This document shows positions 1 through 64,000 of a stretch of 64,000 nucleotides of DNA, in pieces. The notes under the pieces were generated by a model. The model was given only the letters and a program-made list of their open reading frames with translations. It had not been told where the DNA came from and ran no database searches. Each line of letters begins with the position of its first letter. Position 1 is the first letter of the stretch. Where the stretch lies: NCBI GenBank assembly GCA_963793425.1, contig CAWCAG010000005.1:1312001-1376000 (forward strand). Reading direction: 5' to 3'. The position numbers and the translations under genes were made by a program. This DNA is from an uncultured cyanobacterium. Its GTDB lineage: Bacteria > Cyanobacteriota > Cyanobacteriia > Cyanobacteriales > CAWCAG01.

Positions 1-4
1 AACT

Positions 5-607
5 TTACTGGTCAATTAACTCGGAGTTAAACTCGTTGAAGGAACGTCTTTTTAATTGTATTGACTCAGAACGAGGCAGGAGATCAAAGACCTCCCGGAA
101 AACACTATCAATGTCTTCAAACTTAGCTTGTCCAGTTTGGTTAAAGACAATCTCACGATTTTGATTTAGTAAGACAGTCTGAGGAATAGCCCCTTGGTAG
201 TAATAACCTACTTCTTCAGGATTGTATTCATCCTTGATAGGAATAGAATCAACATTAATGGGTATAAAACTGGCTACTTTGCCATAAAATCGCTGTAGCT
301 GGGAGATAACCTCAGAAAATCTTTTGCAATCGCTGCTATCTTCTACATAAAAAACTAACAGAGCAACTTTGTCTCTTTGGAAAGATTCCATCAAGGTCAT
401 GCGGGGCGGAACTAAAGAACCATTTCCAGCATAAAGAGCAAAAATATTCCCATCAAACCTATCATCTTCAAGCCCTGCCGTTGCTGAGGGGGTTCCTAAC
501 ACTAAGAAACTAATTAGCCCAACCAGGAGCGTTATTGAGCAAAAGCGCAAGGAAATTTTTCTTGAATGGAAGTTATTTAGCCAGTAGCGCAACCGCGAAA
601 AAATCAT
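5..607 (-). CDS. Thioredoxin-fold thylakoid protein (photosystem I accumulation factor-like)
   Basis: N-terminal TM/signal segment; conserved cyanobacterial DDRFDGNIFALYAGNGSLVPPR; degenerate SxxC (SSDCK) thioredoxin-like motif. Confidence 0.65.
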   Translation of the reverse strand: MIFSRLRYWLNNFHSRKISLRFCSITLLVGLISFLVLGTPSATAGLEDDRFDGNIFALYAGNGSLVPPRMTLMESFQRDKVALLVFYVEDSSDCKRFSEVISQLQRFYGKVASFIPINVDSIPIKDEYNPEEVGYYYQGAIPQTVLLNQNREIVFNQTGQAKFEDIDSVFREVFDLLPRSESIQLKRRSFNEFNSELIDQ

Positions 608-691
608 AAAGTTCTATTTACCAATTAAATCAGCTATTATTAATAGTACAGCTAGGGGCTGTGGCTCAGTTGGATAGAGCAAGCGCCTCCT

Positions 692-1542
692 GAACAATCG
701 GGCCTCTTGGGGGAAACCCTAAGTAGTGAATGCGGTCAAATTCAAGGAAGCCTAAGTCTGGTCAAACAGAGAGGGTAATCTTGAGCCAAGCTTATAATTT
801 GTCGATTCGGCAAGTTATTAAGAAGGTGCAGAGACTGGTTGAATGAGAGCTAAAAATGATGGACTATAATGTCTCATCAAAAGTAGAGCAAAGAGGCATT
901 CTGACCGGGATGTTATTAGGTGCAAGTAGGAGGAATAAACAAAATTTCTACCTCCAACACCTGAATTTGCCAGAGGAATATGTTTTGTTTAAAAAGCAAC
1001 TCCTTGAACAAATCATTCGCAAGCCAGTTAGTCTTCGGGAAGAGAAAAGTAGTAAAGGCGAACCCTTGATACGTTTAGAACCAAAGTTGATTCCTTTAAC
1101 TAGGGTTTTGGTTAAGAGGCTTTATCAAGGAACAACACCTATAATTACAAGTAAGTTCCTGCGTTTTTTAACCCCCCCAGGTATAGCAATTTGGTTTATG
1201 GATAAAGGTTCTAAATCTTTTAAGAAGAAGAACGGCAAGATCCATAGCCTAGAAGTTAACTTCAATACCAATATCTGCCAAGCAGAAAATGAATTGATAG
1301 TAGCTTATTTTGCTGAAGTTTGGGGTTTTAAGTGGGGATTAAGCAAAAGTGGAAAGGCTTACCGTTTAAGGATGGGAACGAAAGAAGGTAAAAGATTTTT
1401 TGATTTTCTTCGTCCCTATATCCATCCCGCTATGCTCTACAAAATAGAAACCTCTTGTCAACATAACGGCCGCCACCTAAAAGAGCTTTTGCTCTGATGG
1501 TGAAGGGATAGTCCAGAGAGTAAGGAAACTTACACAAATCTG
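692..1542 (+). ncRNA. Group I self-splicing intron (IC3-like, bacterial tRNA type), 851 nt
   Basis: 5' exon ends in U and intron ends in G. P1 689-693/698-702 with U691.G700; P2 with GAAA loop 706-723; P3 GCGGTC 732-737 / GGCCGC 1468-1473; P4 TTCAAG/CTTGAG; R element GCAGAGACT 828-836; P8 1474-1502; S element AAGGGATAGTCC 1503-1514; P9 GTAAG-GAAA-CTTAC. Confidence 0.95.
856..1497 (+). CDS. Intron-encoded two-motif LAGLIDADG (LAGLIDADG_2 / I-SceI-like) homing endonuclease or maturase; active sites degenerate
   Basis: Motifs ILTGMLLGAS and LTPPGIAIWFMDKG; C-terminal LRPYIHPAMLYKI typical of the family; very basic protein; lies inside the intron. Confidence 0.85.
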   Translation: MMDYNVSSKVEQRGILTGMLLGASRRNKQNFYLQHLNLPEEYVLFKKQLLEQIIRKPVSLREEKSSKGEPLIRLEPKLIPLTRVLVKRLYQGTTPIITSKFLRFLTPPGIAIWFMDKGSKSFKKKNGKIHSLEVNFNTNICQAENELIVAYFAEVWGFKWGLSKSGKAYRLRMGTKEGKRFFDFLRPYIHPAMLYKIETSCQHNGRHLKELLL

Positions 1543-1591
1543 AAGCGCTAGGTCGCCGGTTCAAATCCGGCCAGTCCCGTTTTTTCAGTGT

Positions 1592-1798
1592 ATGGCTTGC
1601 CGTTTTGTTGATGATCAATTTAGCCACTTGAGTTTAATTTGGTATAAGCAATGGTTGGTTGCCTTTTCTCTGGCAACATTAGCTTTTTTCATGGTGTCTG
1701 CATTTAGCCAACCAGCACAAGCTTTATCATTAGTTGGTAATGACAGCACCGAACAAGTAGAAGAAACTGTTGAGAATGCTAAAGATGCTATTGATTAA
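1592..1798 (+). CDS. Short hypothetical secreted protein or gene remnant
   Basis: Hydrophobic signal-like stretch ending QPAQA, followed by a short acidic tail; start uncertain. Confidence 0.3.
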   Translation: MACRFVDDQFSHLSLIWYKQWLVAFSLATLAFFMVSAFSQPAQALSLVGNDSTEQVEETVENAKDAID

Positions 1799-1901
1799 TT
1801 AACTAGTACTTCGGTTGTATGAGTTTTTGAATTAGGTTTATTTCACTGTCGTGATTGCCTAATTCAATTTTTTTGCTGCGATCGCTTTTTTATTTCAGGC
1901 T

Positions 1902-3881
1902 TCAGTTAACTTTCAACACTCTAGTAGCATTGAGGATTGCTAAAAGCGCTACCCCTACATCAGCAAATACTGCTTCCCACAGAGTTGCTACCCCAATTGC
2001 TCCTAGCAAAATAAATAGTGCCTTAACTGCCATTGCCAGGATGATGTTTTGCCAAACAATAGAATGAGTTTTACGAGCTATACCTATTGCCTCTGCTACC
2101 TTAGAAGGAGCATCATTCATTAGCACCACATCGGCAGTTTCTATAGCTGCATCAGAACCTAACGCTCCCATTGCTATCCCGACATCTGCTCTCGCAATTA
2201 CCGGTGCATCGTTGATACCATCACCCACGAAAGCTACTTTGCTTTTTTTGTCAGACTGATGAAGATACTGCTCGATTGCTTCTACCTTGTCTTCTGGAAG
2301 CAATTGCGCTTTGTAGGTGTCTAGACCAAGCTTACTGGCAACCCTTCGAGCCACAACTTGGTTATCTCCCGTCAGCATTACAGTTTCGGTGACTCCTGCT
2401 TTTTTCAATCGGGCGATCGCATCTTGAGCATCTTCCTTAATCCTGTCGGAGATTAAGATATAGCCAGCATATTTTCTATCTATTGCTAGATGAACTACCG
2501 TACCTTCAACATTACAAGTATCATGTTCTATCTTTTCTCTGTGTAAGAGGCGATCGTTCCCTGCCAATACTGACATCCCTCTGACTTTAGCACTAATACC
2601 GTGTCCGGGAATTTCTTTATGATCAGCGACATCAGAATCGGTAATAGTAATGTCAGCCGCAGCAATTTGATTGCCGTAAGCTTCAACAATGGATCGCGCC
2701 ACAGGATGATTGGATTGAGATTCGGCGATCGCAGCAATAGTAAGTATTTCTTTTTTCCTATAGCCGTTATAAGCAGTTACTTGAGTAACTTGGAATACAC
2801 CTTCAGTTAACGTTCCAGTTTTATCAAAAATTACCGTTTTAACATTGGTCAAGGCATCGAGAAAAGTCGAACCCTTAACTAAAATACCTCTTTTGGCTGC
2901 ACCACCAACTCCACCAAAGTAACCCAAAGGAATACTAATTACTAATCCGCAGGGACAGGATATAACTAATAATACCAACCCTCGATAAAACCATTGTTCG
3001 CTAGTTGCACCAGGAATGAATAAGGGGGGTAAGATAGCAACTGCTAGAGAGAGAAAAACTACAACGGGAGTGTAGTAACGGGCAAAACGAGTAATAAATT
3101 TCTCTGTTGGAGCTTTTTTACTGCTGGCATTTTCTACCAAGTCCAAAATTTTAGCAATGGAAGATTCGGCAAATATTTTGGTGACTCGAACTTTTAAACT
3201 ACCTGTTTGGTTAATCGCACCTGCTAAGATTGTTTCTCCTTCTCTTACAGTTTGAGGTACGGATTCACCCGTAAGTGCCGAAGTATCAATCTGGGAAGTA
3301 CCTGATAGTATCTCACCATCTAAAGGAACTTTCTCCCCTGGTTTGATCACAATCCTATCTCCAACTTCTACTTTTTCAGGGTTAACTTCTCTTATCACTC
3401 CATCAATAACTAGACTTGCCTTGTCAGGACGTATTTCTAATAGTGACTTAATCGAACGACGTGAGCGCCCCACCGCAAAACCCTGAAACAGTTCTCCAAT
3501 CTGAAAAAACAGCATTACTGCTACCCCTTCGGGTAATTCATGAATTGCGATCGCCCCTAAGGTTGCAATAGTCATCAAAAAGTTCTCATTAAATATTAGA
3601 CCCCGCAAAATATTAGACCCCGCACTGGTTAATACACTCCAACCGCTTATGAAGTAGGCGGGAATTAAAACTGCGTATTCTGCGATCGCACCAGGAGTAT
3701 TATGCAAAGGCTGGTTAAAGATTAATCCAATCAGAAATAGAGCGATCGCAATACTAAGAGGTATTAGTTCTCGACTTAAATTAAACTCACCATGCTCATG
3801 GCTATGATTATGATCCTGATGATGATTTTCATCGGTAGAACAGCAACTAGTGGAATGTTTACCTGACATAATCCAAAACAT
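1902..3881 (-). CDS. ziaA: Zn/Cd-transporting P1B-type ATPase (ZiaA/CadA-like)
   Basis: His/Cys-rich N-terminus, TGES, CPC, DKTGTLT, HP and GDGINDAP motifs; start may be ATG 3869. Confidence 0.9.
   Translation of the reverse strand: MFWIMSGKHSTSCCSTDENHHQDHNHSHEHGEFNLSRELIPLSIAIALFLIGLIFNQPLHNTPGAIAEYAVLIPAYFISGWSVLTSAGSNILRGLIFNENFLMTIATLGAIAIHELPEGVAVMLFFQIGELFQGFAVGRSRRSIKSLLEIRPDKASLVIDGVIREVNPEKVEVGDRIVIKPGEKVPLDGEILSGTSQIDTSALTGESVPQTVREGETILAGAINQTGSLKVRVTKIFAESSIAKILDLVENASSKKAPTEKFITRFARYYTPVVVFLSLAVAILPPLFIPGATSEQWFYRGLVLLVISCPCGLVISIPLGYFGGVGGAAKRGILVKGSTFLDALTNVKTVIFDKTGTLTEGVFQVTQVTAYNGYRKKEILTIAAIAESQSNHPVARSIVEAYGNQIAAADITITDSDVADHKEIPGHGISAKVRGMSVLAGNDRLLHREKIEHDTCNVEGTVVHLAIDRKYAGYILISDRIKEDAQDAIARLKKAGVTETVMLTGDNQVVARRVASKLGLDTYKAQLLPEDKVEAIEQYLHQSDKKSKVAFVGDGINDAPVIARADVGIAMGALGSDAAIETADVVLMNDAPSKVAEAIGIARKTHSIVWQNIILAMAVKALFILLGAIGVATLWEAVFADVGVALLAILNATRVLKVN
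2413..2420. repeat. HIP1 octamer (example; recurrent throughout the window)
   Basis: GCGATCGC occurs many times in and between genes, typical of cyanobacteria. Confidence 0.9.
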
Positions 3882-3907
3882 TTAAACAATTTTTATAAAT
3901 GAACAAT

Positions 3908-3921
3908 TGAATAGTTATTCA
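3908..3921. promoter_or_regulatory. SmtB/ZiaR-type operator inverted repeat
   Basis: TGAATAGTTATTCA palindrome resembling the smt operator core TGAACAGTTATTCA, located between the repressor and the ATPase start. Confidence 0.75.
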
Positions 3922-3967
3922 GATAATATCTCCAAAAAAGTTATTTAGCAATAGATAACAGGAAGAA

Positions 3968-4363
3968 TTAAACTTCGTCTAAGTGTTCGGCTACTTCACG
4001 ATAAAGGTTGGCAATATGCGCGTCTGCCAAGCTGTAATAAACGTTACGCCCCTCACGGCGATGTTTCACTAAGCGGAGGTTTCTGAGCAAACGTAACTGA
4101 TGTGAAACGGCTGATTCACTCATTCTAACTACGGCAGCCAAGTCACAGACACAAAGTTCGGCTTTAGCCAGGGCAGAAAGGAGTTTAAGCCGATGGGGGG
4201 CAGCCATAGCACCAAAAAACTGAGCCATCTGCTGTGCTTTCTCTGTAGTTATGATTTCCGACTGCACTTGACGTACTTGCTCTAAATGAACTAAAGGTGA
4301 ATCACAAGTAAGTATGTCCGATGCTAGAGAGCCTTGTTTTTTTGATTTGTTAACTTTGCTCAT
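3968..4363 (-). CDS. ziaR: ArsR/SmtB-family metal-sensing repressor (ZiaR-like)
   Basis: ELCVCDLA, SESAVSHQLRLLR HTH, alpha5 ligands DAH...EHLDE; directly upstream of the P1B ATPase. Confidence 0.88.
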   Translation of the reverse strand: MSKVNKSKKQGSLASDILTCDSPLVHLEQVRQVQSEIITTEKAQQMAQFFGAMAAPHRLKLLSALAKAELCVCDLAAVVRMSESAVSHQLRLLRNLRLVKHRREGRNVYYSLADAHIANLYREVAEHLDEV

Positions 4364-4672
4364 TTTTCACATTCCAACCCCTACAAGTATAGTTACTTCA
4401 GATAACAGTAGGGTCATTTTTTAGTTGACTTCTTTGATAGTGATACTCATTATATATCTGCATCTCTTTTCAAATGAACAAATATGGCCGTAGGATTACT
4501 CAGAGAAACTATCAGACAAAAATCAACTCCAAACTTTTTTATAACGAGTAAATATTGTGATGTATTTACTCAGCTAAGCAACAAAACAATAAATGTAACA
4601 AATTGACATATAGAATTAAGTAACAAAAAGAAACTCAATCAAACTTAGCTTGGTATGATAGCTGAAAAATAA

Positions 4673-5665
<993 letters not shown>

Positions 5666-5767
5666 ATAAGGAATAAGGAGATAAGGAGATAAGGAATAAG
5701 TAGATAAGTAATAAGTAATAAGTAATAAGTAATAAGTAATAAGTAATAAGTAATAAGTAATAAGTAA
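5666..5767 (+). repeat. Short tandemly repeated repetitive (STRR-like) heptamer array
   Basis: Nine perfect TAAGTAA units at 5705-5767, preceded by degenerate TAAGGA(G)A units; similar short runs near 28996-29028 and 41891-41937. Confidence 0.9.
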
Positions 5768-5774
5768 AGAGATA

Positions 5775-6080
5775 CTATTCCCTATTCCCTATTCCCTGTT
5801 CTCTATTACTAACAGCTTTGCGAAAACCAAGTACGACCAAAATGTTGGAAAGGGTTAAAAAAGCTTCTGCACTGCCATGAAGCCAGTCTATATTGGCTAA
5901 AGATTTGTGGTAGTTCACCTGAGCATAAATTCCTGCTGGAATAGTAACAGCCACAAAAACCAGCAGTACATAAAACCCAATCAAAGCCAAGCGCGGTGCT
6001 TTTCCAGAACGAGTAATAAACCACAAAAATCCTAAGTAAGGAAATAGGGAAAGAGCGAATAAAGTATCTTTAGAAATCAT
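5775..6080 (-). CDS. DUF3593-type membrane protein
   Basis: LFALSLFPYLGFLWF...DWLHGSAEAFLTLSN; the C-terminus NREQGIGNRE is encoded by a heptamer repeat. Confidence 0.8.
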   Translation of the reverse strand: MISKDTLFALSLFPYLGFLWFITRSGKAPRLALIGFYVLLVFVAVTIPAGIYAQVNYHKSLANIDWLHGSAEAFLTLSNILVVLGFRKAVSNREQGIGNRE

Positions 6081-6135
6081 TGAGGAAGAAGGGAGTAGGG
6101 AGCGGGGAGCAGTAACGGAGGTGGCAAGTAAAATA

Positions 6136-6471
6136 CTATTCTATTGCCTGTTCTCTATAAATCCACCAACCTGCAACGCAGAGAGTGCAATTCCCGAACA
6201 CAGTCATAGAAGCTTGGACAGTAACTAACCACTCTAAAGAAACTGGATTATCAAAGAAGTGCCAAGTACAGGCACACATGGCGCTAACCAAAGCAGGTAA
6301 CATCGCAAAAGAAAGCCCATACCAAGCTTTATTATTCGTTACCTCACCATACCGCCAAATAAACCAAATCGCCGCTATCCACTCAAAAACGCTAGAAACA
6401 TGGATAATCCAAGTGGGAATAGAAAGAGCGTGCATATAAAATAACAAATAAACAATTTTGTAAGCTAACAC
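6136..6471 (-). CDS. ycf49: Ycf49 / DUF2499 membrane protein
   Basis: MHALSIPTWIIHVSSVFEW...CACTWHFFDN; probable true start at the MHALS ATG (6435). Confidence 0.85.
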   Translation of the reverse strand: MLAYKIVYLLFYMHALSIPTWIIHVSSVFEWIAAIWFIWRYGEVTNNKAWYGLSFAMLPALVSAMCACTWHFFDNPVSLEWLVTVQASMTVFGNCTLCVAGWWIYREQAIE

Positions 6472-6546
6472 AACAAAAGCAAAGTTATCCTAGAACTTAA
6501 TATATCCGCGATCGCCAGCTTGATCTTCGCTAAGGTAACTTGATCT

Positions 6547-7326
6547 ATGAAACCTCAAATTTTGACTGCTGCTGCACTTTTGACCACAATTAGTTTAACA
6601 ACTCCTGCTAAAGCTGAGGATCTAGCTCAAATAAGTCAGTTATTAAATACTAAGCAATGTGTTCAGTGTGATTTGAGTGGGGCGGGTTTGGTATTAGCTA
6701 GACTATCTAATGCTCAACTAACCCAAACAAATTTAACTCGCGCTAACCTCAGTAGGGCAGATTTAAGCGGCGCAGATTTAAGGGGTGCTAACTTAACGGG
6801 TACTTCCCTTAACGGCGCTAACTTAACTGGGGCCGATCTTCGGGGGGCGATTCTCAATGGTACAGACTTAAGAGATGCTTACTTGTTTGATGCCAAACTC
6901 GAAGATACGAGTTTAGCCTCAGCCTATATTCAAGGTACGATTGGTATTCCCTTAGATGCTGCTAGCGCCGAACAATTTAATGTTTGGGGGGTTATGGAAG
7001 CTAATCGGCAAAACTATGCTGCTGCCCTAGAACATTACAATAAAGCTCTGGCTTTAGATCCAGAATTAGCCGCAGCTTATTTAGGAAGTGCTTGGACTTT
7101 ATATCGCCTCCGTGACGAAGAAGAAGCTATTAAAAATGCCACCATAGCTAGTACCTTATTTGAAGAACAAGGTAATGTTAAGGGTAAAGAAACCTCTGAT
7201 CAATTCCTAGTTAGTATAGAAGAAGCCCGCCAAGCTGCCGAGAATCGTAACTCTGGAGGCTCTGGAGGTGGGGTAGGCAGATTTTTAGGAGGAGTTCTTT
7301 CTTTTCTCTTACAAGTCCTGCTTTAA
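6547..7326 (+). CDS. Secreted pentapeptide-repeat protein with C-terminal TPR
   Basis: Signal peptide, CxxCDL, many A(D/N)LXX repeats, YNKALALDP TPR. Confidence 0.88.
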   Translation: MKPQILTAAALLTTISLTTPAKAEDLAQISQLLNTKQCVQCDLSGAGLVLARLSNAQLTQTNLTRANLSRADLSGADLRGANLTGTSLNGANLTGADLRGAILNGTDLRDAYLFDAKLEDTSLASAYIQGTIGIPLDAASAEQFNVWGVMEANRQNYAAALEHYNKALALDPELAAAYLGSAWTLYRLRDEEEAIKNATIASTLFEEQGNVKGKETSDQFLVSIEEARQAAENRNSGGSGGGVGRFLGGVLSFLLQVLL

Positions 7327-7347
7327 CCCTAACTAACTCCTCGCTCC

Positions 7348-7968
7348 TTAGCCTTCCTCCTTACCATAAGCTTCCCAAGCTAAATCTACGATACCATTAA
7401 CAATCGCGGCTGCTACCACAGAACTTCCCTTGCGTCCTTTAATACGAATATGAGGAGTTAAGGTATCTTTTAACTTGGATTTAGCCCGATCTACCCCCAC
7501 AAACCCAGAAGGAGTACCAATAACCAAAGCTGGGCGTATTTCTTCTGCTTCAATCAATTCTACTAGAGCCGTGAGGGAAGTTTGAGCTTGTCCAACCACA
7601 AAAATACCTTCGGGATAGCGTCTGGCTAAAGTTTGAATACCCCAAGCCGCTTGAGTCTTTTCTTTTTGCGGCCTGGTTAAGGTTTCCATGGCACAATAAA
7701 CAGGGTTGGCGAAGGTGTTTTGAATATGATAGGTAATACCAACTTGTACCATAGGTACATCTACCACAATGGTAGTACGAGCAGCCAAAGCTGCTGCCCC
7801 AGCTTGAAGCGCACGTTCCGAAAAGCGTACTAAACTTTTATACTCAAAGTCTGCTGTTTCATAAATGACGCGACGAACAATTTCATACTCCGCAGGAGAA
7901 AAAATATGTTCACCAATTTCTTGGTCAATAATAGATAGACTTTGGGCATCGGTTGTATGCCATTCCAT
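7348..7968 (-). CDS. cobH: Precorrin-8X methylmutase family protein
   Basis: S-x-x-II-x-x-EI, RVIYETADF, GRKGSSVVAAAIVN; cyanobacterial paralog with a non-canonical catalytic His position. Confidence 0.8.
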   Translation of the reverse strand: MEWHTTDAQSLSIIDQEIGEHIFSPAEYEIVRRVIYETADFEYKSLVRFSERALQAGAAALAARTTIVVDVPMVQVGITYHIQNTFANPVYCAMETLTRPQKEKTQAAWGIQTLARRYPEGIFVVGQAQTSLTALVELIEAEEIRPALVIGTPSGFVGVDRAKSKLKDTLTPHIRIKGRKGSSVVAAAIVNGIVDLAWEAYGKEEG

Positions 7969-8061
7969 GACGCTTAGTTTCCCATCAGCTTAAAGTGTCT
8001 TTTGCTTAGAAAGCTCAAATGTATCATAGAACACCCTCAAATTATTTGCCCTCTCTGCTTT

Positions 8062-8865
8062 TTAAGTCTCAGAAGCATTGGATTGAGCGATCATAGGAGA
8101 CAAGTAAGCGACTAAAGCACCCAATACAAAACCGATGATATTTCTGAATAAGGGTAACCACTCAGGAGTTCTGGTGACAACTGGCCCCATACCAAAAGCG
8201 ATAAATAGTATTCCCCACAAAGGTGAAAATATTAAGGCCCACTGCCAAGCAAAAATTTGACCTTCTTTACGAGGTACTCCTGCAAGCCCAAAGATAAATC
8301 CCCCAACCACAGAACTAATTAAAGTCAGAATCCACTGTTCTTTCGGTAATCCTGGTACGACATTACAACCGCCGTTTTTGAGGCATTCTTCTACAGTGTA
8401 AAGGGCTTGGACAATCGAGTTATTTTCCCCTTCATCCCGTACATAATAAAGGTTGCCGTAGCGAGTTTGTAACTCTACCCAAAAAGTACGAGGAAGCAAA
8501 GGATAAATATCATCGCCAACATTAAAAGCTAAAAGGTTTCCCCCCCTAGCATCCGCAACCAGGAGAATACTGCGATCATCTAGTCCCCAAAACTTTTTAA
8601 CTGCCCTGCCAGGGGTACGATCATACTGGGTTAGTACTCTGAGTTTCCAGCCTGTATTTTCTTCAAAGCTTTCTAAATTTGTAATTAGGGATTCTTCTTG
8701 CAGAGAAGGGAGAAAGTTGGCCAAATCAATGATCGGTGTTTCAACTTCAGGTAATAAATCAGGATTATCAAAAGCCCAAGCTACAGGAGCGATCGCCCAA
8801 GTGGATAAACTCAAGATACAGGCAACTAAGGATATTAAAACTTTTTGAATAAGACGATGTTGCAT
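8062..8865 (-). CDS. TPM-domain thylakoid membrane protein
   Basis: GWKLRVLTQYDRTPG, PRTFWVELQTRYGN, three C-terminal TM helices. Confidence 0.8.
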   Translation of the reverse strand: MQHRLIQKVLISLVACILSLSTWAIAPVAWAFDNPDLLPEVETPIIDLANFLPSLQEESLITNLESFEENTGWKLRVLTQYDRTPGRAVKKFWGLDDRSILLVADARGGNLLAFNVGDDIYPLLPRTFWVELQTRYGNLYYVRDEGENNSIVQALYTVEECLKNGGCNVVPGLPKEQWILTLISSVVGGFIFGLAGVPRKEGQIFAWQWALIFSPLWGILFIAFGMGPVVTRTPEWLPLFRNIIGFVLGALVAYLSPMIAQSNASET

Positions 8866-9135
8866 TTTGCGGTTAAAAACATCTTTAAGGTGGACAATTG
8901 AGAAGTTATGGAAACTTTTCTTTACACTTATTCACCTTATTCTAATATTAGGAATGGTTAGAAGTTAAATTTTCTTGGTAAACCTACTTGATTTTCTTCG
9001 TTGCTTGAAGTATAAAACTATTGCTGGCTCTGAACTAAAGGCTTTTTAGCCCCCTTAATAGATTAAATCGCCTTAAATGAGATTTCCTCTTCAACTTGAA
9101 GCTCATTAAGGCGATCGCTTATGAAAATCAAATTA

Positions 9136-10488
9136 CTACTGAACAACGCTGATGGGTTCAGCCGGTAATTGAGTCTTGCTTAGGCGATTTAAGACACCAA
9201 TTGCCCTTACATATTGGGGATCGTCATTAGTACCTAGCAAGGAAGGATTGCCAGTTAAACGTCGCTGTTGCATCTTCGTTAAACTTTGCTGAATATCTGG
9301 AGCAATGCCTTTTTTATTAATATCTACACCGCTAGGAGGATAATATTGAGAGATAGTCACAGCTAAACCAGAACCATCAGAGAGAGAATGTACTGATTGT
9401 ACAGTTCCCTTACCATAAGTACGGTTGCCTACCACCGTAGCTCGCTTGTTATCTTTCAATGCTCCGGCTAAAATCTCGCTGGCGCTAGCAGAATTTTCAT
9501 CTACTAAAACCACTAAAGGTAGGTTGGTTAAAGCTGTATGATTAGCGGCAAATTCCCGATCTCCACCGCGACGATCTACAGTACGAACAATTTTACCTGC
9601 ATCTACCCACATCCGAGCAATATCTACACTAGCGAATAATAATCCCCCAGGATTTCCTCGTAGATCCAAAACAAAGCCGTCTACCTGTCCTTGGCTTAAA
9701 TCTTGAATCGCCACTTTCATTTGTTCGGCAGCATGGGAACTAAATTCTGTGAGGTTAATATAACCAACTCGAATACTATTTTCTTGGTTAAGGCTGTAGG
9801 AAACAGCAGGTAGTTCAATTTGAGCGCGAGCTAAAGTTAGCATAAATTCACCTTGCCCAGAGCGATTTATTTCTAAGGTGATTTCTGAGCCAATTTCACC
9901 ACGTATTAATGCTGAAGACTGTTCTAAACTGAGCAGAGAAGTGGGTTTGCCATCAATCGCTAAGATTTGATCCCCGCCTTGAATCCCTGCTTCACTAGCA
10001 GGAGAATTAGGAAGAGAATCTACTACGGTGAGAACTTGGGTTTGCTCATTAATTTCTAAATGAATACCTAAGCCAGAAAGTTCTCCGGAAGTTTGGTCTG
10101 TAAGGTTCTGGAAATCTTGGGGATTAAGAAAGCGGGTGTAGGGGTCATTAAGCTGCTTTAAAGCTTCGCGAATCGCCTCGTAGGCTTCTTCAGTAGAATC
10201 ATATTCTTTGCTCAGAAGCTCTTGCCTAACCACTTGCCAATCAAGTTGATTAAAACTTCTATCTACATACTCTCGATTAACAATCTGCCAGACTTCATCA
10301 ACTACGGTTTTAGGGCTATCATCCAATGCTGCCCTCACAGAAGGAATTAAGCCGGGAATCATCAGAGAACTAGTAACTAAAGAGGTTGCGATCGCTCCTC
10401 CAAACAAGAGACGATGAAGCACAGAGAAATTTTTGTTGGCTTGGTTCATTAGCTGGCTCAAAAAAAAAGTGATTTTCGGGTTAGACAA
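9136..10488 (-). CDS. Carboxyl-terminal processing protease (S41, CtpB/CtpC-like)
   Basis: DPYTRFL, PDZ domain, DLRGNPGG, SASASEILAG and TYGKG motifs. Confidence 0.92.
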   Translation of the reverse strand: MSNPKITFFLSQLMNQANKNFSVLHRLLFGGAIATSLVTSSLMIPGLIPSVRAALDDSPKTVVDEVWQIVNREYVDRSFNQLDWQVVRQELLSKEYDSTEEAYEAIREALKQLNDPYTRFLNPQDFQNLTDQTSGELSGLGIHLEINEQTQVLTVVDSLPNSPASEAGIQGGDQILAIDGKPTSLLSLEQSSALIRGEIGSEITLEINRSGQGEFMLTLARAQIELPAVSYSLNQENSIRVGYINLTEFSSHAAEQMKVAIQDLSQGQVDGFVLDLRGNPGGLLFASVDIARMWVDAGKIVRTVDRRGGDREFAANHTALTNLPLVVLVDENSASASEILAGALKDNKRATVVGNRTYGKGTVQSVHSLSDGSGLAVTISQYYPPSGVDINKKGIAPDIQQSLTKMQQRRLTGNPSLLGTNDDPQYVRAIGVLNRLSKTQLPAEPISVVQ

Positions 10489-10735
10489 GAGAATAATCTT
10501 CGATCTTCCTAGACTTAAAGGAGGGAGCTACAATCTTCGGTATCGCAGTGGTAGCCATCTTTAGTCTAATCAATAAAATACTAAATAAGTGAGAAATATA
10601 GACACATTTTTGTGCCAATTTTCTCATTGTCTGTTAGTTCTGGCGGCATTGCTTTAAAGTTAAGTTTTTTATCAACATTGGTAATCAACGGCGCTTCGAG
10701 TTTGATGAAGCTATTGATTTTCTAACCTGAGTAGA

Positions 10736-11182
10736 TTAACTTTCCCTGAACAAATTAGAAGTCTCAATGAAATTGAGCAGGATTCTCTGATGAGGAAGAC
10801 CGATGGGACGTACTTGCTCTGCTTTTTTAGAATAGCAATTTCCCCGGTGAATATCCTCAATTGTGACCAAATCAAGATCCCAACCTTCACCAAGGACTAG
10901 TTGTTCTTTACTCACTGTTAAAGGAGCATGGTAAATATATCTAATCACCTCAGCCTCAATACAACGGTCAAATAAGCTTAGGGAAGGAGGAGTATAACTT
11001 ATTTCTTCGAGTAATTCTCTTTTAACTCCTTCTAAGGGGGTTTCTCCAACTTCCAAGTGTCCACCAAAAAACCCCCAACATCCAGGATATAAAATGCCAG
11101 GAAGATCATCTCGTAGTTGCATTAAAAATTTTCCTTCACAATAAAGGACTGCGACAGCAACAGAAACTCTTGGTTCACTCAT
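10736..11182 (-). CDS. NUDIX hydrolase
   Basis: Nudix box GGHLEVGETPLEGVKRELLEEI. Confidence 0.9.
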   Translation of the reverse strand: MSEPRVSVAVAVLYCEGKFLMQLRDDLPGILYPGCWGFFGGHLEVGETPLEGVKRELLEEISYTPPSLSLFDRCIEAEVIRYIYHAPLTVSKEQLVLGEGWDLDLVTIEDIHRGNCYSKKAEQVRPIGLPHQRILLNFIETSNLFRES

Positions 11183-11188
11183 TTTGTC

Positions 11189-11581
11189 TTATTTATTTGT
11201 TTGCTTCCCTAGCTGTTCTATTTCCCCTACATATCTTTCTCCTAATTCTTGCTCACCTACCGGGATAGATTTGTATTGGATCTGCCCTTTAAGCAAAACT
11301 AAATCTCCTGGTTGAGGAAGATGGTGAGGGCTTTTCACCCAAATTGTTCCGGTGGAATCACTAAGGGCATAGGCTCCTTGATCTAGCAAAGGGACTTTTT
11401 CTTCTACTTGCCCCTTAATATAAACTGTAGAATCTAGCTTTTGTTGTTCTAGCTTTTGGATAGGAGTTAAGGTAAGTTCCTTTTCAACTGGAAAAGTTAC
11501 CTGAGAGCGATTCCACTGACTACAGCCAAGTAAACTGAGTAGTTGCAGTGTCATTAAACCACTTTTATATTTCTGTATCAT
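11189..11581 (-). CDS. Hypothetical lipoprotein with OB-fold
   Basis: LLGC lipobox; VYIKGQV...YALSDSTGTIWV OB-fold-like pattern. Confidence 0.6.
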   Translation of the reverse strand: MIQKYKSGLMTLQLLSLLGCSQWNRSQVTFPVEKELTLTPIQKLEQQKLDSTVYIKGQVEEKVPLLDQGAYALSDSTGTIWVKSPHHLPQPGDLVLLKGQIQYKSIPVGEQELGERYVGEIEQLGKQTNK

Positions 11582-11643
11582 TAAGCAATCTACCTGATTT
11601 ATTATTTTTCACGGTAGCTTATTGCTAACCAACGGTATCAGAT

Positions 11644-12552
11644 TTGTTAAATATGGAGGAGCGATTGACTATGACTCAGCTTTTAGATGGTAAAGCATTG
11701 GCGCAGAAAATTCAGATACAACTCAAGGAAAAAGTTGCTACCTTACAAGCAAAAGTTGGTCGTCCTCCAGGATTAGCAGTAGTTATGGTAGGAGACAATC
11801 TTGCTAGTGCGGCTTATATTCGCAACAAAGAGAAAGCTTGTCAAAAGGTTGGCATCGCTTCAATGGGTAAGCACTTTCCCAAAAATACAACTCAACAACA
11901 ACTCCAGGAAGTTATCGAAGAACTGAATGAAAATAAGCGAGTAGATGGTATCCTCGTTCAACTTCCCTTACCCGAAGGCTTAGATGCAGTTAGTCTTCTG
12001 CAACATATTCATCCTGATAAAGATGCTGATGGCTTGCATCCAGTTAATTTAGGACATTTGTTACGAGGAGAACCCGGTTTACGCAGTTGCACTCCTGCTG
12101 GAGTCATGGAGTTGTGCAAAGAGTATAAAATTGATTTAAGCGGCAAACAAGCTGTGGTTGTGGGGCGGAGCATTTTAGTGGGCAAACCCTTGTCCCTAAT
12201 GATGTTAGCAGAAAATGCTACTGTGACTATTGCTCACTCGCGATCCCAAGATTTAATTAATTTAACTCGTCGTGCAGATATTTTAGTTGCCGCAGTTGGT
12301 TCCCCCCGAATGATAACTGCGGAGATGGTTAAACCAGGAGCTACAGTTATTGATGTGGGGATTAACCGGATTGTCGATGAAAAAACCGGAAAATCCCGTT
12401 TGGTAGGAGATGTAGATTTTGACTCCGTAGCAGAGGTTGCTGGTTACATAACCCCCGTCCCCGGCGGAGTAGGGCCGATGACGGTAGCAATGTTATTACA
12501 AAATACAGTTTTAAGCTACGAAAAGGCAAGGGAATTTAGTTCATTGGTCTGA
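11644..12552 (+). CDS. folD: Bifunctional methylenetetrahydrofolate dehydrogenase/cyclohydrolase
   Basis: [37 protein letters not shown]; probable start ATG 11671. Confidence 0.96.
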
Positions 12553-12579
12553 TAACTTCAAATAGCAATTAGCCATCAC

Positions 12580-13506
12580 CTAAAAACTACCAAAAGTATA
12601 ACCAACCCCCAAAACAATACCTACCTCTGTTTCATCAAGAAAACCAATATTCAAAGTTGCATTAGCAGTAAAATCTCTGGAAAGGGGGTAATCCACTCCT
12701 CCAGTCAAGAGAAAGCCCACGTCGCTATTGTCACTATTGGCGCTATCATCTTCACTATTGAAGATAATTCCTCCACCAACAAAGGGGAAAAACTGGGCTG
12801 GTTCAAAAGGATCTCGCCCAGGAAGGTTAAAGTCGTAGGTTAAAGAAGCTAAGAAGGCTGTGTTATCACTAAAATGTGCCGCAGGACGAAGAGATAAATT
12901 ACGGGAGAAGGCAATTTTGGCATTAACCACAAAAGCCCCTTCACCAACCCCAGTATCCCCAGTTAAACCAATGTTGCCCCCAACACCAATATAGCTAAAG
13001 CTAGAGCGGGTTAAGCGTCCTAATTCAATGTCTGTTTGCGCCAAGAGGGGAACATCTGACTCAAAGCTAGATTCAAGATCGAAGTTATCGGTTTTCTTTG
13101 GTAAAGGTTGCAGGGCTGCTGAGTTGGTTGTGGGTTGTTGCCATTCTTTGGCTTCTACGGGTTGGCTGGCAACAACTTCAGGCAAATCTTCTTCTAGGAT
13201 AGTATTGGCTTGCTTTTCTAAAGACTCATCTATTTTTCCCTGAGATAGTAAATCTAAATCCTTTTGCGAAAGAGTATTTCCTTGTTCTTCAATAGAATCT
13301 TCTGCTAAGGTTTCAGGCAAAGGAGAAATCGCCTCTTCTAGTTTTTGGGTTTCATCAAACTGCTGCAACCCAAGCTCAACACTTTCATCTAAGCCAGTTT
13401 CTTCACTTTGAGCAAAAACAGGTAGACACACCAAAGTTGCTCCTGTTACAAAGAAGAAAAAAGCAAGATTTTTAACAGAACATATTTTCACATTCACTCC
13501 TGACAA
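12580..13506 (-). CDS. Outer-membrane beta-barrel protein with acidic N-terminal extension
   Basis: Signal peptide; SYIGVGGNIG...GVDYPLS...LGVGYTF amphipathic beta strands; ends in Phe. Confidence 0.75.
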   Translation of the reverse strand: MSGVNVKICSVKNLAFFFFVTGATLVCLPVFAQSEETGLDESVELGLQQFDETQKLEEAISPLPETLAEDSIEEQGNTLSQKDLDLLSQGKIDESLEKQANTILEEDLPEVVASQPVEAKEWQQPTTNSAALQPLPKKTDNFDLESSFESDVPLLAQTDIELGRLTRSSFSYIGVGGNIGLTGDTGVGEGAFVVNAKIAFSRNLSLRPAAHFSDNTAFLASLTYDFNLPGRDPFEPAQFFPFVGGGIIFNSEDDSANSDNSDVGFLLTGGVDYPLSRDFTANATLNIGFLDETEVGIVLGVGYTFGSF

Positions 13507-13663
13507 TCAAAAACTATTTCTATTTTCCCTAATTTGGTCGTTGATGTCAGGTTATGCCAGATCCTGTTTAGTGGCACAGGTTATTTATTAGGGTGGGGAG
13601 TAGGGAGCAGGGAAGATTAGAATGTTTATTAGGTTCGAAATTTCAAGATGTCCTCACCTTGTT

Positions 13664-13703
13664 GCGTAGCGTCTCCGATGGAGAAGCCTACCGTAGGTAT
13701 CGC
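13664..13703. repeat. Small dispersed repeat inserted into a HIP1 site
   Basis: GCG + 32 nt (with hairpins TCTCC/GGAGA and CCTAC/GTAGG) + ATCGC; removing the insert restores GCGATCGC. Confidence 0.65.
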
Positions 13704-13912
13704 CCATTTGAGTTTAGGGTAAACTAGTTTTCCTTTTTTTAAGTTTGAGAAAAAAAGATTGCTTTTGCCTCCCTTTTTCGCTGAAATACTATTCGAGAAT
13801 AGTTTTATCCCCGATTTTGCCATGGAATACGTCACTAGCTCTATTGCTGCCGAAATATTGGTCGATTATTTGTTGTTAATTGCTAATTGCTAGTGGCTAA
13901 TTGCTAACTGTA

Positions 13913-13940
13913 CAGCTTGCCGTTGCCGTTAGGCATCATT
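13913..13940. repeat. 28-nt small dispersed repeat (inverted copy at 40485-40512)
   Basis: CAGCTTGCCGTTGCCGTTAGGCATCATT; its reverse complement matches 40485-40512 with one mismatch; partial copy at 17834-17851. Confidence 0.8.
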
Positions 13941-13971
13941 TCCTTATTGTGTCAGGATTAGAGATAGAAAC

Positions 13972-14607
13972 TTAAAGCTCAAAATCTTCCCTGAAATCAG
14001 CGCGAGTAAGGGGTTGTTCTATTAAAAGTCCTTCTCCTCCCAAGGTTTCTAAACGCTCTCCTTCTACTTCTAGCCAAACAGGAGCTTTCGGTTCTAAACT
14101 AGTTGCAGTATGCAATATTTGGGCTACACGCCCCATCATGGAAGCGCTGCCACCCCCGGTTGTAAATTCTTTTGATAAATCAATATGAATACCATCTTCT
14201 TTGATCTTAATACTATTAAGCTTGGTTCCTTCTGGTATGCTGGTTGCTAATTCTTCTGTCGGGGAACCAGCTAACAAACGCTTAAAGGCGCTATCAAGGA
14301 CTGCTTCAGGTTGATTAGACTTCTCTTTTTCGATAGCTATGGGGCTAGGGACAAGTTCTATATCACTACCAGAAGCATCAATCCAGAATACCTGAGCTTC
14401 TTTTTGTTGAATTTTGCTGCTTGAGAGTTTGCTTGTTTGGGAAGAATTGGGGGAGTATTCACTTTTAGATGAAGATAAATCCGTAGAAGAAGTCAGTATA
14501 TGCCAAGCCAATAAACCTGTGATTGACCCCACAGCGATGAGACTTGCAGCAGAGATTCCCGCAATAGTACTGAAAGAAAACTGACGGCTTTTTTCTTGCT
14601 CTTCCAC
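13972..14607 (-). CDS. GerMN-domain protein
   Basis: LLAGSP...TSIPEGTKL...IDLSKEFTTGGGSASM...QILHTATS. Confidence 0.85.
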   Translation of the reverse strand: MEEQEKSRQFSFSTIAGISAASLIAVGSITGLLAWHILTSSTDLSSSKSEYSPNSSQTSKLSSSKIQQKEAQVFWIDASGSDIELVPSPIAIEKEKSNQPEAVLDSAFKRLLAGSPTEELATSIPEGTKLNSIKIKEDGIHIDLSKEFTTGGGSASMMGRVAQILHTATSLEPKAPVWLEVEGERLETLGGEGLLIEQPLTRADFREDFEL

Positions 14608-14710
14608 GATTTACTCCTGAGTTTATAAGTGTATTTGCTTAAAAATAACTATAAACCAATTGTTAAGTGAATTATAGTTTTTTAAAGTGAAAGTTCACCC
14701 ATTATTCATT

Positions 14711-15535
14711 TTATGGTAGAGAATTAGCAGGCAAAGGTTCAAGGCGGACAAAAGCTGCTAAATTCATTACCTCTTCATCTATTTCTAATTGTAATACCCT
14801 TGCTAAAATCCCAGCCTGTTCTAATTCTTGTAAGTTTAAGCGGTTATTTAGTCCGGCAGTAAATCCCTGAATTAAAAAACCAGGTACAGGTGTATTATTA
14901 ACGGTTATAGTTGGCTCAACTAACTCAATTTTATGGCCTTGAGAAACAGCGAGTTGAGATTCTACACTTAAGTTAAGCTGGCTATTTGCAGACTCATCAG
15001 GATTGTTACGACGTAATTCCATTTGCAAACGGAATTTGTTGTTACCTAGGAAGCTAACGCGAGGGTTAATTAATTCGTAATCTTCAGCAGGGGAATTAGT
15101 GAAACCACTTACCAAACGAGTAACCACAGCTTGCATTCTGGCTTTGATAGCAGGAGATTGTAAAGCTTGGTTCAAATCTTCTTGGGACAATTCCAAGCGT
15201 ACTCCTCCTTGCAAAGGTTGGCGCAGAGATTGGCGCAGTTGAGATAAATTACCCTGTCTTATACCCTGAATATCAAGGCTGATGGGGTCAGTTTCTAACT
15301 CTAGGGCATTGATACGTAACTCAGGGGTTAAATATAGCCCTCTACCAGCAAGACGCACCTTCTCTACTTTACCTTGAATGATTTGGTAGCTAGGGGCATT
15401 ATCAATGCGAACTTCCAACTGTTCTACTTTAGCAAGTCGAGAACTAATCCGATTCTCAATGACTGTATCTAAAACTAAGCCTGTAGGGGAAATGGCAGCT
15501 AGTAAACTGGAGAGGAAAATAGTGAGAAATTCCAT
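14711..15535 (-). CDS. DUF2993 (LmeA-like lipid-binding) protein
   Basis: LEVRIDNAPSYQIIQGKV...LELETDPI...DLNQALQSP pattern. Confidence 0.75.
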   Translation of the reverse strand: MEFLTIFLSSLLAAISPTGLVLDTVIENRISSRLAKVEQLEVRIDNAPSYQIIQGKVEKVRLAGRGLYLTPELRINALELETDPISLDIQGIRQGNLSQLRQSLRQPLQGGVRLELSQEDLNQALQSPAIKARMQAVVTRLVSGFTNSPAEDYELINPRVSFLGNNKFRLQMELRRNNPDESANSQLNLSVESQLAVSQGHKIELVEPTITVNNTPVPGFLIQGFTAGLNNRLNLQELEQAGILARVLQLEIDEEVMNLAAFVRLEPLPANSLP

Positions 15536-15571
15536 AAATCAAGTTGGGAAAGGACTCTATCAACCCCAAAG

Positions 15572-16381
15572 TTAATAGGGCTTCTGACCCAGGATATTAC
15601 CAGGAGGATTGTAATTGCAAACCCAAACTTCTCGACCATTACTCCTGGCCATAGCACAACCAACTTCCGTTGTTTTTGACCAAACTACCTGGGTATAGTG
15701 ACCACAGACTTTGCCAGAGGCACAACTATTAGTTTCATAGTCGTAATCTTTAATTTCTCCTGCCCACATTTGTACTACTCTTTCCGGAGATAGTTGCTGT
15801 CCCCAAGCTGAAGCCAAGTTTTCTCCGTAGGGAGAGTTGAAGCGATGTTCTAGTTTATCTTGTTTAATTAATTTATTGGCCCAAGCTTGGGCAAAATTAG
15901 CTAGTTCATTAGACCAAGTTAAGGAGGCAACGCCATGGTTTTGCCGCCATTGGTTGTGGGCATCCAGCATTTGTTCAATACCTGCTGAAGAAGAAAGATC
16001 ATAAACATTGGTAGCAATTCCCTCAGCTTGAGCTTCTTCTAAGGATTTAATGCGATCTACCGTTACTCCTTGTTCAGTATTGCCGCTATCCACATAGGCA
16101 ACGGTATACTTCCAACCTCCTCTGGTATTGTACCCATAACCTATTAACCGGGCTTCTTGCCAACTACCATTTTGTAAGACATAAACAGCTTTGCCATCCA
16201 GGGGATAGGGAGGTTGTTGGGCAAGTAACATGGGCTTTGATGTGGGAGAATTTTGGTTAAAGTTTAGTTGTGGCGATCGCCCTTGGGCAGATAAATTATT
16301 GTTGAAGAGAGTGCTAATAATTGCGATCGCGGCGATAGTGATTTGAGAGAGTTGTTTTTTCATCCTTTTAAGAAAAAGCAA
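15572..16381 (-). CDS. Secreted CAP/SCP (PR-1-like) domain protein
   Basis: AHNQWR, GENLA, CGHYTQVVW, WVCNYNPPGN. Confidence 0.9.
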   Translation of the reverse strand: MLFLKRMKKQLSQITIAAIAIISTLFNNNLSAQGRSPQLNFNQNSPTSKPMLLAQQPPYPLDGKAVYVLQNGSWQEARLIGYGYNTRGGWKYTVAYVDSGNTEQGVTVDRIKSLEEAQAEGIATNVYDLSSSAGIEQMLDAHNQWRQNHGVASLTWSNELANFAQAWANKLIKQDKLEHRFNSPYGENLASAWGQQLSPERVVQMWAGEIKDYDYETNSCASGKVCGHYTQVVWSKTTEVGCAMARSNGREVWVCNYNPPGNILGQKPY

Positions 16382-16699
16382 AAGCTAAAAGTGTACATTA
16401 TGTACGCTAAATTCAAGTTTCTACTGAATAACTCAACAATAATAACTCTTAAGGTTATATAATCTAGCAGTCTCAACTATATTCCCTAAAAGAGTAAGCA
16501 AAGCTGCCGCTTACTTAAAGCTACCAACTTTGTCGAAATACCTTAGCTCCCTTAGCTAGAGAAGTTTGCAGATTATAAATTGCTATGAGTATGGCACAAT
16601 AAGATACGTTAATTAAATATCATTTGTAACGAAATTTCATTAAATAACGAGCTTTCTAATCACTCACAACCGGGGAAAGCCTAGCTTAAATTTTGTTTC

Positions 16700-17812
16700 T
16701 TGACAAATAACACTATAACTAATATGACTGTAACTGCTCCAGCACTGCTAAAAACTCGTCGTGTCGTCTTTCCCTTCACAGCTATTGTTGGGCAAGAAGA
16801 AATGAAATTGGCTTTACTCTTAAATGTGATCGACCCTAAAATTGGTGGGGTGATGATCATGGGCGATCGCGGTACAGGCAAATCTACTACCATTCGAGCC
16901 TTAGCGGATCTTTTACCAGAAATTGAGGTAGTAGCAGGCGATCCTTTTGGTAGTGATCCTCAAGATCCCGAATTAATGAGTGACCAAGTTAGGGAACAGG
17001 TAGAAAAACAACTTCCCTTAACCACCGAAAAGAAGAAAGTGCAAATGATTGACCTTCCTTTAGGTGCTACCGAGGATCGGGTTTGCGGCACTATTGATAT
17101 TGAAAAAGCTCTTTCAGAAGGGGTCAAAGCTTTTGAACCAGGACTTTTGGCCAAAGCAAATCGAGGTATACTTTATGTAGATGAAGTTAACCTCCTTGAT
17201 GACCACTTAGTTGATGTACTGTTAGACTCCGCCGCTAGTGGTTGGAATACCGTAGAAAGGGAAGGTATTTCAATTCGTCACCCTGCACGTTTTGTTCTCG
17301 TCGGTTCAGGCAACCCAGAAGAAGGGGAACTACGTCCTCAATTACTTGATCGCTTTGGGATGCACGCAGAAATTCGTACAGTGAAAGAACCAGCTTTGCG
17401 GGTACAAATTGTTGAACAACGAGCCGAGTTTGATCAAGAACCCCAAGAGTTTCTAGAAAAATATCAAAAAGAGCAAGAAGAATTACAAATTAAATTAGTC
17501 CAAGCTAGAGAACGCTTACCGCAAGTAGAAATGGACTACGAAATGCGAGTGAATATTTCTGAAATTTGTGCTGAATTAGACGTAGATGGACTGCGAGGAG
17601 ATATTGTCACCAACCGGGCAGCAAAAGCCTTAACCGCCTATGAGGGACGTAAGCAAGTAACCGTTGACGATATTCGCCGAGTTATGACCCTTTGTTTGCG
17701 CCATCGCTTGCGTAAAGATCCCCTAGAATCCATTAATTCGGGTTATAAAGTACAAAAGGCTTTGAGTAGAGTTTTTGGTTTAGCCCAAGAAGAGGTTATC
17801 AATAATGCCTAA
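16700..17812 (+). CDS. chlI: Magnesium chelatase ATPase subunit I
   Basis: [37 protein letters not shown]; probable start ATG 16724. Confidence 0.97.
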
Positions 17813-17887
17813 TAATCAACACCACAGCCCTACAATGATGTCTAACGGCAATTAGTCGTACAGTTATCAGTTATCAACCACCAACCA

Positions 17888-18670
17888 ATGACTGAACCAC
17901 TAATAGAGTTAAAGGGAATTAGTAAATCCTTTGGCAGCAATGTCATTCTTGACAACATTGACTTAACTATCAATACAGGAGAAGCACTAGTTATCATTGG
18001 TCCTTCTGGTACAGGTAAATCAACAATTCTCAGAATAATTGCTGGTTTGATGGCTCCTGATTCTGGTGAAATTTATATTAAGGGAAAGCTGAGAAAAGGG
18101 TTAATTGAAGACCACCAAAATCCCCTGGGTATTAGTATGGTTTTTCAACAAGCAGCTTTATTTGATTCCTTAACTGTAGGGGAAAATGTTGGTTTTTTAC
18201 TGTACCAACATTCCCACCTTCCTAAAGCTAAAATTCAGGATTTGGTAGATGAAACACTAGAAATGGTCGGTTTAACTGGTATTAGTGAGACTTTCCCAGC
18301 CCAACTTTCTGGAGGAATGCGTAAGCGAGTCAGCTTTGCTAGGGCAATTATGGCCAATCCAGAAGATATTCACAGTAATCCGGAAATTATCCTCTACGAT
18401 GAACCTACAGCAGGTCTAGACCCCATTGCTTCTACGGTAATTGAAAATTTAGTCCGACAGATTCAAGCTGTCTCGCAAGGGTGCGGAACCTATGTAATGG
18501 TCAGCCATCAACAAAGTACGATTCGCCGTACTGCCGACCGGATTATTCTGTTATTTCAGGGAGGTATCCAGTGGCGAGGAAAAGTGGCAGATATTGAGAC
18601 GACAGAACATCCTGCCATTAAACAGTTTTTTAGTGGTAGTCTTGATGGCCCGATCAAGGTAATAGATTAA
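17888..18670 (+). CDS. ABC transporter ATP-binding protein (MlaF/TGD3-like)
   Basis: GPSGTGKS, LSGGMRKRV, YDEPTAGLDP; directly upstream of an MlaD gene. Confidence 0.9.
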   Translation: MTEPLIELKGISKSFGSNVILDNIDLTINTGEALVIIGPSGTGKSTILRIIAGLMAPDSGEIYIKGKLRKGLIEDHQNPLGISMVFQQAALFDSLTVGENVGFLLYQHSHLPKAKIQDLVDETLEMVGLTGISETFPAQLSGGMRKRVSFARAIMANPEDIHSNPEIILYDEPTAGLDPIASTVIENLVRQIQAVSQGCGTYVMVSHQQSTIRRTADRIILLFQGGIQWRGKVADIETTEHPAIKQFFSGSLDGPIKVID

Positions 18671-18700
18671 TTACAATAATCCTAAAGTTGAGGAGAAAAA

Positions 18701-20137
18701 ATGCGCTCTCGAACTATGCGGGAAGGTTCTGTTGGTTTATTAATCTTGGTAGCACTAGCTTTATTTGGTGGTCTGATTGTTTGGTTACGTGGTGTGGACT
18801 TTGGTAAAAGTAGCTATGATGTAACCATCAAATTTAATGATGCTAATCGTTTAAAAGTAGGGGCCCCAGTACGTTATTTAGGAGTAGATATTGGTACAAT
18901 CACCAGCATAGTACCCGTTAGTGATGGGGTTAATGCCACGGTGGAGGTTACGGATGCTGATCTGAGAATTCCTACAGATGTAATTATTCTTGCTAATCAA
19001 TCGGGGTTTATTGGTGAAACTTCTGTGGATATTAAACCCCTTAAGGATGATCTATCGTTACCTTTAAATAAGTCTACTCAGCCGACTAGCAAACAATGTG
19101 ATTCTACTTTAATTATTTGTGAAGGCGATCGCATCCCTGGCAGAATCGGTTCTAGTTTTGATGAATTGCTTTTAGCTAGTTTACGTTTTGCAGAAATTTA
19201 TAGTAGCGAAGAGTTTGTTACTAATATTAATAACCTGACCAAAAACGCTAATGCTGCTGCTTCTCAAGCTGCTGTTTTAAGCAAAGAATTAGCCCTGCTT
19301 TCTCGCCAAGTACGTCAAGAATTAGGTGCTTTCACAGGAACCGCCAATTCTATTACCAGGGCGACAGATCAAACCTCTGCACGTTTAGGGGTTGCCATAG
19401 ATAAACTATCTTTAAATGCTGATGTTACTAGTGCTGAACTTGGTAATACTGCTCGTCAATACGGTTCAACGGCTGTACGTCTCAATGAATTAGCAACTAA
19501 TGTCAATAGTTTAGTGGTTGATAATCGTGGTAGCTTGGTAACAACCCTTAATAGTCTTGGTGCTGTTAGTAATGAAATGCAAGGCTTTGTTGCTAACTTA
19601 AATTCTTCATTGGATGCTAATAGTAGTAGAAGGTTAATTAATAACTTAGAAACCCTCACTGCTAATGCGGCTCAAGCATCAAATAATTTAGAAGCTTTAA
19701 CAGCAAATGCCAACAATTTAACAGCTAATTTAGAAAACATTACTGGTACTTTTAGTGAAGAAGAAAATCTACTTTTGTTGCAACAAACCCTCGACTCAGC
19801 CAGGGTAACTTTTGAAAATGTCCAGAAAATTACTTCAGATGTAGATGAACTTACTGGTGATCCTGAATTTCGTAATAACTTATTAAAGTTAGTCAATGGC
19901 TTAAGTAATTTAGTCTCTTCTACAGAAATATTAGAGCAACAAATTGAAACAGCTAAAGTCCTAGATTCAGTTAATGTTGCCATTGATAATTCCGAAGCAA
20001 CTTTGGTGGATTTATCGGCTATTCCTCAAACCGATACTCAAACCTCTCCTCTCTACACTTCGAGGATTTCTCGTTTTTTAACCAGTCAACAACAAGAAAC
20101 TTTAAAGAAAAGAGCAATCAAAAATAAGAGTAATTAA
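18701..20137 (+). CDS. MlaD/MCE family protein (Ycf22-like)
   Basis: REGSVGLL TM, MCE domain (GAPVRYLGVDIG), coiled-coil, KITSDVDELTGDP. Confidence 0.88.
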   Translation: MRSRTMREGSVGLLILVALALFGGLIVWLRGVDFGKSSYDVTIKFNDANRLKVGAPVRYLGVDIGTITSIVPVSDGVNATVEVTDADLRIPTDVIILANQSGFIGETSVDIKPLKDDLSLPLNKSTQPTSKQCDSTLIICEGDRIPGRIGSSFDELLLASLRFAEIYSSEEFVTNINNLTKNANAAASQAAVLSKELALLSRQVRQELGAFTGTANSITRATDQTSARLGVAIDKLSLNADVTSAELGNTARQYGSTAVRLNELATNVNSLVVDNRGSLVTTLNSLGAVSNEMQGFVANLNSSLDANSSRRLINNLETLTANAAQASNNLEALTANANNLTANLENITGTFSEEENLLLLQQTLDSARVTFENVQKITSDVDELTGDPEFRNNLLKLVNGLSNLVSSTEILEQQIETAKVLDSVNVAIDNSEATLVDLSAIPQTDTQTSPLYTSRISRFLTSQQQETLKKRAIKNKSN

Positions 20138-20319
20138 ACTCCTACGGTTTCTAACCACTCAAAAATCATATCTAATTGATTTAAACTAACTAATCCATAC
20201 TGCCAAAGCACCATGGGTAAAGAGTCGGTACTATGATTGCTGTGGCGTAAAGCAACATCAATAGAAGGTTCAGGAAGTGCTAAGTCATGGCGAAGGAAAT
20301 CAATTAATTGGTTCAGCAT
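20134..20319 (-). CDS. DUF2949 small protein
   Basis: LPMVLWQYGLVSLNQLDMIFEWL. Confidence 0.85.
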   Translation of the reverse strand: MLNQLIDFLRHDLALPEPSIDVALRHSNHSTDSLPMVLWQYGLVSLNQLDMIFEWLETVGV

Positions 20320-20484
20320 AAAAAATACTCTCTTTTTTGTCCCCTGGGTAAATTATTTTTATTTTTCTAACCCAAACTGATTATGACAAGTCCATATATG
20401 CGTACCAGTTTGCGTAATGTATACGCAATGTATAAATTAAAGGGAAGATAACGATTATTGATTTATTTAAGCTACTAATTCAAC

Positions 20485-20982
20485 ATGAACCTAAATATTC
20501 GCATTGGAAATGGTTATGATATTCACCGTTTGATAGAAGGAAGACCTTTAATTTTGGGTGGTGTAGAGATTCCCCATCATTTAGGATTATTAGGTCATAG
20601 TGACGCTGATGCCCTAACCCATGCCATTATGGACGCAATGTTAGGGGCTTTAAGTTTGGGAGATATTGGTCATTATTTTCCCCCTAGTGACCCTAAATGG
20701 GCTGGGGCTAATAGCTTAATGTTGCTTGAACAAGTTAATCAACTTATTACTGCCCAAGGTTGGCAAATTGGTAACCTTGATTCTGTGATTGTGGCGGAAC
20801 GTCCTAAACTCAAACCTCATCTTAAAACTATGGGCGATCGCCTAGCCCAAACTTTAAATTTAGAACCTTCCCAAGTTGGCATTAAAGCGACAACAAACGA
20901 AAAATTAGGCCCTGTGGGTAGGGAAGAAGGTATTTCCGCTTATGCAGTGGTGTTGTTGGTAAAAGAGAGTAACCCCAGCTAA
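20485..20982 (+). CDS. ispF: 2-C-methyl-D-erythritol 2,4-cyclodiphosphate synthase
   Basis: [29 protein letters not shown]. Confidence 0.97.
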
Positions 20983-21145
20983 TCAATTGACATTCAAATT
21001 ATTCCTGTTAAACTAAGTCTTAATCTCATTGTAATTACTTACAGCCACAAAAAAAGCTTGCTCTAGCAAAAGCTTAAGGCATCTCTATTTTCAGCATCCA
21101 GGCGAAAAAACAATAACGGCAACTCACAATCCTGGTTCCAAATCA

Positions 21146-22233
21146 ATGGTGAAATTACTGAACAACCGCTATCGAGCCATTAGTACCTTGGGGAAAGGTG
21201 GCTTTGGGGAAACTTTTTTAGCGGAAGATACTCATAAGTTAATTCCCAAGGTAATTCTACCAGTTCTATAGTTATTGGTACTCCTGGTTTTATGCCTAGT
21301 GAACAAGCCGCAGGAAGGGCGGTTTATGCTAGTGATATCTATGCTGTGGGGTTGACAGCTATCTATCTCCTCACAGGGAAAATCCCCCAAAATTTAGCTA
21401 GTGACCCCCTGACAGGAGAAATTATTTGGCGACAGGTAGCGCCCCAGGTTAGCCCATCTTTGGCAGAAGTTTTAGATAAGGCGATTATGGCTCATTCTCG
21501 CGATCGCTTTGCTACGGCGAAAGAGATGCTTGCTGCACTGCAAAATAACTCCGAACAAATTCCTCCTACTATTACTTCTTCTCCTCTTCCTACTATTCCT
21601 TCCCCTCCACCAACCCTAACACCTGTAACTACCACTACATCAGGTACTTCTCAGAAAGGTTTGATTATTGCCGTGACTGTTGCGGGAATATTAATTGGTG
21701 CTTCTATTTTCGGTGGTTTTATGATAAGTAGCAATTCCAAGCAACAGCCTCAAGAGGAAGTAGCAACGGAAACATCAACTCCAGAAGTCAAGGAAGAATC
21801 GACAGAATCTCAACCGGAAGCAAGTCCTTCACCTGTAATAGAAAACTCTCCAGTCCCCAAACTTCCACCGTCACCGCCACCTGTATCAACAACTCCACCA
21901 CAGCAACAGCTAGCTATTCAATCACCAGAAGTACAATCCGAACAGAAGGGTTACTATTTCGTTACCGACTCTGCTTTTTCTGACTCTGGCAGTGCATCAT
22001 CACAAGTAAGCCGCTTACAAGCAGAGGGATATAATGGTGCAGGTATGTTTTGGATTAAAGACTATCCTAACCTATCTAACAAACCCCTTTATCAAGTTTA
22101 TGCTGCTCAGTTTAGCGATCGCAGCAGTTGTAGAAACTTTCTCCAAAATTACGCTCAACAGAATTCCGAATCTTATTGCGTTTTTGGTAGTAATGATCCT
22201 AATGCTTCTCCAGATCGATTTTATGCTCAGTAA
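21146..22233 (+). pseudogene. Hanks-type Ser/Thr kinase, internally deleted and frameshifted
   Basis: MVKLLNNRYRAISTLGKGGFGETFLAEDTH is joined out of frame to VNSQGNSTSSIVIGTPGFMPSEQ...SDIYAVG; no VAIK, HRD or DFG; Pro-rich linker, TM and extracytoplasmic tail intact. Confidence 0.85.
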
Positions 22234-22420
22234 GATCAATTATTAACACAATATTTTCTAGAATTTAACTTATGTTTAATCATCAAAAACAAGTTATAAT
22301 TCCCTTGCTTACTATCACGACAACACAAGTTTTATTTAGCTTACCAACTACTGCTCAAACTCCCTTAACTGAAGAATTGTTCTCCCAAATCTCAATAAAC
22401 CCACTCTGCAATTCTAGTTT

Positions 22421-22543
22421 CTAAAACTCCTTTTTTAATGCAGCATCACAACGTTCACAAATAGTCGGGTGTTCTTCAATAGTTCCTACCTGGCTTGAAT
22501 AATTCCAACAGCGATCGCACTTTTCCCCATCAGCTTTAACAAT
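22421..22543 (-). pseudogene. ileS: Isolated 3' fragment of isoleucyl-tRNA synthetase (C-terminal zinc finger)
   Basis: Translates [40 protein letters not shown]. Confidence 0.8.
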
Positions 22544-22740
22544 GTGCAGATGGCTACTACGTTCAATTCTGTATTTCTATTGAAGTTAGAGAACAGATGC
22601 AACCGACTGGCAAAGCTATCGGGTTAGACATGGGGTTAAAGTATTTCTATGCTGATAGCTTCGGTCATACAAGAGATATAGCTTCAGCAATTCGGATACT
22701 TATCGGATTGAGTACCGTAGGGCATACGGGAACTTACGCT
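22544..22740 (+). mobile_element. tnpB: IS200/IS605 tnpB remnant (two fused pieces)
   Basis: [38 protein letters not shown] (RuvC-I region) fused to C-terminal [22 protein letters not shown]. Confidence 0.8.
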
Positions 22741-22741
22741 A

Positions 22742-23118
22742 GCCATCATGGATGCTATGTTAGGGGCTTTGAGTTTGGGAGATATTGGTCATTATTTCCC
22801 CCCAGTGATCCTAAATGGGCTGGGGCTAATAGTTTAATGTTACTCGAACAAGTTAATCAACTTATTACTGCCCAAGGCTGGCAAATAGGTAATATTGATT
22901 CTGTGATTGTGGCAGAACGTCCTAAACTCAAACCTCATATTAAAATAATGGGCGATCGCCTTGCCCAAATTTTGAATTTGGACTCTTCTCAGGTTGGGAT
23001 TAAAGCGACAACAAACGAAAAATTAGGCCCTGTGGGTAGGGAAGAAGGTATTTCCGCTTATGCTGTGGTGTTGTTGGTTAATGACAGAAGTGTTGAACGA
23101 GGGAGGTGTGGGGGCTAA
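22742..23118 (+). pseudogene. ispF: 5'-truncated, frameshifted duplicate of ispF
   Basis: Close nucleotide match to about 20624-20961; one T lost near 22797; N-terminal DxH metal motif absent. Confidence 0.88.
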
Positions 23119-23275
23119 AAATAGAAACACTTCACCTATGAGCAAGAAAATAACCTCATGTGAATACTAGCTTTTTAAACCAGTGAACATCCCCTCGACT
23201 TTTCTCCTTTGCCACCCCACAAGGGCTTGACAGATTGTGCTTTTGCTTAACTTGTTACCAATGCCCATTGCCTAT

Positions 23276-24400
23276 TCAAACAAGCCAATAACTAGTCATT
23301 TCCCCCTTGCCTTTAACTGCAATTTTTCCTCTTTCTTCAAAATTATATTTTCCTTTTAATAACTCATAGCTGTGGGCAGAAACTTGAATTTTACCTGGGT
23401 CGCCGGAAGACTCCATGCGAGAAGCAACATTAACCGCATCTCCCCATAAATCGTAGATAAACTTATTTTTACCAATCACCCCCGCCACAACAGGCCCTGT
23501 ATTAATGCCAATGCGTATTTGAAAGGGTTCCCCTTCCTCCCTAGAAAAGTTGCCAATACAAGCTTGCATATCTAAAGCCATTTGCGCGATCGCCTCAGCA
23601 TGATCAGGTTTTGGGGTGGGTAGCCCTCCTACCACCATATAAGCATCGCCAATGGTTTTAATTTTCTCCAAACCATGTCTTTGGGTTAGTTGATCAAAAG
23701 CAGAGAAAATCTGATTGAGAATATCAACTATTTCTTTAGGAGAAATACTGGCTGCCAAAGGAGTAAAACCAACAATATCAGCAAAAAGAATTGTCACTTC
23801 TTCATATTGTTCAGCAATAGATTGGTGTGCCTGTTTTAACTTTTCAGCAATCGCTGCCGGAAAAATATTGAGGAGTAAAGTTTCTGATTTTCTTTGTTCT
23901 ATGCGTAGGGCATTTTCTACTTTTTCGCGATCCTTAATTTCTTGTTGCAGTAAGATATTTTGCTTTTCTAATTGTTTAGTTTTTAGTTTAAGACTAAGTT
24001 GTAGTTGTTGAATTTGCAACTGATTTTTCACCCTAGCAAATACCTCAGCATCCTGAAAAGGCTTGGTAATATAATCTATGCCACCCACTTCAAAAGCTTT
24101 AACCTTATCAAAAACATTATCCAAAGCACTAATAAAAATAACTGGAACCTGAGTCGTTTTCTCTTCGGCTTTCAGGCGCTCACAAACTTCATAACCGTCC
24201 ATTTCTGGCATACTAATATCCAGTAAAATCAAGTCGGGCAAATTAGCGGCTACTGAATCTAGAGCCATCTGACCATTCAAAGCTTTCCGGACTTTATACC
24301 CTTGCTTTTTCAGCATCACTGAGAGAAGGCGAAGGTTGTTGGGGGTATCATCAACAAGAAGGATATCTCCTCGCGAAGCATCAGCTTGGTTGTTCTTCAT
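23276..24400 (-). CDS. Response-regulator receiver / class III adenylate(guanylate) cyclase
   Basis: REC domain (VDD, DLILLD, YITKP), FADIVGF, KIKTIGDAYM, YDLWGDAVNVASRME (K/D specificity suggests ATP). Confidence 0.92.
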   Translation of the reverse strand: MKNNQADASRGDILLVDDTPNNLRLLSVMLKKQGYKVRKALNGQMALDSVAANLPDLILLDISMPEMDGYEVCERLKAEEKTTQVPVIFISALDNVFDKVKAFEVGGIDYITKPFQDAEVFARVKNQLQIQQLQLSLKLKTKQLEKQNILLQQEIKDREKVENALRIEQRKSETLLLNIFPAAIAEKLKQAHQSIAEQYEEVTILFADIVGFTPLAASISPKEIVDILNQIFSAFDQLTQRHGLEKIKTIGDAYMVVGGLPTPKPDHAEAIAQMALDMQACIGNFSREEGEPFQIRIGINTGPVVAGVIGKNKFIYDLWGDAVNVASRMESSGDPGKIQVSAHSYELLKGKYNFEERGKIAVKGKGEMTSYWLV

Positions 24401-27400
24401 TAATCTGTTGAATTAAGTCTCTTACTTTATCAAAGCGGAAGTTGTGGGCATAATCTTCTAAAGCTTGAGACAAGGGATTATAGTTTGGGGGTATAGCTGC
24501 AATCAATTCCAGAATCTGTTCGTCAAAACCTTGAATTGCTGCTTCTTGGAGTTGCATTGTCCATTCTGGGGGCATTTGTGATAGATAATTACTAATAGGC
24601 TGTTCTATTTGTGAATTATCCTTTTCAATACCCACAAATTCTTCTTCTTCTTCTTCTCCTTCGGAATAGGTATAGCTTACGCCCAAATGTTGAGCAATTT
24701 TTTCTAATAATACTTCTTCGCGAAATGGCTTCCGTAAAAAGTCATCGCAACCAATAGATAAAACCGCCTTGCGATCTTGTTCAAAAGCACTTGCTGTTAG
24801 GGCAATAATAACTGTAGCTTGACCTTTGGTGGTACTTTTGATTCGTTTCGATGCTTCATAGCCATTCATAACTGGCATTCGCATATCCATCCAAATTAGG
24901 TGAGGTTCCCAACTTTCCCAAACTTCAATAGCTTCTTGTCCATTCTTGGCTTCCTTGACTTCAAAACCAATCGAGAGCAATAATTTCAACAGAAGTTGGC
25001 GATTGGCCCAGCGGTCTTCTACAACTAAGATACGATAAGTAGGTTGATTTGGTGCTAAACCAGCAATTTGACGCTTGGGGACGGCGGGTTCAACTTCTTT
25101 AGCTGTGGCTGGTTTAGCTTGGATCTCGAAGCTGAAGACTGAACCATAATCTAATTGACTTTTAACTTTAATGTCTCCTCCCATCATTTGGATAAACTTG
25201 CGGCTAATCGGTAAACCTAAACCTGTACCCTCTTGAGCTTTCCAACCAGTTTCTGTTTGACCGAAGGCTTGGAAAAGTTGTTCTTTTTCTTTGGGGGATA
25301 TACCAGGGCCGGTATCTTCAACTTCAAAACGCAGCTTAATTGTGCTGTCACCATTGTTATTACCCCCAGAAATTGTCCCAACCCGCAAAGAAACTCCTCC
25401 TTCTTCAGTAAACTTAATGCCGTTACCTAAAAGATTAATCAGGACTTGACGCAATTTACTCTCGTCAGTTTTGATATATTGAGGTAAATTGGGAGCAAAT
25501 TCAAAAAGAAGCTGTAAATCTTTGCTAGTAGCCCTGTTTTCTAACATATCTTCTATGTCTTCTAACAAGCGATAAAGATCGAAACTGACAGGATTAAAAG
25601 TTGTTCTTCCTGCCTCAATTTTAGACATCTCCAGCACGTCATTAATTAAGGAGAGTAAATGTTCCCCACTACGATTAATAATTTCTAAATTGTTCTTCTG
25701 CTCTTTGGTAAGGTTGCGATCGCGGTTCATTACTTGGGTAAAGCCCAAAATCGCATTGAGGGGTGTCCGTAACTCATGACTCATGTTAGCCAAAAACTCG
25801 CTTTTGGCGCGGTTGGCGGCATCCGCGGCTTCTTTGGCTTGTTGCAATTCTGCTTCAGCTTGTTTGCGATCGCTAATGTCACGGGCAATACCGATGGCGT
25901 AAAGCGCTTGCCCTGTTTCATCCCTTACTGCTGAGAGGTTAGATATATGCCAACGCCAGCTACCATTTTTATGCTTAACTCGATATTCAATGCCATCCAG
26001 CTTTTCTGTTGCTTCTAGGAGTTGAGAGTAAAAAGTTGCACATTTTTCTAAATCATTAGGATGGACAAAATCAGCAAAATGTTTACCCAATACCTCATCA
26101 ACATCATGACCTAAAAGATCAGTCCAATTGGGGGCAACGTAAGAAAATACTCCTTCTAAGCTAAGTAAATAAATAATATCCTTAGCATTTTCTACTATGC
26201 TGCGAAACTTCAACTCACTTTGGCGCAAAGCTTTTTCGGTTCGCAGGCGATCGCTAATATCTTTGAGCATGACGGTAAAAATTTTGCCGTCTTGTAATTG
26301 CAACTTAGAAATGGATGCTTCAGCAGGAAATTGAGAACCATTTTTACGTAGAGCAAAAACTTTCCCGGAACGCTCAGCCATTCTCCGGGCTTGCTGAGGA
26401 GAAATACCAAAGCTGCTAATATGTTCAGAGTGGATGCTGCGAACAGCTTCAGGAAGAAGAATATCTAAAGACTGACCTAAAATTTCTTCCGTTGTATAAC
26501 CAAAAATCTTTTCTGCACCTTGATTGAACAACAGGATCTTATTCTTTTCATCTACAGAAATAATCCCTTCTTCAGCATTATCTAAAATACCCGCTAATCT
26601 TTTCTGACTTTCCCGCAGGGCAATTTCTACTCGCTTGCGTTGAGTGATTTCGGTTAAGATGCCATCCCAAATGATGCTACCGCTTTTTTGTTTTTCTGGT
26701 CGCGAGTCTGATTGTACCCATTTTGTTCTCCCACCTACAAGAATCCTGCCTACCCAATGCATTGGTTCTAAGGTTTGGGCAGATAAGGCGGTAAGTTCCT
26801 TGGATTGTTCTAAATCTTCAGGATAAACAGTTTTAAGAATTAGATTAGCATCTTTAATCGCTTCTTCTGGCTCCACTTCATAAATATCTCGACAAGCAGA
26901 ACTAACATAAATAAATTTCCAAGAACCATTATTAAGAAGTTTGGCACGATAAATCATACCTGGGACATTGGCAGCAAGGTTGCCGTATCTTTTGTTACTC
27001 TTTTGTAAAGCTTTTTCGACTTCAAATCTAGCTTGAGCGATCGCCATCAAAGTTCCTACACGCTCAAATAAATCAATATCTTCGCTACTCCACCTCCGGG
27101 AAGTAGCGATCACTTCAAGCCCAATAAAACCCACCACTATCCCTCTATGGCTCATAGGGACCTGCACAAAAGACTTAACTAGGTTTTTCTCAAATTCTGC
27201 TTTTTCTGAGGCTGCTTCGGGGGGTAAAGCGGCAACATTATGGACTTGGAGGGTTTTAAACTTTAAAAGATTGCTATGGAACCAAGAATTGTGGTTAACC
27301 GAAAGGCTTTGATATTGAGACTTGAGGGAATTAATGCCTTCGTTGCACCATTCATGGGTCAAATCTATATAATCAGCATCATCTTTATAGCGATAAACAT

Positions 27401-27929
27401 AAGCGCGATCGCCAGCCAAAAATTCCCCCAAAGCTTGCAAAGCAAAATCAATAGCGATATCTAAATCTTGGTCAATAAACTGCTGAGAAATATTGCTCAG
27501 TAAACTATCCCTGGCAGCGCGATATTGTAAGGTTTTTTGTTGATAAGGTAATTGTTTCTCAATGCAACCTAAAAGTTCTGCTGGTAAAAAAGGGCTAATA
27601 ATATAGTCTGCCCCCCCGCTACTATAAATTTTTTCTCGCTCTTGTAATTGCTCAGCTTCAAGAATAAATATAACTGGAATTTTATTGATTGTTGGCTCGG
27701 CTTTGAGTTCTTGGCACAGTTTATAACCCAGATTTCCTGCCCTAAGTAAAATTAAAGTAGGGGCTACAGAATGGATAGCCGTGAGAACCTCACTTGTCGG
27801 GAAAAATTCTTTGACTTTATAGCCTTGCTCTATTAATCTTGCGGACAGATTCTGTAAATCAGGTAGCGAATTGTCAACAAAAAGGAGATTGGCCCTTGTT
27901 ATATCCGCTCGATTGCTGCTCATAAGCAA
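24381..27929 (-). CDS. Hybrid sensor histidine kinase (pseudo-REC, GAF, 3x PAS, HisKA, HATPase, REC)
   Basis: FLANMSHELRTPL, NLLGNGIKF, DTGPGI, GTGLGL, C-terminal WMDMRMP receiver. Confidence 0.92.
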   Translation of the reverse strand: MLMSSNRADITRANLLFVDNSLPDLQNLSARLIEQGYKVKEFFPTSEVLTAIHSVAPTLILLRAGNLGYKLCQELKAEPTINKIPVIFILEAEQLQEREKIYSSGGADYIISPFLPAELLGCIEKQLPYQQKTLQYRAARDSLLSNISQQFIDQDLDIAIDFALQALGEFLAGDRAYVYRYKDDADYIDLTHEWCNEGINSLKSQYQSLSVNHNSWFHSNLLKFKTLQVHNVAALPPEAASEKAEFEKNLVKSFVQVPMSHRGIVVGFIGLEVIATSRRWSSEDIDLFERVGTLMAIAQARFEVEKALQKSNKRYGNLAANVPGMIYRAKLLNNGSWKFIYVSSACRDIYEVEPEEAIKDANLILKTVYPEDLEQSKELTALSAQTLEPMHWVGRILVGGRTKWVQSDSRPEKQKSGSIIWDGILTEITQRKRVEIALRESQKRLAGILDNAEEGIISVDEKNKILLFNQGAEKIFGYTTEEILGQSLDILLPEAVRSIHSEHISSFGISPQQARRMAERSGKVFALRKNGSQFPAEASISKLQLQDGKIFTVMLKDISDRLRTEKALRQSELKFRSIVENAKDIIYLLSLEGVFSYVAPNWTDLLGHDVDEVLGKHFADFVHPNDLEKCATFYSQLLEATEKLDGIEYRVKHKNGSWRWHISNLSAVRDETGQALYAIGIARDISDRKQAEAELQQAKEAADAANRAKSEFLANMSHELRTPLNAILGFTQVMNRDRNLTKEQKNNLEIINRSGEHLLSLINDVLEMSKIEAGRTTFNPVSFDLYRLLEDIEDMLENRATSKDLQLLFEFAPNLPQYIKTDESKLRQVLINLLGNGIKFTEEGGVSLRVGTISGGNNNGDSTIKLRFEVEDTGPGISPKEKEQLFQAFGQTETGWKAQEGTGLGLPISRKFIQMMGGDIKVKSQLDYGSVFSFEIQAKPATAKEVEPAVPKRQIAGLAPNQPTYRILVVEDRWANRQLLLKLLLSIGFEVKEAKNGQEAIEVWESWEPHLIWMDMRMPVMNGYEASKRIKSTTKGQATVIIALTASAFEQDRKAVLSIGCDDFLRKPFREEVLLEKIAQHLGVSYTYSEGEEEEEEFVGIEKDNSQIEQPISNYLSQMPPEWTMQLQEAAIQGFDEQILELIAAIPPNYNPLSQALEDYAHNFRFDKVRDLIQQINEEQPS

Positions 27930-28260
27930 TTTAGAAAGAGATGATTTTTAGTTGGCGGTTTGGTAACTGCTCCCTGTCGTCTGTAAGATGCTCGCTCCCT
28001 TATAGCAATTAGCAATTCTAATTGCTAGGTCTTTATTTCTGCAGACGTATTTTGTCTTGATATGTTCTGCCTTTATTCATTGTCTCAAAAATATTTGTTT
28101 CTCGGTAGGGATAATGAGATATTTCAGGAAATTCCCCGAGAAAAACAAAATTATTTGCTTAAAATCACGCAACTTAATAGGGAAAAATATTAATTCAATT
28201 TAAAGCTAGCGACCAAAAAGTATGGAAAGATGTTGATCAATGTTTAATCATAAATGATCA

Positions 28261-28980
28261 ATGGTATTAGCTGGGGTGCGAATTATTTTAGTAGAACCTG
28301 CGGGGGCGCTTAATGTCGGTTCGGTGGCACGGGTAATGAAAAACATGGGTTTGCAGCAACTAATCCTGGTAAATCCTCAGTGTGATGTCCAAAGTTTGGC
28401 AGCACGGAAGATGGCTATGCACGGTAGAGATGTTCTTGAACAAGCACAACAAGTGGAGACTTTACCATTAGCATTACAAGGATGCCAGAGGGCTATGGCT
28501 ACAACAGCCCGTTCCCGCGCTGTATCTAACCAATTTTATACTCCAAGAGAGGGGATTTCTTGGTTATTAGGAGAAAATCTTTCTTCGGCATTAATATTTG
28601 GTAGAGAAGACCGGGGCTTAAGCAATGAAGAGTTGAATTATGCCCAAAAGTTCATCTCCATTCCTGCTAATCCAGAGTATCCTTCTTTGAATTTAGCTCA
28701 AGCTGTAGCAGTTTGTACCTACGAGTTATACTTAGCCTGCCAAGACCAAAGGGTATCAACAGATGCTCCCGAAACTGCGACTTTAGATGTTTTAGAAGGA
28801 TACTATCAACAGCTAGAAGACCTATTGTTAAAAATAGGTTATCTTTATCCCCATACTGCTAAAGCCCGTATGGAAAAGCTTCGCCGCCTATATAATCGAG
28901 GAAATTTAACTCAAGAGGAGGTTGCTATGTTGAGGGGGATTTTGCGACAAATGAATTGGGCAAGTAGGGAGACATCGTAG
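28261..28980 (+). CDS. TrmJ/LasT-family SPOUT RNA methyltransferase
   Basis: NVGSVARVMKNMG, FGREDRGLSNEEL, SLNLAQAV. Confidence 0.9.
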   Translation: MVLAGVRIILVEPAGALNVGSVARVMKNMGLQQLILVNPQCDVQSLAARKMAMHGRDVLEQAQQVETLPLALQGCQRAMATTARSRAVSNQFYTPREGISWLLGENLSSALIFGREDRGLSNEELNYAQKFISIPANPEYPSLNLAQAVAVCTYELYLACQDQRVSTDAPETATLDVLEGYYQQLEDLLLKIGYLYPHTAKARMEKLRRLYNRGNLTQEEVAMLRGILRQMNWASRETS

Positions 28981-29101
28981 ACGGGGGGACTCGGAAGTAA
29001 TAAGTAACAAGTAATAGGTAATAGGTAAGTTGAGAATGTACTATTTCTTATTCCTTTACACAACTAGCAACTAGCCATTAGCAATTTTAGGAGTAGTAGA
29101 T

Positions 29102-30502
29102 GTGACCAAACAGTTTAATCTGCGGCCGTTTGAGTCAAGGAAATCAAATAATTCGACATCTTTGCCTTCCCAACGTCGGACTAAGAGATCGTTATCTCAG
29201 AAGGGAAGTAAACAGCCCACGGAAAGAGTGACTAATTTATCGTCTCGGAAACCTCGTCAGAGAAGGAAGCGGGCTTCTGCTTATTCTCTGGGTCGAAAAT
29301 CTCCTACTACTAGTTTTGAGAGCCTTCCTCAGCGTTCTAGGGTGCAATCTAGTCCAGATATTACTAAAAGAGTGGCCCGAAGGCGGCAGAGAAGAGAAGC
29401 ACTCCTTGAGACAGCGGCTTTAAGGAATTCTCAGCCCAGAAAAGCGACACCAAAAAAGACTCGCCGCAAAGTTAAACGTCCCCCTTCTCCTTTAATTTAT
29501 ATTCTTCGCTTACTGATTTTGGGCATTGGTCTTGCTGCTATTGTTGGTACAATCATTTCTACGGTAAATCCGGCTAGGCAAGTTACCGCAGAAAGTGCAG
29601 CGAGACAAACGGAACAAAGCGCAGAGAATGCGAGTAGTAAAGTTACGGTTTCTTTAGGTCAAGAAATTGTTGCTTTAAAAACGGAAATAGAAGCCCTAAC
29701 TAAAGCTAATTCTCAGTTAGATACAGGGGTGTTTTTTATAGATTTGGATACAGGGAATTATCTAGATTTACAAGGTAATAAAACCTTTGCTGCTGCTAGT
29801 ACAATTAAAGTTCCGGTTTTAGTTGCTTTTTTCCAGGATGTGGACGCAGGAAAAATTAATTTAAACGATACTTTAACTTTAGAAGCAGGGGATCTTGGTG
29901 ATGGTTCAGGAGATTTACAATATCAACAATTAGGAACTACCTATACAGCTTTGGAAGTGGCAACCAAGATGATTGAAATTAGTGACAACACAGCCACTAA
30001 TATGATTATCCGGCACTTGGGAGGGAAAGAAGCTTTAAACTCCCGTTTCCGTAGCTGGGGCTTAACTGCAACCGTAATTAATAATCCCTTACCAGATATC
30101 GAAGGAACCAATACCACCAATCCTCAAGAGTTAGCTAATTTGATGGCTGTGATTAATCGAGGGCAACTAGTTTCGATGAAATCGGGCGATCGCATCTTAG
30201 ATATTATGGAAATGACAGCTAATGATAGCCTCTTGCCCCAAGGTTTAGAGCCTGGAGCAACTATTGCCCATAAAACAGGTAATATAGGCTCTTTAGTGGC
30301 AGATGTAGGTCAAGTGGATATGCCCAGCGGAAAGCGTTACATTGCTTCAGTGATGGTGAAACGTCCCCGCAACGATTCTAGCGCCCAACAACTAATTCAA
30401 GAAATTTCCCGCGTTGCTTACGAGCATTTTAATCAACCAACAGCTCAACCAGATGTTACCACAAGTCCTAGGAGGACATCGGGTTCGGTAGCGAGGAATT
30501 AA
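29102..30502 (+). CDS. Class A beta-lactamase-related serine hydrolase (PBP-A-like), membrane anchored
   Basis: SxxK (ASTIK), SDN and KTG motifs; long Arg-rich N-terminus and one TM. Confidence 0.85.
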   Translation: MTKQFNLRPFESRKSNNSTSLPSQRRTKRSLSQKGSKQPTERVTNLSSRKPRQRRKRASAYSLGRKSPTTSFESLPQRSRVQSSPDITKRVARRRQRREALLETAALRNSQPRKATPKKTRRKVKRPPSPLIYILRLLILGIGLAAIVGTIISTVNPARQVTAESAARQTEQSAENASSKVTVSLGQEIVALKTEIEALTKANSQLDTGVFFIDLDTGNYLDLQGNKTFAAASTIKVPVLVAFFQDVDAGKINLNDTLTLEAGDLGDGSGDLQYQQLGTTYTALEVATKMIEISDNTATNMIIRHLGGKEALNSRFRSWGLTATVINNPLPDIEGTNTTNPQELANLMAVINRGQLVSMKSGDRILDIMEMTANDSLLPQGLEPGATIAHKTGNIGSLVADVGQVDMPSGKRYIASVMVKRPRNDSSAQQLIQEISRVAYEHFNQPTAQPDVTTSPRRTSGSVARN

Positions 30503-30540
30503 TAATGGCTAACGCCTAACTGTGCAAAGGAATTTGATGT

Positions 30541-31119
30541 ATGAATACAATTCCAGTTATTATTCCCCAGACTCTTAAAGTAACCCAACAACAGTTTGAA
30601 CAACTGGCGATCGCGAATGGAGAGGTACGACTCGAACGTAGTGCTACAGGAGAATTAATTACTATGCCACCCACCGGGGGAAATACAGGAAAACGAAATA
30701 TTGATCTTACCTTTCAGCTTCAGGGATGGACTCGTCAAACCAAGTTAGGAGTTGCTTTTGATTCTTCCACTGCTTTTAAGCTTCCTAACGGTGCAAATCG
30801 TTCTCCTGATGCGGCTTGGGTGAGTCAACAAAGATGGGATGCCTTAACAACAGCACAGCAAGAAACTTTTCCTCCCCTTTGCCCTGATTTTGTCATTGAG
30901 TTGCGTTCTAAGAGTGACAACATGGAACCTTTACGCAAAAAGATGCAGGAATTTTTAGAGAATGGTTTGCGTTTAGGATGGTTGATTGATGCTAAAAACA
31001 AACGAGTGGAAATTTATCGCCCAAATCAGGAAGTTGAGGTATTAGAGTCTCCTGTAAGTTTATCAGGAGAAGAGGTTTTACAGGGTTTTGTACTTGATTT
31101 ACAGGTTGTTTTTGGATAA
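30541..31119 (+). CDS. Uma2-family PD-(D/E)XK endonuclease
   Basis: FDSSTAFKLPNGANRSPDAAW, PDFVIELRS, LGWLID. Confidence 0.92.
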   Translation: MNTIPVIIPQTLKVTQQQFEQLAIANGEVRLERSATGELITMPPTGGNTGKRNIDLTFQLQGWTRQTKLGVAFDSSTAFKLPNGANRSPDAAWVSQQRWDALTTAQQETFPPLCPDFVIELRSKSDNMEPLRKKMQEFLENGLRLGWLIDAKNKRVEIYRPNQEVEVLESPVSLSGEEVLQGFVLDLQVVFG

Positions 31120-31233
31120 GTTACAAAGTTTTAGTTTTGAAAGTAATAGCTCACGGGGTGACAAGGAACTGGAACAGCCTGTAAAGAGGAAGAAGCAGCA
31201 GAAAATGCTAAAAAAAGGAGGGTAAGCTAATTG

Positions 31234-32069
31234 GGTTCTACCGAACATAGGATGTAAGATTAGTAGTTGAAGTGCCAAGTCAAAATGCTCCTCAGAGAGA
31301 AGTTTTCAAAGTTCCTGAATCCGTAACCTCTCCTTTTAATCAACTTCAACTTGTTATTAATTCCTTCCACTACTCCTTGAGTTGTACGGGAGTCAAAGTA
31401 GGCTATAATCTCTCCCATCCAACGCCTTATTGTCCCACAACTTTTTGGGAAATACGAGTAAGCTTGAGCGCACCAATTAGCTATTTCTAATAATCCTTCA
31501 CTCCAGTCTTGGCTCTGTTAAAATATATTTCTAAATTCCTCTTTTAATCTGTGCATTTTACCCAGAAGAGGTGAGACTTTATTGACTTGGTTCAATTTAA
31601 TCTTTTGCTCTTCGCTCAAGTCTAATTCATTAAATTTCTTGCCACATTGCGAGCATCTCATTTGGCGACGATTAATTTTGAGATACACTGGTTGAGTTGC
31701 CCAAGGTAAATCTCTAATCGTTAGCTGATTATTCTGATGGAGTTTTTCAGTTATTGCACCGCAGTTAGTGCAGGTAGCTTTTTTCTCTATTTTTTCTATG
31801 TGTAAGACTATGCCTATACTCTCTATACACTGATAATGTTTAACGGTAACTCCTTCTAATTGAAGTAAGTTTGTCATGAGGTTTAGTTGAGGATTCGATG
31901 GCATTTGTATAAGTTAAGTCTAAATAGTAGTTTTATTTTTACTATCATTTAATCTTTGAAAGAGCTATAATGCAAGCTGGATAAACTTTATAGACATAAA
32001 ACTATATATTTAAAGCTTGAGTATCTATTTTCTTGTTTTTTGCTTTCACATTGCAAGTTCGGTAGAACC
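31234..32069 (-). mobile_element. ISL3-family insertion sequence remnant (deleted transposase, premature stop)
   Basis: 13-bp perfect terminal IRs GGTTCTACCGAAC at 31234 and 32057-32069. Transposase 31904->31260 has the zinc finger (CTNC...IRDLP...CSQC), an internal deletion, a stop at 31518, then [21 protein letters not shown]. Confidence 0.9.
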
Positions 32070-32116
32070 AAACTTTCCAAATTGATGAAGGTGGAGTCAT
32101 TGAAGAAACTTTTGTT

Positions 32117-32734
32117 TTGGATGAGGGCAAAACTATTACTGCTGCACAAGAAGAACAGACGGTTTTTTGGAACTTGGCAACAGGTGAAGAAATTGGTCGT
32201 GTTGAAGGAAAAATGTATAACTTTTTTGAGGTAGACAACAGAATCATCACCTATACGAAGGAATTAATACCTATTCCACAAAGTGAAGAAACAGAGCAAA
32301 ATTCAAACCAACCAAATTCCCAAGCATTTTGGAGTATTCCTACCACTTTGGTATATAGATATCCAGAGTTAGACTCAAAGTGTAAAATGCCTATTTTTTT
32401 TGTACCAGAAAGTGATTATTTTCGTTCATCTCCAGATGGTCGCTACTTAGCTATTCCTGGTAGCAACCCCAAGCCACAGGGTGAATTTGCTTCTTCTGGG
32501 AGAGTTTTGTCATCTTCTGAATTGTATGATCTTCAAAGCTGTAGCGAGGTTAATATTGCAGAACACCTAGCCCTTAGACTGACTAATGTAGGAGAGTTTT
32601 CTGCTGATTCAAGATACTACCTTATGCAGAATGCTTCTTTTCGTGTTGGCAACCATACTGCTTTCGGTGCAATCAAATTTAATCTGCAAACTGGCGAGAT
32701 TGTAGAGAAAATTCCTGAGAGAATCTGGGATTAG
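32117..32734 (+). CDS. Hypothetical beta-propeller/WD40-like protein, probably 5'-truncated by the IS
   Basis: VFWNLATGEEI, SSPDGRYLA, FSADSRY, FNLQTGEIV; frame is open back to the IS end. Confidence 0.5.
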   Translation: MDEGKTITAAQEEQTVFWNLATGEEIGRVEGKMYNFFEVDNRIITYTKELIPIPQSEETEQNSNQPNSQAFWSIPTTLVYRYPELDSKCKMPIFFVPESDYFRSSPDGRYLAIPGSNPKPQGEFASSGRVLSSSELYDLQSCSEVNIAEHLALRLTNVGEFSADSRYYLMQNASFRVGNHTAFGAIKFNLQTGEIVEKIPERIWD

Positions 32735-32975
32735 TAACCTGCTAAACAGAGGGTAATCTTTCAATCATCCCCAGGTATAGTAAATCAAAAACATTGATAT
32801 TTCTTAATCAAATAGATTGTAATTCAAGTAAATCCTCTCAAGAAAATTAAATACGGTTTTTATAGTCTGATAGAGGAATTAAATTAATGGGGTTTCTTCA
32901 AACTAAAGACACTAAAATAGAGAGCATTTATTACTAGCCACTTTTTAGTTTATACAAGGTTAGGAGGGTAAACAA

Positions 32976-33569
32976 ATGACATCTTCTGAAGCAGATGGCA
33001 TCAAGATAAAAATTATCGAACCAAACTTAATAGTCCGACCTATTCGTGAGAACAGAAAGGAAGTTAAGACTTGCTTACAAATTCATGTAACTATTAGCAA
33101 CAATCTACCAAAGCTTTTCCCCTTTGTTTATGATCTGTTAACTCCAGAATTACTCACACCGCAAGGACAAATACTACATCCCCAAAAGCTAATCAATCGA
33201 CAAACCATTCCCCATCAATATTACGGTATGGGAATTCCTCATCAAGCGACTTTAAGGTGCTATTTAATTGCCGAGGTTTCTTGGGACAACAACTTACTTA
33301 AACTTCAAGGCTATATCTCAAATCCCAACTCATTGTTCCGGATAGCTCCTTACTATTGTTGTTCTTTTGAGGCTCTACAACTAGGAGCATACCAATTAAA
33401 GTTTACATACTCAAGTCCTAAAGAAGAATTCTTATTCTTTGATGCTAGGACGAGGGAGGAGGCTAGCAAAGTACAAACTTCGGTGACAAATCTGCTCTTC
33501 ACCTCTTGGGTAAACCTGCAACTTGTTGAACCTGTAGAGTCCAATCAAAACGCCGTAGAATATGATTAG
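32976..33569 (+). CDS. Hypothetical protein (possibly truncated)
   Basis: 197-aa ORF with GGAGGG RBS; no recognisable motif. Confidence 0.45.
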   Translation: MTSSEADGIKIKIIEPNLIVRPIRENRKEVKTCLQIHVTISNNLPKLFPFVYDLLTPELLTPQGQILHPQKLINRQTIPHQYYGMGIPHQATLRCYLIAEVSWDNNLLKLQGYISNPNSLFRIAPYYCCSFEALQLGAYQLKFTYSSPKEEFLFFDARTREEASKVQTSVTNLLFTSWVNLQLVEPVESNQNAVEYD

Positions 33570-33753
33570 GAAAGAGTGCTATCCAGCAAGGAGTTTAACT
33601 TCCTCTTCTGAAAGAGTCTTTGAACCCACTTTCATACTTGCGATCACGGCTTTTGGTTTAGGAGTTGTTTGGCGGGATAAGAAAGGTAAGAGTAGAGAAA
33701 TTTCCTGAAGAGATTTGGGATTAGCCACTGCTAAACAATAACTCTAGTCATAA

Positions 33754-34128
33754 ATGTTTGGAAAAATGAAAAAAGCAAAAATTCTCATAATTTTAAGTAT
33801 ACTTTCTCCAATATTACAAGTTAATTCGCAGGTTCTAGGGGCCGCTCTCACTCCAGTAGACAAAATCAGTTTCGATCCCATAGTTGAGAATGATAAAGTT
33901 GGCGATCTAACGCTTAAAGTTGCTCCTTATGCTGACCAGAATGGTGTATTGACAGGAGATTTTGGAATTAAGGGAGAATTTAAGTCAAGTACTAACGAGT
34001 CTTATGCTGATTTTTTACAAAACACTCTTAATGGAGCAATAGGTATTAATTGGTTACAAATATGGAATATCGAACCAAATTTTCCGGGCTTAGGAGTTGT
34101 CTGGCGAGGTAAAAAAGGTAAGAAGTGA
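33754..34128 (+). pseudogene. Internally deleted secreted PEP-CTERM-like protein
   Basis: Signal peptide; ends abruptly in GLGVVWRGKKGKK, matching the tail of the sorting-signal remnant at 33601-33690. Confidence 0.5.
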
Positions 34129-34960
34129 AACTTACTTACACCATACTTTATTGCCTTAGCATCATCCTCATTGAACCTTGGGGTAACAGTCGCGGCGATA
34201 TTTGGACGGAACCGAAAATCTTAGTCCTGTTGTTAATAACTCTCCTTAACCTTTCTCTGCTTTGGGAAGAAAGGTTAAACTTAATCATCCCCCGCAATTG
34301 GAAAATAACAGCCCTTCTTTGGTCTATTTTCCTTACCATTGGCTTCATTGCTACCCTGCAAAGTCCTTTCCCCAATACCTCCTTATGGGGACAAGCACAA
34401 ATGGGAGATGGTTGGTTGTATTGGTGTTTGGTGGCTGGTTTTGCCCTTAGCAATGGCTTGCTGCTAACGTTGCGGCCAGAATTGCTACGCTGTCAATATT
34501 GGCGTTTAATTGGTGGGGGAGTTATCTTGGCGATCGCAATTTTCCCTCAAGCTATTAATTGGCAAATTGACTACACCGCTACAACAGGTCAGTTGCTTAA
34601 AGATAATATCCTTGTTAGTACCATTTTTCGTAACCAGCAACCCATTGGTTTTTATTCCCATCGTGGTCATGCTGCTATTGTGTTAGTTAAAGAGAAACTC
34701 TCCCTACCTACAAAGCCCATAACCTAGTTTTAGACACTACCTTATCAGTGGGAATCTTCGGAACAATAACTTATCTTTTTCTTATTGGCTACTGTTACTG
34801 GCAAGTTAAGCATTCTTCTTATTGCGGTATAGAAACTGTTGCGATCGCCTACTTTATTTTCACTCTAACTTGGTTTGAATGCGCCCAGTTTAGCCATTTA
34901 GCTTGGTGGGCGCTTTCTCTATCTTCATTCCCCCTCGTCTCTCCGTCACTATTCAAGTAA
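34125..34960 (+). pseudogene. O-antigen ligase/polymerase-like membrane protein, internally deleted
   Basis: Multi-TM N-terminal part ending PIGFYSHRGHAA is truncated at 34727; C-terminal piece GIFG...TLTWFECAQFSHLAWW follows at 34748-34960. Confidence 0.6.
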
Positions 34961-35963
34961 ATTGAGCATCAGGCAAATCATCCAAAGTCTGCCAAACTTT
35001 TTGTAACAAGGCATCAAGACCCATTCTCGCCACCGCAGAAATACCAAAGATAGGTGCAGCAGTTAATTGAGAAAGTTCTTCTACAATTAGTTCATAGGTT
35101 TCTTCATCCACCGCATCTAACTTATTCAAACCAATAATTTGCTGTCGCTCTGCTAAACTGTGTCCGTAAGCTTGCAATTCTGCTTGAATAGTTTGATAAT
35201 CGGCAATGGGGTCATTTGCTGTCAGATCAATTAAGTGTAACAACAGGCGAGTACGTTCGATGTGACGTAGAAAGTCATGACCCAATCCTACTCCGGTATG
35301 AGCGCCGGCAATTAAACCGGGAATGTCTGCAAATACTGTTCCATCCCCCGTCGGCTTACGAACTACCCCCAAGTTGGGTACTAAAGTGGTAAAAGGATAA
35401 TCAGCTATCTTAGGACGGGCAGCGGAAAGGGCAGCAATTAAGGTAGATTTACCAGTATTAGGTAAACCGATAATGCCCACCTCTGCTAAGAGTTTTAACT
35501 CCAAGCGCAGACTGTTAATTTCCCCTGGCAAACCGGGTAAAGCATATTCCGGCGCTCTATTACTATTACTTAAAAAATGTTGATTCCCCAAGCCTCCTTT
35601 GCCTCCTTTGACGGCGCAAAAAGTTTGTTGGGGTGTCACCAAATCTCCTAAGATTTTTCCACTCTCAAGCTCGTAAATGACTGTACCACAAGGGACTTCT
35701 ACAATAAGATCATCTCCTGAAGCCCCAGTACGATTATTTGGCCCGCCTCGCTTACCGTCATCTGCTTTAAAATGACGAGCATATTTAAAGTCCAAAAGAG
35801 TTTGCAAGTTTTCTACGGCTTTGAAAAAAATTGAACCACCCCGCCCCCCATTGCCTCCTGCGGGGCCTCCTGCCGGGACGTATTTCTCCCGGCGAAAGGC
35901 GACTATTCCATCACCGCCTTTACCTGCTTCTACTTCTATTTCTGCTCGATCTATGAACTGCAT
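34953..35963 (-). CDS. obgE: GTPase ObgE/CgtA
   Basis: [44 protein letters not shown]. Confidence 0.97.
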
Positions 35964-36201
35964 TTATTTTTAAGTAATCAGTAATAAGTTATACCACTTC
36001 CGGAAGTTACAGTAACAAAGATTTAGTGATTTCCTAATTATCCCGGAAAACCAACGTAAACCCTAATTCATACCTAAACATCAACCAAGTTTTTTAAACT
36101 ATAAAAATATGAAAAATTAAAATTGAGGAATTTTGCTTGATAGAGATGTAGTTATTCCATTATTTTCTCGTTGCCAAATAATTTTTTAGGGGGTTGCTAC
36201 C

Positions 36202-37107
36202 ATGTTTTCCATTTATATTTTGACCTATAACGAAGAACAAGAGATTGCTGCTTGCATTGAATCAGCACTGTTATGTGATGATGTTATTGTTGTAGACTCT
36301 TTTAGCAGCGATTCCACCATAGAAATTGCCCAGAAATATTCTGTACAGGTTGTACAGCATCATTTTGAAAGTCATGGGCAACAGCGTAGTTGGATGCTAA
36401 AGTCTGTACCGAGTAAGTACCAATGGGCTTATATCTTAGAAGCAGATGAACGGATGACTCCAGAATTATTCCAAGAATGCTTACAAGCAGTACAAGATGC
36501 TCAGCACGTTGGTTATTATGTAGCCGAGCGGGTTATGTTCATGAATGCTTGGATACGCCATAGCACCCAATATCCTCGCTATCAACTGCGCTTGTTACAT
36601 AAAGATTATGTTTGGTTTGATGATTATGGCCATACAGAAAGGGAAGTCTGCAAGGGTTCTACAGGTTTTTTACAACAGACTTATCCCCACTACACTGCCG
36701 GTAAAGGCTTTAGTCGTTGGCTAGAAAAACATAATCGTTATTCTAGCGATGAGGCCCAAGAAACCGTTAAACAGTTGTCCCAAGGTAAGGTTGATTTAGC
36801 GGCTCTGTTTTTTGGGGCTACGGAAGTAAAAAGGCGACGGGCCTTGAAAGATTTATCTTTGAGAATACCTGGTCGTCCTGTGGTACGTTTTATTTATATG
36901 TATGTGTTTTTAAAAGGCTTTTTAGATGGTCAAGCCGGTTTTGTTTGGTGTCTTTTACAAGCTTTTTATGAATATTTAATTACTCTCAAAGTTTGGGAAA
37001 TACGAAACAATCAATCTAGCTCAACTATGAAGCAAGAAGTTGATTTTGAACCAAATGATTTAGATTATGATTCCCAAGAGCTAAATTCTTTACAATTAGA
37101 AGTTTAA
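36202..37107 (+). CDS. Glycosyltransferase family 2
   Basis: ILTYNEE, VVDSFSSD, EADE, KHNRYS. Confidence 0.9.
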   Translation: MFSIYILTYNEEQEIAACIESALLCDDVIVVDSFSSDSTIEIAQKYSVQVVQHHFESHGQQRSWMLKSVPSKYQWAYILEADERMTPELFQECLQAVQDAQHVGYYVAERVMFMNAWIRHSTQYPRYQLRLLHKDYVWFDDYGHTEREVCKGSTGFLQQTYPHYTAGKGFSRWLEKHNRYSSDEAQETVKQLSQGKVDLAALFFGATEVKRRRALKDLSLRIPGRPVVRFIYMYVFLKGFLDGQAGFVWCLLQAFYEYLITLKVWEIRNNQSSSTMKQEVDFEPNDLDYDSQELNSLQLEV

Positions 37108-37136
37108 TTTCAGCTTGAGTAATAGCTCAAAAAAAT

Positions 37137-37164
37137 GTAGAGACGCTCAAGAAAACGTCTCTAC
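37137..37164. terminator. Bidirectional hairpin between convergent genes
   Basis: GTAGAGACG-N10-CGTCTCTAC, flanked by A-rich and T-rich tracts. Confidence 0.6.
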
Positions 37165-37191
37165 GAAAAGATTTTTTTATTTTGGTTTAAG

Positions 37192-37353
37192 TTAATTGAG
37201 TTTCAAGTAATCGAGTTCAGCTTTTATTTGACTAATCAAAGTTTCATCACCATTAGCACGAGCTACTTCTAAGCGACGTTGTATATTTTTACGGAGAGAT
37301 TCGCGATAGTTATTAGCAGCCTGTTTAACATGTTCCCGACTTATATTTTTCAT
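37192..37353 (-). CDS. pirA: PirA-like (Ssr0692) PII-interacting regulator of arginine synthesis, 53 aa; not in ORF track
   Basis: MKNISREHVKQAANNYRESLRKNIQRRLEVARANGDETLISQIKAELDYLKLN; the RxxxRKNxxxRLEVARxxGxxxLxxQxxAE pattern matches the family as I recall it. Confidence 0.82.
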   Translation of the reverse strand: MKNISREHVKQAANNYRESLRKNIQRRLEVARANGDETLISQIKAELDYLKLN

Positions 37354-37692
37354 ATTGAGCAGTTTTCAACAATTGATTTTAATTTGACAACCTTTATATT
37401 TATATTAGCATTTTCTTCAATAAATGTAACCAATTTGACAGAAATTAATATTTTTCCTTTCTGTTTTAATGCAACAGAGTTTATACTGATAATTAATTAA
37501 ATGTTTGTTAAGATACCTAATTTTACTTAGTCTTTATGCTATCTACCTTTTTGAGGTGAAGCCCCTAGTACTGAAGCTCTTAATTAAGACTACAGTTATT
37601 CATAACACTTTATAACGCTATTTAAATCATTGGAAACAATCAGAATTGGAGTTATTTAGCGACTTAATGTAATCATTTTTAACAAACAAAAC

Positions 37693-38739
37693 TTGGAGGG
37701 CAGAGTGTCTTTTAAACGGAAGTTACTATCAATTGATGGAGGAGGTATTCGAGGCATAATTCCGGCCAAAATTCTGGTGGAAATTGAAAAACGTACTCAA
37801 AAAAGCATCTTTGAACTCTTTGACTTAATCGCAGGAACTTCTACAGGAGGTATTCTGGCTTTAGGACTAACTGCGCCAGATCAAAAAGAAAACGGAAAGC
37901 CCAGATACACTGCCGAAGATTTACTCAATCTTTATCATCAAGAAAGTAAAAATATTTTCTACGAACCTTTCTTAGAAAGAATGACTAGCGCTGATGATTT
38001 AGTTAGGCCTAAATATTCTTCTGCGGGGAGAGATGAAGTCTTAAACCAATATTTCGGCAAGACTCCTATCAAAGAAGCTCTTACAGAAGTTTTAGTTCCT
38101 AGCTACGATATTGAACAAAGATTGCCAGTCTTCTTCACTAGTGATCCAGGAAAACAAGAAACTCGTTCCCCTCTTTTCCGGAAGATTCGTGATGGTTTCA
38201 CCATGAAACAAGCAGCGATGGCAACTTCTGCTGCTCCTACTTATTTTAAACCTTATCGAGTTCCCACCACCCAAACTCGCAGCGGTTTTTATACCCTAGT
38301 TGATGGGGGAGTATTTGCGAATAATCCTACTGCTTTAGCCACCATTGAAGCTATTACCGACCTAAAACAAAATTCTCACCATCTTAATATTAATTCTATT
38401 TTAGTTGTCTCCCTTGGCACTGGCTCTCTGACTGGCGAATATGCCTATGAACAAGCAGAAAATTGGGGTTTACTAGGTTGGGTGAGGCCTTTGCTTAATA
38501 TCACCTTAGATGGCTCCAGTGAATCCGTTGCAGTGCAAATGGCTCAACTCTTGCCGCCAGTTTACGAGCAGCCCCAACAATACTATCGTTTCCAACAATT
38601 TCTTGGTTCTAGTAACGATGATTTAGATGATATTAGCAATGATAACATCCAAAAACTAGAAGCCCTAGCAGAGCAAACAATTGCCGAAAAAACTGAAGAA
38701 ATAGACTGTCTATGCCAGCAACTTTGCGAAATTAATTAA
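37693..38739 (+). CDS. Patatin-like phospholipase
   Basis: DGGGIRG, GTSTG, SAAPTYF, DGG. Confidence 0.92.
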   Translation: MEGRVSFKRKLLSIDGGGIRGIIPAKILVEIEKRTQKSIFELFDLIAGTSTGGILALGLTAPDQKENGKPRYTAEDLLNLYHQESKNIFYEPFLERMTSADDLVRPKYSSAGRDEVLNQYFGKTPIKEALTEVLVPSYDIEQRLPVFFTSDPGKQETRSPLFRKIRDGFTMKQAAMATSAAPTYFKPYRVPTTQTRSGFYTLVDGGVFANNPTALATIEAITDLKQNSHHLNINSILVVSLGTGSLTGEYAYEQAENWGLLGWVRPLLNITLDGSSESVAVQMAQLLPPVYEQPQQYYRFQQFLGSSNDDLDDISNDNIQKLEALAEQTIAEKTEEIDCLCQQLCEIN

Positions 38740-38751
38740 TAAACCAAAAAA

Positions 38752-39534
38752 GTGCTAACTCTTCTAAGTGATTTTGGTTATCGAGATGTTTATGTTGGGG
38801 TGATGAAAGGTGTGATCGCCACCATAAACCCTCAACTAAAAGTAGTAGATTTAACCCATGCCATCCCCCCTCAAAATATTGCTGCGGCGAGGTTTGCCTT
38901 GCTTAATGCTTATGCTTATTTTCCTCCTGGTACAGTCCATGTTGCTGTTATCGATCCAGGGGTAGGAAGTCAGCGACGGGGTATAGCAGTTGAAATTGCA
39001 GAAGGTTTCCTGGTGGGGCCAGATAATGGTTTATTTAGTGGTATTCTTGCTCAATCTTCTGGCATTGCTGCTGTAGAATTAACTAACTCTCTATATTGGC
39101 GATCGCCCTTTCCTAGCCATACTTTTCATGGTAGAGATATTTTTGCTCCTGTGGGAGCGCATCTAGCTGGGGGTATTGCGTTAAAAGACTTGGGTAAGGA
39201 AGTTGAGGTTAATACTTTAGTGCAGCTACCCCTTTCTGCTTATAAGGTTAAACCAGAAAGAATTATTGCTTCTATTCAATATATTGACCATTTCGGTAAC
39301 CTAATCACCAACATTCCTGCTAGGGAAGTCGAAGGGAAATCTTGGTTTATCGTCATCGGCAATCAAAAAATTCCTGCAACCCAAACCTATAGCGATAAAG
39401 CTTTAGGAGAAGTTGTCAGTTTGGTTGGCAGTCATGGTTGGATAGAAGTTGCCGTTAATGGTGGTAGCGCCAAGAAAGTTTTAGAATTAAACTGGGGAGA
39501 TCAGGTTGAAGCAATAATGACCATTAAGCCTTAA
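38752..39534 (+). CDS. SAM hydrolase / SAM-dependent halogenase family (DUF62)
   Basis: SDFG, VIDPGVGSQRR, GPDNG, TFHGRDIF, IDHFGNLITN. Confidence 0.92.
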   Translation: MLTLLSDFGYRDVYVGVMKGVIATINPQLKVVDLTHAIPPQNIAAARFALLNAYAYFPPGTVHVAVIDPGVGSQRRGIAVEIAEGFLVGPDNGLFSGILAQSSGIAAVELTNSLYWRSPFPSHTFHGRDIFAPVGAHLAGGIALKDLGKEVEVNTLVQLPLSAYKVKPERIIASIQYIDHFGNLITNIPAREVEGKSWFIVIGNQKIPATQTYSDKALGEVVSLVGSHGWIEVAVNGGSAKKVLELNWGDQVEAIMTIKP

Positions 39535-39811
39535 CTAATTGAGAAATTGTTTTAGCCATTTTGAAATCTTCTTCTGTTAAACCACCTGCATCGTGGCTAG
39601 TTAAGCTCACCGTAACTGTATTGTAAGAAATTTCTAAATCAGGATGATGCCCCGCAGATTCCGCTGGTTCGACTAGTTTGTTCACAAAATCAATGGCTGC
39701 GACAAAATCTTCAAACTTGAAAAGATGCTTGATTTTTTTGCCTTCTAACTCCCAACCAGATAATTGACTAAGATGTTTTGGGATTTCTGTTTTGCTAAGT
39801 AGTTGCGCCAT
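39524..39811 (-). CDS. phhB: Pterin-4-alpha-carbinolamine dehydratase
   Basis: AESAGHHPD...TSHDAGGLT. Confidence 0.92.
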   Translation of the reverse strand: MAQLLSKTEIPKHLSQLSGWELEGKKIKHLFKFEDFVAAIDFVNKLVEPAESAGHHPDLEISYNTVTVSLTSHDAGGLTEEDFKMAKTISQLVKA

Positions 39812-39856
39812 TTTTTCAATGATTAGTTATGAGTTATCAATTTTTACATTACCCCC

Positions 39857-40147
39857 AAAAAACTATCCGCCCCCATAGTAAAGCACATTTAAGTACTTAC
39901 ATATGGGAGCGGTCTAGCGGGTCTTCTAGTTAGTATCTGGCTGCCGGAAGGAACTATAAATATTTAGCTTCCCAGCGCTTTTAGATAAAACGAGTCAAGC
40001 TTGATTCTTTAAAGAACAGCCCCGGCGCGCAGCCGATAAACTCCAACTAAATGACCCATGGTCATACTACTTTCAATCATGGGCATCACCTCCTTTCTAC
40101 CTGAACGGTTTGAGTCTCAAAATTGTTTTGGGGTTTTTCCTTCCCCC
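39857..40147 (-). ncRNA. Putative ~290-nt structured small RNA containing a 23-codon sORF (40080-40009)
   Basis: Extended -10-like TGTTATCTT just upstream; 5' hairpin GGGG/CCCC; strong SD AAAGGAGGTGA; hairpin GCTGGGAAG/CTTCCGGC; terminal hairpin CCGCTCCCATA/TATGGGGGCGG followed by a U tract. Confidence 0.65.
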
Positions 40148-40240
40148 TGATTAAGATAACACAGTTTTTTTATTAATGGCTAATTGCTAGTGGCTAGTGG
40201 CTAATAGCTAATCATTAAAGGACACTCTAAGTCACTCCAT

Positions 40241-40438
40241 TTAATAACGAAAAGTTTGGTCAATACCGTAGGCTATGCCTAATCCTAAGCTTAGTAGGAA
40301 AAGTAACATCAAAATTCCACCGGGAATAAAGCCCAAAAGTCCAAAACCTCTCAAAATATACAAAGCTAAGGCGATCGCGGAGATAACCGCAAAAGGATAA
40401 GCAAAAATAGATTTATCTGGGCGAGGAGATGAACTCAT
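40241..40438 (-). CDS. Small conserved-type membrane protein
   Basis: Two TM helices with YILRGFGLLGFIPGG. Confidence 0.65.
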   Translation of the reverse strand: MSSSPRPDKSIFAYPFAVISAIALALYILRGFGLLGFIPGGILMLLFLLSLGLGIAYGIDQTFRY

Positions 40439-41021
40439 AAAATTAGTTATTTCAATGATGTCTATGACAAGGGCAAGCCTTACTAATGATACCTAACGGC
40501 AACGGCAAGCTGAACAATGATCATTGGATTAATTTAGTGGGTGCTTCGGAAAAAATTAACGATTGTTTATAAAGTTGTGCAATTTTGTTTTCTAGGATTC
40601 AGGCAAATTCTCTTCGGCCCAGTTAAAAGGATGAATCTACGGGTTGGCCAGAGATAAACTGGTTCTATTTTATACACTTTTCTCCGTATCTCTAGGAAAT
40701 ATAGGGGTACAGAAGGTTGTTGGTGTGAAAATGTGTTTTTTGTTTTTTGTTACTATTTAATAAAAATAAAGACCAAAGAAGTCTTAACTAAGTATTGGAA
40801 TATTAATAATGCTTTAGGAGTTAGATAAAACATTCATGTTCCCATTTGAGCTTGATCACTCGCTATAATAGCCATCTCCATTTAGAAACCCCCTTTCTTT
40901 TATGGAGAAGTTCGACAATAATGCCTAATGAAGACAAAAAAGCTTATATCTTCTGTTTCTAACGTCCGTAGCTTAAATAAACATTCACCATATATTCAAT
41001 TAAAACTAGGAGACAACCAAT

Positions 41022-41885
41022 ATGAAACTGTCAGTTTATGGAAAGGGTGGAATCGGTAAATCTACAACAAGCTGCAATATCTCTGTAGCTTTAGCTAAAA
41101 GAGGTAAAAAAGTCTTGCAAATTGGCTGTGACCCCAAGCATGACAGCACCTTCACTCTGACAGGTTTCCTTATTCCTACCATCATCGACACCTTACAAGA
41201 AAAAGATTTCCATTACGAAGATATTTGGCCAGAAGATGTCATTTATAAAGGCTATGGCGGCGTTGATTGTGTAGAAGCAGGAGGCCCCCCGGCTGGTGCA
41301 GGTTGCGGTGGTTATGTAGTTGGGGAAACTGTTAAACTCCTCAAAGAACTCAACGCTTTTGATGAGTACGATGTTATTCTCTTTGATGTCTTAGGTGACG
41401 TAGTTTGCGGCGGTTTTGCGGCCCCTTTAAACTACTCTGACTATTGCATGATTATTACAGACAATGGTTTTGATGCTTTATTCGCGGCCAATCGTATCGC
41501 TGCTTCGGTAAGAGAAAAAGCCCGCACTCACCCCCTCCGCTTAGCAGGTTTAATTGGTAACCGTACCTCCAAGCGAGACTTAATCGATAAATACATAGAA
41601 TCAGTACCAATGCCAGTGTTAGAAATTCTGCCTTTAATTGAAGATATTCGCGTTTCTCGCGTTAAGGGTAAGACTCTATTTGAAATGGCCGAAACTGATC
41701 CTTCCTTAAGTTACGTCTGTGACTACTATCTCAACATCGCTGATCAGGTTTTAGCTTTGCCAGAAGGTGTAGTACCCAACGAATCTCAAGATCGCGACCT
41801 ATTCACTCTCTTATCAGACTTCTATCTCAACGACACCCTACCTCAAAAATCAGCAGAAGAAGAACTAGACTTGATGATGGTTTAA
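41022..41885 (+). CDS. chlL: Dark-operative protochlorophyllide reductase Fe protein
   Basis: [40 protein letters not shown]. Confidence 0.97.
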
Positions 41886-41994
41886 TTTAACAGGGAGTAG
41901 GGAGTAGGGGAAAAGTAATAAGTAATAAGTAATAAGTTTTGAATATACTGTTCTCATTCCCTTTGACCCTTAACCTTTCTCCTAAAACTGTAAA

Positions 41995-43771
<1,777 letters not shown>

Positions 43772-43815
43772 ATTTTTACTCTCTTGAGTTGACAGAAAAT
43801 CATAGGGCTTATAAT

Positions 43816-43850
43816 CTCCCTCCTTTTTCGAGAGAAAGGGGGGAATTTTT
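43816..43850 (+). terminator. Putative intrinsic terminator after chlN
   Basis: Imperfect hairpin TCCCTCCTTTTT/AGAAAGGGGGGA followed by a T tract. Confidence 0.5.
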
Positions 43851-43920
43851 GCTCTGAAAAATAGGGAAATACTATAATTTAGAAGCTTGGAATAGTAGTA
43901 ATTTAATAACATTACCTACA

Positions 43921-44493
43921 ATGACTAACATTAGCCTCAGTTTAAGGCCTTTAGTTGAGGAACTGACACGTGAACAGTTTTATGAGCTATGCCTGGTAAA
44001 CAAAGAAATTGCTATGGAACGTAGTCCAACAGGAGAGTTAATCATTATGCCCCCAGTTGGTGGTGAGAGTGGAGAAAAAGAAGCAGACTACATTATTAAT
44101 TTAGGTATTTGGAATCGTCAGGCAAAACTTGGTAAGGTTTTTAGTTCTTCAACTGTTTTCAAATTACCCAATGGAGGCGATCGCTCTCCTGATGCAGCAT
44201 GGGTAGAACTAGAGCGCTGGAACGGTTTAACCGGAGAAGAAAAGAAAAAATTTCCGCCACTGTGTCCGGATTTTGTGATTGAACTACGTTCTGAGAGTGA
44301 TCGCCTCAAACCCCTTCAGGAGAAAATGCGTGAATATCTTGCTAGTGGGCTGCGGCTGGGATGGCTAATTAATCCCCAGGATCAATTAGTTGAGATTTAC
44401 CGACTGGATCAGGAGGTAGAGATTGTCGAAATTCCTGCCATAGTTTCAGGGGAGGATGTGTTGCCAGGTTTTGTTATGGAAATTATTTCTTAG
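43921..44493 (+). CDS. Uma2-family endonuclease
   Basis: FSSSTVFKLPNGGDRSPDAAW, PDFVIELRS. Confidence 0.92.
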   Translation: MTNISLSLRPLVEELTREQFYELCLVNKEIAMERSPTGELIIMPPVGGESGEKEADYIINLGIWNRQAKLGKVFSSSTVFKLPNGGDRSPDAAWVELERWNGLTGEEKKKFPPLCPDFVIELRSESDRLKPLQEKMREYLASGLRLGWLINPQDQLVEIYRLDQEVEIVEIPAIVSGEDVLPGFVMEIIS

Positions 44494-44558
44494 CTGTAGT
44501 TACAAAAATGTCAACGCTACGCCTTAGCTTGGAAAGTTAGCGCTCAACTGCAATTCCC

Positions 44559-47500
44559 TTAATTCAACTTACCGTTACCTGTAGGAACAGCTTCTGGACT
44601 TAAGGGATCGGGATCGCCTTCGCCAATCTCCTGACGATCTTCTTTGTCACCCAATAATTTACCTAACCAATGTACAAGGTTATCTACATAGGTAAACAGT
44701 ACTGGTACAACCACTAAAGTCAAAAGAGTAGAAGTGGTGAAGCCGCCAATAACTGCGATCGCCATGGGACTGCGTACCTCCCCATCTGCCCCCAATTCTA
44801 AAGCAATGGGTATCATGCCAGCCACAGTAGATATAGAGGTCATCAAAATTGGTCTTAAGCGAGATACTCCTGCCCCCACAACAGCTTGAAACTGCTTTTT
44901 ACCTTCTCTTTGACCGGAAAGGGCAAAATCTACTAGGAGAATCGCATTTTTCGTTACTAATCCCATCAACAAAACAATACCAATTAAAGCAAATAAACCT
45001 AACTCTTTTTGCGTCACCAATAAACCCAACAACGCACCACCAATAGAGAGGGGTAAGGCAACTAAAATTGCGAAGGGATAGAGAAAGTTGTTGTACAACA
45101 GTACCAGAATTACATAAATACAGAGAACTGCTAAACCCAAGGCACTACCAAAGCGAGTAAAGATATCTCTCATGATTTCTGCTTCACCGAAGGGTTCTTC
45201 TGAAACATCAGGTGGAAGGGGATTTATAGCAGGTAAAGCCTTCACCTGATCCAAAGCATCCCCCAAAGAAACACCTTCTAAATTCGCTTCCACCAAAACC
45301 TGACGGCTACGATCTAAACGTTCAATTTCTGCGGGACCACTGCCTAAACGAATATTAGCTACAGCAGTGAGGGGAACTAAGCCACCGCCATCGCCACGGG
45401 GAACCATGAGATTTTTAAGAGTTTCTAGGTCGTCGGTAGCATCAGAGGCAATTTTAACCCGGATAGGAATTTGACGATCAGCAAGGTTAAATTTAGCTAA
45501 ATTAGACTCACTGTCACCAATCAAAGCCAAAGAAGCGGTACGGGAAATTGCTTGTACCGAAACACCTAAATCTGCTGCCCTAGCCGCATCTGGTTCAATG
45601 ATAATTTCTGGTTTCACCAAACTCGTACTAGAAACCACCTCCACTAAACCAGGAATCTCTTTCATTTGACTTTCCAAAGCTTCAGCAGTTTCGTTTAAAG
45701 TTTCAGCATTTTCACTTTGCAAGACAATAGATAGTTCTTTGCTACCTCCTCCAGGCCCTTGACTCTGGAAGCTTACCCTTGCCCCAGGAATACGAGCAAA
45801 TTCTTGACGCATTTGTTGCTCAATTTCTCTTTGATGCAAGTCTCGTTCGCTTTTGGGTACAAGGCTAACAACCGCAGTACCTTGATCAACACTGTCACCC
45901 CCTAATGTTCCTAAAACACTTTTAATATTAGGATTAGGTAAGAGTATTTCATTCAATTGTGCCAATACCGCTTCGGTTTCTTGGAGTTGCGAACCCGCAG
46001 GAAGATCAATACTAACAATGCTGATGCCAATATCCCCACTATCAAACAAACCTTTGGGGATAAACTGGATAAGTTGCAAACTACCGATAAAAAAGACTAC
46101 GGCAACAATTAAGGTGGTAATGCGATGTTTTAAAGACCAAGTAAGGAGGTTGCGGTAGGGATGGAAGCGTTTTTGAGGAGGTTTGTGGTGGCCATTACCA
46201 TTAAAATTGGGGTTATGACCATTAGTTTCGGTATTAGTATATTTAGGTTGCAACAAATAGGCACTTAGCATCGGAGTCATCGTTACCGCCACTAAGGTAG
46301 AAAACATTGTCGAAACCGCAACGGTAATCCCAAAAGGTTGGAAGAATTGACCAGGTATACCTCCCATAAAAGCTACAGGAACAAAAACCGCCACAATAGT
46401 AGCAGTGGTAGCAACTACTGCTAAACCAATTTCCCGCGCCCCATCTAAAGCTGCTTTGAAGGGCCTTTTTCCCATTTGTAAATGCTGGTCGATGTTTTCA
46501 ATCATACAAATGGCATCGTCCACCAAGTTTCCTACCGCGAGGGCTAAAGCCAAAAGAGTCATACCATTAAGGGTATAATCTAAAGTCTTCATGACCATGA
46601 AAGTAGGAATCATCGAAAGAGGCAAAGCTAAGGCAGTAATTAAAGTAACTCGCCAATCTCGCAAAAATAACCACACTGTGACGATGGTCAACAAACAACC
46701 TGCAATCAAAGCCCCAATGGTCGCTTGATAAGAAGCCCGCACTTCATCAGCACGGGTAAAAATCAGTTCTTGCTTAATATCTTCTGGTAAAGTTGTTTTC
46801 AGTTCCTCAACTTTCTTTTTAACCCCTTCTTCTACGGTGACGAGGTTGCTACCTGTACTGCGAAGAACAGAGTAACTGACTACAGGTTCACCGTTTAAAT
46901 AAGCTGATTGCCTGGGGTCAGCAAAACTATCAGTTACTTCCCCTAAATCACTCAAACGGACACTATCACCGTTAGGCAGAACGATACCATAATCTTGCAA
47001 ATCTTCAACAGTTTCGGCACTACCTAAAGTACGAACATTTTGTTCTCCCCCGCCAATTTCTGAGCGCCCACTAGGTAAGTTAATATTTAAGCTACGGATC
47101 TGGTCGTTAACTTGGGTTGCTGTAATACCATAGGCTTGTAGGCGAGAAGGATCAAGATCAACACGAATTTCTCTATCTACCCCGCCTTTACGATTAACCT
47201 CAGCAACTCCTCTCACCGTTAATAAAGCGCGACTAATTTTGCGGTCTACCAGATCGCTTAACTCTTCTACTGAACGCTGAGGGGAAGAGACAGCATAGGT
47301 CATAACCGAACCACCAGCAAACTCTAAACGACTGACAATGGGGTCGTTGACATCTTGGGGTAATTTGCTACGAACTTGAGATACCGCGTTACGGACATCA
47401 TTAGTAGCCCTGTCTGTATCTGTATCTAAAGTAAATTCAACAACTGTAGTTGAACTTCCTTCTACCACTGTAGAAGTGATTTTATCTATATTCCCCAATC

Positions 47501-47723
47501 CCGCTACCGCATCTTCAATTTCTTTGGTAACTTGATTCTCCAATTCCGCCGGCCCCGCCCCAGGTTGCCCCACACTAATAATTACCGCCGGAACATCAAT
47601 ATTTGGTTCACTATCTATCCCCAGTTGCAGAAAAGAAAAGATACCAAAGATTCCCAAAACCAGAAACATAACAATGGTGGGAACCGGATTTTTAATTGAC
47701 CAAGAAGAGACGTGGAAAGACAT
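44559..47723 (-). CDS. RND efflux transporter permease (AcrB family)
   Basis: VDDAICMIENI, KNAILLVDF, RLRPILMT; about 1050 aa. Confidence 0.95.
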   Translation of the reverse strand: MSFHVSSWSIKNPVPTIVMFLVLGIFGIFSFLQLGIDSEPNIDVPAVIISVGQPGAGPAELENQVTKEIEDAVAGLGNIDKITSTVVEGSSTTVVEFTLDTDTDRATNDVRNAVSQVRSKLPQDVNDPIVSRLEFAGGSVMTYAVSSPQRSVEELSDLVDRKISRALLTVRGVAEVNRKGGVDREIRVDLDPSRLQAYGITATQVNDQIRSLNINLPSGRSEIGGGEQNVRTLGSAETVEDLQDYGIVLPNGDSVRLSDLGEVTDSFADPRQSAYLNGEPVVSYSVLRSTGSNLVTVEEGVKKKVEELKTTLPEDIKQELIFTRADEVRASYQATIGALIAGCLLTIVTVWLFLRDWRVTLITALALPLSMIPTFMVMKTLDYTLNGMTLLALALAVGNLVDDAICMIENIDQHLQMGKRPFKAALDGAREIGLAVVATTATIVAVFVPVAFMGGIPGQFFQPFGITVAVSTMFSTLVAVTMTPMLSAYLLQPKYTNTETNGHNPNFNGNGHHKPPQKRFHPYRNLLTWSLKHRITTLIVAVVFFIGSLQLIQFIPKGLFDSGDIGISIVSIDLPAGSQLQETEAVLAQLNEILLPNPNIKSVLGTLGGDSVDQGTAVVSLVPKSERDLHQREIEQQMRQEFARIPGARVSFQSQGPGGGSKELSIVLQSENAETLNETAEALESQMKEIPGLVEVVSSTSLVKPEIIIEPDAARAADLGVSVQAISRTASLALIGDSESNLAKFNLADRQIPIRVKIASDATDDLETLKNLMVPRGDGGGLVPLTAVANIRLGSGPAEIERLDRSRQVLVEANLEGVSLGDALDQVKALPAINPLPPDVSEEPFGEAEIMRDIFTRFGSALGLAVLCIYVILVLLYNNFLYPFAILVALPLSIGGALLGLLVTQKELGLFALIGIVLLMGLVTKNAILLVDFALSGQREGKKQFQAVVGAGVSRLRPILMTSISTVAGMIPIALELGADGEVRSPMAIAVIGGFTTSTLLTLVVVPVLFTYVDNLVHWLGKLLGDKEDRQEIGEGDPDPLSPEAVPTGNGKLN

Positions 47724-47782
47724 TTTTTTAGGGATTTAGGGAACGGGGAACAGGTAAGGAGTAATGGGTAATAGGTAGATCC

Positions 47783-49249
47783 TTAATCGTCTAAAAACCC
47801 TTCAACTACATCTACTTTGTCGCCATCTTTGAGATAGGATACGCCTTTAACTGCGATGGAATCGCCTTTATTTAAACCACTTTTAATGTGAATTTGGTTG
47901 TTAGGTAAAGGATCACCGAGTACAACCTCCTTCGCTTGGGCAATATTTTTTTCATTGAGGACAAATACTTTGCCACTACCATCAGCTTGAGGTAAAACAG
48001 CTTCTGAAGGCACTTTCACCCCCATTGCTGAAGACGTAATAATGTTACCTCGCAAAAACATTCCTGGACGCAGGGTTCCTGTATCTGGTAAAGGCACTTT
48101 AACAATCGCCTGACGAGATTCTTCATTGACTACGGGGTCTATTTCCCGAACCCTAGCGGCCATATCTACTCGACTATCTCGGTCAGAAGTAACCTCAACC
48201 CTTTGTCCAACTTCAATCTGAGATAACTGAGTTTCAGGAACTTTGAGTTGTAATTCCAAGTTACCGTTGGCCGTCATTTTAAACAAAACTCCAGAGGCCA
48301 CTTTACCAACATTAACAGGAACTTCTGTAACCTTACCGCTCACCGGAGCAAGTACACGGGTATCCTGGAGTTGGGCTTCAATGGCGGCTACTTGCCCCTG
48401 GGCCTGTTCTAATTGACCTTGGGCTTGAGTTATTACCTCTGGGCGTTCCCCAGCTTCTAATTCCTTAAGTTGCTCTTTCGCTTGGGCTAAACTAGCTTTA
48501 GCTTCTTCAAGATTACTAACCTTGCTATTATATTCGTTAATACTTTCATCTAAAGCATCTTTAGAAATAGCCCCTTCTTTAGTAAGATAACGATTACGAT
48601 CAACTCGCTTTTGAGCTAAACTTTTATCTGAATCTGCTGTATTCACCCTTGCTTGAGCGCTGATTACACCTTGTTTCGCCCTAGCTAATTCTTCAGAACG
48701 AGAACCATTTCTAACTTCCGCTAAACGAGCTTCGGCTTGCAACACAGAACCCTTAGCCTGGGTAAGCTGTGCCTGTAGCTGGGAGTTATCCAAGACAGCC
48801 ATTTCTGCCCCTTCTCTAACATAGTCTCCTTCTTGTACTGAAACTCTTTCCACTCGCAAGTTGGAAGCAGGAGAATAAACTTCAATATCTTTGAAAGGAG
48901 CAATAGTACCAGTCGCTTCAATAGAACTACTCACTGTACCTAATTCTACCTCCATCACCGTGGCACTTTGACTCGATGTAGAAGCAGGAGGTGCTTCTTC
49001 CTGGTTAGGAGTCTCTTCCTGGCTTGCCCCCAAAAAGCGACTTCCTACAAGAGCAAGTAAAATGCCCATGAACATACCCAAAAACAGACCCCGTTTGCCA
49101 GAAAGCCAATTGGTTTTCTTAACTGCTTCTGTTTCTTCAGTGGGTGTTAAGACAATTTCAATTTCTTGTTCGTCAATCTTTTGCTCTGTTGCTGAGATAG
49201 AGGTTCCTGGGGTTCGGTTTTGCTCGTCTTCTGGGGCTATTTGAGTCAC
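47783..49249 (-). CDS. RND periplasmic adaptor (membrane fusion protein)
   Basis: TM helix, lipoyl halves (VQEGDYV / APVSG), long coiled coil, LRPGMF. Confidence 0.92.
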   Translation of the reverse strand: MTQIAPEDEQNRTPGTSISATEQKIDEQEIEIVLTPTEETEAVKKTNWLSGKRGLFLGMFMGILLALVGSRFLGASQEETPNQEEAPPASTSSQSATVMEVELGTVSSSIEATGTIAPFKDIEVYSPASNLRVERVSVQEGDYVREGAEMAVLDNSQLQAQLTQAKGSVLQAEARLAEVRNGSRSEELARAKQGVISAQARVNTADSDKSLAQKRVDRNRYLTKEGAISKDALDESINEYNSKVSNLEEAKASLAQAKEQLKELEAGERPEVITQAQGQLEQAQGQVAAIEAQLQDTRVLAPVSGKVTEVPVNVGKVASGVLFKMTANGNLELQLKVPETQLSQIEVGQRVEVTSDRDSRVDMAARVREIDPVVNEESRQAIVKVPLPDTGTLRPGMFLRGNIITSSAMGVKVPSEAVLPQADGSGKVFVLNEKNIAQAKEVVLGDPLPNNQIHIKSGLNKGDSIAVKGVSYLKDGDKVDVVEGFLDD

Positions 49250-49491
49250 GACTGGTTTCTTCCTTTGTTGGCAGTTGAGCTATTAAAGTGTTTGTTAAAG
49301 GAGGATGATCTTAAGATAAATTTAATATATTTCAATATTACTTAATATACCCTATTATCAAGAATTTTAGAGCAATTAATAAGTGAACACTTACTTAAAT
49401 TATAATCAATTGTTTGATTCCTATAGAATAGGCAAAAGGTAGAGATTTTTGGTAAGAGGAACTGATACCATAACGGTTAATTAAATAAGGA

Positions 49492-50010
49492 GTGGCATCC
49501 ATGAAAATATTGCGTAGCTACAGCAAACCTCTAACCTATCTAGGTTTGCTTTCCCTGGCAATTATCCCTTTCTCTTCAGCCCTAAGTAACTCTGTAGCAG
49601 CGAAGGAGAATCCTTTAGAAATTGCCCAAGTCCAGCCTATTCCCCCCAGACAAACCATCTGCCGTAAAATTGCTGCTACTCCCTCCGGCATTACCGGACC
49701 AGGAGTTCCCTATTATCGTCAACCCACAGCAGTACAAAGCGGAGATCCTATCGGGCGCTATCCTATTGGTAGAGAAGTTAAATTAGTCGTTCCTCGCCAA
49801 GAAAGGCGGGTTTTTGATACAGACCGCCCGGATTTTGAATATGTAATGATTTTAGCCATTGAAGGTCAAACTGCTGAAGTTTGGTTTCCGGCTAACGTAG
49901 CCCGTAGATTTGGTGGTCCCCCTGTCGAAAAAGGTGCTTTAGTGATGTGTAATAATCCTGGAGTCCAGCAAACTAGTCCTGCTAATACTCCCGTCCGAGG
50001 CCGATGGTGA
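49492..50010 (+). CDS. Hypothetical secreted protein (SH3-like)
   Basis: Signal peptide, Cys pair, C-terminal PVRGRW; AAGGAG RBS. Confidence 0.55.
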   Translation: MASMKILRSYSKPLTYLGLLSLAIIPFSSALSNSVAAKENPLEIAQVQPIPPRQTICRKIAATPSGITGPGVPYYRQPTAVQSGDPIGRYPIGREVKLVVPRQERRVFDTDRPDFEYVMILAIEGQTAEVWFPANVARRFGGPPVEKGALVMCNNPGVQQTSPANTPVRGRW

Positions 50011-50684
50011 TTTCATTTATCATTGAACATTTATCATTTATCAGTTGTTGGCTTGGTTTTAGAAACAGCTACACATTTTGGTCTTTCTTTTTACTAAGTT
50101 CTAATACAACGGTTTTTTGTTTGGGCCAGAGTTTACCTGTGGGGGCATCTACTACTTCTTCATCGCTACAAGCCTCTGATACCATAGCTGTTGTGGTTTC
50201 TCCTCCCAGGATTTTAGATAAGCTGGAATTGCCACCATTGGGGGAAGCTGACCAATTTTTACCAGATCAACCAATTCCTGGGGGAGTAAATGCTTACGGC
50301 ACTCAGATAATTTTGAGTTTGAGCGATCGCCTAGTTTATTTATATCGTAATGGTCAACTTCAAGTCAGCTATCCTGTGGCCATTGGTAAACAGGGCTGGG
50401 AAACCCCTTTAGGTGATTTTCAGGTGCAACAAATGATTGTCGAACCAACTTGGGAGAATCCTTTTACCGGAGAGTTAATTCCACCAGGAGGAAATAATCC
50501 TTTAGGGAAAAGGTGGATTGGTTTTTGGAGTGATGGCAAAGATGTTATTGGTTTCCACGGCACTCCCAACGAAAAACTAATCGGGCAAGCTGTTTCCCAT
50601 GGTTGCGTAAGAATGCGTAATGAAGATGCGATCGCTTTGTTTGAACAAGTAGAAGTGGGAACCCCTGTTACTGTTATTAGGTAA
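50004..50684 (+). CDS. L,D-transpeptidase (YkuD family)
   Basis: YPVAIGK, IGFHGT, SHGCVRM. Confidence 0.92.
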   Translation: MVISFIIEHLSFISCWLGFRNSYTFWSFFLLSSNTTVFCLGQSLPVGASTTSSSLQASDTIAVVVSPPRILDKLELPPLGEADQFLPDQPIPGGVNAYGTQIILSLSDRLVYLYRNGQLQVSYPVAIGKQGWETPLGDFQVQQMIVEPTWENPFTGELIPPGGNNPLGKRWIGFWSDGKDVIGFHGTPNEKLIGQAVSHGCVRMRNEDAIALFEQVEVGTPVTVIR

Positions 50685-50817
50685 TGGGTAAGCTGTTATG
50701 CTTTTAAATTAGTTTGCAAGGGGAGGGGAGTAGGAAGTAGGGAGCAGTAAGGAAATGGGGAAAATTTGGTTAATGCAAAAATCCCTGTTTAAATGCGTCT
50801 TAGTTTAATAGGTTTAT

Positions 50818-51405
50818 ATGATAGGGAATTACACTATTAATTTCGCGCCGTTGTTTACCATTGATGACGAAAAGTTTGCTTTGCTTTGTCGTCATAACCC
50901 AGGTATCAAATTTGAAAGAAACCATCAAGGAGAATTGATTATTATGGCTCCAACCGGAGGAGAAAGCGGCATACGAAATACTGATTTAACTGGGCAATTT
51001 TGGCTTTGGAATCGCCAAAACAAATTAGGTAAAGTATTTGATTCTTCAACTTGTTTTCGCCTTCCTAATGGTGCTAACCTTTCCCCTGATGTTTCTTGGA
51101 TTAAACAAGCAAGATGGGATAAATTGACTCCTCAGCAAAAAGCAACTTTTCCTCCCCTTGCCCCTGATTTTGTCTTAGAATTAATGTCTCCAAGCGATAA
51201 TTTGAAAGATACTCAAAAAAAGATGCAAGAATACTTGGATGCTGGTGTTAAGCTAGGTTGGTTAATTAATCCCAAAAAACGTCAAGTAGAGATTTATCGT
51301 TTAGGGCAAGATAAAGAAGTTTTAGCACAACCAACTATATTATCAGGAGAAGATATTTTACCTGGGTTTATTCTCGATTTACAAATAATTTGGCAAACCG
51401 AGTAA
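50818..51405 (+). CDS. Uma2-family endonuclease
   Basis: FDSSTCFRLPNGANLSPDVSW, PDFVLELMS. Confidence 0.92.
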   Translation: MIGNYTINFAPLFTIDDEKFALLCRHNPGIKFERNHQGELIIMAPTGGESGIRNTDLTGQFWLWNRQNKLGKVFDSSTCFRLPNGANLSPDVSWIKQARWDKLTPQQKATFPPLAPDFVLELMSPSDNLKDTQKKMQEYLDAGVKLGWLINPKKRQVEIYRLGQDKEVLAQPTILSGEDILPGFILDLQIIWQTE

Positions 51406-51551
51406 AATCATTTATTACTTATTATTTAATAGCTAAAATAGGCTGTAACTCTTGGCTACTACTTGCTGCCTACTCCCTACTCCCTTGCCCCAGCAAGCAA
51501 TATAAATGCCTGAGAGCTTAATTAATAATATTATTATTGAATTAGTTAGGA

Positions 51552-51941
51552 TTGGTACAACCTATGTTTAAAGATGAAGCCGTATCTTCAGGCTTAATAG
51601 TCTTCCTCATTTTGCTTCTAGCCTTTGTTTCTGTGAGGATATCAATACCTTTAAGTATTGTGTTAGGTGCTATTGCTGGACTCTGTTGGGGATTTATAAT
51701 TAACTGGCGACTAACGAAAGAGGAGCCTGGTGAAGCTTGGTCTAATAGATTAAATCGGGTTGTTAAAACCACCTCCGGCAAAGTTAATTTATCTGAAGCA
51801 CAAAGAAGGGCTAGAGAACAGATAAAAAGTACGAGAATACAAGATAGCAGAAACGAACAAAACCAAGATAAGAATAAAAATAAGGGTGGAAATAAACTAA
51901 TTAGACCTTTGGTTTTTTGGCGGAGAAAGAATAAGAATTAA
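51552..51941 (+). CDS. Hypothetical membrane protein
   Basis: Two TM helices and a basic tail; probable start ATG 51564. Confidence 0.55.
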   Translation: MVQPMFKDEAVSSGLIVFLILLLAFVSVRISIPLSIVLGAIAGLCWGFIINWRLTKEEPGEAWSNRLNRVVKTTSGKVNLSEAQRRAREQIKSTRIQDSRNEQNQDKNKNKGGNKLIRPLVFWRRKNKN

Positions 51942-51958
51942 GGACTGGGAGATGGGGT

Positions 51959-51993
51959 GACTGGGGAAAATGATTTTAATTTTGCCCCCAGTC
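51959..51993. terminator. Hairpin between convergent genes
   Basis: GACTGGGG...CCCCAGTC inverted repeat. Confidence 0.5.
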
Positions 51994-52026
51994 TGTAATT
52001 GAGTTAGGGTTTGTCTTACTGAGCTT

Positions 52027-53821
52027 TTAACGTTTAGCTAACTTTTTCGTCTTCACTTTCCGTAAACGAATAGACTCAGGAGTAACTTCCACTAACTCAT
52101 CGGTGGTGATATATTCCAAAGCCCTTTCTAAACTCATTTCAATGGGAGATTGTAGTTGTACTAATTCATCTCCACTAGCCGCACGGTGGTTGGTTAATTG
52201 CTTAGTTTTGGCTACATTAAGATCCAAATCTTGGGGACGGTTGTGTTCCCCAACAATCATACCTTTGTAAACTTTAATTCCGGGAGTGATGAAGAAAACA
52301 CCCCTATCCTCAGCATTCTTTAAGGCATAGAAAGTTGCTACTCCTTCTTCAAAAGCAACAATTACCCCATTGCGGCGAGTCTCTAAATCTCCCATTAAAG
52401 GACGATATTCTAAGAAACTGTGGTTCATAATTCCTTCACCACGGGTTAAACGGAGGAATTCCCCTCGGAAGCCAATTAAACCCCTGGCAGGTATAACAAA
52501 CTCCAATTGAGTACGTCCGTTGCCACCCACCTGCATATCCTGCATTGTCCCTTTACGCTGCCCCAAACGTTCAATGCAACTACCTACGGCTGCTTCAGGA
52601 ACATCTACTACCAAATACTCGTAGGGTTCGCAAGGTTGCCCATTAATTTCTCGGTAAATAACCTGGGGTTGAGAAACTTGAAACTCATAACCTTCTCGGC
52701 GCATGGTTTCAATTAAAATACCTAAATGTAGTTCTCCTCGTCCAGAAACAGAGAATTTTTCTGTGGAATCAGATTCTTCAACCCTCAAAGCCACGTTGGT
52801 TTCCAATTCTCGGAATAAGCGTTCCCGAATTTGGCGAGAGGTGACATAATTGCCTTCCTGTCCAGCAAAAGGAGAATCATTAACGGAGAATGTCATTTGT
52901 AAGGTAGGTTCGTCTACCTTAATTAAGGGTAAAGCTTGGGGATCTTCTGGGGAGGTGAGGGTTTCGCCAATATTAGCATCAGCAAATCCAGCTACAGCAA
53001 CAATATTTCCCGCCGAGGCTTCTTCGAGATCCACCCGCTTTAATCCGTCAAAACCCATTAATTTAGTCACTTTCGCTTTAATGGTTTTGCCTTCTTCTTG
53101 AACTAAAGCTACCTGCTGCCCTGCTTTAATAACGCCGTTATGGATTCTACCAATAACAATCCGCCCCACATAATCTGAGTAGTCCAAAGTTGTAACTTGT
53201 AGCTGCAATGGCTTAGTGACATCTCCTACCGGAGGGGGAACGTGTTGGAGAATCGCTTCAAACAGGGGCTGCATATCTACCCCTTCAGTTTCTAAATCTT
53301 CTTTGGCGTAACCTTCTAAGCCAGAGGCAAATAGATAGGTGAAGTCGCACTGATCATCATCGGCCCCTAATTCAATAAATAAATCTAAAACTTTATCTAC
53401 TGCAGCTAAGGGATCTGCATGGGGACGATCAATTTTATTAACGACGACGATAGGACGTAGAGCCCTTTTCTAAGGCTTTTTTCAAGACAAACCTGGTTTG
53501 GGGCATTGGCCCTTCGTTAGCATCGACGATTAAGATACAACCATCTACCATACCTAATACTCGCTCAACTTCGCCCCCAAAATCAGCGTGTCCTGGGGTA
53601 TCAACGATGTTGATTAGAGTATCTTTATAGCGAACAGCAGTATTTTTGGAAAGAATGGTAATACCCCTTTCTCGTTCCAGGGCATTGGAGTCCATGACGC
53701 AATCAGGAATCTCTTCCCCTTCGCGAAAGATACCGGATTGTTTTAATAAAGCATCAACCAAGGTTGTTTTACCATGATCAACGTGAGCAATAATAGCAAG
53801 ATTGCGAATGGGAAGAGACAT
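52027..53821 (-). pseudogene. typA: Translational GTPase TypA/BipA with one frameshift near 53461 (real or sequencing error)
   Basis: AHVDHGKT and DTPGHADF in the first frame; [15 protein letters not shown] continues in another frame through the complete C-terminus. Confidence 0.9.
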
Positions 53822-53923
53822 ATTGAGAAGTCAAGGACGTTGATTTACGTTATCGATCTAAAGATTTCTTAATAATTCTAACTTGAATCAGCTATTTTCG
53901 GTAATAGTTACTAAAGAAGCAAA

Positions 53924-55492
53924 TTAAAAGGAATAATGGAGGAGAAAATGAACTTTCACTTCTCCTGCTTGGCTAAAGGAACTGCCGTTTAAAACATAAC
54001 CGAGATCCACAGCACTAAATAAACGACGTTCATAATGCCAACGCCAGCCTAATCCGGTTGACCAAATAGTATCTCCTTTCACTTCACCTGGTTGAGAGTT
54101 TTCCCGACTGTACGCACCAAAATCGGTGAAAACCAGAAAACGGTGATTCTCCCAGAAATTAGGGCTATAAAGTTCGATTGTCCCCCGTAAACCATTATCT
54201 CCGCTAACTTCTCGCTCTTGCAAACCACGAATAGAGTACCTGCCCCCTAATCCCAACTGTTCCCCTGATATTAAAGGTTCCCCGGCATATTGACCTTCTC
54301 CTTGTAGCTTTAGTTGCCAGCCACTCTCCCAGCTATACTGATAAACGCCATTAACCAACCAAATATCCCAGTCTGAATCTGCCCCAACTCGACTCAGGTT
54401 ATAGGTTGAGTTGTCGTTTAAGTCGAATACCCCAGGAAGGTTATGTAAATAACTAACTCCCACCCTTAAATTCTCTTTTTCACCCTGAAAACTATATTTG
54501 TAGCCAACCTGGGCAGGAAAAGCGGCGACATCAACCCCAAAGTTAGTACCAATAAAATTAATCTCGTTGTTAAAGAAGCGATAATTTAAACCCAATTCCA
54601 AGCTATGTTGTTCTTGGCTACTGCGGTAAAGATTATGTAGCCAATTAATTCCTGTAGCAAAACCCTGTCCAGAAACATCAAAAAGATTAGCAATTCTCCC
54701 ACTATCTACATCAGAGTAGCTGGCTGTAAAACTGATGGTATCTCCCCAAGTAGGAATAGGTGCTTGGTAGAATAAACCTATTTGAGTAACTTGCTCAATT
54801 TTTTCTGGGGATAGGCTTAAACTCAAAGCCGCGAGATGACCTTGGTTAAATAAGTTATGATTCTGGCTAACTAAGCTGAGGCGGGTATTACCAGTTGCTG
54901 CCGTGCCGCTATTATCTAAAGTAGCTTGCCAATATTGGGGGTTGCGATCTGTAACCTGAATCTCTACTTTCGCTGCTTTCTGCTCTAACTCAGCAGGGAA
55001 GATATTTAAAGTTAGCTGCCGCGAGGGGTTATCATTAGCGAGGAAAAGCTGTTGGGCTAGAACCTCAAAATCAACAAGGCTATCCTCTCGTAACTCTGGC
55101 AAAGCGGCACGAATATTAGCTTTATTGAAGTGTTGGTTGCCTGTTACAGAAATTTCTGTGATGGGAATTTCTCTGGGGGCTACAGGCGTTTCTTGAATCT
55201 CAACTTGAAAAATACCATCACCATCAGCATCTTCAGGTAAGCTAATTTGTACAGAGTGATAACCTGCTTCTCTGTAGGCTTCTAGTAAAGCAGCTTGAAC
55301 GGCTTCTAAATCCTCTCCGCTGTTAAATACTTTAATTCGTTTCTGTAACTCTTCATTTGTCAGTAAAGCATTGCCTCTGAAGACGAAGCCTTGAATGTCT
55401 TGCTCAGGAAAAGTTTGAGCAACTAAGGGGGAACTTCCTATACAAATTAATAATAAACAACAAAAAAGCGATTCCATGAAAAAAAAGAGCAA
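53924..55492 (-). CDS. ShlB/FhaC/HecB (TpsB, Omp85) two-partner secretion transporter
   Basis: Two POTRA domains, DNSG...TG, IRG..E loop-6 motif, terminal YSF. Confidence 0.88.
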   Translation of the reverse strand: MLFFFMESLFCCLLLICIGSSPLVAQTFPEQDIQGFVFRGNALLTNEELQKRIKVFNSGEDLEAVQAALLEAYREAGYHSVQISLPEDADGDGIFQVEIQETPVAPREIPITEISVTGNQHFNKANIRAALPELREDSLVDFEVLAQQLFLANDNPSRQLTLNIFPAELEQKAAKVEIQVTDRNPQYWQATLDNSGTAATGNTRLSLVSQNHNLFNQGHLAALSLSLSPEKIEQVTQIGLFYQAPIPTWGDTISFTASYSDVDSGRIANLFDVSGQGFATGINWLHNLYRSSQEQHSLELGLNYRFFNNEINFIGTNFGVDVAAFPAQVGYKYSFQGEKENLRVGVSYLHNLPGVFDLNDNSTYNLSRVGADSDWDIWLVNGVYQYSWESGWQLKLQGEGQYAGEPLISGEQLGLGGRYSIRGLQEREVSGDNGLRGTIELYSPNFWENHRFLVFTDFGAYSRENSQPGEVKGDTIWSTGLGWRWHYERRLFSAVDLGYVLNGSSFSQAGEVKVHFLLHYSF

Positions 55493-55574
55493 AAGTAACC
55501 TTTAAAAAAAGATTTTAAGACACAACGCTCGAAGATTACATAAAATAAATAGGGTATGCTTGTTCACTCGACCT

Positions 55575-55621
55575 GCTAAGGATTTTAATCCTTAGCTCAC
55601 AGCTTAAGATAACTTAAGCTG
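55575..55621. repeat. Double-hairpin REP-like palindromic element
   Basis: GCTAAGG(G)ATT/AATCCTTAGC and CAGCTTAAG/CTTAAGCTG adjacent inverted repeats. Confidence 0.5.
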
Positions 55622-56055
55622 ACTCCCAATCATTCATATCTGTCAATTTTAAACTGGGTTTATTGTAACTGGATTTCGTGTGAAATTATAGTTGCCTAAT
55701 TTGCTGTTAATCAGCCATAACGCTCAAATTAAACAGGAAAAGCGGGCAAAATTGCTGGAATTTGTTTGATATCCTGCACAACTATGGCCTTAATTATCTG
55801 CCCTCTGGTGCGGTAAAATAATAAATCCTAATGAAAGTCCTTAGTTATCTTGATTTAACTAGTCTCTGAGCAAAATTCATTATTGGAGTGCAGCAGTCTT
55901 AGTAAAAAACCCTTTGCTCCTTGGTTTTGACTCATTAGGACAAACTTTTAAACCTTGGCTTACAAATAGAAAATACTAGATAAGTAACATATCTTAATCT
56001 TCCTAACCCGGCTGACGATCCTTTAAAATATTTTCCCTATATTGGTACTTTTAAA

Positions 56056-56397
56056 ATGAAACTTCGGATTATTGAATGCTTTGATAGCAGTTTTACCATT
56101 GAACCACAATCACAAAAAGAACTTTTCCAACTTTTAAAAAACAAAGATTTCTTACAACAGATTAGCCAAGAAATTGATGGGCAGGCTGTGGAATTCACAG
56201 AATTACTTTTCCAGCCAGTTCCCTACAGTAAACAAACCCCCAAAGGAATGCCCCCAGAATTTGAAAAGTACCATGATTCTCCTGACTACGCCATCATCAA
56301 TGTCCCCCCTAACTTCATGTTTAAAGCGAAAGTTTATAAGCCTAGTCGTCTCTGCGCTGTTTATCGCCAAACTAACTTAAATAAAAGCTTTAATTAA
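56056..56397 (+). CDS. Conserved-type cyanobacterial hypothetical protein
   Basis: ELLFQPVPYS...NVPPNFMFKAKVYKPSRLCAVYR; clean ORF. Confidence 0.6.
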   Translation: MKLRIIECFDSSFTIEPQSQKELFQLLKNKDFLQQISQEIDGQAVEFTELLFQPVPYSKQTPKGMPPEFEKYHDSPDYAIINVPPNFMFKAKVYKPSRLCAVYRQTNLNKSFN

Positions 56398-56435
56398 AAT
56401 CAAGTTCTGCATTCTCTGTTCTTTAGCTCAATACC

Positions 56436-56975
56436 ATGCCTTCTCAAACAGATATACCTTCCCTGGACACCTTAAAATATTATCCTTATCTTAATGATAA
56501 GGGTTATATCCCTGAAGAGTTCCAGGGGAAAATCGGCGTATATGCAATATTTGATAGTGAGAAAATTCTTCAATTTGTCGGCTATTCTCGTGATATTTAT
56601 TTAAGCTTAAAACAACATTTAGTTCGCTGTCCTCAACAATGTCATTGGTTAAAAGTAGAAACAATTAATCGTCCTAGCCGCACTATTTTAGAAGAGATAA
56701 AACAAGCTTGGCTACAAAGTAATCAGGCTATTCCTGTTGGTAATAGTTCAGAAGAGGATAAGTGGCAGAAACCCCTTGATATTAAACCTCTGATGAGTGA
56801 AGAAGAAAAACAACAGTACGGCAAACTAGAAGAATTTGCTCAAACCAAGTTGCTCAAAAAAATCGCCCGGCGTTTTGAGGCAGATATTCTCCAAGAAATT
56901 GCAGCTAGGGGAGTAAAGATGGAATTACGTTTTAACCCTAAACTTAAAGAACAAGGTTTGTTGGATTTAAAATAA
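56436..56975 (+). CDS. GIY-YIG nuclease-family protein
   Basis: GVYAIFD...QFVGYSRDI...LKQH. Confidence 0.8.
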   Translation: MPSQTDIPSLDTLKYYPYLNDKGYIPEEFQGKIGVYAIFDSEKILQFVGYSRDIYLSLKQHLVRCPQQCHWLKVETINRPSRTILEEIKQAWLQSNQAIPVGNSSEEDKWQKPLDIKPLMSEEEKQQYGKLEEFAQTKLLKKIARRFEADILQEIAARGVKMELRFNPKLKEQGLLDLK

Positions 56976-57091
56976 GCGATAAGCTGTCAGGTATTTAGAT
57001 TGTATTGCGAGGGTAGGGGACACCGGAGCAGTAAAGACATCGGCTGTAGTATTCTAGCTCTTGAGGTAATTACAATGGAGCAGATTAACTA

Positions 57092-57919
57092 ATGCCAGAA
57101 GTACAGCAAGGTCATACTTTCGAGGAAGATGAGATTTCCCTCATAGATATTCTTCGCTTTTTCAAAGACAACTGGCTTTTCTTAGCAGTAACTACATTAG
57201 GGCTGTCTACTCTAGCTACAACCATATCTCTATTGCAACCCAAAGAATATCAGAAAAAGTTAACTCTACAAATCCAACCCAATCCTGTCGCTATTGCCTC
57301 ACTTACCCAACTAGATATTAATCAAGCAGGTCAACTCGCTACCACCCTGTTACAAAACCAGAAGCTAGATCAGGTAAGTTTAAAGCCACAGTATGATACT
57401 GTAACCCAACAGATTAACGTTACCTTAGAATCAGCCAACTCCCAAGCTCTCGACAATATTAGTGAAAAGCTCACTAGTGAATTAGAAACTAGCTTTCAAC
57501 CAGAAATTCAAAACGACATTGAACAAAGCTTAGATTCTGTAGAACTACAACTAAATAAAAATCAGCAGATACTAGAACAAATAGAAAGACAAATTACTCA
57601 ATCTTCGCCAGAGGATACAGCAAAACTAGAAGCATTGGAAACACAAAGGGCTAGTATAATCGTCTCCAATACTGCTCTGGAGTTTGATCAGCAATACCTA
57701 AAAGAAATAGAAGATAATCTAACTGAGTTCACTAAAAAAGTCCTTTCTATACAGATAATATCTCAGTCTGAAGCTGAGCAAACTAGTTCTCTTTTGCAAG
57801 TTGCTATTCTAGCAGTAATTGCTAGCTTTATGGTAGCTATACTTGCTGCTATTATTCGTAACCAAATCCCTTACATCAGAGCAGAATTAGCTCAACAAGA
57901 AATAAAGACTAAAAATTGA
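57092..57919 (+). CDS. Wzz-like chain-length determinant / polysaccharide co-polymerase
   Basis: EDEISLIDI, N- and C-terminal TM helices with a coiled coil between. Confidence 0.78.
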   Translation: MPEVQQGHTFEEDEISLIDILRFFKDNWLFLAVTTLGLSTLATTISLLQPKEYQKKLTLQIQPNPVAIASLTQLDINQAGQLATTLLQNQKLDQVSLKPQYDTVTQQINVTLESANSQALDNISEKLTSELETSFQPEIQNDIEQSLDSVELQLNKNQQILEQIERQITQSSPEDTAKLEALETQRASIIVSNTALEFDQQYLKEIEDNLTEFTKKVLSIQIISQSEAEQTSSLLQVAILAVIASFMVAILAAIIRNQIPYIRAELAQQEIKTKN

Positions 57920-58185
57920 ACAACAGCACCGCTAATCTTGAGTTCGATTACTAGTTTGCTCATCGCTTTAATTCGCCAACAACTTACCCATTGGCAGAAA
58001 AATAACCTACTTCAGGAACATAAAAGTAGCATCAGTACTCTGTAGCCTTAGCTGAGTTAGTAAAAAAAATCTATCTTTCGGACTATAAAGATTGTAAAAT
58101 GATGGGCCACGGGTAACATATCCCTGACCCAGTACTTAAATATTGCGACTGTGCTATTGTTGCTTGTGGTGTGTGAGGACTAGAT

Positions 58186-60108
58186 ATGCATAAGAAGGGC
58201 ATTCCCTTTCCTTCCTGGTATCGACTGGGGCAACTCGCTTTGGATGGATTTGTAGCTTGGAGTGCTGCCAGTATTGCTTTTCTGATTCGCTTTGAAGGCA
58301 ATATCCCCCCCAATGTTGAAAACCTCTTTTGGCTATTACCGCTCTTAGCCATTCCGGGGCGATTGATTATTCAAATTACCTTTGGTTTGTATAAACAGGT
58401 TTGGCGACTATTTGGTTTCAAGGATGCGACGACTCTATGTCAAGCAATTTCCTTTTACTCTTTACTTATCCTTGTTCTCAACCGCTTAGTTGCTCCTCGC
58501 TTAGTTTTCTTGCCGAACCCTTTGGCCGAATCAATGCCTTTAGGAGTAGCAGTAATGGACTGGTGTTTCTGCCTGATGGGTATGATGGCTCTACGTTACA
58601 CTCGCCGTCGTCTTTGCCAATCAAGTCAGGGAGTCAAGAATTTATCAAAGCAGAAAAAGCAAAGAATTGTTCTCGTAGGAGCAGGAAGAAGTGGCTCTCA
58701 AATTGTTCAGGAAGTACGTCATAATTGCCAGCTTAACTGGGAAATTGTCGGTTTTATTGATGATGATCAGACTAAGATTGGTAGAAAGGTAGAAGGAATC
58801 CCTGTCTTAGGTAATACTTCTCAATTAGTAGCTATTGCTAACAAAGTTAGAGCTAAAGAAATTATTATTTCTATGCCTTCTGCCAAAGCAGAGAAGATTC
58901 GCCAAATTTTTGAGCTTGTTCGAGAAACTGAGCTAGATTTAAAAGTCCTTCCCAGTCCAACAGAAATAATCAGCGATCGCTACTTAACTCCTCAAGCGAG
59001 AGAAATTCAGATTCAAGATATTCTCGGTAGACCAGAGGTTCATTTAGATTTTTCTGAGGACTTTGATTGTCAATTTCTCTCAGCTAGCCAGCAAGTCTAT
59101 CAACGTAATGTCTTAGTAACAGGGGCAGGGGGAACAATTGGTTCAGAAATATGTCGGCAGTTAGCTCGTTTACAACCCAAAACCTTACTTCTTTTGGGTA
59201 GAGGGGAAAATAGTATTTTCAGCATTGAGCAAGAATTACGTCGAGACTTTCCCGATATATCGATTATTGCTCTCATCGCTGATATTCGTCACCAAAGTCG
59301 CATTGGGAAAATATTCCAAACTTGGCAACCCGACATTGTTTTTCATGCAGCAGCCCATAAACACGTTCCCCTTATGGAACACAACCCTACCGAGGCCCTC
59401 GAAAACAATGCTCTAGCTTCTGCTAATTTGGCCCAACTAGCTAATCAGCAAGGGGTCAAAACTTTTGTCCTCATCTCCACAGATAAGGCAGTAGACCCTG
59501 CTAACTTTATGGGTTTAAGCAAACGTTTAGCAGAACTCATGGTTAAAGCAACTGCCCATCAGAGCAATACTCGCTTTTTGGCTGTTCGTTTTGGTAATGT
59601 TTTAGGTAGTCGTGGTAGCGTTGTACCTATTTTCAGGGGGCAAATTGCTAGAGGTGGCCCTGTAACAGTCACAGACCGCTCCATGACCCGTTATTTTATG
59701 ACTACTCCTGAAGCTTCTCAACTAGTGATTCAAAGTCTTGCTGTAGGGAAATCTGGTCAAACCTTGATTTTGGATATGGGTAAACCAGTCAATATCTTTG
59801 ATTTAGCTGAACAAATGATTTACTTAGCAGGTTTTACCCCAGAAACTGACATTCCGATTAAAGTTACTGGTTTACGTCCAGGAGAAAAACTTCATGAGTC
59901 TTTGGTGGGGGCTAAGGAAAAGGTTGTATCTACACCCCATCCCAAAATCATGGCTGTTTCTGGTTGTTTACCATCTAGGGAAGCTTTACCTAGTGCGATC
60001 GCTTCTCTTACTGAAGCTACTTTTTGTGATTCACCTCCTAAGCAATTGTGGCAAGTATCTCAGCAATGTATTGAAAGGTTAGCATCATCTTTAGTAGTCA
60101 AGGTTTAA
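58186..60108 (+). CDS. Nucleoside-diphosphate sugar 4,6-dehydratase (CapD/PglF family)
   Basis: Four TM helices, GAGRSG, TGAGGTIG, HAAAHKHVP, STDKA, RFGNVLGSRGSV. Confidence 0.93.
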   Translation: MHKKGIPFPSWYRLGQLALDGFVAWSAASIAFLIRFEGNIPPNVENLFWLLPLLAIPGRLIIQITFGLYKQVWRLFGFKDATTLCQAISFYSLLILVLNRLVAPRLVFLPNPLAESMPLGVAVMDWCFCLMGMMALRYTRRRLCQSSQGVKNLSKQKKQRIVLVGAGRSGSQIVQEVRHNCQLNWEIVGFIDDDQTKIGRKVEGIPVLGNTSQLVAIANKVRAKEIIISMPSAKAEKIRQIFELVRETELDLKVLPSPTEIISDRYLTPQAREIQIQDILGRPEVHLDFSEDFDCQFLSASQQVYQRNVLVTGAGGTIGSEICRQLARLQPKTLLLLGRGENSIFSIEQELRRDFPDISIIALIADIRHQSRIGKIFQTWQPDIVFHAAAHKHVPLMEHNPTEALENNALASANLAQLANQQGVKTFVLISTDKAVDPANFMGLSKRLAELMVKATAHQSNTRFLAVRFGNVLGSRGSVVPIFRGQIARGGPVTVTDRSMTRYFMTTPEASQLVIQSLAVGKSGQTLILDMGKPVNIFDLAEQMIYLAGFTPETDIPIKVTGLRPGEKLHESLVGAKEKVVSTPHPKIMAVSGCLPSREALPSAIASLTEATFCDSPPKQLWQVSQQCIERLASSLVVKV

Positions 60109-60119
60109 TTAAAAATATT

Positions 60120-60701
60120 ATGATAGCTAGCCAATCTCAAAATCCCCTTTCCCCAGAAGATTACTTAGAATCAGAAAAATCAAGCCCAATTAAACATGAA
60201 TATATTCAGGGGCAAATCTACGCTATAAGTGGGGCAAGTGATGCTCATGTTACTATCACTGCGAATTTAGTTACCCTTTTAAGAAACCATCTCCGTGGCA
60301 GTGGCTACAAAGTTTACCCCACAGATATGAAAGTCAACATCGAATCCCTCAATGTCTTTTACTACCCTGATTTGATGGTAACTTGTGAGCCAAAAGATAC
60401 AAGCTTTGACTATTTCAAACGCCATCCCTCCCTAATTATTGAGATACTTTCTCCCTCTACAGAAGCCTTTGACCGAGGAGATAAATTTGCCAACTATCGG
60501 GAATTAGAGTCTTTACAAGAGTATGTTCTTGTTAACCAAACTCGCCCTTCGGTAGAATGTTTTCGTCTCAATTCTAAAGGACTTTGGGTACTGCATACTT
60601 ACAGGGAAAACCAAAAATTGCGGCTAGATAGTATAGACTTTTCTTGTTCTATGGCCGCTTTGTATGAAGATGTTATTTTCTCAGAAACTCACTCCTCGTA
60701 G
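60120..60701 (+). CDS. Uma2-family endonuclease
   Basis: KHEYIQG, YYPDLMV, IIEILSPSTEAFDRGDKF. Confidence 0.92.
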   Translation: MIASQSQNPLSPEDYLESEKSSPIKHEYIQGQIYAISGASDAHVTITANLVTLLRNHLRGSGYKVYPTDMKVNIESLNVFYYPDLMVTCEPKDTSFDYFKRHPSLIIEILSPSTEAFDRGDKFANYRELESLQEYVLVNQTRPSVECFRLNSKGLWVLHTYRENQKLRLDSIDFSCSMAALYEDVIFSETHSS

Positions 60702-60975
60702 TATCCAGTTGACTGGTATTTGACGATTCAATTCAAGTAGACGAAGCTAAATCTGAGGCGGATAGTTCCAATTATTGAGCGTAGATAGTTCTAGGTTAAA
60801 CTTTTCTATCACTTATAGTCATTTTAAATAAGGATGAAACACTTTTTCGTTCAAACGCTCTTTCAAAGAGAGAAAATCTTGTCTCAATCTAAATTGAAAT
60901 GACTATATCTTACAGAAACTGGAAAAAACATTACACAATTATGGTGTCTAAAACTAATTTCCTCCCTGACAAAAT

Positions 60976-62370
60976 ATGATGCGACTAATTTCAAATAGGA
61001 TAAATCCTTGGAGTTTGATAGCATTTGGAACTCTTTTACTTCCTGTAAGCCCATATATTTGTTTAACTCTTTATACAATTGCGGCATTAGGTGCGATTCC
61101 CTATTGGCAGAAAGCTCTTTTCAGTGAAGAAAAAATCATCATTAGCTTGCTTTTTGGTTTAGTGTCTGTCTGGATGCTCTTAAGAATTTACTCCCCTTGG
61201 GGATGGGGATTACAATCTATCCAAGAGCCAATGCTTTATCCAGCTACTGTAATAGATTATGTTCCTTTTTTTTTATTTTTCTGTGTAATAACTTTACGTC
61301 CCCCTTCATATTTAGAACTAGAAAAACTAGCTTGGTGTTTATTGTTTACAGTATTACCTGAGTTTGTATTAGCAGCCCTTGGAAAATATGCAAAACTACA
61401 AGGAGAGAACTTTCTACGTGACAACACGAATATAATAGGTAATTATTTTACATTTCCTGGACAAAATTTACCATTAATTCATATCCCTATTACAGATTTA
61501 AAACAACTCGATTATGCTCGTATTTCTTCTGGCTTCCTTAATCCCAATATATTAGGATGTTACTGCCTTTTTGTCCTCAGTGTTGCTATTGGTTTATTTA
61601 TTAAAGAATTGAGATATTTATTGAGAGATAATTCAAAATCAGTTCAAACTAGACAACGAATTGAAATTGCTTTGAGATTAACTGTAGTTGCTCTCAGTAT
61701 ATTAGCAATTATGCTCATGATTATTTGGTCACAATCGAGAAACACTTTGCTGACCTGTGGAATTGGTATTGTAATTGTGTTTATATATCTACGACCAGCT
61801 ATCAAAGCTACCCTATTCGTTACATCTGGGTTATCTGCTTTGATTTACATAGCGTACTTATTTATTTACAGCACTCCCAATTTTTGGTTGAGTCAAGTTG
61901 TAACCACATTTTTTACAATTAATATCTGGAATCGTCTGTCTAATATTTTAAACCAGAGTGTTCGAGTACAAATTTTCCAATGTGCAATAGACCTAATTGG
62001 TGAAAAACCCATACTGGGATGGAAAATTGGCACTTTTGCTGTTGAATGCGAAGAACGTATGGGTCGGTTCGTGAATCATGCTCACAATATATTCCTACAA
62101 CTAGCTTGCGATATTGGCATACCATTCACATTAATATTATGTGGAGTAATGACTTATTTAACTGTTATAACCATACACAAATTGAGGACACATACTAACC
62201 TTGCACAAAGAGATATCCTATTCGGTTTTGCCTTGGCATATTGGCTGGCGGTTATTTTATCTATTGCGTCAATTGCGATGATTCAATCTTATAGACTCAT
62301 ATTCTTATTTTGGATTTGTCTGTCAATATCTTATTCTGGAATTAGTTCAGATAAGAATATAAAAGTATGA
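60976..62370 (+). CDS. O-antigen ligase / Wzy polymerase family membrane protein
   Basis: RISSGFLNPN, SQSR, KPILGW, HAHNIFLQ; many TM helices; AT-rich. Confidence 0.85.
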   Translation: MMRLISNRINPWSLIAFGTLLLPVSPYICLTLYTIAALGAIPYWQKALFSEEKIIISLLFGLVSVWMLLRIYSPWGWGLQSIQEPMLYPATVIDYVPFFLFFCVITLRPPSYLELEKLAWCLLFTVLPEFVLAALGKYAKLQGENFLRDNTNIIGNYFTFPGQNLPLIHIPITDLKQLDYARISSGFLNPNILGCYCLFVLSVAIGLFIKELRYLLRDNSKSVQTRQRIEIALRLTVVALSILAIMLMIIWSQSRNTLLTCGIGIVIVFIYLRPAIKATLFVTSGLSALIYIAYLFIYSTPNFWLSQVVTTFFTINIWNRLSNILNQSVRVQIFQCAIDLIGEKPILGWKIGTFAVECEERMGRFVNHAHNIFLQLACDIGIPFTLILCGVMTYLTVITIHKLRTHTNLAQRDILFGFALAYWLAVILSIASIAMIQSYRLIFLFWICLSISYSGISSDKNIKV

Positions 62371-62420
62371 GTTTTGGATAATACTTGAAAGCTAGAATTA
62401 ACTATTAAATTTGCAGTTGA

Positions 62421-63806
62421 TTGATCTTAATGAGTGAAATTGCTATTTCTCTAAAAAATGTTTCTAAATGCTTCAAACGTTATGGCCGCCCAATAGATCG
62501 CCTTAAGGAACTACTCTTGCCAGGAAAAAGTAGAGCAGAGTTTTTTTGGGCATTGCAAGATATTAACCTCACACTCCCAAGAGGAGAAACATTAGGAATT
62601 GTTGGTAAGAATGGTTCGGGAAAAAGTACCCTATTGCAAATAATAGCTGGAACTCTCACACCAACTACCGGAAAAGTAGAAGTTAATGGCAGGGTTTCAG
62701 CTTTATTAGAACTTGGTAGTGGCTTTAATCCAGAATTTACCGGACGGCAAAATGTTTTCTTCAACGGACGTTTATTGGGTTTAAGTCAGGGTGAGATTGA
62801 AAATAAGTTTGATAATATTGCTCGTTTTGCTGATATAGGAGATTTTATTGAGCAACCAGTTAAAACCTATTCTAGTGGTATGTTTGTCAGGCTAGCATTT
62901 GCTGTAGCTATCAATGTTGAGCCAGATATTTTGGTAGTAGATGAAGCCTTAGCGGTTGGAGATGAAGCTTTTCAACGTAAATGCTTTGCCCAAATTCAAT
63001 TAATTAAAGAACGGGGAGGAACGATTCTTTTTGTCTCCCATTCTGCGGCTTTAGTTGTGGAACTATGTAAACAAGCTATCTTGCTAGATAGAGGAAAGTT
63101 ACTTCTTGCCGGAGCGCCGAAACAAGTAGTCTCAAAGTATCAAAAACTAATCTATGCACCTAACAATCGCATAGAAGCAATATATCAAGAAATTAGCGAC
63201 CTTGACGATCAGATTGCTAACACCCTAGACCCTAGTTCGTCAGATTTGATAGAGCAAGAGACTAGAAAGAAACAGCAGCAAATCCCTAGTCGAAGTAATG
63301 ATCTCTACGATCCAGGTTTAATACCCCAGAGTACTTCTTCCTACGTTAATCATGGTGCTGAGATAGAAAATCCTCATCTAGTTAATCAAGCAGAGGAAAC
63401 TGTTAACGTTTTAACTAGGGGTGATGAATATATTTATACTTATACAGTTCAATTTAGCCAAACTGCTTACCAAGTTAGGTTTGGCATGATGATTAAAACA
63501 GTTAGCGGTTTGGAACTTGGTGGTGGAGTTTCCCATACTCTAGGAAATGCCTTGACTGTGGTAGAAAAAGATAGTATTTTGCAAGTTCGGTTTAAATTCA
63601 ACTGCTACTTACAACCAAATATGTACTTTCTCAATGCTGGAGTAACAGGAATTATCGATGGTGCAGAAACTTTCCTCGCCCGCTATCTTGATATAGCTAT
63701 GTTTAGGGTGCAATTAGAAGAGGATATCTTGGAAACTGGGATAATTAATTTTCAGGTAGAACCAAGTGTGTTACAGGTGCAGCCCCAAATTATTGGTAAG
63801 AATTAG
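62421..63806 (+). CDS. wzt: Polysaccharide-export ABC ATPase (Wzt) with C-terminal carbohydrate-binding domain
   Basis: GKNGSGKST, YSSGMFVRLAF, VDEALAVGD, Wzt_C-like extension; probable start ATG 62430. Confidence 0.9.
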   Translation: MILMSEIAISLKNVSKCFKRYGRPIDRLKELLLPGKSRAEFFWALQDINLTLPRGETLGIVGKNGSGKSTLLQIIAGTLTPTTGKVEVNGRVSALLELGSGFNPEFTGRQNVFFNGRLLGLSQGEIENKFDNIARFADIGDFIEQPVKTYSSGMFVRLAFAVAINVEPDILVVDEALAVGDEAFQRKCFAQIQLIKERGGTILFVSHSAALVVELCKQAILLDRGKLLLAGAPKQVVSKYQKLIYAPNNRIEAIYQEISDLDDQIANTLDPSSSDLIEQETRKKQQQIPSRSNDLYDPGLIPQSTSSYVNHGAEIENPHLVNQAEETVNVLTRGDEYIYTYTVQFSQTAYQVRFGMMIKTVSGLELGGGVSHTLGNALTVVEKDSILQVRFKFNCYLQPNMYFLNAGVTGIIDGAETFLARYLDIAMFRVQLEEDILETGIINFQVEPSVLQVQPQIIGKN

Positions 63807-63822
63807 GATTTTTGAAGTTTAG

Positions 63823-64000
63823 ATGAGACAACAGTCAAATAGCCACCCTCAGACTTTGATTATCACTGGAATGCATCGTTCCGGCACATCTTTGACCGCT
63901 TCTTTACTAGAAAGTGCAGGAGTAGATGTTGGCAGAAGACTTTTACAATCTCATGAGTCAAATAAAAAGGGTCACTTTGAAAACCTAGATTTCTTGGATT
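63823..64000 (+). CDS. Sulfotransferase-family protein (partial, runs off the window)
   Basis: MRQQSNSHPQTLIITGMHRSGTSLTA...NKKGHFEN; GMHRSGTS is a PAPS-binding motif. Confidence 0.8.
   Translation, partial: MRQQSNSHPQTLIITGMHRSGTSLTASLLESAGVDVGRRLLQSHESNKKGHFENLDFLD

Follow-up and report, generated by a model that had tools for sequence, protein, structure and literature searches.

A cyanobacterial tRNA-Arg(CCU) gene, the only one in its genome, harbours a group I intron encoding a LAGLIDADG protein that lacks both catalytic aspartates and belongs to a family under strong purifying selection

The DNA analysed here, hereafter the window, is a stretch of 64,000 nucleotides from an uncultured cyanobacterium (contig CAWCAG010000005.1). 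Run with introns allowed, ARAGORN identifies 655..1579 as a tRNA-Arg(cct) gene whose anticodon is followed by an intron of 851 nt; joining exons 655-691 and 1543-1579 in silico yields a cloverleaf of 74 nt that has CCT as its anticodon. The insertion point lies between tRNA positions 36 and 37. Default ARAGORN, which seeks no long introns, reports no tRNA in positions 1-5000 of the window, and among the 50 uninterrupted tRNAs that it finds in the genome there is no second tRNA-Arg(cct) gene. Two tRNA-Arg(tct) genes are present, which under the wobble rules could read AGG, less efficiently; as the sole tRNA-Arg(CCU) gene is split, intron removal is needed for a dedicated AGG reader. A promoter and terminator scan gave nothing above shuffles. 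ARAGORN recovered the same split gene in 20 of the 20 relatives' loci fetched, so that a chance pattern can be dismissed. Joints that skip 851 or 801 nt, seen in four DNA metagenome runs, were considered as alleles of the window locus and rejected since their contig flanks differ; they are the intronless and ORF-less tRNA-Arg genes of other organisms.

The Rfam group I model (RF00028, Intron_gpI) matches 679-1006 (E 7e-12) and, with 53.2 bits, exceeds its gathering score of 50. A whole-genome Rfam scan scores the same place at 47.7 bits, slightly below the cut-off, and yields no further group I intron across the 5.28 Mb. The ORF interrupts the intron core, which lowers the score. It also comes between P7 and P3', so that the alignment to the model is forced over its 3' half; the true 3' core of the intron lies about 600 nt downstream of the aligned portion. 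A first-pass annotation, made from the letters alone, had proposed a tRNA-Arg(CCU) gene split directly 3' of its anticodon by a group I intron with all core pairings present, and had suggested ARAGORN with long introns and the Rfam model as checks; both match, and the pairings from P2 to P9 were all found, together with a U.G pair in P1 at the splice site and a final G (Table 1).

Table 1. Features of the split tRNA-Arg(CCU) gene, its intron and the intron ORF (window coordinates)
Feature	Coordinates	Strand	Basis
5' exon of tRNA-Arg(CCU), ends with anticodon CCT	655..691	+	ARAGORN -i; invariant across 69 related genes
P1: exon CCT + intron GA (689-693) pairs with TCGGG (698-702)	689..702	+	RNAalifold, window mapping
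Group I intron, 851 nt, omega-G at 1542	692..1542	+	Rfam match, ARAGORN, relatives' introns
P2 hairpin, GGAAAC loop	704..726	+	RNAalifold; -11.3 kcal/mol, z -2.67
P3 5' strand, pairs with 1468-1473	732..737	+	Covariation
P4-P5-P5a domain	741..784	+	RNAalifold; window's own fold
P6, extended hairpin	785..827	+	-12.5 kcal/mol, z -3.55
P7 5' strand (guanosine-binding helix), pairs with 1510-1514	828..838	+	5/5 pairs canonical in all classes
P7.1-like hairpin 5' strand, pairs with 1451-1462, ORF in loop	839..849	+	RNAalifold, stem motif search
LAGLIDADG_2 ORF, 213 aa, stop TGA at 1495-1497	856..1497	+	ORF call, Pfam, profile alignment, model
P7.1-like hairpin 3' strand, within the ORF's last codons	1451..1462	+	Stem motif search
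P3 3' strand	1468..1473	+	RNAalifold, window mapping
P8 (1482-1486 pairs with 1491-1495) and basal extension	1474..1502	+	RNAalifold; window's own fold
P7 3' strand	1510..1514	+	Window mapping
P9 hairpin, GGAAAC loop, then intron 3' end	1515..1542	+	RNAalifold; window's own fold
3' exon of tRNA-Arg(CCU), CCA not encoded	1543..1579	+	ARAGORN with introns

The fold was obtained by running RNAalifold on an alignment of ten ORF-less relatives of the same split gene and mapping the elements onto the window; P7 was entered into the consensus by hand because it is pseudoknotted with P3. The consensus contains the tRNA arms, P1, P2, P3, P4, P5, P5a, P6, P8, P9 and a 9-bp hairpin between P7 and P3'. 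Of the 91 pairs predicted in the consensus, 22 carry compensatory changes, some of them in P3 and some in this extra hairpin. The U.G wobble of P1 at the 5' splice site is present in the window and in all ten ORF-less relatives (columns 38:48), and every one of the 68 distinct tRNA-Arg introns listed, each following an exon that ends in CCT, terminates in G. When the introns are divided into four classes (10 without an ORF, 11 whose ORF carries both acidic residues of the endonuclease active site, 15 with one and 32 with none), P1, P3, P4, P7, the base of P8 and P9 show 98-100% canonical pairing in all four. P2, P5a, P6 and the P7.1-like hairpin give lower pair fractions in the ORF-bearing introns because the introns differ in length and the alignment was built for ORF-less sequences; peripheral decay was considered on these values and we do not conclude it, given that P2, P4-P5a, P6, P8 and P9 of the window itself are stable folds in isolation. 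The ribozyme core of the window is intact. The window intron may belong to subgroup IC3, whose overall layout it fits; the covarying 9-bp P7-P3' hairpin seen here is not known as a feature of the Azoarcus or Anabaena introns.

The loop of this hairpin holds the ORF, in the window and in every ORF-bearing intron scored by a stem motif search (a simple regular expression, under which 21 introns and three spurious matches went unscored). The insert is of near-constant size, mostly 621 nt with a range of 616-627 and one case of 656, and the stem that encloses it covaries (GTTGTAG/CTACAAC, GTTTGAG/CTCAAAC, GTTGCTG/CAGCAAC). A Shine-Dalgarno-like GAGAG lies in the 5' strand of the stem, and the conserved start of the ORF may be its second ATG, at 859. 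The gene is single-copy in the genome.

Its product matches Pfam LAGLIDADG_2 (PF03161) with an E-value of 3e-29 and 102.5 bits against a cut-off of 25, and its closest solved relatives are I-WcaI (6x1j) and I-SceI. The AlphaFold2 model has a mean pLDDT of 91 and is well ordered to about residue 197; Foldseek matches it to I-WcaI (TM 0.75) and I-SceI (TM 0.74), and also to the bI3 maturase (rank 9) and to WhiA (ranks 13, 18, 19 and 23). Pfam, the profile alignment, the model and Foldseek agree on a monomeric fold with two LAGLIDADG motifs. Residues 202-213 fall below a pLDDT of 50, and their codons overlap the 3' strand of the hairpin, P3' and P8 before the frame reaches its stop. Since the low-confidence tail corresponds to the codons of the ribozyme core, the folded domain fits the hairpin loop exactly.

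Within its cyanobacterial order the intron is ordinary and long resident. By our reading of the match table it occupies this site in 32 of 61 genomes of that order, the present one included: 10 carry the intron with an ORF and 22 carry an ORF-less intron of about 254-306 nt at the same place. A further 23 gave exon-sized or unrelated matches only, five of them with contiguous exons and hence intronless genes, and six gave no match. Beyond the 20 loci confirmed by ARAGORN, 12 further ORF-less cases rest on paired matches. Of 301 genomes in the phylum, 37 contain a strict pattern for the 5' junction: this genome, 35 of the 99 others in its order, one of the 28 from the remaining orders of the class and none of the 173 from other classes. 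A reversed control pattern had no matches in the same phylum-wide scan; the junction pattern being exact, these counts are lower bounds.

The protein is likewise widespread. There are 157 relatives at E <= 0.001 in a protein collection, and 65 loci of a species-genome collection encode one, of which 54 are cyanobacterial tRNA-Arg(cct) introns. Almost all of these belong to named filamentous cyanobacteria, with hosts in Coleofasciculus, Symploca, Caldora, Oscillatoria, Laspinema, Phormidium, Microcoleus, Spirulina, Lusitaniella, Desmonostoc, Hassallia, Halomicronema, Jaaginema and Aerosakkonema; six named-species loci are identical to loci in the same-order genome set, which bears out that the window comes from a cyanobacterium belonging to this order. 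The other loci comprise one tRNA-Leu(taa) intron of an acidobacterium, four interrupted by contig ends and six distant relatives (23-28% identity) with no tRNA detected. The combination of tRNA, host and ORF, which the first-pass annotation had judged rare, is therefore common, with the intron in 32 of 61 genomes of the order and the same arrangement at 54 of 65 homologue loci. Mapping its alleles across cyanobacteria, as that annotation had advised, brought to light all three of the intron with its ORF, the ORF-less intron and the intronless gene.

The same annotation had taken the combination to imply horizontal acquisition, and for this genome we find no sign of a recent one in the identity with a congener, the upstream flank or the ORF tree. 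A genome of the same genus has the element too, 91% identical in nucleotides, and the upstream flank is conserved between the two (tblastx, 90.6% identity over 254 residues); synteny with a genome of the same family (G002) was not detected within 1.5-kb flanks. In the ORF tree the window pairs with its congener (SH-aLRT 99), and clades follow taxa: Coleofasciculaceae with 15 rows (93), Laspinema/Phormidium (99), a Spirulina-like group (100) and Oscillatoria (92). Horizontal movement did happen somewhere in the history of the ORF family. In the acidobacterial tRNA-Leu(UAA) intron, of Pyrinomonadaceae, an ORF of 55% identity occupies the corresponding position directly downstream of P7, and resemblance to the window in DNA is confined to the ORF part (66% over 598 nt), which indicates that the gene moved between introns and between phyla.

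We now turn to the residues on which cleavage should depend. That the intron contains a LAGLIDADG ORF had been recognised from the outset; what had been overlooked is that its catalytic Asp pair is replaced. The two motifs of the window protein read GMLLG-A-S and WFMD-K-GS, and in a profile alignment A23 falls opposite the Asp of GLILGD in I-SceI and K117 opposite the second Asp of WFMDDG, positions that we take to be the catalytic D44 and D145. Neither motif thus ends in the acidic metal-binding residue, so the window protein is not to be filed as an active endonuclease. D116, beside the lost second Asp, is invariant in 121 of 121 proteins, and through it the window protein may retain residual metal binding. 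In this set (the window protein and 120 database hits) both sites are acidic in 34 proteins, all of them D+D, one site in 19 and neither in 68; the second site is D in 43, K in 38 and R in 20, Lys and Arg being the commonest replacements. Similarly, the 59 unique intron ORFs taken from genomes divide into 12 with both acidic residues (again all D+D), 15 with one and 32 with neither. The 12 relatives that retain the Asp pair are probably active endonucleases.

On the ORF tree, built by a quick method with the two catalytic sites masked and with 13 of its 56 inner branches strongly supported, D+D is the basal state. The tree requires at least four changes between it and the lost states, three of them forced by strongly supported branches, and one clade of 33 rows (support 85) is without both residues throughout. 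The two catalytic sites changed 17 and 14 times and, once lost, are among the most variable of the family. In an exploratory comparison of site entropy between groups that differ in size and diversity, the beta-saddle stands at 1.39 in the both-lost group versus 1.02 in the D+D group, and the helices at 0.87 versus 0.80.

The remainder of the protein tells a different story: selection is relaxed at exactly the two catalytic positions and the rest is kept. Pairwise Nei-Gojobori (NG86) dN/dS was calculated on window residues 10-198, so that codons shared with the ribozyme do not enter. The median is 0.161 over 132 pairs in which neither ORF has D+D (0.05 < dS < 1.5), 0.165 over 48 pairs in which both have it and 0.155 over 157 mixed pairs. 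Within single clades the values are 0.11-0.17 (W/K clade, five genomes) and 0.09-0.30 (Q/R clade, nine genomes), and the window gives 0.175 against its relative of the same genus. As the members of such a clade share one derived state, the loss predates their divergence, and the synonymous excess within these clades is pronounced (Fisher p 6e-10 to 1e-24). Frames of at least 206 aa are found in 58 of the 59 unique ORFs; the single truncated one (L009, the same as L077) has 169 aa and a long branch of 0.79. Purifying selection on this ORF family is strong with or without the Asp pair (dN/dS about 0.16), which tells us that the protein matters, without telling what function it has.

To account for these observations we favour, with a probability that we would put at roughly 0.45, a self-splicing intron whose endonuclease was disarmed and then retained for a non-cleaving role, most likely that of a maturase. 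The element would be a long-resident intron of the Arg.5Ug type, and the filamentous cyanobacterium that hosts it has no other tRNA-Arg(CCU) gene. The ribozyme most likely self-splices while the anticodon stem keeps the two exons together. A single ancestral invasion would have brought an I-SceI-type LAGLIDADG gene into the loop of the P7-P3' hairpin. The window protein would afterwards have lost both metal-binding Asp residues, with which, given the known role of these residues, cleavage and homing should have ceased; strong purifying selection despite the loss means that the protein must do something else. By analogy with known maturases, its most likely role would be to bind its own intron RNA and aid folding, which is plausible because the insertion of about 620 nt separates P7 from P3' and should hinder folding.

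The gene of this putative maturase resides inside the intron that it would serve, and it is selected independently of nuclease function. Dependence of the ribozyme on the protein, on the other hand, is not what we observe: the core helices are intact, with no decay calling for a protein in the ORF-bearing introns as compared to the ORF-less ones, and protein-free relatives exist. No homologue of the intron protein is encoded in five of five whole genomes with an ORF-less intron, and so the ribozyme needs no protein in general. That the gene is present only once in this genome likewise speaks against an obligatory function.

This last result would equally suit a disarmed protein that is kept for something other than splicing, whether as a DNA-binding regulator of the WhiA kind or by binding the tRNA-Arg gene or RNA in some other way. 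WhiA is a regulator that descends from LAGLIDADG enzymes, and its structures are among the fold matches of our model; selection that persists after the loss of the catalytic residues is also what such a role would produce. We nevertheless consider it unlikely, as the close homologues are all located in tRNA introns or cut by contig ends (54 Arg, 1 Leu and 4 truncated, of 65) and none is free-standing, as a host regulator might become. The beta-saddle is, moreover, the more variable in the both-lost group, in the exploratory comparison of unequal groups given above.

Alternatively, the ORF might be a functionless remnant late in a homing cycle that merely looks intact. The window ORF has indeed lost both catalytic residues, one relative (L009) is truncated on its long branch, and the 22 ORF-less introns among the 32 intron-bearing genomes of the order imply that ORFs were lost or never gained. 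A remnant should not, however, show a dN/dS equal to that of the D+D copies, even within clades that already share the loss, nor intact frames in all cases except one, nor drift confined to the two catalytic sites, and we regard this explanation as improbable. A still mobile intron, whose protein cuts intronless tRNA-Arg(CCU) genes and drives homing through other residues, could be argued from the intact predicted fold, the invariant D116, the 12 probably active relatives and the acidobacterial tRNA-Leu intron with its related ORF, but it is similarly improbable in view of A23 and K117 in place of the two catalytic Asp of I-SceI, the high variability of both sites once lost and the lack of any sign of recent spread in a tree that follows taxa and a locus that is syntenic within the genus.

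With regard to known systems, a tRNA-Arg(CCU) group I intron was first described in Agrobacterium and other alpha-proteobacteria, and the tRNA-fMet group I intron of Synechocystis PCC 6803 encodes I-Ssp6803I, an enzyme of the PD-(D/E)XK type. The window intron shares with the classical Arg.5Ug intron the tRNA, the insertion point, the U-1 wobble in P1 and the omega-G; as compared to the alpha-proteobacterial form, taken by description only, it has a cyanobacterial host, an ORF of 213 aa and the P7-P3' hairpin. It resembles the Synechocystis intron as a cyanobacterial tRNA group I intron with a protein gene and differs from it in the tRNA, in the insertion site and in the protein, which is LAGLIDADG instead of PD-(D/E)XK. 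With I-SceI (1r7m) and I-WcaI (6x1j) the window protein has in common the Pfam family and the fold (TM 0.74-0.75), at an identity of 20-22%; its catalytic Asp pair is replaced and its host gene is a bacterial tRNA. Arg.5Ug is one of the four classical bacterial tRNA-intron types, and Cyanobacteria have the highest frequency of split tRNA genes, 0.69 per genome (Williams 2020, bioRxiv 10.1101/2020.01.27.920355); cyanobacterial Arg.5Ug introns may already be listed in that work.

Precedents exist for the proposed change of function. Homing endonucleases are described that gained maturase activity and then lost cleavage (PMC3384342), and LAGLIDADG maturases include the yeast bI3 protein (PDB 2ab5), I-AniI and the protein of a Thermotoga neapolitana 23S intron (PMC3384342, PMC3984707). 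With these the window protein, whose role is predicted, would share the keeping of an intron-encoded protein after its endonuclease function was weakened or lost; the difference is that the window intron is a small bacterial tRNA intron with ORF-less relatives that have no protein. Cyanobacterial group I introns with LAGLIDADG endonucleases are also reported (PMC1995217), and there the host gene is a 23S rRNA, as compared to a tRNA here. The 'group I introns' of 22-49 nt that Mohanta 2017 reports in tRNA-Arg(ACG), tRNA-Gly and tRNA-Lys (PMC5733544) were weighed as elements of the same kind and set aside; they are unrelated to the window intron and too short for group I ribozymes.

Full-text searches, which leave most of the older subscription literature outside, returned no paper on a LAGLIDADG gene in a cyanobacterial tRNA-Arg(CCU) intron. 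The earlier suggestion that the combination was possibly undescribed consequently holds for the ORF and fails for the insertion type, Arg.5Ug being classical (Williams 2020). What is novel is that a protein under strong purifying selection has repeatedly lost its catalytic Asp pair.

We speculate further, with somewhat less confidence than in the disarmed and retained endonuclease itself, that the proteins of cyanobacterial tRNA-Arg(CCU) introns may form a natural series that captures every stage from endonuclease to maturase. Such a series would have basal D+D members, the acidobacterial tRNA-Leu one among them, at least three to four lineages that lost the pair, usually with Lys or Arg at the second site, and selection that is undiminished throughout. 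If this is true, bacterial tRNA introns would have their first maturase family, and in a phylum some of whose members are genetically tractable.

For annotation, the finding means that the sole tRNA-Arg(CCU) gene of a genome escapes default tRNA finders. Where both Asp residues are retained, the proteins are candidates for new meganucleases directed against a tRNA anticodon stem-loop. Studies of how selfish homing endonucleases are tamed into splicing factors useful to the host have dealt mainly with a few organellar cases; here dozens of bacterial genomes present a single small ribozyme, in a single tRNA gene, with an active-looking protein, with a disarmed but conserved one or with no ORF at all. 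With these three states side by side, the transition from endonuclease to splicing factor becomes directly testable by simple in vitro assays.

In a Pyrinomonadaceae MAG (Acidobacteriota), a 921-nt group I intron at the classical U34/A35 site of tRNA-Leu(UAA) carries an ORF that is 55% identical to the window ORF, retains both catalytic Asp residues and, as in the window, lies just after P7. At the DNA level the likeness between this locus and the window is confined to the ORF part (66% over 598 nt); the ORF has therefore been transferred between introns of different tRNA genes, and across the boundary between two phyla. The tRNA-Leu(UAA) gene is the classic site of the cyanobacterial group I intron; in the window's own genome this gene has no intron, and the sole RF00028 match is the tRNA-Arg(CCU) intron. 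MAGs of Gammaproteobacteria and Patescibacteria contain more distant ORF homologues (L080, L081, L083-L086; 23-28% identity); no tRNA was detected near these, and they may be located in rRNA introns.

Coordinates of the features discussed (L, loci in other genomes; G000, the window's own genome)
Feature	Position	Remark
Shine-Dalgarno-like GAGAG	within window 839-855	5' strand of ORF-holding hairpin; 6 nt before ATG
CCUCU/CCUCC	window 1451-1462	3' strand of hairpin
tRNA-Arg(CCU) parts compared with metagenome contigs	window 655-691, 1543-1583	
Acidobacterial tRNA-Leu(UAA) intron	L073:1315-2323	
tRNA-Leu(UAA)	G000:C1:117811-117894	outside window
ORF-less intron, P8 insertion	L019:1206-1587	306 nt
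ORF-less intron, shared hairpin ends	L011:1501-1839	

We note that the Shine-Dalgarno-like strand, in which GGAG replaces GAGAG in many relatives, pairs with the CCUCU/CCUCC strand 600 nt downstream, and that on the basis of this pairing the folded ribozyme would mask the putative ribosome-binding site of the ORF. With the site hidden by ribozyme folding, splicing and translation may compete. Some of the ORF-less introns, that of L011 among them, share the GAGAG...CCTCCTACAAC hairpin ends with the ORF-bearing introns, and such introns may have lost an ORF by clean deletion instead of having lacked one from the start.

In the introns of the Laspinema/Phormidium/Oscillatoria group (L035-L047 and L056) P7 ends at intron position 217-220, as compared to 130-146 in most others, and the 5' half of the ribozyme therefore contains an extra insertion of ~80 nt; the ORF-less intron of L019 has an additional insertion of ~45 nt in the P8 loop. 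Only one of the 59 unique intron ORFs compared is degenerate, that of an Oscillatoriaceae MAG (L009, the same as L077), where the longest frame is 169 aa and the terminal branch in the ORF tree has a length of 0.79 (median, 0.049). This represents an example of real decay in this intron ORF family.

Intronless and ORF-less tRNA-Arg(CCU) genes were also present on contigs from the DNA metagenome runs X1-X4, and since their flanks differ from those of the window, these contigs belong to other organisms. Potential homing targets thus co-occur with the window element in the same community.

Follow-up and report, generated by a model that had tools for sequence, protein, structure and literature searches.

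A very probably nuclease-dead LAGLIDADG protein under purifying selection in the group I intron of a cyanobacterial tRNA-Arg(CCU) gene

Once an intron has become fixed, the homing endonuclease gene that it carries is expected to decay, and escape from this decay by way of a role useful to the host has been documented mainly in the maturases of fungal mitochondria. The window analyzed here, the whole 64,000-nt stretch of cyanobacterial DNA, raises the question of why an intron-encoded LAGLIDADG protein should stay intact after both of its catalytic acids have been replaced. A preliminary description had placed such a protein within a tRNA-Arg(CCU) intron, with a 213-aa frame that is fully open and rich in Lys and Arg. 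Both observations were borne out, the first by Pfam PF03161, Rfam RF00028 and ARAGORN on the joined exons, and the second by the composition of the protein (23 K and 14 R, 17.4%; pI 10.0).

The two halves of the tRNA-Arg(CCU) gene lie at positions 655-691 (5' exon) and 1543-1579 (3' exon) of the + strand, the strand of all features described below, and are interrupted by an 851-nt group I intron at 692-1542. The last base of the 5' exon is U36 of the anticodon CCU, and the intron is inserted after this third anticodon base. When the two exons, read from the sequence, were joined in silico by their coordinates, ARAGORN recognized a 74-nt tRNA-Arg(cct); in the unspliced window it found no tRNA and the split gene was missed. 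This split gene is the only one for tRNA-Arg(CCU) found in the window's genome. At 53.2 bits the intron passed the gathering score of the RF00028 covariance model (50); the 3' half of this alignment, pushed into the ORF, is incorrect there. Rfam at the gathering threshold gave no match in L087, the locus of a second tRNA-intron ORF. The hallmarks of a group I intron are present, namely T691 (the U closing the 5' exon), G1542 at the 3' end of the intron and the long-range core pairings, and conserved intron ends are shared by 71 ORF-bearing and 26 ORF-less loci. Likewise, the 5' exon flanks 85 of 85 homologous ORF loci with 0-6 mismatches. The intron is predicted to be self-splicing.

Guided by the Rfam alignment and by comparison with ORF-less introns of 220-296 nt, we assigned positions 692-855 to the 5' ribozyme segment, comprising P1-P6 and the 5' strand of P7 and ending in GGTGCAGAGACT. 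The 5' strand of P3 (GCGGTC, 732-737) pairs, with covariation, with its 3' strand (GGCCGC, 1468-1473), which lies within the final codons of the ORF; the ACGGCYACCACCTAA core at the latter strand is also found in ORF-less introns. All 6 pairs of P3/P3' were formed in 75 of the 77 introns that could be parsed by pattern, out of 97 (20 unparsed), ORF-bearing and ORF-less alike, and nine fully paired strand combinations were seen. Next comes the P8 hairpin (AGAGC-TTTT-GCTCT, 1482-1495), whose 3' strand is overlapped by the stop codon TGA (1495-1497); in other loci a local hairpin of differing sequence was read by eye, uncounted, at the same place. The remaining 3' ribozyme core at 1498-1542 holds J8/7, the 3' strand of P7 (GATAGTCC), the P9 hairpin (GTAAG-GAAA-CTTAC) and the terminal G, and is near-invariant across all loci. 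According to this layout the ORF interrupts the predicted junction of P7 and P3' and runs with its last codons into P3', J3/8 and P8.

The ORF at 856-1497 matches the Pfam family PF03161 (LAGLIDADG_2) over profile positions 1-168 of 168 (E 3e-29, 102.5 bits, cutoff 25). The start conserved among homologs is the second ATG at 859 (M-D-Y) and not that at 856, so the protein probably begins there, while its final 13 or so residues represent a frame change relative to the usual stop of the family. The AF2 model has a pLDDT of 92.6 and a pTM of 0.88, with four beta hairpins and with pLDDT values below 50 in residues 204-213. Top Foldseek matches were I-WcaI (6x1j) and I-SceI with TM 0.74-0.75; the bI3 maturase (2ab5) ranked seventh, and I-AniI (1p8k) and WhiA structures were also among the matches. 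Net charge was considered as a discriminator and discarded, since the values do not differ between Asp-less (+17.4) and D/D forms (+18.1), the latter being those that carry Asp at both catalytic sites. As a separate observation on codon use, 5 of the 14 Arg codons of the ORF are AGG, the codon that the interrupted tRNA would decode, including a tandem pair at codons 25-26; among 18 long ORFs of the window the proportion is 54 of 456. An AGG feedback was rejected as a family trait, AGG amounting to 78/1104 family-wide with means of 0.072 in D/D and 0.068 in Asp-less forms.

In the AF2 model the two LAGLIDADG helices span residues 9-21 and 107-117 and end at residues 21 and 117, and the acidic residue that ends each such helix is absent from the window protein. 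In motif 1 (GMLLGAS) A23, encoded at 922-924, stands opposite the metal-binding D44 of I-SceI, and in motif 2 (AIWFMDKG) K117, encoded at 1204-1206, stands opposite the metal-binding D145. The latter placement comes from a phmmer alignment to 1r7m, and the former from a 48-sequence family profile aligned to I-SceI, which resolves a shift of motif 1 by a few residues in the single-sequence alignment to 6x1j. The replacement of both catalytic acids, as first described, was therefore confirmed. Asp fills the A23 column in 113 of 113 distant D/D-class homologs, and this column is variable in the Asp-less clade; among aligned stretches of distant homologs with both columns filled, 117 of 128 are D/D. 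Changes extend beyond the two acids. P95 falls in the column of I-SceI K122, where 102 of 113 distant D/D homologs have Lys, while K196 is retained in the column of I-SceI K223; we take K122 and K223 to be basic residues flanking the active site. Other departures from the consensus of D/D relatives are L36, L38, P39, E69, N139 and A192. Because both metal-binding Asp are gone and other residues conserved in Asp-bearing relatives have drifted, the protein is very probably no DNA cutter. D116, adjoining K117, is invariant across homologs, so a residual metal site is formally possible.

To place the window protein among its relatives we relied on a genome search in place of a related-locus search by single protein, which had given 16 loci. 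Among 401 genomes from the window's order, the ORF occupies the tRNA-Arg(CCU) site in 69, 67 of them with an intact frame and 2 with a broken, frameshifted one (G427 and G435). With respect to the two acids, 48 of the 69 have none at either site, 3 have E/R, 10 have one Asp and 8 are D/D. In an outgroup-rooted tree, Asp at both sites is absent throughout a clade of 65 leaves. The replacing residues are diverse, with A, V, Q, N, K, W, T, H, R, C, S and G in motif 1 and K, R, C, L, Q, E and A in motif 2. The question of D-to-A and D-to-K conservation raised earlier has a divided answer: the loss of Asp is conserved, whereas the replacing residues change 30 and 24 times in a 126-row tree. The junction pattern of the intron was detected in 217 of 401 genomes, an upper bound as one mismatch was tolerated, against 69 with the ORF, and 25 of 25 ORF-less loci examined carry introns of 220-296 nt. 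The pattern GTAATCTTGAGCCAAG was rejected as a counter of the ORF-carrying intron subtype because it also matches other loci (206/401 genomes, many other contigs); only through comparison of its coordinates with the junction matches does it reveal ORF-less introns of that subtype in other families.

Several host families keep the ORF in nearly every genome. In families that are mostly or wholly Asp-less, the ORF accompanies the junction in 19/19 (f20), 11/11 (f53), 19/20 (f15), 3/3 (f17) and 2/2 genomes (f1), and families holding D/D forms are patchy, with 10/27 in f2 and one intact plus one decayed copy among 13 in f60. The window's genome and families f1, f2, f17 and f53 yielded no intronless tRNA-Arg(CCU). 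The ORF was never found outside the intron among 85 loci, and its tree tracks host families, with 16 label changes against a mean of 43.7 after shuffling.

Selection on the ORF was then read from pairwise comparisons. Within clades lacking both Asp, dN/dS ranged from 0.15 to 0.30, against 0.136 in the D/D clade, with a median of 0.195 over 66 pairs in the Q/R clade, 0.163 over 10 pairs in the W/K clade and 0.169 at a dS of about 1 in the R/R clade, all being pairwise values that are non-independent inside one clade. Between the window and its congener dN/dS was 0.209 (NG86) or 0.30 (ML), with 34.5 differences at 506 non-synonymous sites and 36.5 at 133 synonymous ones (binomial p = 5.9e-9). 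All seven tested pairs in clades without both Asp had a non-synonymous deficit relative to neutrality (p between 3e-4 and 3e-15). Relaxation affects, among others, the catalytic positions and columns that D/D relatives conserve best, such as the I-SceI K122 column; the relaxed columns are 23, 36, 38, 61, 62, 69, 73, 95, 117, 135, 139, 165, 166, 192 and 195, and columns 12, 16, 178, 179, 200 and 202 are tighter in Asp-less forms. These results agree with the original suggestion of selection rather than decay, as does the size of the replacement clade in which the ORF is kept; homologs that retain Asp beside a neutrally evolving copy are not what was found, 48 of 69 being without acid and the window differing from its congener at a dN/dS of 0.21. 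Taken with the wide distribution of Asp-less forms and their fixation across families, the low dN/dS and the patterned relaxation of columns make it highly probable that the ORF is nuclease-dead and selected for a role other than cleavage.

What this role might be is less clear-cut, and we give about even chances to help for splicing of the protein's own intron, as a maturase or RNA chaperone. The ORF is best explained as a former I-SceI-type LAGLIDADG homing endonuclease, both of whose metal-binding Asp were lost in an ancestor of a large cyanobacterial clade, with drift of other residues conserved in Asp-bearing relatives following that loss. Purifying selection keeps the protein in lineages where the intron is fixed and an intronless target was looked for and not found, and the protein may bind its own intron RNA and aid the folding of an intron swollen by the ORF. 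The 640-nt ORF parts the two strands of P3 as well as those of P7. Together with the overlap of its last codons and the core elements, this implies that the core could form only after the ORF has been transcribed and is free of ribosomes. On the other side of this reading, ORF-less introns are common, which suggests that the ribozyme is not inherently dependent on protein, and the P3 pairing of the 77 parsed introns gave no visible sign of core decay of the kind that would create such dependence. Loss of the ORF is also survivable in some lineages, as seen from the frameshifted copies of G427 and G435 and by G606, where a 670-nt intron holds a decayed ORF with a longest frame of 123 aa.

The evidence for purifying selection serves equally well a nuclease-dead protein that is retained for sequence-specific binding of nucleic acid in a function apart from splicing, for instance a DNA-binding autorepressor, a regulator of the tRNA locus or a WhiA-like host factor. 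Precedents for such roles are WhiA and I-TevI, the latter repressing its own gene, as outlined in PMC3384342. The protein has stayed very basic (pI 10.0, net charge +18), saddle residues such as N30, R170, L171, R172, G174 and T175 are invariant in the Asp-less clade, and many residues of the beta sheet are conserved with no change in net charge, which would permit continued DNA binding; the WhiA structures among the fold matches point the same way. However, some columns on or near the predicted beta strands that D/D forms conserve show weaker constraint in the Asp-less clade (36, 38, 61, 62, 69, 73, 135, 139, 165 and 166), which fits loss of the original DNA specificity. Moreover, the ancestral target, the exon junction, is absent as DNA from these genomes, and the confinement of the ORF to the intron in 85 loci ties its fate to that of the intron. 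We regard a binder of this kind as unlikely.

A far less probable account holds that the protein still cuts or nicks DNA by means of other residues, with ongoing homing maintaining the ORF. The invariant D116 beside position 117 would suit it, the 10 genomes with one Asp and the 3 with Glu at motif 1 might encode nickases, and intronless alleles, carried by 94 of 341 genomes in the order, are possible targets. In contrast, these acidic residues coordinate the catalytic metals (described in PMC3384342), and 48 of 69 genomes have no acid at either site, with chemically diverse replacements. The relaxed I-SceI K122 column (Pro in the window), an ORF tree that follows host families and the lack of any intronless allele found in families dominated by Asp-less forms also argue against it. 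Plain decay, in which a recently inactivated homing gene heads for deletion after fixation (the Goddard-Burt cycle and the expected fate according to PMC1995217), could claim the frameshifted G427 and G435, the decayed G606 and the shifted C-terminal frame of the window copy, but it is hardly credible and already contradicted for the clade by dN/dS of 0.15-0.30 at dS up to about 1 (7/7 pairs significant), by 67 intact ORFs in 69 and by relaxed columns that hit catalytic and D/D-conserved positions with no even spread.

Returning to help for splicing, its broadest form can be put forward only tentatively. In several filamentous cyanobacterial families the maturation of tRNA-Arg(CCU), their sole tRNA with this anticodon, might depend on a domesticated, nuclease-dead intron protein, in a vertically inherited partnership on the bacterial chromosome where translation may tune supply. 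Since the last codons overlap P3', J3/8 and P8, translation would compete with folding of the ribozyme and could in this way adjust the supply of tRNA-Arg(CCU).

As a putative nuclease-inactive LAGLIDADG protein, the product of this bacterial tRNA intron is of a type already known. In full-text literature, where coverage of subscription journals is thin, no account turned up of any LAGLIDADG ORF inside a tRNA-Arg(CCU) intron of cyanobacteria. One bacterial order offers here a natural series of intronless genes, ORF-less introns, D/D ORFs, half-inactivated ORFs and a large, conserved Asp-less clade, by which the passage from selfish nuclease to retained protein can be tested directly. The locus also bears on annotation, through a split tRNA gene that ARAGORN misses and through the names of homologs. 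Where sources name them, the labels 'DNA endonuclease' and 'LAGLIDADG endonuclease' are used, and most of these homologs are probably misnamed.

Among known systems, I-SceI and I-WcaI share the Pfam family PF03161, rank first in sequence (E 1e-13 with the family profile) and in fold (TM 0.74-0.75), and are likewise encoded inside a group I intron. Their host gene is an organellar rRNA rather than a bacterial tRNA gene, and I-SceI retains D44 and D145 where the window protein has Ala and Lys, with Pro in the K122 column. I-Ssp6803I is also the product of a homing endonuclease gene in a group I intron of a cyanobacterial tRNA anticodon loop, that of tRNA-fMet (PMC1995217), but this active enzyme belongs to the PD-(D/E)XK family, whose fold is unrelated. 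WhiA/DUF199 offers a bacterial LAGLIDADG fold without acidic and basic catalytic residues that serves the host (PMC3384342), yet it is a free-standing gene with an added helix-turn-helix, acts as a transcription factor and reaches a TM of about 0.5. Maturases that lost endonuclease activity provide a precedent (reported in PMC3384342 and PMC2647301). The nuclease-inactive bI3, bI2 and bI4 of fungal mitochondria and the bifunctional I-AniI are intron-encoded LAGLIDADG proteins kept after weakening or loss of the endonuclease. For the fungal maturases RNA binding and splicing are shown, whereas the window protein would act so by analogy, and its TM to the bI3 maturase is only 0.54. They are mitochondrial, unlike the bacterial chromosomal setting here with its small IC3-like tRNA intron that also occurs in ORF-less copies. 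Finally, in Thermotoga a bacterial LAGLIDADG protein encoded by a group I intron, with maturase-like activity, is reported to stabilise and activate its own intron (PMC3984707); that system, set beside the window ORF by description, concerns an rRNA intron of a hyperthermophile.

The tRNA-Arg(CCU) gene of the window is split into halves at 655-691 and 1543-1579 (+), in which ARAGORN recognized a 74-nt tRNA-Arg(cct) after in silico exon joining and no tRNA in the unspliced window. The intervening 851 nt (692-1542, +) scored 53.2 bits with the Rfam group I intron model (gathering score 50), starting directly 3' of the third anticodon base (T691) and ending with G1542. The sole intron ORF (856-1497, +) encodes 213 aa with a full-length match to PF03161 (LAGLIDADG_2, E 3e-29). 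By comparing this intron with ORF-less copies of 220-296 nt, we placed the ORF insertion point between the 5' strand of the ribozyme pairing P7 (...GCAGAGACT) and the 3' strand of P3. The latter pairing joins 732-737 (GCGGTC) to 1468-1473 (GGCCGC) on the forward strand, and the last ORF codons therefore fall in its 3' strand. Out of 97 introns, ORF-bearing and ORF-less together, our pattern parsed 77 (20 unparsed), of which 75 have 6/6 P3 pairs; nine fully paired strand combinations were seen, such as GTGGTC/GGCCAC, GTAGTC/GGCTAC and GCGATC/GGTTGC. The 3' core (GGTGAAGGGATAGTCC...GTAAGGAAACTTAC...AATCTG) is almost invariant across all loci. The usual stop codon of the family is a TAA within the conserved J3/8 junction sequence CCTAA; the window ORF crosses J3/8 in another frame and ends within the P8 hairpin, whose 3' strand supplies its TGA stop (window 1460-1497 region), and the ORF of a congener (locus L023) extends to within one base of the 3' exon. 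Because these two ORFs end differently from the family, the C-terminal tail seems free to vary.

The preliminary description had proposed that both catalytic acids of the encoded protein are replaced in an intact, Lys/Arg-rich frame, and both observations held. The closest solved structures are I-WcaI (6x1j) and I-SceI. Motif 1 reads GMLLGAS and motif 2 AIWFMDKG, with A23 in the column opposite I-SceI D44 (48-sequence family profile) and K117 opposite D145 (phmmer alignment). According to PMC3384342, each LAGLIDADG helix has at its base an acidic residue that coordinates the catalytic metals. The protein is basic (K+R 37/213 residues, pI 10.0), and its fold was confidently predicted from the family alignment (pLDDT 92.6, pTM 0.88), with both LAGLIDADG helices terminating at residues 21 and 117 and disorder limited to the final ten residues of the model.

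A word-indexed search returned 157 homologous proteins, the best 120 of which share 53-87% identity; the named sources are filamentous cyanobacteria. One homologue (P0085) is wrongly labelled 'ribosomal protein L34' by its source. Another (P0119, 53% identical), with Asp at both catalytic positions (D/D), carries the source label of a Pyrinomonadaceae (Acidobacteriota) MAG, which hints that Asp-bearing relatives exist beyond cyanobacteria. Matches at E <= 1e-20 were found in 72/401 genomes sampled from the order of the window; in an even phylum sample, only 6/401 genomes matched. Of the 72, three (G434, G514, G564; 32-33% identity) have the match in another tRNA gene. The ORF occupies the same position of tRNA-Arg(CCU) in the other 69 order genomes and in all 85 fetched loci with at least 41% identity; the window's own genome holds a single copy. 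Broken ORFs, each in two pieces, occur in 2/69 genomes (G427, G435). The ORF of G162 is not among them: its internal TAA ends the frame a little early at the C terminus, at a length of 199 aa.

Residue states at the two catalytic positions vary among these 69 genomes. D/D is present in 8 (seven from one genus of host family f2, one from family f60), a single Asp in 10 and E/R in 3, and in the remaining 48 both positions are without an acidic residue. Substitutes are A, V, Q, N, K, W, T, H, R, C, S or G in motif 1 and K, R, C, L, Q, E or A in motif 2. Among distant homologues (50%-identity cluster representatives), D/D was found in 117/128 aligned stretches with both columns filled. In a quick ML tree of 126 proteins, rooted by five D/D outgroups, a putative 65-leaf clade, in which both sites lack Asp, includes every A/K row, the state of the window. 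Over the whole tree, losses of Asp number 12 for motif 1 and 11 for motif 2. The two columns changed 30 and 24 times respectively; the median column changed 14 times, and the neighbours of these two 0-6 times.

We compared column entropies between two sets of close homologues, 34 D/D and 68 Asp-less, taking 113 distant D/D homologues for reference; columns 102-105 lay outside the comparison. Constrained with Asp and variable without it are at least columns 23, 117, 36, 38, 61, 62, 69, 73, 93, 95, 96, 108, 115, 135, 139, 142, 143, 165, 166, 186, 192, 193, 195 and 4; column 39, too, has loosened, but stays under the flagging threshold. In the distant D/D homologues, column 95 is Lys in 102/113 (aligned to I-SceI K122, a presumed active-site Lys), column 39 Gln in 107/113 and column 195 Tyr in 111/113. 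At loosened columns the window protein has L36, L38, P39, E69, P95, N139 and A192. Ten flagged columns lie on or adjoin beta strands of the predicted model. Most remaining columns are as conserved in Asp-less as in D/D forms; columns 12, 16, 178, 179, 200 and 202 are tighter, to which little weight is given in phylogenetically structured groups. Such a pattern would be expected of a protein that no longer cleaves and has given up some of its DNA contacts, while its fold and remaining surfaces are kept.

Selection was assessed by pairwise Nei-Gojobori dN/dS within clades, in which same-clade pairs are non-independent. The dN/dS comparison among homologues suggested by the preliminary description gave values far under 1 in Asp-less clades (0.146-0.295): Q/R (median 0.195, 66 pairs), W/K (0.163, 10 pairs), R/R (0.169, dS ~1), x/C (0.295), and the pairs H/R (0.219), R/C-C/C (0.182), K/K (0.226), A/K-T/K (0.254) and C/A-S/A (0.146). 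Clades retaining Glu (E/R, 0.080) or Asp (D/R-D/Q, 0.285) at motif 1 and the D/D clade (0.136, 36 pairs) were similarly scored. Between the window and a congener (87% identical, both A/K), dN/dS was 0.209 (NG86), 0.34 (YN00) or 0.30 (ML), with 34.5 non-synonymous changes over 506 sites and 36.5 synonymous over 133 (binomial p 5.9e-9); six further Asp-less pairs gave p from 3e-4 to 3e-15.

The intron itself is more widespread than its ORF. Its junction pattern, which tolerated one mismatch and so includes a few spurious matches, was detected in 217/401 order genomes, about three times the number of ORF carriers. Out of 30 junction loci fetched, 25 hold ORF-less introns (220-296 nt), 4 an ORF and 1 a decayed ORF. 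The ORF-less introns, common in the order (L091-L102, L106-L118), comprise at least two P4-P6 sequence subtypes; the decayed copy (L089, genome G606; 670-nt intron, longest frame 123 aa) shares its genus with the D/D copy of G553. An intronless anticodon arm, sought by exact match, was present in 94/341 genomes. At this stringency it was absent from families f1 (0/2), f2 (0/20), f17 (0/3) and f53 (0/11), and we found none in the window's own genome; in f15 it occurs solely in three genomes of genus g198, two of which also lack the intron junction. As genomes with ORF over genomes with junction, mostly or wholly Asp-less families reach 19/19 (f20), 11/11 (f53), 19/20 (f15), 3/3 (f17) and 2/2 (f1); D/D-holding families are patchy (f2 10/27; in f60, 13 junction genomes with one intact ORF and one decayed). 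The ORF tree tracks host families (16 label changes versus 43.7 for shuffled labels), which points to mainly vertical descent.

Three f60 genomes (G564, G434, G514; loci L086, L087, L088) carry a 224-aa LAGLIDADG_2-like ORF (~711-1356 in locus coordinates; 31-32% identity to the window ORF) within an apparent group I intron of a different tRNA gene, read by eye as tRNA-Asn(GUU). It has K or E for Asp in motif 1 and keeps WYLDDG in motif 2; tRNA-Arg(CCU) is intronless in the same genomes. AGG, the codon matching the CCU anticodon of the interrupted tRNA, makes up 5/14 Arg codons of the window ORF, two of them side by side at codons 25-26 (928-933); AGG richness was rejected as a family trait (78/1104 Arg codons). 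Neighbouring ORFs resemble, by eye only, a secreted thioredoxin-like protein (5-607, -), a heavy-metal P-type ATPase (1902-3881, -; 659 aa) and an ArsR/SmtB-type repressor (3968-4363, -), and by eye we saw no link between them and the intron.

We favor the reading that the protein may help its own intron to fold or splice, because every locus seen has the gene inside the intron, the 640-nt ORF splits the P3 and P7 strands and overlaps P3', J3/8 and P8, and endonuclease-dead LAGLIDADG maturases are an established kind (PMC3384342). Against this stand the many ORF-less copies of the same intron, the perfect-looking core pairings of ORF-bearing introns and the loss of the ORF in a few lineages. 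The main rival is a DNA-binding or other host role. Continued homing is difficult to reconcile with the missing acidic residues at either site, the relaxed column of the presumed active-site Lys, the vertical descent and the fact that no targets were found in these lineages. Simple decay of a former endonuclease gene, one of the outcomes that the preliminary description had set to refute its proposal, is contradicted. What remains is that the protein is very probably retained for a job without need of DNA cleavage.

The window protein is filed as a putative nuclease-inactive, retained LAGLIDADG intron protein, a known kind. A bacterial tRNA gene is an unusual setting for it, and the states found in nature form an unusually clean series. 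Our full-text literature search, which covered the main text of papers outside subscription journals, turned up no account of the system. Reviews (PMC1995217) give I-Ssp6803I of tRNA-fMet as the sole endonuclease gene in a bacterial tRNA intron. Both systems reside in bacterial tRNA introns, but I-Ssp6803I belongs to the PD-(D/E)XK family whereas the window ORF is LAGLIDADG_2.

Follow-up and report, generated by a model that had tools for sequence, protein, structure and literature searches.

A LAGLIDADG gene in a P7.1-like loop of a cyanobacterial tRNA-Arg(CCU) group I intron, coding for a protein that has probably ceased to cut DNA

How can an open reading frame (ORF) lie between P7 and P3' of a group I intron, with its 3' end read through helices of the ribozyme core, and for what purpose is its protein kept? 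This question is raised by a locus in a window of 64,000 nt from an uncultured cyanobacterium (the window being the whole stretch of DNA analysed; positions are counted from its first letter and all features lie on the forward strand). We consider the following explanation likely. A tRNA-Arg(CCU) gene is split by an Arg.5Ug intron that carries a LAGLIDADG gene in a P7.1-like loop, translation and splicing exclude each other, and the non-cutting protein is kept for another role.

The split tRNA gene and its intron

When introns are allowed, ARAGORN reports tRNA-Arg(cct) at 655-1579, with an intron of 851 nt after tRNA position 37, i(38,851). The 5' exon (655..691) comprises the acceptor, the D arm and the 5' anticodon stem and loop, and ends with the anticodon CCU (689-691); besides the ARAGORN prediction, this call is based on sequence near-identical across all 51 loci. 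The 3' exon (1543..1579) was likewise delimited by ARAGORN and comparison of loci. Of the 50 tRNAs predicted genome-wide, no other is Arg(cct), the window copy being the sole tRNA-Arg(CCU) gene.

Classical bacterial tRNA group I introns are exemplified by those of Agrobacterium and Azoarcus, and we take the core of the present intron to resemble that of the Azoarcus tRNA intron (subgroup IC3). The intron (692..1542) interrupts tRNA-Arg behind position 5 of the anticodon loop; U691 (U-1) lies directly upstream of the intron, whose last nucleotide, G1542, is omega-G. These are the features of the Arg.5Ug class as named and defined by Williams (2020, bioRxiv 10.1101/2020.01.27.920355), one of the four classical bacterial tRNA intron types. 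Likeness to classical Arg.5Ug introns extends to the U-1/G wobble in P1, the compact P2-P9 core and GAAA loops on P2 and P9. What sets the window lineage apart from them is an added P7.1-like hairpin between P7 and P3', holding an ORF of 642 nt.

The anatomy of intron and ORF is established. P1 (689..702) pairs CCU|GA 689-693 with UCGGG 698-702, the splice-site wobble being U691-G700; RNAalifold predicts this helix in 20/20 ORF-less relatives, and the window sequence is identical there. It is followed by the P2 hairpin (706..723), in which six of seven pairs are changed on both sides while the GGAAAC loop with its GAAA tetraloop (713-716) is invariant. The 5' strand of P3 (GCGGUC, 732..737) finds its partner in P3' (GGCCGC, 1468..1473). 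The P4-P5-P6 domain (741..827) was delineated from the Rfam alignment, RNAalifold on relatives and hand reading. The 5' strand of P7 (831..836; G831 and G833-U836, with A832 bulged) pairs with P7' (AGUCC, 1510..1514). The P8 hairpin (1474..1502) has an internal loop CCUAA...GAUGG that is presumably tetraloop-receptor-like, and P9 (1520..1533) is a hairpin with GAAA tetraloop, 98% paired and with three compensatory pairs.

Covariation was assessed in 30 ORF-bearing homologues, with 500 shuffles and slid registers as controls. The entire structure is 96.1% paired; the shuffle mean is 88.2%, none of the 500 shuffles reaches the observed value, and slid registers give at most 41.9%. P3 is fully paired in 30/30 sequences and shows compensatory changes at two of its six pairs, and the outer pairs of P8 are likewise 100% paired, with one compensatory change. 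All five pairs of P7 are invariant in 30/30 sequences, and this helix is thus supported by conservation, without covariation.

An earlier note on this DNA had placed the pairing elements at GACT 833-836, GTTGA 838-842, TCAAC 1458-1462 and GGCCGC 1468-1473, the last complementary to GCGGTC 732-737. These coordinates are all borne out. An insert of about 620 nt between P7 and P3' is also present, though it measures 631 nt. The ORF claimed in it, at a site uncommon for intron ORFs, was found at 856-1497. A competing P3' directly after P7 was searched for as well. The only candidate is the invariant GGUU within GGUUGA 837-842, which was rejected: it offers four pairs, mostly G-U, without any compensatory change, and its outer two pairs are unpaired in 17/30 and 20/30 sequences. 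A transient pairing at most is possible there, and the assigned P3' stands.

The hairpin between P7 and P3'

The insert is closed by a stem of 11 bp, in which 838-841 and 843-849 pair with 1452-1462 and A842 is bulged; the 5' strand thus spans 838..849 and the 3' strand (CUCUUGUCAAC) 1452..1462. The earlier note had rightly recognized this stem and asked for its covariation, but had given it only 5 bp. In the 30 ORF-bearing homologues it is 93.2% paired over seven pairs, three of which are changed on both sides. Duplexfold yields 9-11 or more bp in 30/30 sequences (mean dG -12.9 kcal/mol), the window's own duplex having a z-score of just -1.3 against shuffles.

We wondered if this insertion site is new, as had been proposed. 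It is not: all 20 ORF-less relatives inspected carry a hairpin of 30-60 nt between P7 and P3'. RNAalifold on these 20 sequences gives a 9-bp stem with compensatory changes, the same covarying stem that closes the insert in ORF-bearing introns, and the ORF occupies its loop. The two displayed Rfam alignments of ORF-less introns likewise insert precisely between P7 and P3'. Of 401 genomes sampled across the order, at least 62 have ORF-bearing introns (58 full-length matches with E<1e-80, counted by hand, and four matches with weaker E shown to be ORF-bearing). A phylum-wide search with the protein gave strong matches in the window's order only, in 6/401 genomes including the window's own and as a single copy in each; two additional weak matches (29-32% identity) are other LAGLIDADG genes. 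The ORF-bearing form is old and widespread, not newly formed.

In 19/20 ORF-less sequences, a loop stretch of 5-8 nt is complementary to the P6 loop, and both loops change in step (ACCCC/GGGGU, UUCCUG/CAGGAA, UCCCU/AGGGA), which suggests that the hairpin of ORF-less introns is itself a working RNA element. Complementarity between L6 and L7.1 has a mean z of -2.3 in ORF-less introns, with 14/20 below -1.5, against a mean of -0.2 and 1/30 below -1.5 in ORF-bearing introns, for which the first 40 nt inside the stem were compared. Energies of own and cross loop pairs, however, differ modestly (-8.8 vs -6.7).

The hairpin could also be read in the opposite direction, as a remnant left by ORF deletion, the stem having come with the ORF when the latter first entered a short J7/3. 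This is supported by L039, an ORF-less intron that retains the sequences flanking ORF start and end, and by the core tree, where L039, L043, L050 and L051, all ORF-less, are placed among ORF-bearing sequences. Loops of ORF-less introns vary widely in length, and we know of no such hairpin between P7 and P3' in Azoarcus-type IC3 introns. On the other hand, a remnant should hardly be complementary to the P6 loop and co-change with it in 19 of 20 cases. The tree requires five changes of ORF state, just one of which is forced by strongly supported branches; being poorly resolved, it does not indicate the direction of change (gain or loss of ORF). We hold this origin for unlikely and prefer to regard the hairpin as the older, functional element.

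Peripheral helices between P7 and P3' are otherwise known as P7.1/P7.2 extensions in subgroup IA, e.g. in phage Twort, as described in the available part of PMC1995217. The likeness is positional: the window's core is IC3-like, and the candidate partner of its hairpin is the P6 loop.

Translation and folding on one RNA

The 3' end of the ORF runs through the 3' strand of the closing stem and J7.1/3 to P3' and into P8, and this arrangement is conserved. Stem nucleotides 1452..1462 double as codons T199-Q202, P3' encodes G205-R206 and P8 encodes H207-L213. That the C-terminus is written in P3' and P8, with the stop inside P8, had been noticed earlier and proved correct: the ORF ends ...HNGRHLKELLL*, its stop TGA (1495-1497) lying in the 3' strand of P8. 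This tail is present in the window as claimed, but it is not the typical end of the family. In 24/29 relatives, the stop is the TAA of conserved CCACCTAA in the 5' strand of P8, so that the conserved P8 segment CCACCUAA supplies UAA as the usual stop; in the window, the corresponding TAA (1478-1480) is out of frame. The stem of the window has one extra base pair, U844 with G1457, U844 being extra relative to 27/29 relatives. Insertion of G1457 shifts the frame, so that the last 12 residues are unlike those of the family and UGA terminates the ORF 17 nt further on. The same 1-nt frameshift is found in L003, a relative from the same genus, and a separate extra base has a like effect in L019.

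At least five distinct stop positions occur among 29 relatives, and in the tail types listed for 121 proteins, C-terminal tails reach 12-34 residues past a conserved Y. The extension thus varies in length among homologues, and the fold does not need it. The overlap of ORF and core is of the known kind called "core creep" (Edgell et al. 2011), in which the RNA, and not what the protein requires, determines the tail. The frameshifted tail of the window is predicted to be disordered, residues 203-213 of the AF2 model having pLDDT below 50.

The start of the ORF is engaged in structure, too. A purine-rich SD-like run before the start codon (GAGAG 845-849 in the window, 6 nt ahead of ATG at 856) sits in the 5' strand of the closing stem, so that the RNA should be either folded or translated, not both. 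In the window this run is a weak one, relatives have it 6-13 nt ahead of the start, and many cyanobacterial genes need no SD. Its partner would be a CCUCC-like sequence about 600 nt downstream, so that ribosomes would load only on nascent or unfolded RNA. A ribosome completing the ORF would cover P7.1', P3' and P8 and block the core, and the start site would close once the core has folded. Translation and splicing would thus exclude each other on each molecule, as in T4 td/I-TevI. It is reasonable to suppose that translation through P3'/P8 and catalytic folding are mutually exclusive, an idea strengthened by the placement of the SD-like run.

In other introns, ORF-core overlap, sequestration of the ribosome-binding site and interference of ribosomes with splicing have already been published, as summarized in the available part of PMC3073962. 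According to the same part, the 3' end of the I-TevI ORF feeds core helices of the td intron, its ribosome-binding site is sequestered and ribosomes on the core impair splicing, all as proposed here. There, a GIY-YIG enzyme is encoded in the P6 loop of an intron in a translated host gene, with an overlap of 20 nt (P6a, P6.0, P7). In the window, by contrast, a LAGLIDADG protein is encoded in a P7.1-like loop of a tRNA intron, ORF and core share 46 nt (P7.1', J, P3', P8), and the SD-like run would be sequestered by a strand located where the ORF ends. Two cyanobacterial introns resemble ours in overlap, as far as the accessible portions of PMC3073962 and PMC1995217 describe them. The endonuclease ORF of the Synechocystis PCC 6803 tRNA-fMet intron (I-Ssp6803I) overlaps the core by 61 nt in P1/P2, and the LAGLIDADG ORF of the Synechococcus lividus LSU rDNA intron by 81 nt across P6/P7/P3/P8/P9. 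They differ from the window in the enzyme, PD-(D/E)XK for I-Ssp6803I, or in the rRNA host of S. lividus, and their ORFs occupy P1 or P8 instead of the segment from P7 to P3'.

A single sigma-70-like match (843-870) was considered as an internal promoter of the ORF and rejected; its -10 box lies downstream of the ATG, and a mean of 2.0 matches in shuffles puts it at chance level.

The protein and its possible role

The ORF (856..1497) codes for 213 aa, and its product is a monomeric I-SceI-like double LAGLIDADG protein, as judged from profile and structure prediction. Pfam PF03161 (LAGLIDADG_2) matches residues 13-181 over profile positions 1-168 of 168 (E 3e-29, 102.5 bits vs cut-off of 25). 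The AF2 model (pLDDT 90.4) shows helices at 9-21 and 107-117, each followed by strands, in keeping with a fold of two alpha-beta-beta-alpha-beta-beta-alpha halves, each having its LAGLIDADG helix. The closest folds in Foldseek are those of I-WcaI (TM 0.75) and I-SceI (TM 0.74), endonucleases located in mitochondrial rRNA introns. These proteins (PDB 1r7m, 6x1j) share PF03161 and the monomeric two-motif fold with the window protein at 20-22% identity, but both of their catalytic Asp are replaced in it by Ala and Lys.

The first replacement is A23 in motif 1 (GMLLGAS; LLGAS vs LLGDG in relatives), the second K117 in motif 2 (WFMDKGS), which is aligned to I-SceI D145. The equivalent Asp residues are essential in I-SceI, and the D or E that ends each LAGLIDADG helix in active endonucleases is absent from the window protein. 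The loss is not peculiar to the window. Among 121 proteins, 68 have an acidic residue at neither site, 34 at both and 19 at one. On the window's side of the protein tree, 63/64 rows have none at either site; the split of this "dead" half from the mostly "DD" half is not strong (SH-aLRT 87) and the tree is unrooted.

It can be inferred from these residues that the window protein has ceased cutting DNA, though catalysis by a non-canonical mechanism is possible. It appears very improbable that the ORF product is nevertheless a working homing endonuclease and that the intron in the window is mobile today. The protein does have the fold and the Pfam match of homing endonucleases, both acidic residues are kept in the 34 family members mentioned, and the intron occurs in part of the order only, as would a spreading element. 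In the window itself, however, the catalytic sites hold A23 and K117, and in its four nearest relatives the first is A or G and the second K.

Median dN/dS is 0.148 for 46 pairs in which neither protein bears acidic residues and 0.136 over all 238 pairs, the ratios being rough because dS is near saturation in many pairs (median 2.2). The ORF is uninterrupted, over about 200 codons, in 33/34 relatives besides the window. Sequence comparison thus shows the clade devoid of catalytic acidic residues to be large, old and under purifying selection.

These data bear directly on a reading of the ORF as a dying homing-endonuclease gene, a functionless neutral relic after fixation in the sense of the Goddard-Burt cycle. 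Such a fate would agree with the repeated loss of catalytic residues, for which the tree demands no fewer than 10 changes at motif 1 and 13 at motif 2. It would also agree with the frameshift in L029, the sole interrupted relative, with ATA in place of the canonical ATG in 6/34 relatives and with the existence of ORF-less forms, of which L039 retains the ORF end sequences. A neutral relic should, however, not show dN/dS of about 0.15 in the absence of both residues, equal to that where they are kept, nor frames intact up to saturated synonymous divergence, nor a deeply branched clade of this size. We regard this fate as quite improbable for the window's gene.

Since the catalytic residues are lost and the protein is conserved, it probably has another job, such as helping splicing. 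Our leading guess is that it is a maturase for its own intron. This guess is reached by exclusion and analogy, and purifying selection would fit DNA binding or some other role equally well. The analogy is with LAGLIDADG maturases, i.e. yeast bI3 maturase, I-AniI and the Thermotoga neapolitana 23S intron protein, which are kept for splicing, some of them without DNA cleavage, according to the available part of PMC3984707. PDB 2ab5 and 1p8k are among the Foldseek matches of the window protein, the likeness to bI3 being weak (TM 0.54). Unlike these cases, the host here is a bacterial tRNA intron, and maturase activity is putative.

A further hint may lie in the complementarity between L6 and L7.1, which ORF-less introns have and ORF-bearing introns lack. 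Tentatively, and with the chances rather against it as a whole, these observations may be joined in one scheme, that of a bacterial family of group I intron maturases. Insertion of the ORF into the P7.1-like loop would have destroyed the contact with the P6 loop that stabilises the ORF-less ribozyme, and the intron would subsequently have depended on its own protein to fold. The residues for DNA cutting would have gone early in one deep clade, the protein being retained since. Each transcript would gate synthesis of the protein once, the SD-like run being free only until its CCUCC-like partner has been transcribed and vacated by the last ribosome. If the maturase reading is true, the sole supply of tRNA-Arg(CCU) in many filamentous cyanobacteria hinges on translation of an intron-encoded protein.

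Endonuclease genes in group I introns, overlap of ORF and core, and maturases derived from LAGLIDADG proteins are all known already, and work on maturases is nearly all organellar, with Thermotoga as the one bacterial case named in the available part of PMC3984707. We found no description of a LAGLIDADG ORF in a cyanobacterial tRNA-Arg(CCU) intron in the full-text literature, in which few subscription journals are covered and an earlier mention is possible; the accessible parts of PMC11835236 and PMC8450103 do not mention an intron of this type. Other reports concern different objects: what PMC5733544 reports as "group I introns" from other cyanobacterial tRNAs measures 22-49 nt and is a different element, the HNH gene of PMC8421152 is unrelated, and the Thiomargarita introns of PMC4853749 interrupt another gene, tRNA-Arg-TCT. 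The present introns form a natural series within one tRNA gene across many cyanobacteria, comprising ORF-less forms, forms with both Asp and a large clade in which Asp are lost yet the protein is selected. This makes two long-standing questions testable by simple assays: how a selfish endonuclease is domesticated and how translation is reconciled with ribozyme folding on one RNA.

Further, the ORF affects detection of the locus by standard tools. Rfam RF00028 matches the window with 53.2 bits (gathering score 50) and four ORF-less relatives with 51.6-67 bits; in a whole-genome search the locus scored 47.7 bits, under the cut-off, because the model cannot span the ORF. In the window alignment, the 3' half of the core is wrongly threaded through ORF sequence, with P3', P8 and P7' put at 900-1006 and the intron given as 679-1006. 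We rejected this alignment, since the correct 3' core is the one aligned in ORF-less relatives and covariation backs the P3' assigned here. Plain ARAGORN fails to detect the tRNA gene. Annotation pipelines will consequently list tRNA-Arg(CCU) as missing and the ORF as a "DNA endonuclease" standing by itself.

The intron and its host gene

When introns are allowed, ARAGORN detects a tRNA-Arg(cct) gene that spans 655-1579 and contains an 851-nt intron. The two halves of the gene (655-691 and 1543-1579) are separated after tRNA position 37 by a group I intron at 692-1542, which scores 53.2 bits against the Rfam group I model (gathering score 50) and is the only Rfam group I match in the 5.28-Mb genome. 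ARAGORN in default mode calls no tRNA-Arg(CCU) at 655-1579, and there is no second Arg(cct) among the 50 other tRNA genes that it finds in this genome. The gene in which the cyanobacterial group I intron is classically found, tRNA-Leu(UAA), is called here without interruption. Judged from its insertion point, from U691 preceding the 5' splice site and from G1542 as the last intron base, the intron is assigned to the classical "Arg.5Ug" type; bacteria have four classical types of tRNA intron, and all of them are classified as IC3 (Williams 2020, bioRxiv 10.1101/2020.01.27.920355).

In the Rfam match, which gives the intron as 679-1006, the 3' core (P3', P8, P9) is threaded into ORF sequence at 900-1006. 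This threading is artefactual: where alignments were displayed, for two ORF-less relatives, the Rfam order is P7, insert, true P3', P8 and P7'. An automatic pipeline would miss tRNA-Arg(CCU) and label the ORF as a free-standing endonuclease. The tRNA gene is flanked upstream by a 200-aa ORF (5-607, minus strand) and downstream, at about 1900-2400 (minus strand), by an open frame resembling a P-type ATPase by eye.

Position and age of the ORF insertion

The earlier note had placed the ORF between P7 and P3', with its C-terminus read through the ribozyme core. This observation is confirmed, all coordinates being correct when compared with the sequence; the interpretation attached to it is supported in part. 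The ORF (856-1497, 213 aa) ends ...HNGRHLKELLL*, with G205-R206 encoded by P3', H207-L213 by P8 (1474-1502) and the TGA stop (1495-1497) in the 3' strand of P8. In an alignment of the window with 29 ORF-bearing relatives (A1), the proposed structure is 96.1% paired, as compared with a mean of 88.2% for shuffles (0 of 500 as high) and at most 41.9% for slid registers. P3 (GCGGUC 732-737 with GGCCGC 1468-1473) is 100% paired in these 30 sequences and includes two compensatory pairs. P7 (G831 and G833-U836 with A1510-C1514) displays no variation at all, its support being conservation only. The P7.1-like stem that closes the insert (838-849/1452-1462), whose covariation the earlier note had proposed as a check, is 93.2% paired, and three of seven pairs change on both sides (for example U-A in 18 and G-C in 9 sequences; A-U in 13, U-A in 9 and G-C in 4).

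An alternative P3' directly after P7 would speak against this reading. The best candidate, GGUU at 837-840, does not refute it: only four pairs form, mostly G-U, with no compensatory change, and the two outer pairs are unpaired in 17 and 20 of the 30 sequences. GGUU does not vary among any of the 50 sequences and may be a transient placeholder, pairing weakly with the P3 5' strand until transcription reaches the real P3' 630 nt downstream.

Contrary to what the earlier note had supposed, the insertion site itself is not newly formed. DNA search of 401 genomes sampled from the window's order yielded matches in 354. Full-length matches (E<1e-80) were counted by hand in 58 genomes including the window's, and four further genomes with weaker E-values proved ORF-bearing on inspection of the fetched loci, so that the ORF-bearing intron occurs in at least 62 of the 401. 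About 140 genomes (hand count) have two short matches 50-80 nt apart (E 1e-20 to 1e-47). All 20 of these that were inspected contain the same tRNA-Arg intron without ORF, 242-275 nt in length, and in all 20 P7 and P3' are separated by a hairpin of some 30-60 nt, closed by a GUUGUAG/CUACAAC-type stem. RNAalifold, applied to the ORF-less relatives independently of the proposed reading, recovered the same stem (9 bp, with compensatory changes) along with P1-P6, P8 and P9. Since ORF-less relatives carry the same hairpin and stem, the ORF lies in the loop of a P7.1-like element, present in the intron lineage with or without ORF. The core tree needs five changes of ORF state, of which well-supported branches force only one. 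Because one ORF-less locus (L039) retains sequences from both ORF ends, at least some ORF-less forms are identified as deletions.

In the P8 5' strand, the conserved CCACCTAA or CCATCTAA supplies the TAA at which the ORF of 24 of the 29 relatives stops. The CCUAA...UAUGG arrangement in P8 is presumably the tetraloop-receptor motif of Azoarcus-type introns. With the stop at this place, the usual C-terminus of the family, ...TS(Y/L/S)NxTATT, is spelled by the stem 3' strand, J7.1/3, P3' and P8. The window and its same-genus relative L003 have one extra base per stem strand (U844 and G1457), able to pair; in the window, G1457 shifts the frame, so that the last 12 residues are replaced and the ORF is lengthened by 17 nt, ending at the TGA in P8. 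In the stem 3' strand of L019 a separate extra base has a similar effect, and in L003 and L019 the stop is a TGA lying across the 3' splice site. The ORF of L030 stops in the P8 3' strand and that of L006 early. Tail residues 203-213 have pLDDT below 50 in the AlphaFold model. Extensions of this kind into the ribozyme core, variable and dispensable, were termed "core creep" by Edgell, Chalamcharla and Belfort (2011; PMC3073962). Table 1 of that paper lists other ORF-core overlaps, two of them in cyanobacterial introns, and Figure 2b of Hausner et al. 2014 (PMC3984707) draws the same arrangement.

A retained protein without catalytic residues

The ORF product matches the whole Pfam LAGLIDADG_2 domain (E 3e-29), and among solved structures I-WcaI and I-SceI are closest to it in sequence. 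The AlphaFold model, built from 56 homologues (pLDDT 90.4), superposes on them with TM 0.75 and 0.74, respectively; weaker fold matches include bI3 maturase and WhiA, another LAGLIDADG fold. Public records, with 157 clusters at E<=1e-5, name family members "LAGLIDADG DNA endonuclease family" or "DNA endonuclease"; the genera include Coleofasciculus, Oscillatoria, Lyngbya, Symploca, Laspinema and Phormidium. Across a sample of the phylum, strong protein matches are confined to the window's order, with one copy per genome, and all 34 related ORF loci inspected sit in the same tRNA-Arg intron. Two of the loci (L052 and L053, from genomes G103 and G083) encode about 15 additional residues near the protein N-terminus; their P8 has diverged and their ORFs read to its end.

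Both catalytic acidic residues are missing in the window's protein: motif 1 reads LLGAS (A23) as against LLGDG in relatives, and HMMER aligns D145 of I-SceI with K117 in motif 2. Of the 29 ORF-bearing sequences with intact frames (28 relatives plus the window; the frameshifted L029 was left out), 8 have acidic residues at both positions, 7 at one and 14 at neither. The corresponding numbers for 121 family proteins are 34, 19 and 68, the motif 2 position being Lys 38 times and Arg 20 times. A protein tree constructed without the two catalytic columns and rooted by midpoint only splits these proteins into two sides (SH-aLRT 87). The window's side comprises 64 rows, 63 of them with neither acidic residue; on the other side (57 rows), 34 have both, 18 one and 5 neither.

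Such losses might indicate a decaying selfish gene. However, this would not be expected with the low dN/dS and the intact frames observed. Median dN/dS is 0.136 over all 238 usable pairs (184 codons), 0.148 for 46 pairs lacking the acidic residues in both proteins and 0.136 for 28 pairs having them in both; between the window and L003, dN is 0.062 and dS 0.384. The ORF is uninterrupted in 33 of 34 non-window loci, the sole exception being L029 (genome G067), with a frameshift in an A run at codons about 120-126, in the conserved KSFKKK segment. Most likely, judging from these sequence data, the protein is kept for a role that does not need canonical cleavage. Maturase activity is the obvious candidate, and LAGLIDADG maturases have precedents in bI3 maturase, I-AniI and the Thermotoga neapolitana 23S intron protein (PMC3984707).

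Translation, folding and a candidate loop contact

The closing stem has 9-11 or more bp in all 30 ORF-bearing sequences (mean dG -12.9 kcal/mol, mean z -2.7 versus shuffles; -10.8 kcal/mol and z -1.3 in the window). Its distal part is a purine-rich SD-like run (GAGAG, AAGGA, GGGAG or AAGGAG) 6-13 nt 5' of the start codon, and its pairing partner at the ORF end is CCUCC-like or CUCU. The start site would thereby be accessible only on nascent or unfolded RNA and be shut once the core has folded, and a ribosome terminating on the ORF would cover P7.1', P3' and P8. This matches the idea of the earlier note that translation and folding would exclude each other. The same picture has been published for td/I-TevI, where ribosome occupancy of the core impairs splicing (Gibb and Edgell 2010, cited in PMC3073962). 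In six of 34 relatives (L006, L022, L024, L025, L027 (A1 columns 303-305) and L056), the start ATG is replaced by ATA, while conservation persists in the codons upstream and in the next 18 codons, which suggests either non-AUG initiation or reduced translation.

The element is of a known kind, that of group I introns in which an endonuclease-type ORF overlaps the core. Four of its features look undescribed in the literature searched, which lacked much of the subscription-journal content as well as the table and supplements of Williams: the location of the ORF, in a P7.1-like loop within a classical tRNA intron, the structural UAA of P8 serving as stop codon, the SD-like run within the insert-closing stem and, above all, the large clade of catalytically disabled yet selected proteins.

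In 19 of 20 ORF-less introns, 5-8 nt of the P7.1-like loop are complementary to the P6 loop (for L032-L050, columns 145-158 and 187-235 of A2, the alignment with ORF-less relatives). The two loops vary in step (ACCCC/GGGGU, UUCCUG/CAGGAA, UCCCU/AGGGA, UAAUC/GAUUA), and duplexes between an intron's own loops average -8.8 kcal/mol, versus -6.7 for loops of different types. With loops defined by folding, mean z is -2.3 in ORF-less introns (14 of 20 below -1.5), whereas it is -0.2 in ORF-bearing introns (1 of 30), where the comparison was limited to the first 40 nt inside the stem. These complementarities are suggestive, though not proof, of a kissing-loop tertiary contact that is not apparent in ORF-bearing introns. 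The difference between both groups fits a scenario in which ORF insertion would have removed this RNA-RNA contact and the protein would then have taken over, a possible reason for protein dependence.
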